This document shows positions 1 to 64,000 of a stretch of 64,000 nucleotides of DNA, piece after piece; within the stretch, counting starts at the first letter, position 1, and every line of letters begins with the position of its first letter. A program made the translations under genes and the position numbers. The stretch comes from Clostridia bacterium (GTDB lineage: Bacteria; Bacillota; Clostridia; TANB77; CAG-508). Where the stretch lies: the NCBI GenBank assembly GCA_022792135.1, contig JAAWAM010000032.1, positions 5,460 to 69,459 of the forward strand, read 5' to 3'. The notes under the pieces are model-generated. The model was given only the letters and a program-made list of their open reading frames with translations, did not search any database and was not told the origin of the DNA.

Positions 1-9840: not shown

Positions 9841-11628
9841 ATGTTTCAAATAGAAGAGGAATTAAAAAAATTACCCCATAAACCTGGTGTTTATGTTATG
9901 AGAGATAAAGAAGATACGATTATTTATGTAGGGAAAGCCGTTTCATTAAAAAATAGAGTAAGGCAATATTTTAGAAAAACAGATAAAACAGCAAGAATTG
10001 AGAAAATGGTAAGTTTAATTGACCATTTTGAATACATTGTAGTTGATAATGAAGCAGAAGCATTAATTTTGGAATGTAATTTAATCAAAAAAAATAGACC
10101 AAAATTTAATGTTTTATTAAAGGATGACAAAACATATCCATATATTAAAATAGATTTAAAATCTGATTATCCAGGAGTTTTTATAACAAGAAGGGTAATG
10201 AATGATGGTTCGAAATATTTTGGTCCATATGCCAATCCTGGAGCAGCTAAAGAGATGGTAGATTTTATTAAACAAAAATATAAAATACGTCAATGTAGAA
10301 TGCTAAAGGAAAGAAACAGACCATGCTTAAATTATCATATCAATCGATGTTTAGCTCCTTGTATGGGATATGTAACCAAACAAGAGTATAGAGAACAAAT
10401 CAATGAGATTATGGATTTATTAGAGGGAAAAATAGATAAGATTGTAAAAGAACTAGAAAAGCAAATGCAAGAAGAATCTCAAAAGATGGAATTTGAAAAA
10501 GCAGCTATGCTAAGAGACCGAATCCAAGCCATTACGAGGGTATCGGAAAAGCAAAAAGTATCCAATCTATCAGAAAATGATATTGATGTGATTGGAATTG
10601 CAAAATCAGAATTACAAGTTTGTATTGAGATTTTCTTTGTTCGTGGAAGTAAAATGATAGGAAGAGAACATTATTTTTATACAGACCTAAAAGATATGGA
10701 AAACAAAGAAATTTTATCAGGATTTATCAAACAATATTATTTAGATAATCCGAATATCCCAAATAAAATTATGATACGAGAACAAATAGAAGATAAAGAG
10801 GCTATTGAAGAATGGTTATCCACAAATTTAGGAAAGAAAGTGGAGATTAAAAGCCCAAAACGAGGGGAAAAGCTACGTTTTGTAGAAATGGCAGAAAAGA
10901 ATGCAAAGGTTACATTAGAAAATAAAGAAAAAGATAAAAGTGAAGTTTTACTAGAATTAAAAGCAGTATTAAAGTTAGACAAATTACCAAGAAAGATTGA
11001 AACTTATGATATTTCCAATTTAGCAGGAGAGTATACTGTTGCTGGAATGTGTGTGCTGCAAGATGGCGTGATTAAAAAAAATCTGTCAAGAAGATTTAAA
11101 ATAAAAACAGTTTATGGACAAGATGATCCAAAATGTATGGAAGAAGTGATTACAAGAAGATTAAAACATTCGATTGAAAATCCGAAAGGCGGATTTGGAA
11201 GCTTACCAGATGTTATTTTTGCCGATGGTGGAATTACACAAATAAGAGCGACTAAGAAAGCAATCAAAAAATATAATTTAGAGATTCCTGTATTTGGTAT
11301 GGTTAAAAATGATAAACATCAGACAAGAGCTTTGATGGATGAAGAAAGAAATGAACTACCAATTTCACAGAATTTAATGAATTTAATTACTAATTTCCAA
11401 GATACGGTTCATGATACAGCAATTACTTACCATAGAAAATTGCGTGCAAAAAGTATTACAAAGTCAGAGCTAGATGAGATTTCGGGAATTGGAGAAGTGA
11501 AGAAAAAGGCTTTATTGAAACAATTTGGTAGTGTGGAGAAAATAAAACAGGCTTCCATAGAAGCATTAATGGAAGTAAAAGGCATTACGAAAGAATTAGC
11601 ACAAAAAATAAAGAAGGAAATAAGCTAG
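9841..11628 (+). CDS. uvrC: Excinuclease ABC subunit C
   Basis: GIY-YIG N-terminus (PGVYVMRDKEDTIIYVGKA), UvrBC domain and C-terminal HhH. Confidence 0.95.
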   Translation: MFQIEEELKKLPHKPGVYVMRDKEDTIIYVGKAVSLKNRVRQYFRKTDKTARIEKMVSLIDHFEYIVVDNEAEALILECNLIKKNRPKFNVLLKDDKTYPYIKIDLKSDYPGVFITRRVMNDGSKYFGPYANPGAAKEMVDFIKQKYKIRQCRMLKERNRPCLNYHINRCLAPCMGYVTKQEYREQINEIMDLLEGKIDKIVKELEKQMQEESQKMEFEKAAMLRDRIQAITRVSEKQKVSNLSENDIDVIGIAKSELQVCIEIFFVRGSKMIGREHYFYTDLKDMENKEILSGFIKQYYLDNPNIPNKIMIREQIEDKEAIEEWLSTNLGKKVEIKSPKRGEKLRFVEMAEKNAKVTLENKEKDKSEVLLELKAVLKLDKLPRKIETYDISNLAGEYTVAGMCVLQDGVIKKNLSRRFKIKTVYGQDDPKCMEEVITRRLKHSIENPKGGFGSLPDVIFADGGITQIRATKKAIKKYNLEIPVFGMVKNDKHQTRALMDEERNELPISQNLMNLITNFQDTVHDTAITYHRKLRAKSITKSELDEISGIGEVKKKALLKQFGSVEKIKQASIEALMEVKGITKELAQKIKKEIS

Positions 11629-11654
11629 AGTGTCGGCTTCTAGCTTATTTTTTC
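11622..11654 (+). terminator. uvrC terminator, which is also the 3'-terminal hairpin of the convergent minus-strand hairpin unit
   Basis: aagctaga / tctagctt stem with 9-nt loop gtgtcggct, then attttttcc. Confidence 0.7.
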
Positions 11655-11977
11655 CGTACTCCTACGAACCCTGCGAACAGGGTTTGTAGGAGTATACATA
11701 GCCCAACGAGCTTTGGTGAACTCATTGGGCTGAAAAACCCAAATACAATTGTTAGGAGAAAGAATGCTCCTAACAATGCGAACGCATAAATAATAATATT
11801 TTTGCGTTCGCAAGCTTCTCCCATAGCAGAAGCTGCAATCAGAAAGGTTATAAGAATGGCAATTTCCAATTGAGATGGACTGCCTTCTTTAAAAAAGTTA
11901 TAGATACTTGTGTATTTACACAAGTATAAAAACAAACTTCCTAGACAAGTGTCTAGGAAGATGTCAAATGGATTCAT
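11645..11977 (-). CDS. Hypothetical 110-aa hydrophobic ORF whose sequence is built from stacked perfect palindromes; coding status uncertain
   Basis: AAGGAGG SD 9 nt upstream of the ATG at 11977 and an extended -10 promoter (TGATATAAT at 12026-12034, TTGATT at 12050-12055). The ORF overlaps at least 8 perfect hairpins and is more GC-rich than its flanks. Confidence 0.35.
   Translation of the reverse strand: MNPFDIFLDTCLGSLFLYLCKYTSIYNFFKEGSPSQLEIAILITFLIAASAMGEACERKNIIIYAFALLGAFFLLTIVFGFFSPMSSPKLVGLCILLQTLFAGFVGVRKK
11657..11960 (-). other. Array of consecutive perfect hairpins (candidate structured RNA)
   Basis: Stems at 11657-11694 (nested 9+7 bp, UUCG loop on the minus strand), 11700-11731, 11749-11776, 11777-11812, 11813-11834, 11904-11927 and 11937-11960. 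The one imperfect pair (11707/11724) is C.A on plus but G.U on minus. Confidence 0.7.
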
Positions 11978-12122
11978 ATATATATACCTCCTTAGGACTC
12001 TTGCCGACACAAGAATATCATTTATATTATATCACGAAAGCAAGTAAAAAATCAATAGATTTACATAAATTAGAAAATTTGGAATTTTAGGAATAATTTA
12101 AAAAGTTTTGCATATATATATC

Positions 12123-12157
12123 AATGGTCATGTTGTACCTGTCCCCAATTGACCATT
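12123..12157 (+). repeat. REP-like hairpin repeat, copy A
   Basis: aatggtcatgttgtacctgtccccaattgaccatt, with stem AATGGTCA/TGACCATT. Related to the copies at 42183 and 45873-45997. Confidence 0.7.
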
Positions 12158-12213
12158 GGTAAGTTTAGGACAGGCATAAAAGCATAAATGACTAGGATAA
12201 GGGGGAATTTTTT

Positions 12214-12423
12214 ATGGAATATGCAAAAGAGGAGTTATTTGAAGTTAGGTATAATACGAAGTTAAAAAAGTTAGTTATCAAAAAGCCAAGATGGAGAGGG
12301 AAAATAATGAGAGCAATGAAAGCTCATAAATTAATAACAACTGCTAGTATTGCTTTTATGATGTTTTCTATTCTAAATATGGTTATGATATATAGTTTTA
12401 TGAAAATTTTGCAAAACATATAA
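12214..12423 (+). CDS. Small hypothetical protein with one C-terminal TM helix
   Basis: 69-aa ORF with AAGGGGG SD. No recognisable family. Confidence 0.4.
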   Translation: MEYAKEELFEVRYNTKLKKLVIKKPRWRGKIMRAMKAHKLITTASIAFMMFSILNMVMIYSFMKILQNI

Positions 12424-12492
12424 AAATGTGGTAAAATATTACTATTCTGAAATAAGGAGGATAGTAATATTTTTTATTACGAAAAAAAGAAT

Positions 12493-13356
12493 ATGAAATT
12501 AGCAAACGAATGGAAAGAATATAAAATATTAGATATGGCAGATGGCCAAAAATTAGAAAGATGGGGAAATGTAGTGTTATCTAGACCAGACCCACAAATT
12601 ATATGGAAGCACAAAAGTAATCCTAAGAAATGGAAAGAAATCAATGCTACCTATCATAGAAGCAAAACAGGTGGAGGAGCATGGGAATACAACAAAAAGC
12701 TGCCAAAACAATGGCAAATCCATTATAAAAATTTAACCTTTAACATTAAGCCAATGGGATTTAAACACACAGGGTTATTTCCAGAGCAAGCCGTTAACTG
12801 GGATTGGATGATGAACAAAATCAAATCGGAAAAAAGAGAAATCAAAGTATTAAACCTATTTGCCTATACAGGTGGAGCAACAGTAGCTTGTTTATCAGCA
12901 GGAGCTGCTGTATGTCATGTAGATAGCTCAAAAGGAATGACAACTTGGGCTAAGGAAAATGTTACTTCCTCTGGATTACAAAATAGACCAGTTCGATTTA
13001 TCGTAGATGATGTTGTAAAATTCGTAAACAGAGAAATAAGACGTGGGAATCAATACGATGCTATTATTATGGACCCACCTTCTTATGGAAGAGGAGCAAA
13101 AGGAGAAGTATGGCAATTTGAAGAGCATATTTATGACTTAGTAGAACTATGTACAAAAGTATTATCCGACAATCCTCTATTTTTCTTAATCAACTCTTAT
13201 ACCACAGGAATATCAAGCACCGTATTACAAAACCTATTAAGTCTAACCGTAGGAAAAAAATACAAAGGCAAATTAGAATGTGGAGAAATAGGGATACCAG
13301 TAGAAGAATCCAAATTAGTATTACCATGTGGAATTTATGGAAGATGGGAGAAATAA
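12493..13356 (+). CDS. Class I SAM-dependent (rRNA large-subunit m5C-type, RlmI/RlmK-like) methyltransferase
   Basis: VLNLFAYTGGATVA (SAM motif I) and IIMDPPSYGRG (motif IV). Confidence 0.75.
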   Translation: MKLANEWKEYKILDMADGQKLERWGNVVLSRPDPQIIWKHKSNPKKWKEINATYHRSKTGGGAWEYNKKLPKQWQIHYKNLTFNIKPMGFKHTGLFPEQAVNWDWMMNKIKSEKREIKVLNLFAYTGGATVACLSAGAAVCHVDSSKGMTTWAKENVTSSGLQNRPVRFIVDDVVKFVNREIRRGNQYDAIIMDPPSYGRGAKGEVWQFEEHIYDLVELCTKVLSDNPLFFLINSYTTGISSTVLQNLLSLTVGKKYKGKLECGEIGIPVEESKLVLPCGIYGRWEK

Positions 13357-14055
13357 ATGCAAGATTTAAAAGTTATTTATGAAGATAACCATATTATGAT
13401 AGTAGAAAAAATACCGAATATTCCATCCCAAGCAGATAAAACAGGTGATATCGATCTGCTAACCTTAGCAAAGAAATATTTAAAAGAAAAATACAACAAA
13501 CCAGGAAATGTTTATTTAGGATTGGTCCATAGATTAGACAGACCAGTAGGTGGAATTATGGTTTTTGCTAAAACTTCAAAAGCAGCAGCAAGATTAAGCA
13601 ATCAAGTAAGAGAAAGAATTTTAAAAAAGAAATATTTAGCAGTAGTAGAGGGAAAAATAGAAAAGCAAACAGGAATATTAGAAGACTATTTATATAAAGA
13701 TGAAAGACACAATATAAGTAAAGTAGTTAAGAAAGAAAAGAAAAATGCAAAACTTGCAAAACTAGATTATGAAGTAATAAAATACAACGAAGTAAAAGAT
13801 TTAAGTTTAGTAAAAGTAAATTTACATACAGGAAGGCACCACCAAATACGAGTGCAATTATCTCACTTTGGACATAGTATTTTCGGAGACCAAAAATATG
13901 GAACCAGAGGAAAAGGAAAACAAATTGCACTTTGGGCATATGAACTTACCATAGAGCATCCTATTAGCAAAGAAAAAATGACATTTCAAGACTTGCCAGA
14001 ACCAATAGGAACGTGGTGCATTTTAAATAAAATCGATAAAAACAATTGCATTTAA
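13357..14055 (+). CDS. RluA-family pseudouridine synthase
   Basis: HRLDRPVGGIMVFAKT catalytic Asp motif. The start abuts the preceding stop. Confidence 0.85.
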   Translation: MQDLKVIYEDNHIMIVEKIPNIPSQADKTGDIDLLTLAKKYLKEKYNKPGNVYLGLVHRLDRPVGGIMVFAKTSKAAARLSNQVRERILKKKYLAVVEGKIEKQTGILEDYLYKDERHNISKVVKKEKKNAKLAKLDYEVIKYNEVKDLSLVKVNLHTGRHHQIRVQLSHFGHSIFGDQKYGTRGKGKQIALWAYELTIEHPISKEKMTFQDLPEPIGTWCILNKIDKNNCI

Positions 14056-14117
14056 AAAAAATATATGTTACAATACAAAAGTGATTATGAGAAAAACCGT
14101 TAGGAGGAAACCATAAA

Positions 14118-14366
14118 ATGGAAGTTGTAAAAGGAATATTGATAGTAATTTATATGATCATAGCATTTGTATTAATCCTATTAACACTAATGCAAAGCAA
14201 AGAAGACGAAGGATTATCATCTACCATAACAGGTTCATCAACTGGAAACTTCTTCGAAAAAAACAAAGCAAGAAGTAAAGAAGGAAAACAAAAAAGATGG
14301 ACAATTATTTTAACAATTGTATTTGCAATCTTAACAATTGCATTAGGAATCCTATATATGGCATAG
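14118..14366 (+). CDS. secG: Preprotein translocase subunit SecG
   Basis: 82 aa with two TM helices and LLTLMQSKEDEGLSS. The conserved secG-rnr neighbourhood supports the call. Confidence 0.85.
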   Translation: MEVVKGILIVIYMIIAFVLILLTLMQSKEDEGLSSTITGSSTGNFFEKNKARSKEGKQKRWTIILTIVFAILTIALGILYMA

Positions 14367-14484
14367 AAAAGGAATAAGAAAAGGGGCGGTTTTTAATAGA
14401 AAACTACCCTTTTTTTGACAAAATAAGAAAGAAGTTAAAAAGTGTAATCATTTAACCAAAAAGAAAGGAAATGAAAGAAAAAGA

Positions 14485-16602
14485 ATGAAAGAAAAAGAAG
14501 AGAAAATCTTAGCATTCATGAAAGACAAAGACTATGTACCAATGAGGGCAAAAGAAATAGCAACCATGTTGCAAGTTCCCAAAAAGGAATACAATGAATT
14601 TTTAGAAACAATCGGTAAATTAGAATTAGAAATGAAAATTCAAAAAAACCGAAAAAATCGTTATCGAATCAGTGAAAAAATATACTATGAGGGGTATTAT
14701 CGAAAACACCAAAAAGGATTTGGATTTGTAAAAATAACAGAGCAGGAAGAGGAAATTTATATTGCTAAAGAACACGCACAAAATGCACTAAATGGAGACC
14801 GTGTTTTAATAGAAATTACAGAAGAAAAAAATAAAATAAAAAAAGCAGAAGGAAAAATTGTCAAAATATTAAAACATGAAAAAGATACTATAGTTGGCAT
14901 TTTTCAAAATAATAAAACCTTTGGATTTGTCGTTCCAGATGATAAAAACTTTGGAACAGATATCTATATTGCCAAAAAGAACTTTGGAAAAGCAAGAAGT
15001 CATCATAAGGTTTTAGTAAAAATTACAAAATATCCACAAAAAGGAAAAAAAGCAGAAGGGAAAGTAATCGAAGTACTAGGAAATGTAAATGAGGCAGGAG
15101 TGGATATGCTTTCTCTTATCAAAGAACATGGCTTACCAGCTAGATTTCCAGAGCCAGTAGTAGAAGAAGCAAAAAGATATGGGAATAAAGTAGATAAAAA
15201 AGAGATACCAAACCGAATTGACAAGAGAGACAAAATTATTTTTACAATTGATGGCGAAGATGCTAAAGATTTAGATGATGCAGTAAGGGTAGAAAAATTA
15301 GCAAATGGAAATTATCGATTGGAAGTTCACATAGCAGATGTAAGTTACTATGTAAAAGAGAATAGCTTATTAGACCAAGAAGCTCTCATACGAGGAACTA
15401 GTATTTATATGCTAGGAAGAGTTATCCCTATGTTGCCAAGAGAACTATCCAATGGAATTTGTAGTTTAAATGCAGGAGAGGATAGATTTACTTTATCTTG
15501 TAGTATGGAAATTGACCAGAAAGGAAAAGTCATCTCTTCTGAGATTTATAAAGGAATCATCCAAGTAACAGAAAGAATGAGTTATACAGACGTTCAAAAG
15601 ATAATAGATGGCTCAGACAAAAAAGTACTAGCAAAATATGAACCATATATCCCAGAATTTAAAAGGATGGAAGAATTGGCAAATATTCTAAAGAAGAGAA
15701 GATTCGAAAATGGATATTTAAATTTAGATATTCCAGAGAGCAAGATTGAATTAGATGTAGATGGTAGAGTAAGCAAGATTTCAAAATATGAAACAACCTT
15801 TGCCCATGAGATAATTGAACAATTTATGCTAATAGCCAATGAAACGATAGCAGAAAAATTTTATTGGTTAGAGGCACCATTTATTTATCGTGTACACGAA
15901 GAACCAGATTTAGAAAAGATACAAGAATTAAATAAATTCTTATTCAACTTTAAATTAAAAATAAAAGCAAATAAAGAGAATATTTATCCAAAGGAATTTG
16001 CAAAAGTATTAGATGAAATCAAAGGAACAGAAGAAGAAAAGGTAGTTTCTAATTTAGTACTTCGTACTTTAAAAGTGGCAAGATATGAAGCAGAAAATAA
16101 AGGACACTTTGGAATTGCTAGTCAATACTATTGTCATTTTACCTCTCCAATTCGAAGATATCCAGACTTATTCATACACAGAATTATTTCTAAATATTTA
16201 GAAGAAAACTATGATGTGGATGAAAGGTTTATCGAAAAATATAAACAAGAAGCGGAAGATCGAAGCAAACAATCTTCCGAAAGAGAAAAAATTGCAACTA
16301 TGGTAGAAAGAGAAGCAGAAGATATGAAAAAAGCAGAATATATGGAATCCAAAATAGGAGAAGAATACAATGGAATCATATCTTCAATTACTTCTTTTGG
16401 AATGTTTGTAGAACTAGAAAACACAGTAGAAGGATTGATTCGATTTGAAAATTTAGGAAATGAATATTTTATTTATGATGAGGATAGAAAAAGGCTGATA
16501 GGAGAAAGAACCAATACCATTTATAAAATTGGTGATAAGGTAAAAATTAGAGTGACAAAAGCCAATAAATTATTACGACAAATTGACTTTGAAATCCTAT
16601 AA
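14485..16602 (+). CDS. rnr: Ribonuclease R
   Basis: 705 aa with cold-shock-like N-domains, an RNB domain (DDAV..., HFTSPIRRYPD) and a C-terminal S1 domain. Confidence 0.95.
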   Translation: MKEKEEKILAFMKDKDYVPMRAKEIATMLQVPKKEYNEFLETIGKLELEMKIQKNRKNRYRISEKIYYEGYYRKHQKGFGFVKITEQEEEIYIAKEHAQNALNGDRVLIEITEEKNKIKKAEGKIVKILKHEKDTIVGIFQNNKTFGFVVPDDKNFGTDIYIAKKNFGKARSHHKVLVKITKYPQKGKKAEGKVIEVLGNVNEAGVDMLSLIKEHGLPARFPEPVVEEAKRYGNKVDKKEIPNRIDKRDKIIFTIDGEDAKDLDDAVRVEKLANGNYRLEVHIADVSYYVKENSLLDQEALIRGTSIYMLGRVIPMLPRELSNGICSLNAGEDRFTLSCSMEIDQKGKVISSEIYKGIIQVTERMSYTDVQKIIDGSDKKVLAKYEPYIPEFKRMEELANILKKRRFENGYLNLDIPESKIELDVDGRVSKISKYETTFAHEIIEQFMLIANETIAEKFYWLEAPFIYRVHEEPDLEKIQELNKFLFNFKLKIKANKENIYPKEFAKVLDEIKGTEEEKVVSNLVLRTLKVARYEAENKGHFGIASQYYCHFTSPIRRYPDLFIHRIISKYLEENYDVDERFIEKYKQEAEDRSKQSSEREKIATMVEREAEDMKKAEYMESKIGEEYNGIISSITSFGMFVELENTVEGLIRFENLGNEYFIYDEDRKRLIGERTNTIYKIGDKVKIRVTKANKLLRQIDFEIL

Positions 16603-16627
16603 AACAGATTACTAGAGTAAGAATTAA

Positions 16628-16688
16628 AAAATCACAACTAAGAAGAAAAATAAAAACAAATCTTATTTTTCTTCTTAGTTGTGATTTT
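16628..16688. terminator. Very long (26-bp perfect stem) bidirectional terminator between rnr and the ger operon
   Basis: aaaatcacaactaagaagaaaaataa / ttatttttcttcttagttgtgatttt with a 9-nt loop. Confidence 0.75.
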
Positions 16689-16706
16689 GAATGATTAGCA
16701 TACTAA

Positions 16707-16883
16707 CTAATTATCATCATAATATTGGCCAATATAACCACAAGAACAGAAAAAGCAATTACAACAATTCCGTCCTATTTTATTATGCAATGTTTTTATT
16801 TCATAAATAGCATAGCCAATTACTTTTAATAAAACATAAATAGTAATCAACAAAAAAATTAAATCATAAATTAAACCTATCAT
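16707..16883 (-). CDS. Possible 58-aa membrane peptide with Cys-rich tail (not in ORF track)
   Basis: Hand translation gives MIGLIYDLIFLLITIYVLLKVIGYAIYEIKTLHNKIGRNCCNCFFCSCGYIGQYYDDN. The SD is weak and the ORF lies downstream of gerxC. Confidence 0.25.
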   Translation of the reverse strand: MIGLIYDLIFLLITIYVLLKVIGYAIYEIKTLHNKIGRNCCNCFFCSCGYIGQYYDDN

Positions 16884-16903
16884 AAAAATTCACCATTTCT
16901 ATC

Positions 16904-18124
16904 TTAAATTTCATTAATTAGCATACCAGATTTCACAGAAGTATCAACTTCAACATCAAAAAAGGCATCTTTATAAATTTCAGACCAATGATAATCTTCA
17001 TATTCTTTTGAGGTAAAAAAGTTTTGAAGTGCATATCTACCAAATCCATTGATATCTGCTTTAAAATCTTTAGAAGATTTATAGAAGTAGTCAGAAAAGG
17101 TAGATTCTAAATAACGATTACAAGAATTAGAAACACGGTCTAAAACTTCAGGCGATAAATAATCAGAGTTTTCAGACATGGAGTAAATTCTACCAGCAAA
17201 AGAAAATTTAACTTTTATATAAGGATTGGGACTTGAAGTATCAACTTCTATATTAGAAGAATGGACAGGGGTAAGATAAATATCAAGATAGTTACTTTGG
17301 TTCAAAGGATCAGGGACAGAAACCAAAAAACGATCCAATTTATTTCTAGTAGTTAAAAAGGCAATGGTTTCTAAGGCATTCAATTCTCCTACTAATTTAT
17401 CTTCTTTAAAAACAGCAACACCAATGTTTTCAGCACTGTTTTTTCCTTGAATGGAAGATTCATTAGCCTTAATGTTATAATCTTTTTGGGAATCAATTTC
17501 ATCACTACTTTCTGATGGAGAAAGGCTAACTCCTCCTAAGATAGCATAAGGTTCACAAGTTTTACAAACTAAATTATTAAAAAAGTTTCCAATGGTAGCA
17601 TCTGGCATATAGCCAGTATAGTTACTAGAGTCAGTGAAAGTTTCGTAATATTTTGAAATCAAATTTTCAAGTTCTGGTTTGGTTTCTTCTAAATAGTATT
17701 TGGCAGTACATTTGCTAATAATGATGTTAGAAGAAGGTCTTACCTGTGTATCATTAATTAAGGTATAAATTTCATCAGAAATGCCTTGACTGGCTAATTC
17801 TTCAGAGAAAATCATAACTTTACAATGAGAAAGGTTAATCTGTTTTCCTAAATAACCATTGACTAAATTAATGGCATTGCTAAGAGAAGAAGCAGTAACG
17901 GTATTAATTAAGTCACTTGCTTTTTCGCTACCACTTGATTCGGCAGGGAGTGGCGTGGAAAATTGAAAGCTAACTTCTAGTTTATTAGTATCAGAAGTAT
18001 CCACAGCAATTGCTAATACATAAGCCAAATTGTCCATACTAAGATTTGAGTAGGAACTAGAAAATGCTAAGATAAAAATAAGAATTAAAACTAGAATCCA
18101 AATTGTTTTAAGAGTATGATTCAT
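16904..18124 (-). CDS. Spore germination protein, Ger(x)C lipoprotein family
   Basis: 406 aa, signal-peptide-like N-terminus, YVLAIAVD motif. Third gene of a gerA-type operon. Confidence 0.85.
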   Translation of the reverse strand: MNHTLKTIWILVLILIFILAFSSSYSNLSMDNLAYVLAIAVDTSDTNKLEVSFQFSTPLPAESSGSEKASDLINTVTASSLSNAINLVNGYLGKQINLSHCKVMIFSEELASQGISDEIYTLINDTQVRPSSNIIISKCTAKYYLEETKPELENLISKYYETFTDSSNYTGYMPDATIGNFFNNLVCKTCEPYAILGGVSLSPSESSDEIDSQKDYNIKANESSIQGKNSAENIGVAVFKEDKLVGELNALETIAFLTTRNKLDRFLVSVPDPLNQSNYLDIYLTPVHSSNIEVDTSSPNPYIKVKFSFAGRIYSMSENSDYLSPEVLDRVSNSCNRYLESTFSDYFYKSSKDFKADINGFGRYALQNFFTSKEYEDYHWSEIYKDAFFDVEVDTSVKSGMLINEI

Positions 18125-18127
18125 TTT

Positions 18128-19252
18128 CTATGCCTCCTTTCTTTCCAAAGATTGTGTTTGAGAAGCGTTTTTTGATTTTCTTTTTTGTAAATTAGCAATG
18201 ACTAAAATTCCAATTCCCAAGGCAAATACAATGGCAAATACCAAGTAAGGATAAATTTCGCTTTCAAATTTTTGTGATAAAGCAAAGTTTTTAGGGAGTA
18301 GGGAAAGTCCAAAAATAAGCAAACCGAAAATATCGAGTAAAGGTTTTTGCGTATCAATATGAGTAAGTTTTTTAAAAATATTCATAGAGAATCGAGTAAT
18401 AATACTTAAATAACAAGCAAAAGCCAAAATCCAAATTAATAAAAAAATGGCTTCTAATCTTTGGAAAAAGCTACCAAACTCAATATATCGAGTGGCTGTA
18501 TATAAAGGAGAAATTTCACTACTACTAATAAAAAAGGAAAACATAAAAAGTAAGGTACTAATACTTAAGAGTAAATACAAAGCTGTAATGCCAATAGAAG
18601 TGAGAGCTATTTTTTTAAATGTTTCTGGCTTTTCTAAAAGAGGCGGCAGAAAATAAAGGTAGGAAATTCCGCCAAAAGAAGCCAAATTGCTAAGTCCTAA
18701 TCCAAAAGTATGGCCGATACCTTCTCCTAAAATAGGAAACATTCTTTGAGGGGCAAAATTATTGATATTAGTAAAAAATAAAAATAATATACTGCCCAAA
18801 ACAACGGGTAAAATAATTAAGTTGGTTCTTAAGGTAGCATTAAAATCAAAGCGATTGGCAAGACAAATGCTAATGACAAAAAATCCAATGATAAATATGA
18901 TATTTGTCATAGGGTAATAAATAATTTTTAAGCTTTCACAAAAATTACGAAGCAGCAAACTACCACTTAAAATAAAGTAACTAATAAAAAGAATCCCTAC
19001 TATATTTTTAAAAACTTTACCACCAATCCATTCTGAAATATCAATGATATCTAAACCAGGAAATTTTTTTAATAAAAGGAAGATAACATATGTTATTAAA
19101 ATAGCTAAAATGCTAACATAAATGACATTTAAAATACTAGCTGATTTATAGGTTTTTAAGATATGATTGGGTAAGGAAAGCATGGTTTGGGCTACAATAA
19201 TTGTTAAAACTAACATAATAGCTTCTAAAGTACCAATTTTTGACTTTAACAT
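18128..19252 (-). CDS. Spore germination protein, GerAB/GerKB (APC-like permease) family
   Basis: 374 aa, about 10 TM helices, in the middle position of the gerA-type operon. Confidence 0.85.
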   Translation of the reverse strand: MLKSKIGTLEAIMLVLTIIVAQTMLSLPNHILKTYKSASILNVIYVSILAILITYVIFLLLKKFPGLDIIDISEWIGGKVFKNIVGILFISYFILSGSLLLRNFCESLKIIYYPMTNIIFIIGFFVISICLANRFDFNATLRTNLIILPVVLGSILFLFFTNINNFAPQRMFPILGEGIGHTFGLGLSNLASFGGISYLYFLPPLLEKPETFKKIALTSIGITALYLLLSISTLLFMFSFFISSSEISPLYTATRYIEFGSFFQRLEAIFLLIWILAFACYLSIITRFSMNIFKKLTHIDTQKPLLDIFGLLIFGLSLLPKNFALSQKFESEIYPYLVFAIVFALGIGILVIANLQKRKSKNASQTQSLERKEA

Positions 19253-19273
19253 AGAAGATGACCTCTCTTTCTT

Positions 19274-27621: not shown

Positions 27622-30012
27622 TTATTTTAGTTTACTATTTACTTTCGCATATTTCTTTAATTTTTCATAAACTAAATAATTAATTGTACCAGCAGGGAAG
27701 TTTCCATCTTTATCCTTTTTACCAGCAGGAACACCAGTTAAAATTTCAATTCCCTCTTCAATTGTAGAAACAGAGTAGATATGGAATTTTTTATCTTTTA
27801 CTGCTTGAATGACTTCATCTGATAATTGTAAATTATTAACATTTTGCACTGGTATCATAACACCATGAGAACCATCTAAGCCACGAACTTTACATACTTG
27901 GAAATAGCCTTCAATTTTTTCATTGACACCACCAATTGGCTGGATTTGACCTTTTTGATTGACAGAGCCAGTAACGGCAATGGATTGATTAATAGGAATG
28001 CCAGATAAACTAGAAAGTAATCCATATAATTCTGTACTAGAAGCACTGTCTCCATCCACTCCATTATATAATTGTTCAAAACAGATACTTGCTGTTAAAC
28101 ATAGAGGAATATCTTGGGCAAACATTTCTCCCAAATAGCCTGTTAAGATTAAGACACCTTTTGAATGAGAAGGACCAGAAATTTCGACTTCTCTTTCAAT
28201 GTTGACAATTCCAGTTTTTCCAGTATAAGTATTAACGGTAATTTTAGCTGGTTTTCCAAAAGTATAGTCGCCAATTGTCATAACCGTTAGACCATTTAGT
28301 TCACCAACTTCATAACCTGAGGTGTTAATTAAAAGAGTATTTTCCTTTATCATTTCTAAATATTTTTCATCGTATTTTTTTACTCTTTCAATTCTTTCTT
28401 GTAATGCTTTATCAATGAATTTTGCTGTTACCACTTTGGATCTAGACAATTTAGCCCAAGTGGCAGCCTCACCAACTACTTGGATTAAGTTATCAAATTT
28501 AGTCGAAACTTTACTATGATTTCCAGCTAATTTAGAGCCATATTCTACTAATCTTGCCATAGCTTCTTTATCTAATTGAGGTAGCTCTTCATGTTCACAA
28601 AATCCATGGATAATTTGAGCTAATTTATTTAAATTTTCCTTGGTTATATCGGCTGATTCCTCAAATTCTACTTTGATTTTAAATAGTTTTCTAAAATCTG
28701 AATCCATAGCTAAAAGGGATTGATAAATACTACTATTTCCAATTAAAATTACTTTTAAGTTAAGAGGAATTGGTTCTGGCTTTAAAGAAACTAATACCAT
28801 AGAAGAACGTTGTTCCGTTGCATTTTCAATTCCTAATTCTTTCATTCTTAAGGCTTTTTTCAAGGCTTCATAACAGATTCCGTTAGCCAATAAATCTTTG
28901 GCTTGGAAAATAATATAACCACCATTTGCTTGTTGAATAAGACCTGGTTTTAACATGGTATGATCTGTTTTTAAAGCACCATAGTAATTTTCATATTCTA
29001 AAGTTCCAAAGATATTATGGTAGGAATAATTCGAATCCATAATCACAGGGGCACCTTCTCGACTCGAATTATCAACAAATAGATTAACACGATAATTCAA
29101 ACAAGGATCTGGTTTTTTAGCAGATGGAGCGGATGCATTACCTTGAGGTACTTGCTCTGGAGGAGCCAAAAAGGTAGGAATATTTTTTAGTACATCTTGT
29201 TTTACATCTGTTAGAAATTTATTAATTTTTTTATTTCTTTTATATTTTGATTTTAAGTAATTAATATGAACATTAACAGTTAATAAGGCAACATTAGATT
29301 GCCATTCAGAGATTTTTTTATCCGATTGACGTTCAATTTCTTTTATTTGTCCAATGACATTCATAATTTGTTCTTGAACAAATACAGATTTTTCTTCATA
29401 TTGTTGTTTGATTTGAGCATCTAACTTTTCGAATTCTTCTTCTTCAATTGCTTTACCATCTACAACAGGCATCATGTAGATACCATTCTGAGCAGCTTTT
29501 ACTTGGAAATTATATTTAGAAGCATCTTCATTTAGTTTTTCTAATAAAGCAGATCGTTTTGCTTCAAATTTTTGTTTAATTAAAGCTTTTTCCTTTTCGA
29601 AATCATCATTATTAAAAGTTTTTTGAATATCTTTTCGAATTTCTTTTATGAAGCCTTTCATAGCATCTCTAAATTCTCTTCCTTGTCCAGCAGGTAATTT
29701 AACAGCAATTGGCTCATTTGGATTATCGAAATTATAGATATAACACCAATCAGAAGGGACTCTTTTTTTGGTTGCTATTTTTTGCAAGTAATTTTTAGTG
29801 TACATTGTTTTTCCAACACCACTAGGACCTTCTAGATATAAGTTATATCCTTTTACATCAACTTGTAAGCCAAATTCTAATGCTTTAATTCCACGATCTT
29901 GTCCAATTCCTGTTTGAATGGATTCTAATTCTTCTGTTGTTTCAAATTGAAAGATATCTGGATTACAAGTCATTTTTAAATCTTTGTAATTTAATTCGTT
30001 TTTGTTTTTCAT
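27622..30012 (-). CDS. Lon-family ATP-dependent protease (AAA+ plus Lon_C S16 domain, LonC/Lon-related type)
   Basis: 796 aa with Walker A LEGPSGVGKT and a C-terminal Lon protease domain (DGDSASSTELYGLLSSLSGIPINQSIAVTGSVNQKGQIQPIGG). Confidence 0.85.
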   Translation of the reverse strand: MKNKNELNYKDLKMTCNPDIFQFETTEELESIQTGIGQDRGIKALEFGLQVDVKGYNLYLEGPSGVGKTMYTKNYLQKIATKKRVPSDWCYIYNFDNPNEPIAVKLPAGQGREFRDAMKGFIKEIRKDIQKTFNNDDFEKEKALIKQKFEAKRSALLEKLNEDASKYNFQVKAAQNGIYMMPVVDGKAIEEEEFEKLDAQIKQQYEEKSVFVQEQIMNVIGQIKEIERQSDKKISEWQSNVALLTVNVHINYLKSKYKRNKKINKFLTDVKQDVLKNIPTFLAPPEQVPQGNASAPSAKKPDPCLNYRVNLFVDNSSREGAPVIMDSNYSYHNIFGTLEYENYYGALKTDHTMLKPGLIQQANGGYIIFQAKDLLANGICYEALKKALRMKELGIENATEQRSSMVLVSLKPEPIPLNLKVILIGNSSIYQSLLAMDSDFRKLFKIKVEFEESADITKENLNKLAQIIHGFCEHEELPQLDKEAMARLVEYGSKLAGNHSKVSTKFDNLIQVVGEAATWAKLSRSKVVTAKFIDKALQERIERVKKYDEKYLEMIKENTLLINTSGYEVGELNGLTVMTIGDYTFGKPAKITVNTYTGKTGIVNIEREVEISGPSHSKGVLILTGYLGEMFAQDIPLCLTASICFEQLYNGVDGDSASSTELYGLLSSLSGIPINQSIAVTGSVNQKGQIQPIGGVNEKIEGYFQVCKVRGLDGSHGVMIPVQNVNNLQLSDEVIQAVKDKKFHIYSVSTIEEGIEILTGVPAGKKDKDGNFPAGTINYLVYEKLKKYAKVNSKLK

Positions 30013-30223
30013 TTGTTTCCTCCATAATTTTTTCTTATTATATCCAGTTTAAAGTTATTTTATATTAGCAAACAGAAAAAGTAAAGAAAATCATAAAAAA
30101 AATAAAAAATACTTGCTATTTTTGTAAAAATATGGTAAAAAATAAATAATTTTATATCTATAACATTTTTTCAATATAATTGATTCAAAAAATTTATTCA
30201 AAGACTAATTCGAAAATTTACGC

Positions 30224-30252
30224 TTGACTAAAAATAAATCAGATGGTAAAAT
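30224..30252 (+). promoter_or_regulatory. Sigma-A promoter for the heptad-repeat gene
   Basis: TTGACT, 17 nt, TAAAAT, with TGg extended -10. Confidence 0.6.
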
Positions 30253-30274
30253 AACAAAAATAGGAGGTGAGCGA

Positions 30275-30850
30275 ATGGAAGAAAAAATTTTATCAATTCT
30301 TTTAGATATGCAAATTGATATCAAAAAAATAAAAACAGAGCAACAAGAGATGAAAAAAGAGCAACAAGAGATGAAGAAAGAGCAACAAGAGATGAAGAAA
30401 GAGCAACAAGAGATGAAGAAAGAGCAACAAGAAATGAAAAAAGAGCAACAAGAGATGAAGAAAGAGCAACAAGAAATGAAGAAAGAGCAACAAGAAATGA
30501 AGAAAGAGCTACAAGAGATGAAAACAGAACAACAAGGAATGAAGAAAGAGCTACAAGAGATGAAAACAGAACAACAAGGAATGAAGAAAGAACAACGAGG
30601 GATGAAAAAAGAACTACAAGGAGTAAAAGCAGAACAAAAGAGCATGAAGGAATTACAAGAAATAACCATAAAAAGACTAGATAGATTAGAAAAAGAAACA
30701 AGAATCAGTAGAATCAATATTGCTAAAATATTAGAAGTAAGTAATGAGACAAGAGAATTCTTAAAAAATACCATAAAACAAAACGAGAAAGAGCATGAAG
30801 AGTTTAATAGTAGAATTAATCAGTTAGAAATAGAAAAAATAATATCATAA
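30275..30850 (+). CDS. Coiled-coil protein with 15 tandem heptads (KEQQEMK-type); function unknown
   Basis: AGGAGGTG SD 6 nt upstream of the ATG at 30275. The repeat stays in frame, and a non-repetitive C-terminal 65 aa and terminator follow at about 30877-30905. Confidence 0.6.
   Translation: MEEKILSILLDMQIDIKKIKTEQQEMKKEQQEMKKEQQEMKKEQQEMKKEQQEMKKEQQEMKKEQQEMKKEQQEMKKELQEMKTEQQGMKKELQEMKTEQQGMKKEQRGMKKELQGVKAEQKSMKELQEITIKRLDRLEKETRISRINIAKILEVSNETREFLKNTIKQNEKEHEEFNSRINQLEIEKIIS
30338..30652 (+). repeat. 15 x 21-bp direct tandem repeat (8 near-identical units, then 7 degenerate units)
   Basis: Unit gagcaacaagagatgaa[ag]aaa, phased at 30338, 30359, 30380 and so on. Confidence 0.95.
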
Positions 30851-31038
30851 AATAAAAAAATATAGATATAAAATGAAACCATTTAGTCTAGTTACTAGAT
30901 GGTTTTTTATAGGTAGGAAAATTCTCCAAACTTTCTATTGTTCTTTATACAATTGGGTCAAAATCATATAAAACTATTGCAATCTGGAATGAAAATAGAT
31001 ATAATAACAAAAAATCCCAAGTTGAAAGGGAGGAGAAA

Positions 31039-31608
31039 ATGAATAAAACCAAACGAAAAATATTTGAAACATCCATGAAATTATTTGCAGAAAAAGGATA
31101 TGACGCTACAAGTATTGAAGAAATAACAGCAACAGTAGGAGTGGCAAAAGGTACTTTATATTATCACTTTTCAAGCAAAGAAGAAATCTTCAACTTTTTA
31201 GTAGAAGAAGGAATTAAACTTTTAAATAATAGTGTTGATATTAAGACGGCTAAATTTTCAAATTATATTGATAAATTAAAAGCCATTGTCTTAATTCAAA
31301 TCAAAATAGTAAAAAAATATGAAGACTTAATTACTATTTTATTAAGCCAGTTTTGGGGAAATGAAGCAAGAAACCAGATGTGTAAAGATAATATTTTTTC
31401 ATACATTCAAAAAATAGAAGAAATCGTAAAAGAAGGAATAGAAAAGGGAGAAATCAAAAAAGGGGAGCCACAAGCAATTGCCTCTGAAATTTATGGTTTA
31501 ATATGTTCAAGTTTAGTTTATAAAATAAGAAATAAAGAACAATTTGATATTATGAAGCTGTACAAGGGATTTGAAAGTACAGTAATTGAAGGGCTAAAAA
31601 CAAAATAG
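31039..31608 (+). CDS. TetR/AcrR family transcriptional regulator
   Basis: N-terminal HTH: KIFETSMKLFAEKGYDATSIEEITATVGVAKGTLYYHF. Confidence 0.85.
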   Translation: MNKTKRKIFETSMKLFAEKGYDATSIEEITATVGVAKGTLYYHFSSKEEIFNFLVEEGIKLLNNSVDIKTAKFSNYIDKLKAIVLIQIKIVKKYEDLITILLSQFWGNEARNQMCKDNIFSYIQKIEEIVKEGIEKGEIKKGEPQAIASEIYGLICSSLVYKIRNKEQFDIMKLYKGFESTVIEGLKTK

Positions 31609-31623
31609 GAAGGAAAAAGGAAG

Positions 31624-33327
31624 ATGAGAGAACCAATTCATAACTATATGAAATTTACGGATTTAAAAGATATGCTAAAAAAGTCGGGAGAAGCATTTGG
31701 AAATAGACCAGCCTATATTTTTAAAACAGAGGAAAAAGGAAAATTCAGGGAAATTACTCATAAAGAATTTAGAGAAGATATCAATCATTTAGGAACAGCC
31801 TTAATGGATATGGGATTAAAACATAAAAGGATTGCTGTTATAGCTAACAATCGATATGAATGGGGAGTAGCATATTTAGCGGCTGTAACAGGAGTTGGCA
31901 TAGTAGTGCCATTAGATAAAGCACTGCCAGACAATGAAATAGAAAATCTAGTAATACGTTCTGAAGTGGAGGCAATATTCTATTCAAACCAATATGACAA
32001 AATTATGAACAAAATGAAAGAAGAAGGAAACACCAAGGTAAAGTATTTCATTTCTATGGATTTAGAGAAAAAGGAAAAAGATATCTATTCACAAAAGGAA
32101 TTAACGGAAAAAGGAAAGCAATTAGTTGAAAAAGGGAATAGAGAATTTTTAGATGCTGAAATTAATCCAGAGAGTATGGGAATTATGCTATTTACATCAG
32201 GGACTACTGCTATGGCAAAAGCAGTAACATTGTCTCACAAAAATATAACTACTAATTTAATGGATATTGCCTCTGTTATCAAAGTAGACGAAACTCATAG
32301 ATTTTTATCTTTCCTACCTCTACATCATACATTTGAATGCACAACTGGTTTTTTATATCCCATTTCAAAAGGGGCGTCTATTGCTTTTTGTGAAGGAATT
32401 AGACATATTGCAGATAATATCAAAGAATTCCAAATTACAACCATGATATCAGTACCAATTTTATTTGAAAACATGTACAAGAAAGTAATGAAAGGAATTG
32501 AGAAAAAAGGAAAGCTAGAAACTGTAAAAAAAGGAATTAAAATTAGTAATTTCTTATTAAAATTTGGAATTGATATTAGAAAAAAAATATTTAAAGAAAT
32601 TCATGGGAATTTAGGTGGAAAAATAAAAATATTCGTAGCAGGAGGAGCAGCATTAGATCCAGAAACAGAAAAAGGTTTTAATGAATTAGGATTTAAGTTG
32701 TACCAAGGATATGGATTAACAGAAACTTCACCAGTAATTGCAGCAGAGGATGATAAATATCAAAGATTAGGTTCAATCGGAAAACCACTTCCAAGTTTAG
32801 AGGTTAAAATAGATGATCCAAATGAAGAAGGAATTGGAGAATTACTAGTAAAAGGACCATCCATTATGCTGGGCTATTATAACAATGAGGAAGCAACAAA
32901 AGAAACCTTGAAAGATGGATGGTTATATACAGGGGACCTTGCTAAGATAGATAAAGATGGTTACCTATTTATTGCTGGAAGAAAGAAATTTGTAATTGTA
33001 TTAAAAAATGGAAAAAATATTTATCCAGAGGAACTTGAGACCTTGATTAACAAAATTGAAGGAGTAAAGGAAAGTTTTGTCTATGGAAAGCCAGAAGACG
33101 ATGGAGACTATAAAATCTGTGCTAAAATAGTGTATGATAAAGAAGTATATAAAACGATGGAAAAAGAGGAATTAAAAAAACTAATATGGCAAGAAGTAAA
33201 AAAAGTAAACAAAACGATGCCAGCATACAAATATATTAGAGAAATGATACTAACCGATCAAGATTTAATAAAAACGACAACACAGAAAATTAAAAGATTT
33301 GAAGAAATGAAATTAGTTTTAAAATAA
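31624..33327 (+). CDS. AMP-dependent synthetase/ligase (long-chain fatty-acid-CoA ligase-like)
   Basis: AMP-binding motifs LFTSGTTAMAKAV, YGLTETS and TGDLAKIDKDGYLFIAGRKK. Confidence 0.85.
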   Translation: MREPIHNYMKFTDLKDMLKKSGEAFGNRPAYIFKTEEKGKFREITHKEFREDINHLGTALMDMGLKHKRIAVIANNRYEWGVAYLAAVTGVGIVVPLDKALPDNEIENLVIRSEVEAIFYSNQYDKIMNKMKEEGNTKVKYFISMDLEKKEKDIYSQKELTEKGKQLVEKGNREFLDAEINPESMGIMLFTSGTTAMAKAVTLSHKNITTNLMDIASVIKVDETHRFLSFLPLHHTFECTTGFLYPISKGASIAFCEGIRHIADNIKEFQITTMISVPILFENMYKKVMKGIEKKGKLETVKKGIKISNFLLKFGIDIRKKIFKEIHGNLGGKIKIFVAGGAALDPETEKGFNELGFKLYQGYGLTETSPVIAAEDDKYQRLGSIGKPLPSLEVKIDDPNEEGIGELLVKGPSIMLGYYNNEEATKETLKDGWLYTGDLAKIDKDGYLFIAGRKKFVIVLKNGKNIYPEELETLINKIEGVKESFVYGKPEDDGDYKICAKIVYDKEVYKTMEKEELKKLIWQEVKKVNKTMPAYKYIREMILTDQDLIKTTTQKIKRFEEMKLVLK

Positions 33328-33516
33328 GCAATAGGGAAGAGCAAAGATAGCTTTTCCCTAGCAAATTTTACCAATGTAATAGAAATGTAATACAATTGTA
33401 ACAAAAACTTAATAAAAAAATACAGATATCATCTTGTAGTTTTTTGTTAGTTCATGTATAATTATAAAAGAAACAGTAAAAAGCAAACACGCGTAAGATA
33501 AAGGAGGGAATTTACA

Positions 33517-34353
33517 ATGTCTAAATCTGGCATAGTAAATGTGAGAATGGTTATCACAGAAGAAAAAATATTATCCAATATAGATAAAGTTCAAAAACTA
33601 ATCAATCCAAAAAGTAAGAAACAAATTGTTCAATTAGAAGATGATACTTACTTTAAAGATTTAGTAGAATCCATCAAGACGTATTTAATTGAATATCCAA
33701 AAAAGAAAAATTTTCCAGCAAGTGTATATAAAGCCGCTTATGGATTAGTTGAATTTGCAACCAATCAATTTGAAGAAAATACAAAAAAAATAGAAGAATT
33801 AATTAGACAAAGAGAACAAAATATAGCGTTAGCAGGTCAGTTAAAAGAAGTTATGGAGGCAACTGTTAATAAAGAAAAGGATTGGAAAGACCAAGTAAAG
33901 AAAGCAGAAAATAATTTTTCAGAAGATATTATAGAAACTTTAACTATTGTAGGAAAAGCGAAAAGTAATAAATCACAAAATTATCAAGATGCTATAAAAT
34001 TATTAAATGCTAGAGTCAATAATTTAGAGTCTAATTTACATATAGAAATTGATATGGAAAGAATTGAAGATAGATCAAAGGCTTTAAGTTACATTGGGAT
34101 TGAAATAGCAGATGCTTTAAAATCAATTCCAACACCAGCAGAAGAAATAGAATCACAAGCAGAAGAACAAATTCAAAATGTAGAAGCAGAACAACAATAT
34201 GTACAAGATACTACATTTGAAGCAAAACCAAGCTTATGGCAAAGATTTAAAAATAGTAAAATAGTAAGAGCTGTGAAAATGATTACTAGAATTAGAATTG
34301 TACTAGATTATTCAGATGCGCTTCCAGAGGGAAGAGGAGAAATGAATCAATAA
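33517..34353 (+). CDS. Hypothetical protein, largely helical/coiled-coil
   Basis: 278-aa ORF with AAAGGAGGG SD and terminator at about 34383-34400. No recognisable family. Confidence 0.5.
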   Translation: MSKSGIVNVRMVITEEKILSNIDKVQKLINPKSKKQIVQLEDDTYFKDLVESIKTYLIEYPKKKNFPASVYKAAYGLVEFATNQFEENTKKIEELIRQREQNIALAGQLKEVMEATVNKEKDWKDQVKKAENNFSEDIIETLTIVGKAKSNKSQNYQDAIKLLNARVNNLESNLHIEIDMERIEDRSKALSYIGIEIADALKSIPTPAEEIESQAEEQIQNVEAEQQYVQDTTFEAKPSLWQRFKNSKIVRAVKMITRIRIVLDYSDALPEGRGEMNQ

Positions 34354-34412
34354 AAATACCAGAAAAGAGTTAGTTAAATTAGGACTAATTCTTTTTTTGC
34401 TAAAAGGAAATA

Positions 34413-34675
34413 AATAAGCAGCGGCTGCTAACCACTGCTTATTCTGGTATCACGATGAGTGATACCAGTTCATGAAACTTATCGGAATGAACCGACAAAG
34501 TTTCATTTTCTAAATAGACTTGATCAAGTCTATTTAGAAAATTTTTATTTGTCCAGTAAAATTTTACTGGACAAATTCCTCTCTCCTTATTGTAAATAAG
34601 AAGAGAGATTTTTTCCCAAAAGCTGAAAAAGTCAGCTTTTGAGATAGTGCGAAATTCGCTGAAAGCGAATTTCGC
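34413..34675 (-). other. Array of eight consecutive perfect hairpins/palindromes (candidate structured RNA)
   Basis: Stems at 34413-34443, 34444-34468, 34472-34506, 34505-34542 (38-nt perfect palindrome), 34547-34576 (30-nt palindrome), 34579-34607, 34617-34641 and 34649-34675. The only mismatch (34585/34601) is C.A on plus but G.U on minus. Confidence 0.7.
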
Positions 34676-34693
34676 TAAAATAGTAATACTCAT
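34439..34693 (-). CDS. Hypothetical 84-aa ORF built from stacked perfect palindromes; coding status uncertain
   Basis: GAGGAGG SD 7 nt upstream of the ATG at 34693 and a promoter TTGTAA-17-TAAAAT (34743-34715, minus). The stop lies inside the terminal hairpin, and the amino-acid composition is unprotein-like. Confidence 0.3.
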   Translation of the reverse strand: MSITILAKFAFSEFRTISKADFFSFWEKISLLIYNKERGICPVKFYWTNKNFLNRLDQVYLENETLSVHSDKFHELVSLIVIPE

Positions 34694-34786
34694 AAAAAAT
34701 CCTCCTCACCAACCATTTTATCATAATTTAACATAATTTACAAGCAGCATTTTTAGAACTTACAAAACAAAAATTCGAAAAATGGA

Positions 34787-34815
34787 ATTTGACTTTTAGA
34801 AAAGAATATAGTATA
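34787..34815 (+). promoter_or_regulatory. Consensus sigma-A promoter upstream of rnj
   Basis: TTGACT, 17 nt, TATAAT, about 200 nt upstream of the rnj start. Confidence 0.65.
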
Positions 34816-35013
34816 ATGCAAAAAGTAGTGAATAATATTGATCGGAATTTATGAAAACAATGGAGTCAATATGATGGGTAAGAGAGAAAAAAAGCCACAT
34901 ATAAAAAACTCTATTAATTTTGTGCAGATGAATTAAAAATAGTAAATTAGGTCAAAATTAGTTTAGAAGGTTAAACTAATTTTTTTGTCAGTTAAAAAAG
35001 GAAAGGAGAATAT

Positions 35014-36912
35014 ATGACAGAAGAAAATAAAAGAAATCAAAAAGCAGAAGAAAAAACAACTTCTAAAAGAAGAACAACAACCAAAAAAATAGAAAATGGG
35101 AACAAAAAAGGAATGGCAAGAAAGCCATATCAAAAAAGAGAAGTAAACAAAGAAGGGAAAAAAATAGAAGAAAGAACAAGCAACAAAACAAAAGCAAGAA
35201 CAACAAACAGAAAAACAAAAAATAGTAACAAAGAAAATAATAAAATATTTAAAAAGTCAAAATTAAAAATTATTCCACTAGGGGGATTACACGAAATTGG
35301 GAAAAATATTACCGTATTTGAATATGAAAATGAAATCATTGTAGTAGACTGTGGATTATCTTTCCCAGAAGATGATATGCTTGGAATCGATTTAGTTATA
35401 CCAGATATCACATACCTAGAAAAAAATGTAGATAAAATTAAGGGATTAATTATTACACATGGGCATGAGGACCATATTGGTTCTGTACCTTATTTACGAA
35501 AGAAAATCAATATACCAATTTATGCACCACGATTGGCAGCAGGATTAATTCGAAACAAATTAGAAGAGCACAAATTAGTGAGAAGTACAAAGTTAATAGA
35601 AGTAATGCAAGGACAAACCATTCAATTAGGAAAAAATTTCAAAGTAGAATTTATTAGAAGTTCACACAGTATACCAGATTCCGTTATGTTAGCAATCACT
35701 ACACCAGCAGGAACGGTATTACACACAGGAGATTTTAAAATAGATTATACACCAATTGATGGTAAAATTATGGACTTTGGAAGAATTGCAGAACTTGGAA
35801 ACCAAGGGATTTTAGCATTAATGTCAGATAGTACAAACGCAGAAAGAAAAGGTTCAACTATGTCTGAAAGGTCAGTAGGAGAAGTCTTTGAAAAATTATT
35901 TTTACATTGTACCAAAAGAATTGTAGTAGCCACATTTGCATCCAATGTACACAGAGTACAGCAAATTGTTAATTCAGCAGTAAGACAAAACAGAAAAATA
36001 GCAGTTTGTGGTAGAAGTATGATTAATATGATAACAACAGCAAGAGAATTAGGATACATTCAATGTCCAGAAAATATCTTTATTGATATTGACATGATAA
36101 ACAATTATCCAGATGAACAATTAGTAATCATTACGACAGGAAGTCAAGGAGAACCAATGTCAGCCCTAACAAGAATGGCAGCAGGAGACCATAGGAAAGT
36201 GAAAATCACACCAAATGATTTAGTTATCATTTCAGCAACACCAATACCAGGAAACGAAAAATTTGTATCCAAAGTAATTGATGACTTAATGCAAATAGGA
36301 GCAGAAGTAGTATACAGTTCATTAGAAGATATCCATGTTTCAGGACACGCTTGCCAAGAAGAACAAAAATTAATTTTGGCGTTAGCTAAACCGAAATACT
36401 TTATACCAGTTCATGGAGAATACAGGCAATTAATTGCACATAGTGAAACGGCACAAAGTATGGGAATTGAGAAAGACAATATCATTATGATGTCTAATGG
36501 TAGAGTACTAGAAATTGGAGAAGAGGGAGCAGAATTTACAACAACTGTACCAAGTGGAAAAGTGTTAGTAGACGGACTTGGCGTTGGAGACGTCGGAAAT
36601 ATTGTGTTAAGAGATAGGCAACACTTATCACAAGATGGATTAATTGTAATTGTATTAACCATGGATTCTCAAACAGGAGAAGTAGTAGCTGGACCAGATG
36701 TCATATCAAGAGGATTTGTTTATGTAAGAGAATCTGAAAATTTAATGGATGATGTAAAATCAGTGGTAAGACATGAAATTAAAAAATGTGAAGAAAGAGG
36801 AATTCGCGATTGGGCAACCATTAAATCAACTACAAGACAGAATTTAAGAGATTATATTTTCATGAAAACAAAAAGGAATCCAATGATCATTCCGATCATT
36901 ATGGAAATCTAA
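35014..36912 (+). CDS. rnj: Ribonuclease J (beta-CASP metallo-beta-lactamase) with a Lys/Thr/Asn-rich N-terminal extension of about 85 aa
   Basis: KLKIIPLGGLHEIGKN and HGHEDHIG motifs, with beta-CASP and C-terminal domains. The extension is open in frame from the ATG at 35014. Confidence 0.9.
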   Translation: MTEENKRNQKAEEKTTSKRRTTTKKIENGNKKGMARKPYQKREVNKEGKKIEERTSNKTKARTTNRKTKNSNKENNKIFKKSKLKIIPLGGLHEIGKNITVFEYENEIIVVDCGLSFPEDDMLGIDLVIPDITYLEKNVDKIKGLIITHGHEDHIGSVPYLRKKINIPIYAPRLAAGLIRNKLEEHKLVRSTKLIEVMQGQTIQLGKNFKVEFIRSSHSIPDSVMLAITTPAGTVLHTGDFKIDYTPIDGKIMDFGRIAELGNQGILALMSDSTNAERKGSTMSERSVGEVFEKLFLHCTKRIVVATFASNVHRVQQIVNSAVRQNRKIAVCGRSMINMITTARELGYIQCPENIFIDIDMINNYPDEQLVIITTGSQGEPMSALTRMAAGDHRKVKITPNDLVIISATPIPGNEKFVSKVIDDLMQIGAEVVYSSLEDIHVSGHACQEEQKLILALAKPKYFIPVHGEYRQLIAHSETAQSMGIEKDNIIMMSNGRVLEIGEEGAEFTTTVPSGKVLVDGLGVGDVGNIVLRDRQHLSQDGLIVIVLTMDSQTGEVVAGPDVISRGFVYVRESENLMDDVKSVVRHEIKKCEERGIRDWATIKSTTRQNLRDYIFMKTKRNPMIIPIIMEI

Positions 36913-36987
36913 ATAAAATAAATGGGACAGTGAGTAAACTGTCTCATTTTTATCGAAGAGGATTTAAGCTAAAATCTTTTAGAATAC

Positions 36988-37016
36988 TTGAATAATCAGC
37001 CAATAATTGATATAAT
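36988..37016 (+). promoter_or_regulatory. Sigma-A promoter upstream of gltX
   Basis: TTGAAT, 17 nt, TATAAT, with TGa extended -10. Confidence 0.55.
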
Positions 37017-37051
37017 ATCAAAAATAATAAAAGAAACAAGGAGAGAGAAAG

Positions 37052-38710
37052 ATGGATTATAAAGATTTAGCAAACTTAATATTTCCAGAAGCCAAGGAAA
37101 TAGCTTATTATGAAGAGAAATATCCAAGAAGAAATTTAAAAGAAGGGGCCATTGTAACTAGATTTGCACCAAGTCCAACAGGAGTTATGCACGTTGGTGG
37201 ACTATATCAAGCCTTAATTGCTAAAAAAATAGCAAACCAAACAGAAGGTGTATTTTTTTTAAGGATAGAAGATACAGACCAAAAAAGAGAGGTAGAAAAT
37301 GGAGTTAGTGGAATCGTTACTAGTTTAAAAGACTTTGCCATTGAACCACATGAAGGGATGAGTTCTGAAACAGAAGAAATTGGAAACTATGGACCATATA
37401 AACAATCACAAAGAAAAGAAATCTATCAAGCATATGCTAAATATATGATAGAACAAGGAAAAGCTTATCCATGCTTTTGTACACCAGAAGATGGAGAGCA
37501 AATTAGAGCAAAACAAGAAGCAGCAAAAATAAGACCAGGTTATTATGGCGTATGGGCAAAATGTAGAAATCATACAGTAGAAGAAATGGCAGAAAGAATA
37601 AAAAAGGGAGAAAGTTATATTATTCGTTTTAAATCACCAGGAAGAGAAGACAAAAAAATCAAACATAAAGATGTAATTAAAGGAAATGTTGAATTTCCAG
37701 AAAATGACCAAGATATCGTAATAATAAAAGCAGATGGACTTCCAACTTATCATTTTGCACACGCAGTGGATGACCATTTAATGGGAACTACTCATGTTAT
37801 TCGTGGTGATGAATGGTTGTCTTCTGTACCTTTACATTTACAACTGTTTTATGAATTAGGTTTCAAAGCACCTAAATATGCACACATTGCACCAATCATG
37901 AAAAATGATAAGGGAAACAAAAGAAAATTGAGTAAAAGAAAAGATCCAGAAGCAGCAGCTAGTTACTATGAAGAAGTAGGAATTCCAGCAGAAGCAGTAA
38001 AAGAATATTTATTCAATATAGCTAACTCAACTTTTGAAAACTGGAGAAGAGCAAATCCAGATAAAAGTATGGAAGAATTTGAACTTCAATTAAACAAAAT
38101 GAGTGTAAGTGGAGCCTTATTTGATATGGTAAAATTATTAGATGTTGGAAAAACAGTCATATCAAAATATACAGCAGAAAAAGTCTATGAGGAAGCATAT
38201 AACTGGGCTGAAAAGCATGAGGAAGAATTAGCCAATCTATTAAGGAATAAAGAATATGCTTTAAAAGTATTTGGAATTGAAAGAGGAAACAAAAAGCCAA
38301 GAAAAGATATTGCCAAATGGTCAGATGTAAAAGAAAATATTGAATATATGTATGACGAAGCTTTTGATAAAAAGGAACAAGAATATCCATATCAAGTAAT
38401 CAAGGAGAAAGAAGAGGTTCAAAAAATCTTAAGTTTATATATAGAAAGATATTATGATGAAAATGACGATAAACAAACATGGTTTAATAAAATAAAAGAG
38501 TTAGCGGGAGAAATGGGATATGCCAAGGAAGTAAAAGAGTTCAAAGCAAATCCAGAAAAGTACAAAGCTCATGTAGGAGATGTAAGTACTGTTTTAAGAG
38601 TTGCTCTAACAGCGAGAACCAACACACCAGATATGTATGAAATTATGCAAGTTTTAGGAAAAGAGAGAATCATAAAAAGATTTGAAAAGGCAAAACAATT
38701 CTTTTCATAG
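37052..38710 (+). CDS. gltX: Glutamate--tRNA ligase (class I, long form)
   Basis: RFAPSPTGVMHVGG (HIGH-type) and KLSKRK (KMSKS-type). The presence of gatA/gatB argues for GluRS rather than GlnRS. Confidence 0.8.
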   Translation: MDYKDLANLIFPEAKEIAYYEEKYPRRNLKEGAIVTRFAPSPTGVMHVGGLYQALIAKKIANQTEGVFFLRIEDTDQKREVENGVSGIVTSLKDFAIEPHEGMSSETEEIGNYGPYKQSQRKEIYQAYAKYMIEQGKAYPCFCTPEDGEQIRAKQEAAKIRPGYYGVWAKCRNHTVEEMAERIKKGESYIIRFKSPGREDKKIKHKDVIKGNVEFPENDQDIVIIKADGLPTYHFAHAVDDHLMGTTHVIRGDEWLSSVPLHLQLFYELGFKAPKYAHIAPIMKNDKGNKRKLSKRKDPEAAASYYEEVGIPAEAVKEYLFNIANSTFENWRRANPDKSMEEFELQLNKMSVSGALFDMVKLLDVGKTVISKYTAEKVYEEAYNWAEKHEEELANLLRNKEYALKVFGIERGNKKPRKDIAKWSDVKENIEYMYDEAFDKKEQEYPYQVIKEKEEVQKILSLYIERYYDENDDKQTWFNKIKELAGEMGYAKEVKEFKANPEKYKAHVGDVSTVLRVALTARTNTPDMYEIMQVLGKERIIKRFEKAKQFFS

Positions 38711-38721
38711 GAGGAACTTTT

Positions 38722-38910
38722 ATGAAATATGAAGTAGGAGACATCGTAAGAACCAAAAAACAACATCCATGTGGTAGCAAATTATGGGAAATAACCAGAG
38801 TAGGGGTAGACTTTAAATTAAAATGTCAAGGATGTGAACACATCGTAATTTTACCAAGAGAAAAAGCCATAAAAGCAATTACAAAAAGAGAAAAAAGAGC
38901 TAGTGAATAG
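38722..38910 (+). CDS. DUF951 family small protein
   Basis: 62 aa: GDIVRTKKQHPCGS..W.I.R.G.DFKLKC..C.H, a typical DUF951 zinc-ribbon-like pattern. Confidence 0.7.
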   Translation: MKYEVGDIVRTKKQHPCGSKLWEITRVGVDFKLKCQGCEHIVILPREKAIKAITKREKRASE

Positions 38911-39004
38911 TTTTATGAATAAAATAAACAGTCACCAAAAGACAAAAAACGACATATATTATAATATAGTATCAAACAGGGTACTATATTGGAGGTGACT
39001 TAGT

Positions 39005-39283
39005 ATGGAACCACAAGAAACTATTTATTGCTATGACAATAGAGAAGAAAAATGCCCAAGAAAAAGAAATTGTTTGGGAATTGTAGCAATCATATTATTA
39101 ACAGCATTTGTTTTAGTACTTGGATTACTAATTGGTGCAGCACTAGCAGCCGTGATACTTGCAGCATTACCAGCAATTATTGTGTTAGCAGTGATATTAG
39201 GACTATTATTAATATTAACAATTATCTTAATGTTATGCAATAGAAAGAAAGACAAAAAACACAAATGCAAATGTTGTTGCTAA
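39005..39283 (+). CDS. Small membrane protein with long hydrophobic core and Cys-rich C-terminus (KCKCCC)
   Basis: 92-aa ORF with GGAGGTG SD and terminator at 39290-39327. Confidence 0.4.
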   Translation: MEPQETIYCYDNREEKCPRKRNCLGIVAIILLTAFVLVLGLLIGAALAAVILAALPAIIVLAVILGLLLILTIILMLCNRKKDKKHKCKCCC

Positions 39284-39329
39284 AAATAAATAAGAGGTTT
39301 TCTAAAAATAGAAAACCTCTTTTATGTTC

Positions 39330-39911
39330 CTATATAAATTTATCAAGTATTTTCCAAACTTCCTCTTTATAAATTTTTCTTTCTGATGAAAACGGAAGTG
39401 TAGTAATGTCTCCAATGGGATTGATTTGTTTTTGCAATTCACAAACGGCATAATCTACTTTGGTAATTGCTATTTTATCCGCTTTATTTGCTAAGATGAT
39501 AAAAGGTAATCCAGAAGATATAATATAATGATACATCAATTTATCATTAGCAGTTGGACTATGGCGGATATCGATTAAAAAGATAATCAGAGAGATTTCT
39601 TTTCTATGAAATAGATATTCTTCAATAAATTTGCCAACTTGTTCTTGTTCTTTTTTAGACATTTTGCTATAACCATAACCAGGTAAATCAACAAAGTAAA
39701 AGTTCTCGTCTATATTATAAAAGTTAATTTGACGAGTTTTACCAGGTTCACTACTCGTTCTGGCTAACTTTTTTCGATTTATCATCGTATTGATAAAACT
39801 TGATTTTCCAACATTAGATTTTCCCACTAAAACAATTTCTGGTAAACCATTTTTAGGATATTGCTTAGGGGATACTGCTGAAATTTCAAATTTAGGATTT
39901 TTTACTAACAT
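39330..39911 (-). CDS. engB: Ribosome-biogenesis GTPase YsxC/EngB
   Basis: GKSNVGKSSFIN (G1), DLPGYGY (G3) and NKADK (G4). The start is ambiguous (39929 or 39911) and both overlap the serS 3' end. Confidence 0.85.
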   Translation of the reverse strand: MLVKNPKFEISAVSPKQYPKNGLPEIVLVGKSNVGKSSFINTMINRKKLARTSSEPGKTRQINFYNIDENFYFVDLPGYGYSKMSKKEQEQVGKFIEEYLFHRKEISLIIFLIDIRHSPTANDKLMYHYIISSGLPFIILANKADKIAITKVDYAVCELQKQINPIGDITTLPFSSERKIYKEEVWKILDKFI

Positions 39912-41184
39912 AAATTTTCTCCAATCCACCCATATAAGGTCTTAAAACTTCTGGAATGATTACACTTCCATCAGGTTGATAGTTATTTTCCATAATAGAA
40001 ATAAGCATTCTAGGTGGAGCAACTACAGTATTATTTAAAGTATGGGCAAAATAATTTCCGTTTTCGCCTTTAATACGAATACCAAGTCTACGTGCTTGTG
40101 CATCTGTTAAGTTAGAACAACTTCCTACTTCAAAATATTTCTTTTGTCTAGGACTCCAAGCTTCTACATCACATGATTTTGCTTTTAAATCTGCTAAGTC
40201 ACCACTACAACATTCTAAGGTTCTTACAGGAATGTTCATACTTCTAAAGAATTCAACTGTATAAGACCACATTTTTTCATACCAGTTCCAACTATCTTCT
40301 GGTTCACAAACAACGATCATTTCTTGTTTTTCAAATTGATGGATTCTATAAACACCACGTTCTTCCATTCCATGAGCTCCTTTTTCTTTTCGAAAGCAAG
40401 GAGAGTAAGAGGTCATCGTATAAGGCATTTCGTCTTTCTTTAAAATTTGATCTTTAAATTTACCAATCATAGAATGTTCACTAGTACCAATTAAATATAA
40501 ATCTTCTCCTTCAATTTTGTACATCATAGCATCCATTTCTTCAAAACTCATAACACCAGTTACAACATCACTTCGAATCATATAAGGTGGGATACAATAA
40601 GTAAATCCTTTGTTAATCATAAAGTCTCTTGCATAAGTAAGAATCGCTGAATGAAGTCTTGCAACATTACCCATTAAATAGTAAAAACCATTTCCAGAAA
40701 CTCTTCTTGCACTATCTAAGTCAAGTCCACCTAATTTTTCTAATATTTCACCATGAAAAGGAATTTCGTAGTCAGGAACCAGTGGTTTGCCATATTTTTG
40801 GATTTCTACATTTTCGCTATCATCTTTACCAATTGGGACAGATTCGTGCATGATATTTGGAATTTTCATCATTCTTGTTTTGATTTGTTCAGAATATTCA
40901 TTTTCTAACTTTTCATTTTCTTCTAATTTATCATTAATTTTAACTACTTGTGCTTTTATGGTTTCTGCTTCTTCTTTTTTACCAGCTTTCATCAGTTCTC
41001 CAATTTGGCTACTGAATGATTTTCTTTCAGCACGTAGTTGATCGCCATTTAATTTGGCTTGTCTATTGTTTACATCTAATTCGATTATTTCATCCACTAA
41101 TTTTAATTTGTTATCTTGAAACTTTTTTTTCATATTTTCTTTTACTACATCAGGGTTTTCTCTTAAAAATTTTAGATCAATCAT
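39892..41184 (-). CDS. serS: Serine--tRNA ligase
   Basis: MIDLKFLRENPD... coiled-coil arm plus class II core. I prefer the ATG at 41184, with a GGAGG SD 5 nt upstream, over the TTG at 41196. Confidence 0.95.
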   Translation of the reverse strand: MIDLKFLRENPDVVKENMKKKFQDNKLKLVDEIIELDVNNRQAKLNGDQLRAERKSFSSQIGELMKAGKKEEAETIKAQVVKINDKLEENEKLENEYSEQIKTRMMKIPNIMHESVPIGKDDSENVEIQKYGKPLVPDYEIPFHGEILEKLGGLDLDSARRVSGNGFYYLMGNVARLHSAILTYARDFMINKGFTYCIPPYMIRSDVVTGVMSFEEMDAMMYKIEGEDLYLIGTSEHSMIGKFKDQILKKDEMPYTMTSYSPCFRKEKGAHGMEERGVYRIHQFEKQEMIVVCEPEDSWNWYEKMWSYTVEFFRSMNIPVRTLECCSGDLADLKAKSCDVEAWSPRQKKYFEVGSCSNLTDAQARRLGIRIKGENGNYFAHTLNNTVVAPPRMLISIMENNYQPDGSVIIPEVLRPYMGGLEKIYVSKKS

Positions 41185-41326
41185 AATTACCTCCAAGTCT
41201 AATTAGGGAGATTTCTCCCATTTTGCTTTTTTTAAAAAATTATGCTAACATTATATCGTATTTTCTAATAAATGGCAACAAATTGGGATAAAATAAAAGA
41301 AAAATACAAATAGAAAGAGAGCAAAT

Positions 41327-42172
41327 ATGGTAGTTGAATTGATTAAATTAATGATTTATTCAGGATTAATTGTTTTAATATCAAAATATATCTTAGTAGG
41401 CACACTTAGGAAGTTGGCAGAAAATTTGAATTTAAAACCAAAAACAGTAGGAGAGGTAGCAGGGTATGCCACCTCTATGCCAGAACTGTTAACCATTGGG
41501 GCTTCAAGCTTTAATGGATTAGCTAGTGCTAGTATGATAAATGTTTTGAGTTCCAATGTGATTAATTTAGTGCAATATATAGCAGCTATTTCATTAAATA
41601 AAAATCAAAAGGCTTTACGAAATCAAGCCATAAAAGTAGATATCATTTTAGTCGTATTTACCATTGTAATTCCAATTGCATTATTAAGTTTTAACATGGA
41701 TGTGGGAAAGGGGATTATTCCTATCTTCCTTCTTTTATATTTCTTTTTTCGTTTTTTAAATGGAAATGTACACAAGTTATATTTAAAAAAAGAAGATGAA
41801 ATATTAGAAAGACAAATAGAAGAAGAGGAAAAGTGGGAAAGAGGAAATCCTAAAAAGACAATTCGTTATACGCTCTATCTATTGGTAAGTGGAGTTTTGC
41901 TTTTTGTGGTAGGCAATTTGCTAGGAAATACATTAGAAAATTTGTGTAACCAATTTCAAATATCACAAACTATCATTGGGATTTTACTGGGATTTATTAC
42001 AAGTATTCCTGAATTAATTACATTTTTTGAAGCTCAAAAACATTACAAAAAACAAAAAAGTGATGATATTTTAGGTGTGGTTGAAGCAACCAATAATCTT
42101 TTGACTTCTAATCTATTAAATCTTTTTGTCATCCAATCCATTGGAATTTTAATTTATGCAATAGTTAAGTAG
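41327..42172 (+). CDS. Ca2+/Na+ antiporter-type (CaCA, Na_Ca_ex) membrane protein
   Basis: Two alpha-repeat-like motifs: GEVAGYATSMPELLT and GILLGFITSIPELIT. Confidence 0.7.
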   Translation: MVVELIKLMIYSGLIVLISKYILVGTLRKLAENLNLKPKTVGEVAGYATSMPELLTIGASSFNGLASASMINVLSSNVINLVQYIAAISLNKNQKALRNQAIKVDIILVVFTIVIPIALLSFNMDVGKGIIPIFLLLYFFFRFLNGNVHKLYLKKEDEILERQIEEEEKWERGNPKKTIRYTLYLLVSGVLLFVVGNLLGNTLENLCNQFQISQTIIGILLGFITSIPELITFFEAQKHYKKQKSDDILGVVEATNNLLTSNLLNLFVIQSIGILIYAIVK

Positions 42173-42182
42173 TACTGTTTTT

Positions 42183-42215
42183 TGGTCAAGTAGGACCGGT
42201 TCTTAATGAGCCATT
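42183..42215 (-). repeat. REP-like hairpin repeat, copy C (inverted orientation)
   Basis: The reverse complement aatggctcattaagaaccggtcctacttgacca aligns with the copies at 45915 and 45957. Confidence 0.6.
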
Positions 42216-42228
42216 TTTAGAAAAAAGG

Positions 42229-42258
42229 TTGACAAAGCAATAAAAGATGTGTTAAAAT
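42229..42258 (+). promoter_or_regulatory. Sigma-A promoter of the infC-rpmI-rplT operon
   Basis: TTGACA, 18 nt, TAAAAT, with TGt extended -10. Confidence 0.65.
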
Positions 42259-42264
42259 AATATA

Positions 42265-42393
42265 CGTTACAAGAAGAAGTCAAACTTCTCACCTTATCTA
42301 AACAAGGAAAAAGGTTAGAAATTGAATAAAGATTAGCTACATAAGCTAGTTTTATTTTGAATTTGACTTGTAACAAAAGTCAAATTTTTTATT
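42265..42393 (+). promoter_or_regulatory. infC leader with intrinsic attenuator (L20-leader-type autoregulatory region)
   Basis: About 145-nt 5' UTR ending in hairpin 42360-42386 (aatttgactt / aagtcaaatt) plus a T-run immediately before the infC SD. Assignment to the Firmicute L20 leader is by position only. Confidence 0.5.
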
Positions 42394-42410
42394 ATTTGGA
42401 GGTGTTTTTT

Positions 42411-42926
42411 ATAAAACAAGAATTACCAATTAACAGACAAATCAGGGCAAAAGAAGTTCAACTAATCGGAGAAAAGGGAGAAAAACTAGGAATTATTTCT
42501 TTACAGGAAGCTTTAGAAAAAGCAGGAGAAAAAAACTTAGACTTAGTCTTAGTAGCACCAAATGCAAATCCAGTTGTTTGTAAAATTATGAACTACGGAA
42601 AATACAAATTTGAACAAGCCAAAAAAGAAAAAGAAGCTAAGAAAAAGCAAAAAGTTTTAGAATTAAAAGAAATAAGAGTAACTCCTAATATCGAAGAACA
42701 TGACTTTGGTTTCAAATCTAAAAATGCAAGAAAATTTTTAACAGATGGAAACAAAGTAAAAATTACAGTTAGATTTAGGGGAAGAGAAGTAAACAATGCC
42801 AAAGCGGGAGAAGCCGTTTTAAACAAATTTATTGAGAATTTAGAAGAAATTGCAACTGTTGAAAAGAAACCTAAATTAGAAGGTAGAAATATGTTTACTA
42901 TTTTAGCTAAAAAAGCAGATAAATAA
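42411..42926 (+). CDS. infC: Translation initiation factor IF-3, with non-AUG (ATA) start
   Basis: GGAGGTG SD 7 nt upstream of ATA 42411. The protein begins (M)KQELPINRQIRAKEVQLIGEKGE, matching IF-3 N-termini, and no in-frame ATG/GTG/TTG is suitably placed. Confidence 0.9.
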   Translation: MKQELPINRQIRAKEVQLIGEKGEKLGIISLQEALEKAGEKNLDLVLVAPNANPVVCKIMNYGKYKFEQAKKEKEAKKKQKVLELKEIRVTPNIEEHDFGFKSKNARKFLTDGNKVKITVRFRGREVNNAKAGEAVLNKFIENLEEIATVEKKPKLEGRNMFTILAKKADK

Positions 42927-42971
42927 CAATCTGTAAAAATAAAAACAAAAAGCGAAAGGAGTTTAAAAGTT

Positions 42972-43175
42972 ATGCCAAAATTAAAAACAAACAAAGCTGC
43001 TAAAAAAAGATATTCTTTAACAGCTACAGGAAAAGTAAAAAGAACAAAATCAAACAGAAGACACTTATTAGCGAATAAAACAAAAAGACAAAAAAAATCA
43101 GGAAGAATCCAAAACGGATATGCTGACAAAACTTGTGAAAATACAATCAAAAAATTATTACCATATGGTAACTAA
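42972..43175 (+). CDS. rpmI: 50S ribosomal protein L35
   Basis: MPKLKTNKAAKKRY.... Confidence 0.95.
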   Translation: MPKLKTNKAAKKRYSLTATGKVKRTKSNRRHLLANKTKRQKKSGRIQNGYADKTCENTIKKLLPYGN

Positions 43176-43209
43176 GAATGAAAAATAGAATTAAGGAAGG
43201 TGAAAATAA

Positions 43210-43560
43210 ATGGCAAGAGTAAAAACAGCAAGAACAACAAGAGCAAGACATAAGAAAATATTAAAACAAGCAAAAGGATACTATGGAGCAAAAAGTTATA
43301 GATTTAGAAATGCTAACCAAGCAGTTATGAAATCTTTATCATATGCTTATGTAGGAAGAAAAGATAGAAAAAGTAATTTTAGAAAATTATGGATCGCAAG
43401 AATTAATGCTGCTGCAAGAATGAATGGAACAACTTACAGTAAAATGATAGCAGGATTAAAAAAGGCGAATATTACAATTAACAGAAAAATGTTAGCAGAA
43501 GTTGCTGTATCTGATCCAAAAGCATTTACAGAGATTGCTGAAATGGCAAAAAAAGCGTAA
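43210..43560 (+). CDS. rplT: 50S ribosomal protein L20
   Basis: [27 protein letters not shown].... Confidence 0.95.
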
Positions 43561-43607
43561 TAGAAAAGAAAAATCACTATTAGGAAAAATTCCCAATAGC
43601 GATTTTT

Positions 43608-44018
43608 TTATTGCTTTTTCATTTTAGGTTTTGAAATAAGAGCAGCTAGATATCCAAAGAATACAGCAGCAGCAATACCACCAGCAGCAGCCTTAACACC
43701 ACCTGTAAAAGCACCAACCAAACCAGTTTCTTTCACAGCTTCAATGGCACCTTTTGCTAAATTATAGCCAAAACCAGTAAGAGGAACTGTAGCACCAGCA
43801 CCAGCAAAATCAACTAAATATTGATAAATTCCTAAACCACCTAGAATAGCTCCAGCAGTAACAAATATAACTAAAATTTTAGCTGGTGTTAATTTAGTTT
43901 TATCAATTAAAATTTGGCCAATAATACAGATAATTCCACCAGTAACAAAACATTTTAGTAACATCATCCAATTGAAAACATTAGCCCAATTCATATCCAT
44001 ATCAATCCATCCTTTCAT
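43608..44018 (-). CDS. spoVAE: Stage V sporulation protein AE (SpoVAEB-type)
   Basis: Small four-TM protein last in the spoVAC-AD-AE order. The start may be an internal Met near 44000. Confidence 0.8.
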   Translation of the reverse strand: MKGWIDMDMNWANVFNWMMLLKCFVTGGIICIIGQILIDKTKLTPAKILVIFVTAGAILGGLGIYQYLVDFAGAGATVPLTGFGYNLAKGAIEAVKETGLVGAFTGGVKAAAGGIAAAVFFGYLAALISKPKMKKQ

Positions 44019-44047
44019 GGGACATTTTCCTGTCCCTCATGTTTCAT

Positions 44048-45049
44048 TTAAATTTCGATGCTAATTGCATGAGCAATTCCAGGAATACTTTCACCTTGTT
44101 GAGAAGTTGTGGAATTGGTTAAAGCACCAGTTGCGATTAATAATAGTTTTTTCAATTTCTTATCTTTTAATTGTTTAAACAAATAGCCTGAAAATACTGT
44201 ACCACAACAAGCACAACCACTACCACCTGAATGAGTATCTTGTGCATTTTTATCAAAAATTAAAACACCACAATCATTATAATTGGATTTGATATTGTAT
44301 CCTTGTGATTTGGCAATATCAATAGCAATTTCTTTTCCAATATGACCTAAATCTCCACTAATAATAGCATCATAATAATTCGGACTTCTACCAGTATCTA
44401 AGAAGTGAGTGATCAAAGTATCAGCAAATGCTGGAGCCATGGCAGCTCCCATATTATTAGCATCCTTAATTCCCATATCCACAATCTTTCCAGGTGTAAT
44501 ATGTGTAATGTAAGGACCTTCGCCATTTTTAGATAAAATAGCAGCACCAGATCCAGTAACTGTCCATTGACTGGTAGGTGGACGTTGATTTCCTAATTCA
44601 AGAGGAAATCGGAATTGTTTTTCAGCACTACAAAAGTGACTAGAAGTAGCACATAAAACATGATTAGCAAATCCCTCTATTGCCATTGCACCTAAGCTCA
44701 TGGATTCTACAAAAGTAGAACAAGCACCAAATACACCAAAAAAGGGAATATTGGCTTCTCTTAAACCAAAACTAGAAGAAATACATTGATTTAATAAATC
44801 ACCTGCGAACATACAATCAATATCGCTACTAGAAATTCCAGATTTAGAAATAACTGTATTGACAGTTTCCTTTATAATCTTACTTTCAGCTTTTTCCCAA
44901 GTATTTTCTCCCCAGAATTCATCTTCTAAAGTTTGGTCAAAATATTTAGCCAGAGGACCTTGAGATTCTTTTGGTCCAACAATGCTGGCACAATCAACAA
45001 TGGTTGGGGGGGTATTGAATTTTATAGTTTGTTTTCCTATTTTTTCCAA
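44048..45049 (-). CDS. spoVAD: Stage V sporulation protein AD (thiolase-like fold, DPA binding)
   Basis: 333 aa with the typical SpoVAD sequence (GPKESQGPL, FAGDLLNQ). Confidence 0.9.
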   Translation of the reverse strand: MEKIGKQTIKFNTPPTIVDCASIVGPKESQGPLAKYFDQTLEDEFWGENTWEKAESKIIKETVNTVISKSGISSSDIDCMFAGDLLNQCISSSFGLREANIPFFGVFGACSTFVESMSLGAMAIEGFANHVLCATSSHFCSAEKQFRFPLELGNQRPPTSQWTVTGSGAAILSKNGEGPYITHITPGKIVDMGIKDANNMGAAMAPAFADTLITHFLDTGRSPNYYDAIISGDLGHIGKEIAIDIAKSQGYNIKSNYNDCGVLIFDKNAQDTHSGGSGCACCGTVFSGYLFKQLKDKKLKKLLLIATGALTNSTTSQQGESIPGIAHAISIEI

Positions 45050-45074
45050 GATAATATCTCCTTCCTATTTAAAA

Positions 45075-45539
45075 TTAAACTAAAGTAATACTTTGTGTAT
45101 TAAATATTAAAAAAATAATGCCAACTAAAATCGAAGCAGAAATACCAAAAACAAGAACTGGTCCTGCTACAGTAAACATCTTTCCACCTACGCCCATCAC
45201 ATAACCTTCTGACTTATATTCCATGGCTGGGGAAACGATAGAATTGGCAAATCCAGTAATTGGAATTAAAGAACCAGCACCAGCAAATTTTCCAATTTTA
45301 TTAAATAAGTTCAATCCTGTTAAAAAAGCTGAAATTCCAATCAATAAAATGGAAACAATTGTACCAGAAGTCTGAGTATCAAAACCACGTTCTTTACATA
45401 TATTAAGAATAACTTGTCCAACGGTACAAATGAATCCACCAACCCAAAATGCATTCAAACAATTTTTTAAAATAGGAGAATTGGGAGATTTTTTATCCAC
45501 ATATTCTTGATAAGTTTGTTTTGTTTCTAAAGGATTCAT
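45075..45539 (-). CDS. spoVAC: Stage V sporulation protein AC
   Basis: 154 aa, four TM helices, KNCLNAFWVGGFICTVGQ motif. Confidence 0.9.
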   Translation of the reverse strand: MNPLETKQTYQEYVDKKSPNSPILKNCLNAFWVGGFICTVGQVILNICKERGFDTQTSGTIVSILLIGISAFLTGLNLFNKIGKFAGAGSLIPITGFANSIVSPAMEYKSEGYVMGVGGKMFTVAGPVLVFGISASILVGIIFLIFNTQSITLV

Positions 45540-45552
45540 AATATTCTACCTC

Positions 45553-45771
45553 CTAACTATCTTTGCGATTTAAATCAAGTGTAAAACTTAAATCCAAATC
45601 CACAAAATATTCAGAAATTTTATCTCCATCAATAGTAGCTCTTTGCTCTAATATGGTAACCTCTGATAAATAATCAATGGTTTTAGAAGCTTCTGCAATC
45701 GCCTTTACAATGGCATCTTTCCAAGAAACTGTAGAGTTTCCTGTTATCATTAAATGTTTTTTTATATCCAT
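45553..45771 (-). CDS. Dodecin-like small flavin-binding protein
   Basis: 72 aa; ITGNSTVSWKDAIVKAIAEASKTI resembles the dodecin (GxS..SwedA...A...A.kt) pattern. It ends 13 nt upstream of spoVAC. Confidence 0.6.
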   Translation of the reverse strand: MDIKKHLMITGNSTVSWKDAIVKAIAEASKTIDYLSEVTILEQRATIDGDKISEYFVDLDLSFTLDLNRKDS

Positions 45772-45872
45772 ATCAAACCTCCAAAAAAACTTTTACCAAT
45801 ATCTTTTCCAAAAGTTAGAAAAAATATACAAAAATAGTAGAAAATATAATCAAAAAATTATATAATCGACTT

Positions 45873-45997
45873 AATGGCTAAAGAGGGACAGGTACACATT
45901 AGCCATTAAATGAAAATGGTCAAAGAAGAACCGTCCCTAATTAACCAAAACAAAAAAATGGTCAAGGAAGAACCGTCCCCAATTGACCAATTGACCA
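45873..45997. repeat. Cluster of three REP-like hairpin repeats (one inverted, two direct)
   Basis: 45873-45907 is aatggctaaagagggacaggtacacattagccatt. 45915-45947 is aatggtcaaagaagaaccgtccctaattaacca. 45957-45997 is aatggtcaaggaagaaccgtccccaattgacca plus a duplicated attgacca. Confidence 0.8.
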
Positions 45998-46006
45998 GAG
46001 GAGGAA

Positions 46007-47380
46007 ATGATGATAGATAGAGTAAGAGAAGTGGCTTTAAAAACATTATATCGTATTGACAAAGAAGGGGCTTATTCTAATCTGGCGTTAGATGAGCAAA
46101 TTCGACAAAATAGAAAGGAGTTAAAGGAAAAGGATATTGGTTTGATTTCAGAAATTGTATATGGAGTGACCACTTGGAGATTGACATTAGATGAAATTGT
46201 TAAGAAATATTCTAGTATTCGTTTAAAGAAAATTTCTCCGTGGATTTTAAATATCTTAAGAATGTCGATTTATCAGATTGTATTTTTAGATAAAATACCA
46301 AAGTCAGCAGCTGTAAATGAAGGGGTAAATTTAGCAAAAAGGTATGGACATAAAAGTAGTAGCGGTTTTACCAATGCTATTTTGAGAAAAGTAAGTAAAA
46401 AAGATTATGAAGAGATGTTTGAAATAAAAGATGAGATAGAAAGGATTTCAAAAACAACTTCTATGCCAAGGTGGATGATTGAGGAATTAAAAAAAGAAGG
46501 ATTAGAGATTGAAAAAGTAGAAGAAATTTGTAAGAATTCTAATAGAAGACCTGAAATTTCCATTCGAGTGAATCGATTAAAAACAAATCCACAAGACTTA
46601 AAGCAAAAATTACAAGAAACAGGAATTGAAGTTGAAGAAGGAATTTTACAAGATTTTTTAAGAATAAGTAATGTAAAGAGTATAGAAAAAAATAAGGAAT
46701 TTAAAGAAGGAATGTTTACAGTGCAAGATGAGGCAGCAGGTTTAACAGCTATTTTATTAAATCCGAAACCAAAAGAAATCATCTTAGATGCTTGTAGTGC
46801 ACCAGGAGGAAAAACCACATATATAGCAGAAATTATGGAAAACAAAGGTGAAATAGAGGCATGGGATCTTTATGAACATAGAACAAAATTAGTAGAACAA
46901 ACAGCTAAAAGATTGGGAATTGAAATCATAACAACACAAGAACAAGATGCGACAAAATATAAAGAAGAATATTTTGAGAAGTTTGATAAAATTTTGTTAG
47001 ATGTACCATGTTTAGGGATTGGTGTTTTGAAAAGAAAGCCAGATATTAAATGGCAAAAAAAGCCAGAAGACATAGAAGAGATAACAAAAATTCAATATAA
47101 AATATTACAAAATTGTTCAAAATATTTAAAACCTGGAGGAGAAATGATTTATTCAACTTGTAGTATTTTCAAACAAGAAAATCAACACATAATAGAAAAA
47201 TTTTTAGAAGAAAATTCAAATTTTAATATACAAGAAAATCTATTCCTAATGAATAGTAACTGTAATAGTAACAGTGGGAATCTATATTTTAAACAATTTT
47301 TAGTTCATAAGTGTTATTTGCAGGTGTATCAAAATGAAAAAACAGATGGATTTTTCATCTGTAAGTTATGGAAAAAATGA
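46007..47380 (+). CDS. rsmB: 16S rRNA (cytosine967-C5)-methyltransferase
   Basis: NusB-like N-domain plus Nop2/Sun catalytic domain (DACSAPGGKT, LDVPCLGIGV, YSTCS). Confidence 0.85.
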   Translation: MMIDRVREVALKTLYRIDKEGAYSNLALDEQIRQNRKELKEKDIGLISEIVYGVTTWRLTLDEIVKKYSSIRLKKISPWILNILRMSIYQIVFLDKIPKSAAVNEGVNLAKRYGHKSSSGFTNAILRKVSKKDYEEMFEIKDEIERISKTTSMPRWMIEELKKEGLEIEKVEEICKNSNRRPEISIRVNRLKTNPQDLKQKLQETGIEVEEGILQDFLRISNVKSIEKNKEFKEGMFTVQDEAAGLTAILLNPKPKEIILDACSAPGGKTTYIAEIMENKGEIEAWDLYEHRTKLVEQTAKRLGIEIITTQEQDATKYKEEYFEKFDKILLDVPCLGIGVLKRKPDIKWQKKPEDIEEITKIQYKILQNCSKYLKPGGEMIYSTCSIFKQENQHIIEKFLEENSNFNIQENLFLMNSNCNSNSGNLYFKQFLVHKCYLQVYQNEKTDGFFICKLWKK

Positions 47381-47579
47381 GATAAATTGATAAGATTACA
47401 AAAATGTTACATTTGTATTACGATTATGTTAAAATGGTTGACTTTTTAGTAAATAAATATAGAATATAAATAGATTTTAAATATTATGCAAGAAAAAAAT
47501 AGAATGATGTAAAATATCTTGAAGTATATTTTGAAGTTTATTGTAAAAAATAAAAATAAATACAAAAAAGGAGAGAAAA

Positions 47580-49199
47580 ATGTCAAACTGTTTAGGACTA
47601 TATATTGAAAAACATTTAATTAAATATGCAAAAGTTTCTAAAGAACATGACAATATAAAAATAGAAGCATTTGGGGTTAAATTTTATGACAAGATTGGTG
47701 ATGCGATTTCTCAAATAATTGAAGAAACTTATAGTCAAAAAACACCAATTAGTGTAAATATGTCAGAAGAAATGTATCATTATTTTGATATGTTTGCATT
47801 GTTAACCAAAAATGATTTGCAAAAAGCAATCAAAACAGAATTTGAATCTTATTGTTCAGATAAAGGATACAATCCAAATGTGTTTGAAACAAGATATGCC
47901 ATTGTAGATAATCAATTAGATAAAGAGAAGATAAAAATAATTCACATAGCAGATAATAAAATAGAACTAAACCAAAGAATACAAGAAATAGAGGGATATA
48001 AACTAGCAAATGTTTCTCCTATTTCTATGTCAATTCCTAATCTAATTAATGCAGAAGAAAGCCAAAATTGCATCATTGTTAATATGGAAGAAAAAACAAC
48101 AATCACAACCATTTTAGGAACAAAGATATTTAATGTAGATATATTAGAAGAAGGAAGTACAGAAATATTAAGTAAAATCAATCTAAAAGAGAATTCGTAT
48201 TCAAAATCCTATGAAATCTGTAAAAATACTACCATATATACATCCGAAGGGAAGGAATTACAAGAGGAAGAGACAAACTATTTAGAAGATATTATGCCTA
48301 CTTTATACACAATCGTAGGAAAAGTAAGAAAAATCATTAATTCCATTACAGAAAAAATTGATAAAATTTATATTACAGGTACAGTAGCTTTAATTAACAA
48401 TGTAGATTTATATTTTCAAGAATATTTAACAGAAACAAATTGCGAAGTGTTAAAACCACATTTTATTGAAAAAACAAGAGAGATTAGTATCAAAGATTAT
48501 ATTGAAGTAAATTCAGCCATCTCAATTGCCCTAATGGGAGTGGGAGTAGGAATAGCAGGAATGAACTTTAAAAAGCAAACTTTTTCAGATAAAGTACCAG
48601 ATTGGTTAAAAATAGATGTAAATCCAGGAAAAAGCAAAAAGGAACAAAAAAATCTAGGTGGATTTTTAACATGGGATTTAGGACAAAAATTAGATAAAAC
48701 GGAAAAGGGACTTCTAAGAGTGGTATTAGGATTATTTTTATTAGTCGTTATTTATAGTGGTTTTTCTGCTCTTTTAAATTCACAAATCAATGAAAAACAA
48801 AAAGAGGTAGAAGATTTTATTGCGCAAACGAATCAACAAATTATGTTAGCCAATCAGGATAATGAAAGAATAAAATCAAAAACAAATGATTATACAAATT
48901 TAATCCAAAATATAGAAGAAGCGAATCAAAAAATAAGCGAGCGAAATAAAACTAGAAATGCGATTCCTAATCTATTAAATCAAATTATGTCTATCATACC
49001 AGAAAATGCTCAATTAACTTCGATTGAAAATACAAATGGTACACATATTGTAATAAATGCACAATCTAATAAATATGAGCAATTGGGATATCTAAAAGCA
49101 AAGATTAAATCTGATGTTATCTTAACAAATGTAATTTCAACAGCAGGACAAAAAGATAATCAAATTGTTACTGTAAAAATAGAAGGAGATTTGCCATGA
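47580..49199 (+). CDS. Type IV pilus assembly protein, PilM-like actin-fold domain fused to a TM segment and PilN-like C-terminal region
   Basis: 539 aa with an N-terminal PilM-like pattern, a TM helix at about residue 385-405 and a coiled-coil tail. It is the first gene of the pilus cluster. Confidence 0.6.
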   Translation: MSNCLGLYIEKHLIKYAKVSKEHDNIKIEAFGVKFYDKIGDAISQIIEETYSQKTPISVNMSEEMYHYFDMFALLTKNDLQKAIKTEFESYCSDKGYNPNVFETRYAIVDNQLDKEKIKIIHIADNKIELNQRIQEIEGYKLANVSPISMSIPNLINAEESQNCIIVNMEEKTTITTILGTKIFNVDILEEGSTEILSKINLKENSYSKSYEICKNTTIYTSEGKELQEEETNYLEDIMPTLYTIVGKVRKIINSITEKIDKIYITGTVALINNVDLYFQEYLTETNCEVLKPHFIEKTREISIKDYIEVNSAISIALMGVGVGIAGMNFKKQTFSDKVPDWLKIDVNPGKSKKEQKNLGGFLTWDLGQKLDKTEKGLLRVVLGLFLLVVIYSGFSALLNSQINEKQKEVEDFIAQTNQQIMLANQDNERIKSKTNDYTNLIQNIEEANQKISERNKTRNAIPNLLNQIMSIIPENAQLTSIENTNGTHIVINAQSNKYEQLGYLKAKIKSDVILTNVISTAGQKDNQIVTVKIEGDLP

Positions 49200-49858
49200 A
49201 AAAATTATTAATATTAATTTTAATCACGCTTTTATCCATACTTTCTATTTTTGTTGTGATTCAAGGAATCGAAATAGGACCAATAGAAATACTGGGAATT
49301 AAAGGAATCCAAACAAAAAATAGTGAGTTAGATACAAAAATACAACAAGCTGGAAAGCTAGCACAGAAAGATTATCAACAAATAATCAATACAGTAGACA
49401 CAAATGCGAAAAAACTAAAAGAAGAAAAGAAAAATTATGAAGATATGGTAACCATTAGTCAAGGAGATGGGGAGCAAGCAGCCAATCAAATTGAAAAATA
49501 TGAAATTGAGACTCTATGGGTAAGATTAGGAAATCATGCAACAAGTCAAGGGGTAGTAATGCAAATGGATGTAAAAAAAGGAAATAGTATGGCACCAGAT
49601 GTATATGACCTTAAATTCAAAGCAACAGGAAGCTATATTTCCATTACAGATTTTATTTCAGCAATTGAAAATGATAGCACATTAGGATTTAAGATAGAAG
49701 AATTCAAAATGAATTCATCTGAATCGGATTTGCAAGCAACTTTTATCTGTAAAGATATATCGATTAAAGATGTAACAGCAAATGCGGTTAGCAATCCAGC
49801 AGAGACAGAAAACGACATAAATACAACCAATACAAGCAACACCGATGTTGCAAAATAA
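49196..49858 (+). CDS. PilO-like pilus assembly membrane protein
   Basis: N-terminal TM helix plus coiled coil. ATGA overlap with the preceding gene. Confidence 0.45.
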   Translation: MKKLLILILITLLSILSIFVVIQGIEIGPIEILGIKGIQTKNSELDTKIQQAGKLAQKDYQQIINTVDTNAKKLKEEKKNYEDMVTISQGDGEQAANQIEKYEIETLWVRLGNHATSQGVVMQMDVKKGNSMAPDVYDLKFKATGSYISITDFISAIENDSTLGFKIEEFKMNSSESDLQATFICKDISIKDVTANAVSNPAETENDINTTNTSNTDVAK

Positions 49859-49871
49859 AAAGGAGAAGAAA

Positions 49872-50309
49872 ATGACAAAAACAATCATAAAAGAATTAAT
49901 TATTGTATTATTGATATGTTTGGCTATTATATTGATATTAGGAGTTGTATTATATGGATATGCTCCGATATCAAAAACGATACCAAATCAAATTTCATAT
50001 ACAACTCCACCAGAAGTAAAAGAAGAATTAGTAGCAGGTGAAGTAGACGAAAGTCAAGTGATTATGACTTATGAAATTAATTCTTCTGATTTGAATGATT
50101 ATAAAAGAATCAAAAATTATAAACCAGGAAAGGCAAATCCATTTTCATCCTATGAAGCACAAACAAGTGGTTCTAATACTACTACAAATGGTGCTTCTAA
50201 TGGAACAACAGGAAATGGAAACAATAATACGAATACTTCAGAAAATAAGATTGACGACCAAACAACAACATCTGGTGGTAACTTTTTCCAAGATAAAGGA
50301 ACCAAATAA
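49872..50309 (+). CDS. Membrane-anchored hypothetical protein with Thr/Asn/Gly-rich tail (pilus cluster)
   Basis: AAAGGAG SD before the ATG at 49872 and one TM helix. Confidence 0.4.
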   Translation: MTKTIIKELIIVLLICLAIILILGVVLYGYAPISKTIPNQISYTTPPEVKEELVAGEVDESQVIMTYEINSSDLNDYKRIKNYKPGKANPFSSYEAQTSGSNTTTNGASNGTTGNGNNNTNTSENKIDDQTTTSGGNFFQDKGTK

Positions 50310-50396
50310 AGTATCGTTATTAACATTATATTTATAATATTATAAATATAAGCCAACAAATATACAATTCTAAAGAAAAAGGAGGTGAAAAAACAA

Positions 50397-50810
50397 ATGA
50401 AAAATAATAAAGGTATTACATTAATCGCTTTAGTCATTACAATTATTGTATTATTGATTTTGGCAGGTGTATCAATTGCAATGCTTACAGGAAATAATGG
50501 TGTGTTAACACAAGCCAAAAATGCAAGTTCCGATACCAAAGTAGCAGAAGCAAAAGAATCTGTATCATTAAAGGTAAATGAATTAGTATCAGAATTCTAT
50601 GAGGAAAAATATGTAAATAGCAATACAGCAGCAGAAATGGCAAGTGTAAAAACATATATAGAAGCAAACTTAACATCAGAAGAAGGATTATACAATTATG
50701 ATACTGCAAATAAAACAATAACAATTATACCAGTAAACAGAGAAGGAAAACAAGAAACAGGAACCATTGATGCTGATGGAGCTATTACTTGGACAAATCC
50801 AACGGTATAA
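50397..50810 (+). CDS. Type IV pilin / pseudopilin with prepilin-type N-terminal signal
   Basis: MKNNKG|ITLIALVITIIVLLILAGV (class III signal-like, Ala rather than Glu at +5). GGAGGTG SD. Confidence 0.7.
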   Translation: MKNNKGITLIALVITIIVLLILAGVSIAMLTGNNGVLTQAKNASSDTKVAEAKESVSLKVNELVSEFYEEKYVNSNTAAEMASVKTYIEANLTSEEGLYNYDTANKTITIIPVNREGKQETGTIDADGAITWTNPTV

Positions 50811-50879
50811 AAAATGAATGAAAAAGCCATACGCACACTATGTGTGTATGGCTAAAATTATAAAAAGGATAACAAAATA

Positions 50880-51695
50880 ATGGAAATATTTTTTTACATT
50901 TTAATTTTTATAATCGGTACTCTATTTGGGAGTTTTTACACTTTAGCAGTTTATCGAATTCCCCAAAAGCAGGATATCGTATATACGCATTCTTATTGTC
51001 CTAATTGCCATCATAAATTAGGATTATTTGACTTGTTTCCTATTTTTAGCTATCTTTTTTTAAGAGGAAAATGTAGATATTGCAAAGAAAAAATTAGACC
51101 AAGATATTTTATATTAGAAGCCTTATCAGGGATTCTTTTTGTCGTGATTGCTTATTTGATGAATATAAATGTTTATCCTATGAATGAAACGACGATCCTA
51201 TCATACTGTTTTCTCATATTATACTTAACTTTTATTATTTTAATGGCTGGAATTGATAAAGAAAATAGAAAAATGGATAAAGCTGTAAATATCTATGGTA
51301 TTGCAATCTCCATTATGTATATGGCATATCTATGCATAGTAGAAAAAGCTAATATATATAGATATGGTATATATTTGATAGGTTATGTATTACTCCTAAT
51401 TTTTGATACCATCACTTTAAGAAAATATGCAAAAAGTACCTATGTGAATGGCATTTTAATCGCTATAATAACTATGATTGTATTCACAGGAGAGTATGTA
51501 ACAACAAATAGTATTATTATGACTTTGCTAGCAATGGCAATTTATTTATTATTACATAAAATAAAAAACAAAAAGAATCAATACAAAAAAAGTGATAAGC
51601 AGATTTCAGACCAAATTAGCATAGGATTTTATTTGGGAATGGCAAATATCATCCTATTAATAGGAGTTTTCTTCTATTATCACTTTCTATTATAA
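50880..51695 (+). CDS. pilD: Prepilin peptidase (A24 family, with N-terminal zinc-ribbon methyltransferase-type region)
   Basis: CPNCHHKL...CRYCKEKI motif plus a polytopic peptidase domain. Confidence 0.85.
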   Translation: MEIFFYILIFIIGTLFGSFYTLAVYRIPQKQDIVYTHSYCPNCHHKLGLFDLFPIFSYLFLRGKCRYCKEKIRPRYFILEALSGILFVVIAYLMNINVYPMNETTILSYCFLILYLTFIILMAGIDKENRKMDKAVNIYGIAISIMYMAYLCIVEKANIYRYGIYLIGYVLLLIFDTITLRKYAKSTYVNGILIAIITMIVFTGEYVTTNSIIMTLLAMAIYLLLHKIKNKKNQYKKSDKQISDQISIGFYLGMANIILLIGVFFYYHFLL

Positions 51696-51707
51696 AGGAG
51701 AAAAAGT

Positions 51708-52136
51708 ATGAACTTAAAAAGCCAAAAAGGGTATACAGGGATCGATATTGCAATATCAGTGATGGTAATTTTTATATTTGTTTCACTCATTGCTTTGTTA
51801 ATCTACAACGTTAATAGTACTTCTCAAAAAATAGAATTAAAGTCAGAAGCAACTTATATAGCGATAGATGAAATCGAAGCCATCAAAAATGAAAGCTTTG
51901 CTACTTATGAAGAAAGAAGTGTAGCTTCTGGAAATAGTGAAGAGCAAGCAGAAGTAGAAGGAAAAGAAGGTTTTTATAAAACCATTATTGTGGAAGATTA
52001 TACAGATATACAAGGAAATGAGAACAAAATACCAAATCTTGTTAAGAAAATAACGGTAAGAATTTCTTATATGTTTCAAGCAAAAGAGCAGAATATAGAG
52101 ATTTCGACCATACTTTCAAAGGAGAATGAATTATGA
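51708..52136 (+). CDS. Minor pilin-like protein
   Basis: MNLKSQKG|YTGIDIAISVMVIFIFV prepilin-like N-terminus. Confidence 0.5.
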   Translation: MNLKSQKGYTGIDIAISVMVIFIFVSLIALLIYNVNSTSQKIELKSEATYIAIDEIEAIKNESFATYEERSVASGNSEEQAEVEGKEGFYKTIIVEDYTDIQGNENKIPNLVKKITVRISYMFQAKEQNIEISTILSKENEL

Positions 52137-52552
52137 AATCACAAAAAGGAATAACCCTGATATCGCTAACAATATATGTCTTAGTTATGACAATTGTAAT
52201 AGCAGTTATGGCTCTTCTAACTACTTTTTTTTATAAAAATGTAAAAGAGGTTAAGATGGATATTGACCCTGTTACGCAATATACAACATTTAACGCCTAT
52301 TTTGCCGAGGAAATGAATCATACTAATTTAAAAATATGGGAATGTCAAGCTAACTGGGTTGTATTTAGTAATGGCGTACAATATAGATATATCCCTGAAA
52401 ATAAGGGGATTTATAGAAATCAAGTAAAAATTTGTAACCAGATAGAGCAATGTGTATTTTCAGAACAGATAAAAAATGGGAAAAGTGTAATCGAAGTGAA
52501 TTTCAAAGCAGGAGATCAGAGTCGAACAACAACTTATACTTTGAAAAATTAG
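52133..52552 (+). CDS. Minor pilin-like protein
   Basis: MKSQKG|ITLISLTIYVLVMTIV prepilin-like N-terminus. ATGA overlap. Confidence 0.5.
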   Translation: MKSQKGITLISLTIYVLVMTIVIAVMALLTTFFYKNVKEVKMDIDPVTQYTTFNAYFAEEMNHTNLKIWECQANWVVFSNGVQYRYIPENKGIYRNQVKICNQIEQCVFSEQIKNGKSVIEVNFKAGDQSRTTTYTLKN

Positions 52553-52641
52553 TAAATTTATGAAATCAAATGAAAAGGAACAAATGAGTTTAAAAATATT
52601 GTATAATAAATAAGGAATACAAAGGAAAGGAAGTAAGTCTT

Positions 52642-54276
52642 ATGGACATTAGAAAAAGGCAACCAATTGGTGTTGAATTGGTAAAAAGAAAAATTGTAAC
52701 AGAAAGGGATATAGAAAATGCACTAGCTTATCAAAAAGAACATCCAGATAAAAAAATAGGAGATATCTTATATCTTTTAGATGTTTGTGATCCACAGACC
52801 TTAATTGAAGCGATTGGTGAGATTATCGGTAGTAGAGGGATTTTGTTAAATGCTAAAATGTTAAAAGTAAAATTGACAGATTATCTATCATTAGATGTGG
52901 CTAAAAAAAATAAAGCAATTCCTTTTGAAGTAAGTTTAGGAAAGGTTAAAGTTTGCTTTGCCAATACAGTTAATAACAAATCTATGGACATGGTTAGATT
53001 ATTACTTTTAAATAAAGGGTTAGTAATGGAAAGTTATATTACCTTTGAGAGTGATATTGACCGAATTCTAAATTCTTTAGAGGGAACACCAGCCAATCAC
53101 CTTACTACTTCAGGAAGAAATGATACCATCACTGGTTTAGTAGATAGTATCATTAAAACAGGAATTGAAAGAAGAGCCAGTGATATCCATATTGAGCCGA
53201 TGCAAAATGAAGTAAGAGTTAGATATCGAATTGATGGTGAGCTATTTACAGCAGTTACCATTGAAAAAGAAAAACAAAGTCAAATTATTGGAAGATTAAA
53301 AGCGATTTCTAATATGCACCAAGAAAAACAAGAATCACAAGATGGAAGAATTTTACTTTATGAAGATTATAATATTCGTGCTTCTTCTCAACCAAATGTA
53401 TATGGAGAAAAGTTTGTTTTAAGGCTATTAAAGAAAAATGAAAATATTAGAAATATATTTGAACTAGGTTATCCAGGAACAGAAAAGGAATTTAGGAAAA
53501 GTATCAACAAGAGAAATAGTATTACAATAATTGCTGCTCCAACTGGAGAAGGAAAAACAACAAGTTTATATAGTATCATAGATTATCTAAATAGACCAGA
53601 AATTAATATTACAACAATTGAAGATCCAGTAGAAATTAGAATTAAAGGATTAAATCAAATAGAAATTGATAAAAAATCATCTTTTTCCAATTCTTTAAGA
53701 ACAGTACTAAGACAAGATCCAGATATTATCTTGGTAGGAGAAATAAGAGATAAAGAAACAGGGGAAATTGCGATACAAGCAGGACAAACAGGGCACTATG
53801 TTTTATCCACAATTCATACCATAGATAGTATCGAAGTAATTACTAGATTAAGAAAAATGGGACTTTCGGATTATGACATTGCAAGTACTCTTGCTACTTC
53901 TATTTCACAAAGATTGGTAAGAAAAGTATGTCCAGAATGTAGAAGAGAAAGAGAACTCAACGAAGATGAGAAAAGAATAATACAAGAAGTTGGTGAAAAA
54001 TATAATGTTTCATTTGATTTAGGAGCAAAGACTTATGATGCTATTGGTTGTCAGCGTTGTAATAACACAGGCTATTATGATAGAATTGGAATTTTTGAAA
54101 TATTGGATATCACAGAAGAAATAAAGTTAGACATTATGAATGGAAAATCCAGTATAGAAATTAAAAAGGAAGCTTTAAAAAATAATTATAAACCATTAAT
54201 CATCGATGGAATTAACAAAGTACTTCAAGGACATACTACATTAGAGGAATTAAACAATAAATTACGATTTTATTAA
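52642..54276 (+). CDS. pilB: Type IV pilus assembly ATPase (PilB/GspE family)
   Basis: MshEN-like N-domain, Walker A APTGEGKTT, tetracysteine CPECR...CQRCN. Confidence 0.9.
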   Translation: MDIRKRQPIGVELVKRKIVTERDIENALAYQKEHPDKKIGDILYLLDVCDPQTLIEAIGEIIGSRGILLNAKMLKVKLTDYLSLDVAKKNKAIPFEVSLGKVKVCFANTVNNKSMDMVRLLLLNKGLVMESYITFESDIDRILNSLEGTPANHLTTSGRNDTITGLVDSIIKTGIERRASDIHIEPMQNEVRVRYRIDGELFTAVTIEKEKQSQIIGRLKAISNMHQEKQESQDGRILLYEDYNIRASSQPNVYGEKFVLRLLKKNENIRNIFELGYPGTEKEFRKSINKRNSITIIAAPTGEGKTTSLYSIIDYLNRPEINITTIEDPVEIRIKGLNQIEIDKKSSFSNSLRTVLRQDPDIILVGEIRDKETGEIAIQAGQTGHYVLSTIHTIDSIEVITRLRKMGLSDYDIASTLATSISQRLVRKVCPECRRERELNEDEKRIIQEVGEKYNVSFDLGAKTYDAIGCQRCNNTGYYDRIGIFEILDITEEIKLDIMNGKSSIEIKKEALKNNYKPLIIDGINKVLQGHTTLEELNNKLRFY

Positions 54277-54297
54277 AAGACAAAGGAGGAAAAAAGT

Positions 54298-55398
54298 ATG
54301 AATTTAGATGAAATATTAGAAGAGGCAATTAAGGCAGATGCTTCAGATGTGCATTTAATATGTGATAATAAACCAATGTTAAGAATCGCAAGAGATTTAG
54401 TCCCTATTGACGGAAGTCAAATTTTAACACCAGAAGATATGAGTGAAATGTATGATTATTTAGTAAAAGGAAATGTGGATAAGGACGAAATTTTTAATAC
54501 CACTAGAAAATTAGATATGTCTTATGAATATAAAGAGATTCGTCTAAGAGTTAATATCTCTTTATCAGATGATATTCCGTTATTTACGTTAAGATTAATT
54601 AAAAATGAATTACCACCTTATGAATCATTGGGAGTACCAGATATTGTAAGAAGAATGACTTACCAACCACAAGGATTAATCTTAGTAACAGGTAAGACAA
54701 ACTCTGGAAAAACCACAACACTAAATGCATTAATTAATTATATTAATGAAAATCAAAATAAGAAAATACTAACCTTAGAAAATCCAGTAGAATACAAACA
54801 TCATTCGAAAAAATCTTTGATTGTACAAAAAGAAATTGGAAAAGGTAGAGACAGTTTGAATTTTAGTGATGGTGTAAAAAACTCGCTAAGAGAAGATTGT
54901 GATATTCTTGTAATCGGAGAAATTCGTGATAAAATGACCATGGAAGCAGCCATTGAAATGGCAGAATCAGGGCACTTGGTAATTGGAACTTTACACACAA
55001 AATCATGTGCAGAGACCATCGATAGAATGATAAATTTTTATGAAATAAGTGACCAAGCAAGTGTCAAATACTTACTATCATCCTTATTAAAATTAGTGGT
55101 ATCTCAAAGACTTTTAAAAGGAAAAGATGGAAAATTAGTATTAGTACCAGAGGTAATGGTAGTAGATAATATCGTTGCTGGAAATATTAGAAAAGACAGA
55201 TTAAGTGTATCAGAAATTGAAGATGCCATCCAAAGTAATGCAGATAAGGGAAGTATTGGTCTGATTAATTCTTTAGCAGAATTATTTGTAGCAGATAAAA
55301 TAACATTAGATCAAGCAAAAGAACAAATTGAAGAGAAAAATTTAGAAATATTAAATAGAACCATTATGCAGTTAAAGATTAAAAGAGATAGACACTAG
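54298..55398 (+). CDS. pilT: Type IV pilus retraction ATPase (twitching motility protein PilT)
   Basis: ASDVHL, Walker A GKTNSGKTTT, GEIRD, GHLVIGTLHT. Confidence 0.9.
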   Translation: MNLDEILEEAIKADASDVHLICDNKPMLRIARDLVPIDGSQILTPEDMSEMYDYLVKGNVDKDEIFNTTRKLDMSYEYKEIRLRVNISLSDDIPLFTLRLIKNELPPYESLGVPDIVRRMTYQPQGLILVTGKTNSGKTTTLNALINYINENQNKKILTLENPVEYKHHSKKSLIVQKEIGKGRDSLNFSDGVKNSLREDCDILVIGEIRDKMTMEAAIEMAESGHLVIGTLHTKSCAETIDRMINFYEISDQASVKYLLSSLLKLVVSQRLLKGKDGKLVLVPEVMVVDNIVAGNIRKDRLSVSEIEDAIQSNADKGSIGLINSLAELFVADKITLDQAKEQIEEKNLEILNRTIMQLKIKRDRH

Positions 55399-55414
55399 AA
55401 AGGAGGATTCAGAA

Positions 55415-56764
55415 ATGTCAAAATATATGTATAAGGCAATGACAAAATCAGGCGTAATTGTGAAAAATAAAATAGAATATGGAAGTAAACAAAAATTAGT
55501 TAAAACGCTAAAAAATAATAATTTACTCCCAATATCCATAGAGCAAGTTTCTTATCAAGGGAAGAATGTACCAAAAAGACAAAAGAAAAATATCACAGAT
55601 ATAGAAGAAGTTATGAAAAATATTAATACAACACAAATAGGAAATACGAAAAAGAGATCTCTTTCAACCAAAGAAAAAGTCAATCTATATTTTGCAAAGG
55701 CAGAAAGAATTACACAAAGAGATATTGTGGTATTTACGCAAAACTTCTATTTATTGAAAAAAGCCAACTTTAACAATATTCATGCCTTAAAAACAATTAT
55801 AGAAAGTACAGAGAACTTATCCTTTAGAGGAGTATTAGAAGATATATTAGCAGGAGTAGAAGCTGGTGAAAATATGTATACAACCATGGAATACTATTCT
55901 AATATATTTCCTTATATTTATATCAATATGATAAAAGTAGGAGAATTATCAGGATCGTTAACGAATTCTTTAGAACAAGCCGTAAAATATTTGGATGAAA
56001 CAGAAGCTTTAACTAAAAAACTAAGAACAATTTTGATTCCTAATATCATACAATTTGCCTTATTATTAGTGATGTTAGTGGTAGGAACTTTAGTTGCGAT
56101 ACCAGCCATCCAAGGAATATTTGACGAATTAGGAACAACAGAGACTTTACCAGCAATCACATTATGGTTTGCAGACTTTATTGATAAAGTGATTCAATAC
56201 TGGTATTTGCCAACGGTATTCATAGCAGCAATTGTAGCAGCCATTTTATTTTATATTAACACACCAAAGGGAAAATATAACTTCCATTACTTTAAATATA
56301 AAATGCCTATTTTTGGAGAACTCATTTATGCATTAGACTTCTCAAGACTAACCAAAGCAATGCTATTAAATTTAAAAAATGGAATGCGAATCCAAGACGC
56401 ATTGGAAGTTAGTAAAAATGTAGTCAAGAACTATGTCATGTTATCCATGATAGAAACTTCCATTAATAATATATTAATGGGATCATCTTGGATTGAACCT
56501 TTTGAAAAATCAGGACTTTCCAAATCAATGACAACAGAGATGTTACAAATAGGTATGCAGACAGACTTAACAGAAATGATGGAAAAATTAGTAGATTATA
56601 TGGATATTGATATTGACAATATTATGGGAAAAATTATGAAAGCATTGCCACAAGTAGTATATGGAATCGTTGGAATCGTATTAATCTTCTTTGTATTAGT
56701 AGTATTGGTACCATGTATCCAAGTTTATATGGGAAATTTCCTATTCTCAGCTTATGGCGTATAA
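55415..56764 (+). CDS. pilC: Type IV pilus platform protein (PilC/GspF family)
   Basis: 449 aa with two T2SSF-like repeats and three TM segments. Confidence 0.85.
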   Translation: MSKYMYKAMTKSGVIVKNKIEYGSKQKLVKTLKNNNLLPISIEQVSYQGKNVPKRQKKNITDIEEVMKNINTTQIGNTKKRSLSTKEKVNLYFAKAERITQRDIVVFTQNFYLLKKANFNNIHALKTIIESTENLSFRGVLEDILAGVEAGENMYTTMEYYSNIFPYIYINMIKVGELSGSLTNSLEQAVKYLDETEALTKKLRTILIPNIIQFALLLVMLVVGTLVAIPAIQGIFDELGTTETLPAITLWFADFIDKVIQYWYLPTVFIAAIVAAILFYINTPKGKYNFHYFKYKMPIFGELIYALDFSRLTKAMLLNLKNGMRIQDALEVSKNVVKNYVMLSMIETSINNILMGSSWIEPFEKSGLSKSMTTEMLQIGMQTDLTEMMEKLVDYMDIDIDNIMGKIMKALPQVVYGIVGIVLIFFVLVVLVPCIQVYMGNFLFSAYGV

Positions 56765-56803
56765 AGAAAATCCATTTTAGAAGCTATCTAAGGAGGAATG
56801 TTA

Positions 56804-64000: not shown

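Follow-up and report, generated by a model that had tools for sequence, protein, structure and literature searches.

A hairpin-filled gene convergent with uvrC

The analysed window comprised 64,000 nt of contig JAAWAM010000032.1 from Clostridia bacterium (GCA_022792135.1). A complete, self-contained gene for a membrane protein of three to four helices (locus 1) was found at window positions 11600-12060 on the minus strand, convergent with uvrC (Table 1). It consists of an extended -10 promoter, a 5' hairpin, the Shine-Dalgarno (SD) sequence AAGGAGG, an ORF of 110 codons and a terminator common with uvrC. The first-pass annotation had described a hairpin-filled minus-strand unit opposite uvrC with a GC content above that of its surroundings, and both observations were confirmed (GC of 0.35-0.39 in the unit versus 0.27-0.33 nearby). 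The window held no further copy of the unit, as blastn recovered its own palindromes alone.

Table 1. Positions of the features discussed, in window coordinates
Feature	Position	Strand	Remarks
uvrC	9841..11628	+	convergent with the hairpin unit
Allelic cassette limits	11570..12100	.	identity drop against near-identical strain
Promoter, sigma-70-type, extended -10	12026..12055	-	TTGATT, 18 nt, TG-a-TATAAT
5'UTR hairpin	11998..12015	-	begins ~4-5 nt from inferred transcription start (~12019)
Shine-Dalgarno AAGGAGG	11987..11993	-	9 nt 5' of ATG at 11977
Small polytopic membrane-protein ORF, 110 codons	11645..11977	-	helices 3-22, 36-58, 61-81, 88-109; basic C-terminus RKK
CDS hairpin H1	11937..11960	-	10-11 bp, then UUUGUUUUUA; intrinsic-terminator-like
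CDS hairpin H2	11904..11927	-	10-11 bp; two double-sided pair changes among alleles A-C
CDS hairpin H3	11852..11889	-	imperfect, nested
CDS hairpin H4	11813..11834	-	7-9 bp; 15 bp in allele D
CDS hairpin H5	11777..11812	-	10 bp GC-rich stem plus AU extension
CDS hairpin H6	11748..11777	-	11 bp; kept in allele D via two compensatory pairs (helix 9)
CDS hairpin H7	11700..11731	-	11 bp including one U.G on the mRNA strand
CDS hairpin H8	11657..11694	-	nested 9 + 7 bp, UUCG cap
Bidirectional intrinsic terminator	11618..11650	both	12-bp stem; T-runs on either side
3' tail	11603..11620	-	UUUCCUUCUU, then U-run; complementary to SD
Locus 2, unrelated all-hairpin ORF	34439-34693	-	same design as locus 1

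The promoter was as strong as previously claimed, with 10/12 matches (TTGATT at 12055-12050, TG-n-TATAAT at 12034-12026), and its core, CTTTCGTGATATAATA, was invariant in 6/6 alleles. The loop of the 5'UTR hairpin, UGUCGG (12009-12004), was also invariant among the alleles, and the stem below it covaried (UCUUG/CAAGA versus CUCCUU/AAGGAG; helix 1, three pairs changed on both sides). The SD sequence was present as annotated, and none of the alleles forms a local hairpin in the stretch used for initiation, about -20 to +17; such an open region combined with a strong SD argues for efficient initiation. The terminator has the GC-containing stem and the U-run on each strand that define a bidirectional intrinsic terminator. 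It includes the stop codons of both the small ORF (TAA) and uvrC (TAG), and its loop bears CCGACA (11636-11631), complementary to the 5'UTR loop. The 3' tail is the antisense of the Lys and Glu codons that end uvrC. The span from promoter to terminator predicts a transcript of ~400-410 nt.

The substitution pattern among the alleles clearly indicates that the ORF encodes a protein under purifying selection. Substitutions were distributed over the codon positions as 21:8:34, omega was 0.22-0.33, and every indel (3, 6 and 33 nt) was a multiple of 3. An ORF staying open through all the palindromes had been noted as unexpected, and the chance of 109 codons of such composition remaining open was indeed 7e-4; the other five frames hold 3-9 stops. 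In view of the selection at the protein level, the structured non-coding RNA proposed among the initial readings was rejected. The product contains three strongly hydrophobic segments and a weaker N-terminal helix, so the hydrophobic character ascribed to it was upheld and the predicted number of transmembrane (TM) helices was corrected from three to three or four. The AF2 model predicted four long helices with a pLDDT of only 61. The ORF measured 109-124 aa across the alleles, and the homologues (P0001-P0004 and P0006) were all syntenic, adjoining uvrC. In a library of 50%-identity representatives (~15 billion proteins), the family amounted to two representatives.

Assignment of the unit to an Rfam, Pfam or type I toxin family was not supported. 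In Rfam release 15, no family reached the gathering threshold anywhere in the window, the best local match by E-value being PGK RNA (31.9 bits versus a threshold of 50.8). None of the 110-aa, 124-aa, 84-aa and 69-aa products exceeded a cut-off in Pfam, NCBIfam or PHROGs (the best profile match was YlaH, with 14.9 bits versus a cut-off of 27), and P0004 had no profile match in these collections. A full-text literature search on hairpins that follow one another within bacterial coding sequence did not reveal a description of such genes, in agreement with the earlier statement that no family with this organisation had been described. A metagenome scan with the conserved promoter and loop pattern yielded one unrelated chance match (L099), and a scan of viral contigs with the conserved 3' hairpin pattern yielded none.

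An allelic slot between uvrC and a 69-aa gene

In a clade of uncultured low-GC 'Clostridia' from the gut, represented by metagenome-assembled genomes (MAGs), the position flanked by uvrC and a conserved 69-aa gene is variable, and the gene occupies this slot. The contigs compared came from samples that include ERZ14650995, SRR30781992 and SRR36216099. Relative to a near-identical strain, identity was 68-90% within the cassette and 99-100% outside it; against allele D, the divergent tract covered ~11540-12300. Overall, the units were 38-90% identical, compared with 97-100% in the flanks. The final codons of uvrC fall within the cassette and varied with the allele (KKEIS, KEKIS or KEEIS). The same alleles recurred identically in independent samples, which ruled out both an assembly artefact and continuous hypermutation. 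Allele D' has the promoter and 5'UTR of the A type in front of a CDS of the D type. The comparison thus revealed at least six discrete, stable and mosaic alleles, which strains that are otherwise near-identical exchange through homologous recombination. The usual content of the slot in related species was small minus-strand membrane-protein genes. Homology of the product to the 2-TM family of the uvrC-orf69 slot was absent according to hmmsearch (no match) and hhalign (probability of 3.6%).

The perfect 8-bp inverted repeats GTGTCGGC and GCCGACAC, which flank the SD and the ORF, could alternatively bound a mobile or invertible cassette that a site-specific recombinase moves or flips. The occurrence of discrete alleles within identical flanks, and an IS transposase fragment that abuts the unit in one strain, would suit such a cassette, but we consider it very improbable: the divergence runs past both repeats into the promoter and uvrC, every recovered contig carried the unit at the same site and in the same orientation, a second copy was missing from the window, and the gene calls in the syntenic neighbourhoods inspected included no recombinase. 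An invertible DNA switch was rejected on the same observations of a single orientation and of no recombinase gene called beside the unit.

The folded message under selection

Perfect stems of at least 8 bp are formed by H1, H2, H5, H6, H8 and the terminator, i.e., six perfect hairpins in 343 nt versus 0.34 expected from the remaining window (Poisson P = 1.6e-6), which substantiates the hairpin density reported initially. Shorter or imperfect stems occur at H3, H4 and H7 and in the 5'UTR. As stated previously, the stems all differ in sequence, so they do not constitute a repeat family, and none was recopied in the window; dispersed palindromic repeats (REP/BIME/MITE-like) were rejected given the single copy and the unlike stems. 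The nested, UUCG-capped stem was recovered in H8. The G.U pair noted initially is not the sole imperfection of the unit, as an A.C mismatch also lies between the nested stems of H8. The CGAAC...GTTCG hairpin was considered by eye as a LexA (Cheo) box and rejected, as its half-sites lie 22 nt apart rather than 4.

The predicted fold of the RNA from 11600-12020(-) reached -166.8 kcal/mol, compared with -93.2 +/- 6.4 for dinucleotide shuffles (z = -11.5). For the CDS alone, z was -13.7, with a range of -13.7 to -19.1 over five alleles; 34 control pieces of neighbouring genes had a mean z of -0.76 and a minimum of -4.0. In the six syntenic alleles, the hairpins occupied the same codon positions and had different stem sequences, and those of allele D lay at codon positions homologous to A despite a protein identity of 43%. 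Both sides were changed in 27/127 pairs, versus 11.5 +/- 2.3 in shuffled data (0/500) and 6-11 when the partners were slid. Similarly, 90.7% of the cells were paired, compared with 43-50% for slid partners. Alleles D and D' differed by 12 double changes within local stems, five of them in a single stem. Divergence was 0.10-0.12 at paired and 0.26-0.28 at unpaired sites (p <= 0.003). Among the individual hairpins, H1 was swapped in allele C for another stem (CCGGCACUA/UAGUaGCCGG), the stem of H3 was rebuilt differently in alleles B and D (helix 5, six pairs changed on both sides), five pairs of H7 were altered on both sides across the alleles (helix 10), and one pair of H5 was G.U in alleles B and B'.

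The mRNA strand is thus selected to fold into approximately ten local hairpins spanning almost the whole CDS. Protein and RNA structure are both constrained and, where the two conflict, paired substitutions keep the stems though amino acids change. The covariance analysis of homologous uvrC-adjacent loci, suggested in the first-pass annotation, found the stems kept by compensatory changes and the protein kept too. The homologues therefore differ from those of an ordinary membrane protein, in which synonymous changes would destroy the stems, and the existence of syntenic homologues speaks against neutral junk without relatives. Although small minus-strand membrane-protein genes are usual in this slot, an ordinary gene of this kind with incidental hairpins is highly improbable given the fold scores (z of -14 to -19 versus -0.8 in the controls), the significant covariation and the fewer substitutions at paired sites.

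Locus 2 encodes an unrelated, non-hydrophobic product of 84 aa, for which an exact-protein look-up found no record; the all-hairpin design therefore does not depend on membrane toxicity. It carried 10 substitutions in 255 nt, compared with 0 in 3532 nt of flank. A third all-hairpin ORF adjoins uvrC in a related species. The window of 64 kb thus contains two unrelated all-hairpin examples, each an island of allelic divergence within its surroundings.

Both loci lie on the minus strand, opposing every neighbouring gene. This arrangement, together with the divergence islands, could point to an origin at the DNA level, either by template-switch (quasipalindrome) mutagenesis, which would create and homogenise the palindromes and which alters both arms together and so imitates compensatory evolution, or through cruciforms where convergent transcription runs head-on; the RNA fold would then be a by-product. 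We regard such an origin as improbable. Isolated stem mismatches on the sense strand were G.U in 16 and A.C in 4 cases (locus 1 alleles, locus 2 and L029 summed), whereas a lagging-strand template would give A.C. Moreover, the hairpin positions are fixed relative to the protein, the stems evolve more slowly than the loops, hairpin clusters were absent from most of ~740 kb of related sequence, and the recurrence of identical alleles speaks against ongoing hypermutation.

A possible restrained message and its relation to known systems

The best overall explanation, to which we assign a probability of about one half, is a protein gene with a selected hairpin chain, situated in a recombining allelic slot and functioning in message restraint. 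The functional part of this explanation is tentative. Together with the terminator and the hairpin at the 5' end, the hairpin chain might produce a compact, nuclease-resistant message with slow or conditional translation. Such restraint could keep the amount of a possibly harmful membrane protein low or time its production, following the logic of type I toxin mRNAs. The UGUCGG and CCGACA loops, along with pairing between the SD and the 3' tail, may also bring the two ends of the transcript together and hide the SD until trimming of the 3' end. Against this model stand the open initiation region with its strong SD, a product larger than type I toxins and the recurrence of the design on the non-hydrophobic ORF of locus 2.

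The terminator loop contains, at 11630-11637, the exact complement of the octamer GUGUCGGC (reverse complement of 12003-12010), as originally noted in support of a panhandle, and the UGUCGG/CCGACA complementarity was conserved. The 5'/3' duplex was no stabler than duplexes in which the 3' segment had been shuffled (a fraction of 0.08-0.72 of these did equally well or better). Since both loop sequences are invariant, they provide no covariation signal and, with the duplex energy unremarkable, the panhandle pairing is conjectural. RNAalifold retained the helix between the SD and the 3' tail (helix 2) in all alleles, with one-sided G-C/G-U changes only. A further point against closure is that this pyrimidine-rich tail is antisense to Lys and Glu codons of uvrC.

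The invariant loops and variable stems, the retention of stems despite an amino-acid cost and the like architecture on the unrelated, non-hydrophobic ORF of locus 2 would also be compatible with a dual-function or primarily regulatory RNA. Its hairpin chain would itself be active, as a platform or sponge that captures a protein binding dsRNA or hairpins, or as a kissing-loop regulator (e.g., of the uvrC 3' end), and the protein would be secondary. The terminator loop of the uvrC mRNA by construction complements the terminator loop of the unit and equals its 5' loop. We consider this reading rather unlikely, given the clear purifying selection on the protein, the lack of a matching Rfam family and the complete turnover of stem sequences between alleles; owing to this turnover, any partner would need to read shape rather than sequence.

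We speculate that 'all-hairpin genes' could be a class of their own in this uncultured lineage of the gut: short genes with their own transcript, oriented opposite to their neighbours, in which the whole CDS is a conserved hairpin chain and RNA shape matters no less than the protein, the chain of locus 1 perhaps being closed by a kiss between its 5' and 3' loops. Bacterial coding sequences are generally held to carry just weak, local structure. The ORF of locus 1 is a chain of near-perfect hairpins kept by compensatory evolution, at times at the expense of the protein, and it would serve as a clean, naturally occurring case in which to study how one sequence reconciles the demands of protein and RNA structure. 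If the design governs mRNA life span or translation, it would represent a compact, natural, nuclease-resistant and output-gated message of relevance to mRNA design. In little-known human and animal gut bacteria, the locus further identifies a slot whose polymorphism is driven by recombination.

Among known systems, REP/BIME, BOX, Correia and MITE-like elements resemble the unit in their stacked stem-loops adjoining a gene 3' end; they are, however, multi-copy, consensus-sharing and non-coding, whereas the unit is single-copy, syntenic and predicted to be translated, with unlike stems. The 5'-terminal stabiliser hairpins of Firmicutes leaders such as ermC and aprE, together with strong 3' terminators, block exonucleases. 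The 5'-end hairpin within a few nucleotides of the start and the strong terminator of locus 1 are comparable, but such elements act at the ends only and leave ten conserved ORF-internal hairpins unexplained. RNAIII (hld) of S. aureus and SR1/SR1P of B. subtilis are multi-stem-loop RNAs of a few hundred nucleotides that encode a small protein, and thus share with locus 1 the combination of many stem-loops and a small-protein ORF on a short transcript. In those RNAs, the ORF is a small part and the regulatory loops are conserved in sequence; here, the ORF is nearly the whole RNA and the stems turn over.

Type I toxin mRNAs are 150-400 nt long and encode toxins of 20-60 aa that are counteracted by antisense RNA antitoxins of 60-200 nt; their key determinants are 5' stem-loops, terminator stem-loops, SD/anti-SD pairing and 5'-3' long-distance interactions (T1TAdb, PMC8594479). 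The full-length aapA1 mRNA of Helicobacter is translationally inert before 3'-end processing. Locus 1 resembles hok/Sok and aapA1/IsoA1 in its monocistronic predicted mRNA, the length of which agrees with that of toxin mRNAs, its own strong promoter, its 5' and terminator stem-loops, SD-complementary 3' sequences, a hydrophobic product and a strain-variable chromosomal location. The type I toxin-like mRNA suggested by the first-pass annotation nevertheless fails on one defining trait, the size of the protein, as the product has 109-124 aa in all alleles and three to four helices. In addition, the initiation region is open, the hairpins fill the whole CDS rather than the leader and ends alone, and the 5'/3' pairing lacks support from covariation or energy. 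Plus-strand promoter-like sites were weak (9/12) and, in the alleles viewed by eye, unconserved or facing away from the mRNA, so that neither a convincing conserved antisense promoter nor an antisense RNA gene was found. In the ssRNA phages MS2 and Qbeta, coding sequence and dense hairpins are co-selected, with compensatory evolution inside ORFs; locus 1 differs from them in being a gene of chromosomal bacterial DNA, with no replicase, coat-binding or packaging context.

Transcription unit and product of locus 1

Locus 1, the minus-strand hairpin gene convergent with uvrC, forms a complete transcription unit at window positions 12055-11603. The promoter, SD sequence, 110-codon ORF, stacked hairpins and terminator that the first-pass annotation had read on this strand were all located, and the terminator also contains the TAG codon of uvrC.

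Features of the two hairpin genes (window coordinates)
Feature	Position	Strand
Locus 1 promoter, TTGATT + 18 nt + TG-a-TATAAT	12055-12026	-
5' hairpin, loop UGUCGG, few nt past the inferred start site	12015-11998	-
SD, AAGGAGG	11993-11987	-
ATG start	11977	-
110-codon ORF, TAA end	TAA at 11645	-
ORF perfect stem, 10-11 bp	11937-11960	-
ORF perfect stem, 10-11 bp	11904-11927	-
ORF shorter/imperfect stem	11852-11889	-
ORF shorter/imperfect stem	11813-11834	-
ORF perfect stem, 10-11 bp	11777-11812	-
ORF perfect stem, 10-11 bp	11748-11777	-
ORF shorter/imperfect stem	11700-11731	-
ORF nested stem pair, UUCG cap	11657-11694	-
Terminator stem, 12 bp, then UUUCCUUCUU + U-run	11650-11618	-
Locus 2 unit (own promoter, GAGGAGG, 84-codon ORF)	34390-34760	-
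Locus 2 ORF	34439-34693	-

The 421-nt locus 1 RNA had a fold energy of -166.8 kcal/mol, whereas its dinucleotide shuffles gave -93.2 +/- 6.4 (z = -11.5), and the CDS by itself reached z = -13.7; 34 pieces of neighbouring genes, 330 nt each, gave a mean z of -0.76 and a minimum of -4.0. Six perfect hairpins were seen in 343 nt, where the remainder of the window predicted 0.34 (P = 1.6e-6). As noted at first reading, the stems are not a repeat family: no two were alike in sequence, and blastn detected no second copy of the unit within the window. The Rfam search suggested at that stage returned no model matching locus 1, and across all 64 kb no family reached its gathering score, with no riboswitch, leader or known sRNA at threshold. 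The RNase R gene is directly followed, at 16628-16688, by a terminator-like hairpin of unusual length, whose perfect stem of 26 bp closes a 9-nt loop. The stretch from the locus 1 promoter to orf69 contains, at 12119-12179, imperfect inverted repeats that overlap (CCTGTCC...GGACAGG and CAATGGTCA...TGACCATTG) and possibly act as a leader or a terminator; their arms are shifted in the strain carrying allele D, with a hairpin still present.

Locus 1 is protein-coding. When 5.8 billion protein clusters (90% identity) were searched and 1.84 billion representatives of about 15 billion proteins were scanned in full with HMMER, five relatives emerged, which fall into two clusters at 50% identity (P0001-P0003, P0004 and P0006), all five encoded between uvrC and the conserved 69-aa gene orf69. 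The omega of the ORF was 0.22-0.33, differences at codon positions 1:2:3 numbered 21:8:34, and length differences between alleles were multiples of three without exception. The openness of the frame through the palindromes was indeed unexpected, as 109 open codons have a chance of 7e-4 at this composition, and the five other frames contain 3-9 stops. Of the three-helix hydrophobic product envisaged earlier, the three strongly hydrophobic segments were recovered, together with a weaker N-terminal helix; an AF2 model of low confidence (pLDDT 61) comprised four long helices. No family in Pfam, NCBIfam or PHROG matched the product.

Allelic diversity and selection on the mRNA fold

Six syntenic alleles were compared (A, the window's own, B, B', C, D and D', the last two encoding P0004 and P0006). 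Another sample supplied a contig (L001) that matches window 10.1-15.9 kb at 99-100% identity, dropping to 68-90% at 11570-12100; for this pair, uvrC has dS 0.038 and dN 0.004, and the small ORF 0.50 and 0.16. In the allele-D strain the methyltransferase protein is identical and the flanks are 97-100% identical, with the cassette at 38-73%. Identical copies of allele A occur in three samples, and those of allele D in at least eight sequencing runs. In D' a D-type CDS follows a promoter and 5'UTR of the A type, and B is similar to B', which belongs to a lineage with a far more diverged uvrC. The alleles thus form a discrete, stable and mosaic cassette, a pattern that fits homologous exchange of old alleles and not ongoing hypermutation; a mobile cassette was considered as a rival explanation. 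In the allele-C strain (L004 67-330), what we take, from the motif ...PRHNGKVERSHRKDQERFYY..., to be a transposase gene has its 3' part in place of the DNA upstream of the promoter; an IS element has therefore inserted right beside the unit.

In a protein-guided alignment, hairpins occupied the same codon positions in all alleles, including D, which shares 43% protein identity with A, has different stem sequences and folds more strongly than A (z = -18 to -19). On a five-allele alignment 90.7% of cells formed pairs, compared with 43-50% when partners were slid by 1-3 columns. The covariance check proposed for homologues beside uvrC was run on the same alignment: both sides had changed in 27 of 127 pairs, against 6-11 after sliding and 11.5 +/- 2.3 after shuffling, and 27 was reached in 0/500 shuffles. 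Between D and D', a further 12 pairs of local stems had changed on both sides, and five of these belong to one stem that was fully rebuilt with altered residues (FDIALDIFSAVLL to FDIVLDIANTILL). In comparisons among A-C, divergence was 0.10-0.12 at sites paired in both alleles and 0.26-0.28 at unpaired sites (p <= 0.003), a slowing also present at third codon positions. A DNA-level or mutational origin was weighed as a further rival. Isolated mismatches, summed over the locus 1 alleles, locus 2 and the L029 gene (a CAG:343 hairpin gene), comprised 16 sense-strand G.U and 4 A.C, the latter equal to G.U on the other strand (one-sided binomial about 0.006, hand arithmetic). This asymmetry, anticipated from the single imperfect pair first noticed, points to the mRNA, and not to DNA cruciforms or the lagging-strand template. 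Locus 1 is shown to be a protein-coding gene with an mRNA fold under selection.

The panhandle proposed from an octamer match to the terminator loop fared less well. The complementarity of GUGUCGGC and GCCGACAC is present, UGUCGG and CCGACA are both hairpin-loop sequences invariant in 6/6 alleles, the 5' stem covaries, and RNAalifold also retained a helix between the SD and the 3' tail. The two loops never vary and so show no covariation; the best 5'/3' duplex had no stability advantage over shuffled 3' segments, and the pyrimidine tail is antisense to uvrC Lys/Glu codons. Closure of the transcript is therefore no more than a possibility.

The uvrC slot in relatives and locus 2

Among species-representative genomes, the nearest are MAGs of uncultured gut bacteria labelled Clostridia or Clostridium sp. 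(CAG:343, CAG:440 and similar), with 75-87% identity at the UvrC C-terminus. Their backbone order is uvrC, a gap of 44-2100 bp, orf69 and a methyltransferase gene. Genes for small membrane proteins, one or two per gap and on the minus strand, are its usual content, each with a 5'UTR hairpin, strong SD and terminator. In 20 of 80 species (L010-L089) the slot contains a 2-TM family of 65-146 aa, in which the pattern N...(I/F)P...G is conserved, with a 5'UTR hairpin and strong SD, and with no detectable relationship to the locus 1 protein. CDS structure of the slot genes was moderately excessive (mean z = -3.05, down to -7.7). Just past uvrC in Clostridium sp. CAG:343, an unrelated gene for a 173-aa membrane protein (L029 4503-5024, minus strand) is also a hairpin stack (unit z = -12.3, CDS z = -9.4), as is, at CDS z = -6.1, its homologue L015 4505-5056; about 740 kb of related sequence contained no other hairpin clusters. 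Some gaps also contain a second small ORF (MKKA(F/L)VVL...HFPGA...). The orf69 product (window 12214-12423, plus strand), assigned to no family, has a C-terminal membrane anchor and is kept beside the methyltransferase gene across the clade.

Locus 2, a second all-hairpin ORF unrelated to locus 1, encodes a non-hydrophobic product and is built from 7-8 perfect stems, each 10-18 bp in length (z = -15 to -16), its stem mismatches being sense-strand G.U in every case. The all-hairpin design is thus independent of one protein or of hydrophobicity. Its terminator (AAATAAGC...GCTTATTT, then UUUCCUU) is similar to that of locus 1. No relatives were found outside its own species; another strain differed at 10/255 positions (five synonymous, five non-synonymous) and at 0/3532 nt in the flank. 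Among contigs L090, L091, L093 and L096-L098, several assemblies break off within locus 2 or a short way upstream (about 34400-34760), and three strains carry a divergent block in place of its promoter region (about 34700-34760), which hints at structural variation or at hairpins that assemble poorly.

Proposed working of the message

The locus 1 finding is real and unusual: an allelically diverse gene that is almost wholly hairpins and is constrained both as protein and as RNA. No described family within the libraries and literature searchable fits it, as had been supposed. As to function, we infer a nuclease-resistant message, translated slowly or conditionally; a regulatory RNA role was weighed as a rival. 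In Firmicutes-type decay, the 5'-terminal hairpin, the chain of 10-15 bp stems and the strong terminator would protect the RNA against exonucleases acting from either end and against single-strand endonucleases. Stems of 10-15 bp are short for RNase III. Ribosomes would have to unwind about 100 bp, and shielding and unwinding together would give a long-lived message with slow or conditional translation. Among the identities first offered, namely a structured ncRNA, a dual-function RNA or a type I toxin-like mRNA, a pure ncRNA is rejected by the selection on the protein, and no antitoxin RNA was found at locus 1. Membership of the type I toxins fails on protein size; what locus 1 would have in common with their mRNAs is the logic of a long-lived message that is translated slowly or conditionally.

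Follow-up and report, generated by a model that had tools for sequence, protein, structure and literature searches.

Organization of the Locus

Locus 2 occupies positions 34413-34743 on the minus strand of the window (the whole 64-kb stretch of DNA that was analysed). It is convergent with the upstream gene of a 278-aa protein (p278) and divergent from rnj, both of which lie on the plus strand (Table 1). Read along the minus strand, it displays a promoter-like site, a strong SD, an ATG, and eight abutting hairpins, with a terminator-like structure (H8) that contains the stop codon. This layout, as well as the orientation relative to the two neighbours, had been proposed in a first, sequence-only reading, and every feature was found where that reading had placed it.

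The promoter-like site is identical in strains L001, L002, and L007. Matches of its quality (9/12) are about twice as frequent in the AT-rich locus 2 region as in shuffled sequences (7 found versus 3.7 ± 2.1 expected), and terminator-like sites number 3 in a scan of the region, versus 0.2 expected. The TAA stop codon (34441-34439) lies inside the 5' arm of H8, a 15-pair stem with five G-C pairs followed by ATTTCCTTTT, that is, the stem and U-tract of a predicted intrinsic terminator. H8 stands back-to-back with a terminator-like hairpin of p278 that is also conserved in L093. The latter hairpin is missing from the terminator consensus scan because it possesses too few G-C pairs.

A sister element, locus 1, is found elsewhere in the window. 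It is composed of a 5' stem-loop, about nine hairpins, and a terminator containing the stop codon. The two loci thus share a common architecture with unrelated sequences, in agreement with the initial description.

Table 1. Coordinates of the features of locus 2, its neighbours, and locus 1 in the window.
Feature	Position	Strand	Description
Locus 1	11618..12055	-	promoter TTGATT-18-TATAAT, 10/12 matches, with TG
Locus 1 ORF	11645-11977	-	110 aa, hydrophobic, 4-TM; SD AAGGAGG
p278 gene	33517-34353	+	278 aa
p278 terminator-like hairpin	34365..34408	+	AGAGTTAGT...ACTAATTCT then T7; read from sequence and alignment
H8 and U-rich tail	34403..34443; terminator-like hairpin 34444-34412	-	intrinsic-terminator-like; one G.U pair
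ORF p84	34439..34693	-	84 aa; P0002, MCI8444745.1, 'hypothetical protein HFJ37_06360', Clostridia MAG
H7	34444..34468	-	perfect 10-bp stem, 5-nt loop
H6	34472..34506	-	14 bp, 1-nt bulge, one G.U pair, 6-nt loop
H5	34505..34542	-	38-nt perfect palindrome in the window strain; as RNA 15-17 bp
H4	34547..34576	-	30-nt perfect palindrome; as RNA 13 bp and 4-nt loop
H3	34579..34607	-	13 bp including one G.U pair, 3-nt loop
H2	34614..34644	-	13 bp with one G.U pair (sense strand), 5-nt loop
H1	34649..34675	-	perfect 12-bp stem, 3-nt loop; 13 bp in other strains
SD	34701..34710	-	GGTGAGGAGG; GGAGG core 7 nt before the ATG at 34693; canonical spacing
Promoter-like site	34715..34743	-	TTGTAA-17-TAAAAT with TG (extended -10); 9/12 consensus matches (scan)
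rnj	35014-36912	+	

The Hairpin Array

RNAfold places eight consecutive hairpins in locus 2, separated by linkers of 0-6 nt. The MFE is -145.3 kcal/mol, versus -64.8 ± 5.0 for dinucleotide shuffles (z = -16.2), and 0 of 100 shuffles fold as well. When the 64 kb are cut into 320-nt windows, the mean MFE is -50 (sd 13); locus 2 reaches -145, locus 1 -137, and the next best -88, which makes locus 2 a ~7 sd outlier, locus 1 excepted. The view of locus 2 as a discrete minus-strand transcription unit with an exceptional predicted hairpin chain is supported. In the predicted fold, ~80% of the mRNA is locked in the eight short hairpins of 10-17 bp, and the first six codons and the SD are free of structure, the SD being unpaired in the centroid.

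The perfection of the stems had been overestimated. Eight hairpins are found as claimed and the 38- and 30-nt palindromes are exact, but only five stems are perfect Watson-Crick helices (10-19 bp). A single mismatch, present as G.U on the minus strand only, had also been reported. There are in fact four in-stem G.U pairs, one each in H2, H3, H6, and H8, in addition to the bulge of H6. The strand asymmetry itself stands, as each of the four reads G.U in the RNA of the minus strand and becomes an A.C mismatch when the plus strand is considered.

This asymmetry extends to folding energies, and structure is favoured on the minus (sense) strand as initially suggested. For all 8 alleles at the two loci, the sense fold is more stable than the antisense fold by 9-25 kcal/mol, and locus 2 forms 7-9 G.U pairs in the sense versus 0-1 in the antisense orientation. 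A shuffled sense strand also folds ~11 kcal/mol better than a shuffled antisense strand; the sense-strand G.U bias is partly compositional. It could alternatively come from a C-to-T bias on the non-template strand.

Palindromes of this size invite comparison with DNA elements. REP/BIME, Correia/MITEs, and the Rickettsia palindromic elements (RPE), the last translated in frame, are multi-copy families with a consensus. Like REP, MITE, and RPE sequences, locus 2 harbors palindromic units of 25-40 nt that an ORF can read through, and such units cluster between convergent genes. A DNA-level role, either as palindromic binding sites or cruciforms (operator array, insulator, terminator stack) or as mobile insertions of these types, would account for the perfect 30- and 38-bp palindromes, for their position between two plus-strand genes, and for the T-run that directly follows H5 on the plus strand and makes it read as a plus-strand terminator. 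An IS4-family insertion also adjoins the array in some strains. However, the eight units all differ in sequence, no direct-repeat family exists within locus 2, and, unlike the members of REP/BIME, MITE, or RPE families, none of the hairpins recurs in ~1.4 Mb of window and related genomes. A conserved terminator-like hairpin belonging to p278 already lies upstream of the array, the slot is devoid of an array in about 35 species, and both the strand-asymmetric G.U pairs, which argue for RNA, and the coding evidence for p84 (frame, dN/dS, and homologues, see below) are at odds with an element acting in DNA, which we consider highly improbable.

Likewise, the arms are not copies of anything in the sequences covered, which answers the earlier suggestion that they be compared with phage, plasmid, or other genomic DNA. 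Against the 64-kb window and 1.3 Mb of relatives they yield chance matches of 11-14 nt only, and the locus 2 DNA has no match in phage and plasmid collections. The possibility that the arms are repeats, or antisense to other genes, was rejected on the basis of these chance matches.

The p84 Reading Frame

When hairpin arrays matched to locus 2 in geometry and composition are generated at random, the 84-codon frame survives without a stop in 0.16% of them (P = 0.0016). The dN/dS of p84 is 0.23-0.32 between the window allele and those of L001, L003, and L007, a value of low precision as it derives from 7-13 substitutions only. A sister species carries a homologous gene, that of P0008 (125 aa), in the same slot between rnj and p278, with the flanking rnj and p278 being 86% and 83% identical, respectively. 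P0008 is 38% identical to p84 over 101 aligned residues, at full length (BLASTP E = 7e-16). The indels between the two genes are whole codons, and a 20-codon deletion relative to P0008 maps inside H4. A remote third member is the ORF found in the same rnj/p278 slot of L032 (hhalign E = 6e-5). No further homologue was found among 1.8 billion representative proteins. Word-indexed protein searches return near-identical copies of p84 only, and nothing for P0008 beyond itself; scanning IMG/VR and the metagenome contigs of JGI with family profiles of the two loci gave no hit.

Judging from these comparisons, the 84-aa ORF is a real coding gene under purifying selection. Its family seems to be tiny, with three divergent members in one variable slot of a genus of uncultured gut Clostridia. 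The sequence-only reading had taken the 84-aa product for a mere translation of palindromes, a view that finds no support in the light of the improbably open frame, the dN/dS, and the homologues. Clear protein homologues were what that reading had itself named as evidence against it; since they exist, its "not a protein" part does not hold.

The AF2 model of p84 (pLDDT 72, pTM 0.59) displays an alpha/beta fold without any hydrophobic helix, and p84 is predicted to be a cytosolic alpha/beta protein. Foldseek finds no match to this fold in the PDB. Searches of Pfam, PHROGs, PADLOC, and NCBIfam with p84, P0008, the locus 1 protein, and p278 reveal sub-threshold noise only. The single-sequence model of P0008 (pLDDT 58) is too poor for use.

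A non-coding structured RNA (sRNA, decoy, or dsRNA-precursor array) in which the ORF is incidental would be consistent with an RNA made almost entirely of hairpins, with its own predicted promoter and terminator, and with a p84 product having neither a known domain nor a fold match. It would also recall OLE, ROOL, GOLLD, and raiA, which are multi-hairpin Firmicutes RNAs of a few hundred nucleotides. Unlike these, locus 2 possesses no conserved tertiary-type architecture and carries a conserved ORF, and no Rfam family reaches its gathering threshold anywhere in the 64 kb, the best sub-threshold score being 29.7 bits versus a gathering threshold of 64.5. The low probability of the open frame, the canonical SD and spacing, the dN/dS, and the full-length homology, with whole-codon indels, to a same-slot gene devoid of hairpins all point to a protein gene. 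Furthermore, no counterpart of the arms exists elsewhere in the window, in the relatives covered, or in the phage and plasmid collections. This explanation is, in our opinion, very unlikely.

Structure Written over the Code

The native CDS has an MFE of -118.8 kcal/mol, compared with -57.8 ± 5.4 when synonymous codons are permuted (z = -11) and -48.9 ± 5.4 when it is recoded with genome codon usage (z = -13). About half of the folding energy is lost upon synonymous recoding; the same treatment of the hup control gives z = -1. The structure resides largely in synonymous positions and rare G/C-rich codons, and is therefore encoded on top of the protein rather than implied by it. A codon-phase preference of the stems was considered and rejected: locus 2 has four stems of class A, three of class B, and none of pure class C, locus 1 mixes all classes, and the distribution is not significant.

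Allele differences preserve the fold of locus 2. Among 8 assemblies, the gene displays 13 variable sites, ten of which are in loops or linkers, three in terminal stem pairs, and none in a stem interior. Window and L001 are separated by 11 substitutions, which together shift the MFE by 0.8 kcal/mol, versus a cost of 18 ± 7 for random sets of 11, and sets as fold-preserving as the real ones are found in 0/600 and 5/600 random draws (P < 0.01). The avoidance of stems could alternatively result from mutation targeted to unpaired bases rather than from selection. The sense-only G.U pairs favour constraint at the RNA over the DNA level. In locus 1, alleles at dS 0.5-0.8 keep the array (z = -9 to -14), with compensatory double changes at 9 of 119 pairs in 4 alleles, and the 5'-terminal stem-loop covaries.

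Strain Polymorphism and Related Species

Over 4244 nt, L001 differs from the window at 11 positions, all of them within 34508-34707, and the other ~4 kb are identical. The dS is 0.06-0.11 in the locus 2 gene versus 0.000 in the flanking p278 and acs genes. Such sharp divergence peaks on identical backgrounds suggest orphan genes that are likely under balancing or diversifying selection in a gut commensal. In L003-L006, an IS (IS4-family) inserted at 34710/34711 splits the promoter-like site from the gene. Strains with this insertion between the promoter-like site and the SD show the gene to be dispensable. Among the assemblies, the 30- and 38-nt palindromes are fully perfect in the window allele alone; in other strains, H5 has 2-3 mismatches, at its centre and outer pairs. 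A few of the perfect-palindrome positions may be due to assembler collapse of near-palindromic arms.

The sequence-only reading had suggested a genome-wide class of such elements, which is so far conjectural; a sample of ~1.3 Mb, drawn from 80 related species, contains no comparable hairpin array. The homologous rnj/p278 slot, compared in about 35 species with conserved synteny, harbors no array either, and contains other small ORFs or nothing; the gap of the L027 slot contains Ns and was left out of folding. The P0008 mRNA folds with z = -4.4, and 45 of the 89 stem pairs of the window can form in it, versus 32-41 in slid controls. The fold of the L032 mRNA is intermediate (z = -6.4). Since neither homologue is a hairpin array, the array is lineage-specific.

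Relatives that possess the homologous gene do without the array, which, like the dispensability of the gene, speaks against a functional role of the hairpins as proposed below.

Origin of the Stems

Template switching creates perfect stems in a single event (Monttinen & Loytynoja 2022, PMC8794818). High transcription stimulates the process, which also varies with the direction of replication (Kim et al. 2013, PMC3820800). The stems of locus 2 probably arose in this way, by replication template switching at quasi-palindromes: one arm would be copied as the reverse complement of the other, so that one arm would remain ancestral and the other be overwritten. H4 fits this expectation, as its 3' arm is identical to the L093 homologue at 11/13 nt and its 5' arm at 5/13. 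The asymmetry is weak in H7 and H1, and the remaining stems are symmetrical. H4 and H5 are perfect reverse complements through their centre, with zero spacer, which for two of eight hairpins alone is not significant (P about 0.09). No reverse-complement template was found for a cluster of five substitutions at codons 2-6. On the whole, direct traces of template switching are weak.

Locus 2 thus resembles quasi-palindrome template-switch hairpins by its perfect arms, sometimes palindromic through the centre, by the one ancestral and one rewritten arm of H4, and by a link to transcription and replication direction. In contrast, the examples described so far consist of one stem each, for the most part in an RNA gene or a reporter construct (PMC8794818, PMC3820800). 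Here, eight stems tile the ORF in frame and are kept between alleles, and no individual event is reconstructable.

If this mechanism explained everything, the hairpins would be neutral debris of a local template-switch hotspot in a protein gene, devoid of any RNA function. A strongly transcribed head-on gene would stall replication forks, and repeated fold-back copying would perfect and extend inverted repeats. Both hairpin genes are indeed on the minus strand, and the cumulative GC skew and the orientation of most genes designate the plus strand as the leading one; other minus-strand genes and operons of the window, however, carry no array. The window contains 25 perfect stems of at least 9 bp, of which five lie within locus 2 and four within locus 1, and the density away from both loci (~0.25 per kb) does not exceed the 0.43 per kb measured in relatives. 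Debris would explain why the palindromes of H4 and H5 continue across the loop, a property not needed for RNA pairing, why H4 has one conserved and one overwritten arm, why the gene is a divergence peak between near-identical strains, and why the sister-species homologue is devoid of the array; the ability of template switching to yield perfect stems, promoted by transcription, also speaks for it (PMC8794818, PMC3820800). It sits less well with allele substitutions that leave the fold energy unchanged, with non-Watson-Crick pairs that are G.U in the sense strand, with an SD and first six codons kept free of structure, and with a locus 1 array maintained over dS 0.5-0.8 with compensatory changes. 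We regard neutrality as an unlikely explanation.

A Proposed Hairpin-Armoured mRNA

We lean, with some reserve, towards locus 2 being a polymorphic, fast-evolving, monocistronic orphan protein gene with a hairpin-armoured mRNA. Template switching would be the probable source of the arms, and selection, acting on RNA stability or on the control of translation, would have maintained them. The stems would be retained because they act in the RNA. Since the linkers are so short, almost no single-stranded RNA would be left for endonucleases such as RNase Y, and every stem would stay under the ~20 bp usually required by RNase III. The open SD and first six codons would allow ribosome loading. The outcome would be a long-lived mRNA, translated slowly, hairpin by hairpin. 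Since the gene varies between strains and is dispensable, its protein may play an accessory role of the conflict type (immunity, toxin-like, or phage-related).

A more general and rather speculative proposal, which we would not expect to hold, is that hairpin-armoured coding mRNAs form a distinct, selected class of bacterial genes, in which the hairpin chain is the device, template switching the engine, and conflict genes of gut Clostridia the carriers. These carriers would be small, balanced-polymorphic genes with hairpins below the RNase III length. Their nuclease-proof message might survive RNase-based stress or abortive infection, or serve as a dsRNA-like decoy or dual-function RNA.

Type I toxin-antitoxin systems provide one comparison for a structured mRNA of the conflict type. 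The mRNAs of hok/sok, aapA1/IsoA1, and fst are highly structured and their toxins are short hydrophobic peptides. In hok and aapA1, the mRNA forms a 5'-3' lock, which is resembled by the MFE structures of both loci, where the SD pairs with a UUUCCUU motif located just 3' of the terminator. In an addiction or defence module of this kind, the folded mRNA would hold a harmful protein untranslated until processing or antisense loss. Locus 2 shares several traits with these systems: a small stand-alone gene with its own predicted promoter and terminator, an extremely structured mRNA made of successive hairpins, polymorphism, dispensability, and a variable slot with different small ORFs in different species. 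Moreover, locus 1 encodes a small protein that is hydrophobic and has 4 TM segments.

However, p84 is soluble-looking, with 84 aa, no hydrophobic character, and a predicted alpha/beta fold, and differs in this from the short hydrophobic toxins; the locus 1 protein is hydrophobic but 110 aa long with four TM segments. The SD is paired in the MFE structure only and is accessible in the centroid, unlike a sequestered one. The UUUCCUU motif is at or beyond the expected 3' end, its locus 1 copy simply corresponds, in antisense, to the final codons of uvrC, and L093 lacks the motif. A hok-type 5'-3' SD lock was rejected on these grounds, the motif lying at or past the terminator tail. Weak promoter-like sites occur on the plus strand inside the array, but these 9/12 matches are at chance level (7 versus 3.7 ± 2.1), and no convincing antisense RNA gene is evident. 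PADLOC and Pfam give 0 hits. A type I module is consequently quite improbable.

Significance and Relation to mRNA Stabilisers

Coding sequences are usually viewed as tolerating modest local structure only, and here two unrelated small genes, each with a protein code under purifying selection, carry a near-saturating chain of stable hairpins, written for the most part through the choice of synonymous and rare codons. Laying eight hairpins over a coding sequence is an extreme arrangement for which no earlier description is known. If the hairpins are selected, the two loci constitute a natural experiment on the limits of mRNA structure in a translated message, which would bear on the way RNases Y, J, and III degrade mRNA in Firmicutes, on the helicase limits of the ribosome, and on how stable synthetic mRNAs may be designed. 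If, on the other hand, the hairpins are mutational debris, the loci are a natural record, of unusual clarity, of how template switching reshapes a protein gene within one genus, and of transcription-replication conflict as a local driver.

Known mRNA stabilisers, such as the 5' elements of ermC, aprE, and cryIIIA or the 3' REP and terminator structures, are hairpins that bar RNases and are sited at transcript ends. Similarly, locus 1 begins with its covarying 5'-terminal stem-loop, and both loci end in a strong predicted terminator hairpin. In locus 2, in contrast, the whole coding body is made of hairpins.

Anatomy of the hairpin gene

Locus 2 is a minus-strand gene whose transcript, according to RNAfold, folds into eight hairpins in series (H1-H8; stems 10-17 bp, linkers 0-6 nt) that together occupy ~80% of its length. 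Its minimum free energy (MFE) is -145.3 kcal/mol, against -64.8 +/- 5.0 in dinucleotide shuffles (z = -16). Five stems are perfectly Watson-Crick paired, and no structure is predicted over the Shine-Dalgarno (SD) sequence and the first six codons. The sequence-only reading had this anatomy right, from the promoter-like site, SD and ATG through the eight hairpins to a terminator holding the stop codon, and the two full palindromes that it described are exact. Its count of a "single mismatch", however, was too low, because H2, H3, H6 and H8 contain one G.U pair each and H6 also a 1-nt bulge.

Features of the two hairpin genes and their surroundings (window positions unless a contig is named)
Feature	Position	Strand	Remarks
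Locus 1	11618-12055	minus	layout as locus 2; 110-aa protein with four hydrophobic segments
Locus 1, first in-ORF hairpin	11931-11965	minus	codons 5-15
Locus 1, 3' motif	11601-11612	minus	
Locus 2, promoter-like site	within 34743-34403	minus	TTGTAA-17-TAAAAT with TG extended -10; consensus scan
Locus 2, SD-type sequence		minus	GGTGAGGAGG, 7 nt 5' of ATG
Locus 2, ORF (p84)	34439-34693	minus	84 codons
Locus 2, palindromes	34505-34542; 34547-34576		38 nt; 30 nt
Locus 2, terminator-like hairpin	end of locus 2	minus	U-rich tail; TAA stop inside 5' arm
Locus 2, 3' motif	34397-34405	minus	
IS4-family insertion	34710/34711		L003 1-55; L004 1-30; L005/L006 1-1422
Promoter-like site upstream of rnj	34789-34817	plus	TTGACT-17-TATAAT, 11/12 matches
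Hairpin in rnj leader	34954-34983		perfect, 12 bp
Gap p278 homologue-rnj	L018 9143-9547; L013 9305-9613; L032 9195-9584; L063 9350-9730		
Long stem	16628-16688		between genes 14485-16602 (+) and 16904-18124 (-)
21-nt tandem repeat	30337-30620		13.5 copies, 87% matches
Better-folding minus-strand windows	~43440-46080	minus	span genes 43608-45539 (-) and their upstream region

In 320-nt windows, the MFE averages -50 (sd 13) over the 64 kb; it falls to -145 in locus 2 and to -137 in the second hairpin gene, locus 1, and the next best window stands at -88. The claim of an unusual hairpin density thus holds against this background, both loci lying far outside the other windows, and 9 of the window's 25 perfect stems of at least 9 bp sit in them. 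In a comparison sample of 1.3 Mb from 80 related species, no 320-nt window comes near these energies, and clusters of at least three perfect stems (at least 9 bp) are only ordinary terminator stacks. The locus 2 feature is genuine, a statistical extreme and a biological oddity; the further suggestion of a genome-wide class of such genes is unsupported in these relatives.

The strong plus-strand promoter-like site stands back-to-back with the promoter of the hairpin gene, the -35 boxes being 46 nt apart, and presumably serves rnj, the ~190-nt leader of which harbors a perfect hairpin. Directly 3' of the terminator stem of both loci lies a UUUCCUU or CCUUCUU motif that pairs with the SD in the predicted MFE structure. 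In locus 1, where the motif doubles as antisense to the final uvrC codons, the pairing is kept in all four alleles via G-C/G-U changes. Elsewhere in the window, the long stem between convergent genes (26 bp, perfect, loop of 9 nt) resembles an unusually long bidirectional terminator. Several 320-nt windows at ~43440-46080 reach markedly lower folding energies on the minus than on the plus strand (-78 to -88 vs -56 to -72 kcal/mol), with no Rfam match for that minus-strand region. The tandem repeat (consensus AGAGCAACAAGAGATGAAGAA) falls within overlapping ORFs on both strands and would encode a 7-residue peptide repeat.

p84 is an orphan protein

The 84-aa product, p84, had been regarded as translated palindromes rather than a protein. 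It is more than that, because its frame is open, it has syntenic homologues, its indels are whole codons and its dN/dS is low. In random hairpin arrays of identical geometry and composition, the 84-codon frame stays open in only 0.16% of cases. A Clostridia MAG encodes the identical protein (MCI8444745.1). phmmer, run exhaustively against 1.8 billion representative proteins, gave a sole true distant relative, P0008 (125 aa; 38% identity over 101 aligned residues, BLASTP E = 7e-16), whose N- and C-terminal motifs match those of p84. The earlier reading had named a protein homologue as evidence against itself, and P0008 is encoded in the orientation and slot of p84, flanked by rnj and the 278-aa gene p278; on its contig (L093) these two neighbours show 86% and 83% identity, respectively, to their counterparts in the window. 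Indels between the two genes are whole codons. A remote third member, a 130-aa ORF, occupies the same slot in contig L032 (hhalign E = 6e-5), and dN/dS of p84 among near-identical strains is 0.23-0.32.

AlphaFold, using a five-sequence alignment, predicts a small alpha/beta fold of moderate confidence (pLDDT 72, pTM 0.59) with no analogue in the PDB, and searches of Pfam, PHROGs, PADLOC and NCBIfam gave no hit. p84 is an orphan whose sequence changes much faster than those of the neighbouring genes. Two other readings of the locus, as a non-coding RNA or as a DNA-level palindrome cluster or mobile palindromes, are largely excluded: the coding evidence for p84 counts against them, and so do the absence of a repeat family, the absence of an Rfam match and the fact that p278 has a conserved terminator of its own.

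The slot in related species

About 35 species keep the order acs-p278-[gap]-rnj-gltX, with a gap of 210-1900 nt containing unrelated small ORFs or none. The gap is a variable slot; within the p84 family the array is lineage-specific, and its extreme form is found in this species only. The P0008 mRNA is mildly structured (z = -4.4; z = -2 vs synonymous permutation), and 45 of the 89 window stem pairs could form in it at homologous positions, vs 32-41 in slid controls; the L032 mRNA is intermediate (z = -6.4).

Among the slot ORFs of L013-L092, a 118/135-aa family is common to L013 and L018. The slot carries a 127-aa plus-strand ORF in L063 and an extra 315-aa plus-strand ORF in L032. In another related species (L023, 17890-18050), a tiny hydrophobic ORF of ~30 codons, SD-preceded and with a TTG start, sits within three consecutive hairpins with a terminator at the end; it may be a miniature of the hairpin-gene design or a type I-toxin-like gene.

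Structure laid over the protein code

The locus 2 coding sequence has an MFE of -118.8 kcal/mol, against -57.8 +/- 5.4 after permutation of synonymous codons (z = -11) and -48.9 +/- 5.4 kcal/mol after recoding with genome codon usage (z = -13); for the control gene hup, the synonymous recoding test yields z = -1. The stems draw on G/C-rich codons, among them GCG, CGC, CTG, GTG and TCG, which a genome of 30% G+C would be expected to use only rarely.

In seven conspecific metagenomic contigs (L001-L007), the flanks are essentially identical to the window. While dS is 0.000 in the flanking p278 and acs, it reaches 0.06-0.11 inside the gene; in L001, all 11 mismatches over 4244 nt fall within 34508-34707. 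The gene has 13 variable sites: 10 lie in loops or linkers, three at terminal stem pairs and none inside stems. The real substitutions shift the MFE by 0.8 kcal/mol, vs 18 +/- 7 for random sets matched in size and spectrum, among which 0/600 and 5/600 were as fold-preserving. Locus 2 is a coding gene that is at once a hairpin chain, the chain being under constraint. A less likely, rival explanation holds the hairpins to be a neutral mutational by-product. In all alleles the sense strand folds ~18 kcal/mol better than the antisense, with 7-9 G.U pairs vs 0-1, a difference that is partly compositional; sense shuffles also fold ~11 kcal/mol better than antisense shuffles.

In four assemblies (L003-L006), an IS4-family element with a split transposase (ORFs of 153 and 241 aa) has landed precisely between -10 box and SD and takes away the native promoter. 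The gene is therefore dispensable, at least as expressed from that promoter. The breaks of several contigs fall at or beside the array.

Proposed origin and role

The stems probably arose by template switching at quasi-palindromes, a process that can make or repair a perfect stem in a single event (PMC8794818); strong transcription stimulates it, and the direction of replication affects it (PMC3820800). Consistent with this origin, the palindromes of H4 and H5 run through the centre, H4 retains conserved C...YW codons in one arm while the other is overwritten, and both loci are head-on to the inferred leading strand. Direct footprints of template switching in the locus 2 sequence are weak.

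A possible role for the hairpins follows from what is generally known of RNA decay in Firmicutes. The folded transcript would offer hardly any single-stranded RNA to endonucleolytic attack, each stem would be shorter than RNase III usually needs, and a strong terminator hairpin would close the 3' end, while the ribosome-loading site would stay open. The expected outcome would be a long-lived message that is slowly translated; a type I-toxin-like gated mRNA is a less likely, rival reading. In the literature searched, no account turned up of hairpins tiling an ORF in this manner. Locus 2 combines known kinds, structured mRNA and template-switch-built stems, and is a member of no named family.

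Locus 1, the second hairpin gene

Three further alleles of locus 1 (L008, L009, L011) encode proteins 72-77% identical. The locus is a sharp divergence peak (72-87% identity; window 11600-12060) in a 5.8-kb stretch otherwise 99-100% identical. The flanks are 98.8-99.5% identical to the window in L008 and L011 and 92% in L009; the window allele is ~75% identical to all others, and those of L008 and L009 share 87-96%. This conflict between gene tree and flank tree suggests old alleles, retained or swapped by recombination, and hence balancing or diversifying selection or allele exchange rather than uniform hypermutation. Between alleles, dS is 0.5-0.8 and dN/dS 0.2-0.3. Every allele folds at ~-0.41 kcal/mol per nt (z = -9 to -14 vs synonymous recoding), compensatory double changes occur in 9 of 119 consensus pairs, and no two alleles build the first in-ORF hairpin from the same sequence. 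On the evidence of locus 1, the hairpin-gene design can be old and maintained.

That first hairpin is followed by a T-rich run and reads as an intrinsic terminator or attenuator. Hairpin and T-run are kept in 4/4 alleles, with differing stem sequences and registers; in L011 the hairpin is CCGGCACTAG...TAGTAGCCGG, then T8.
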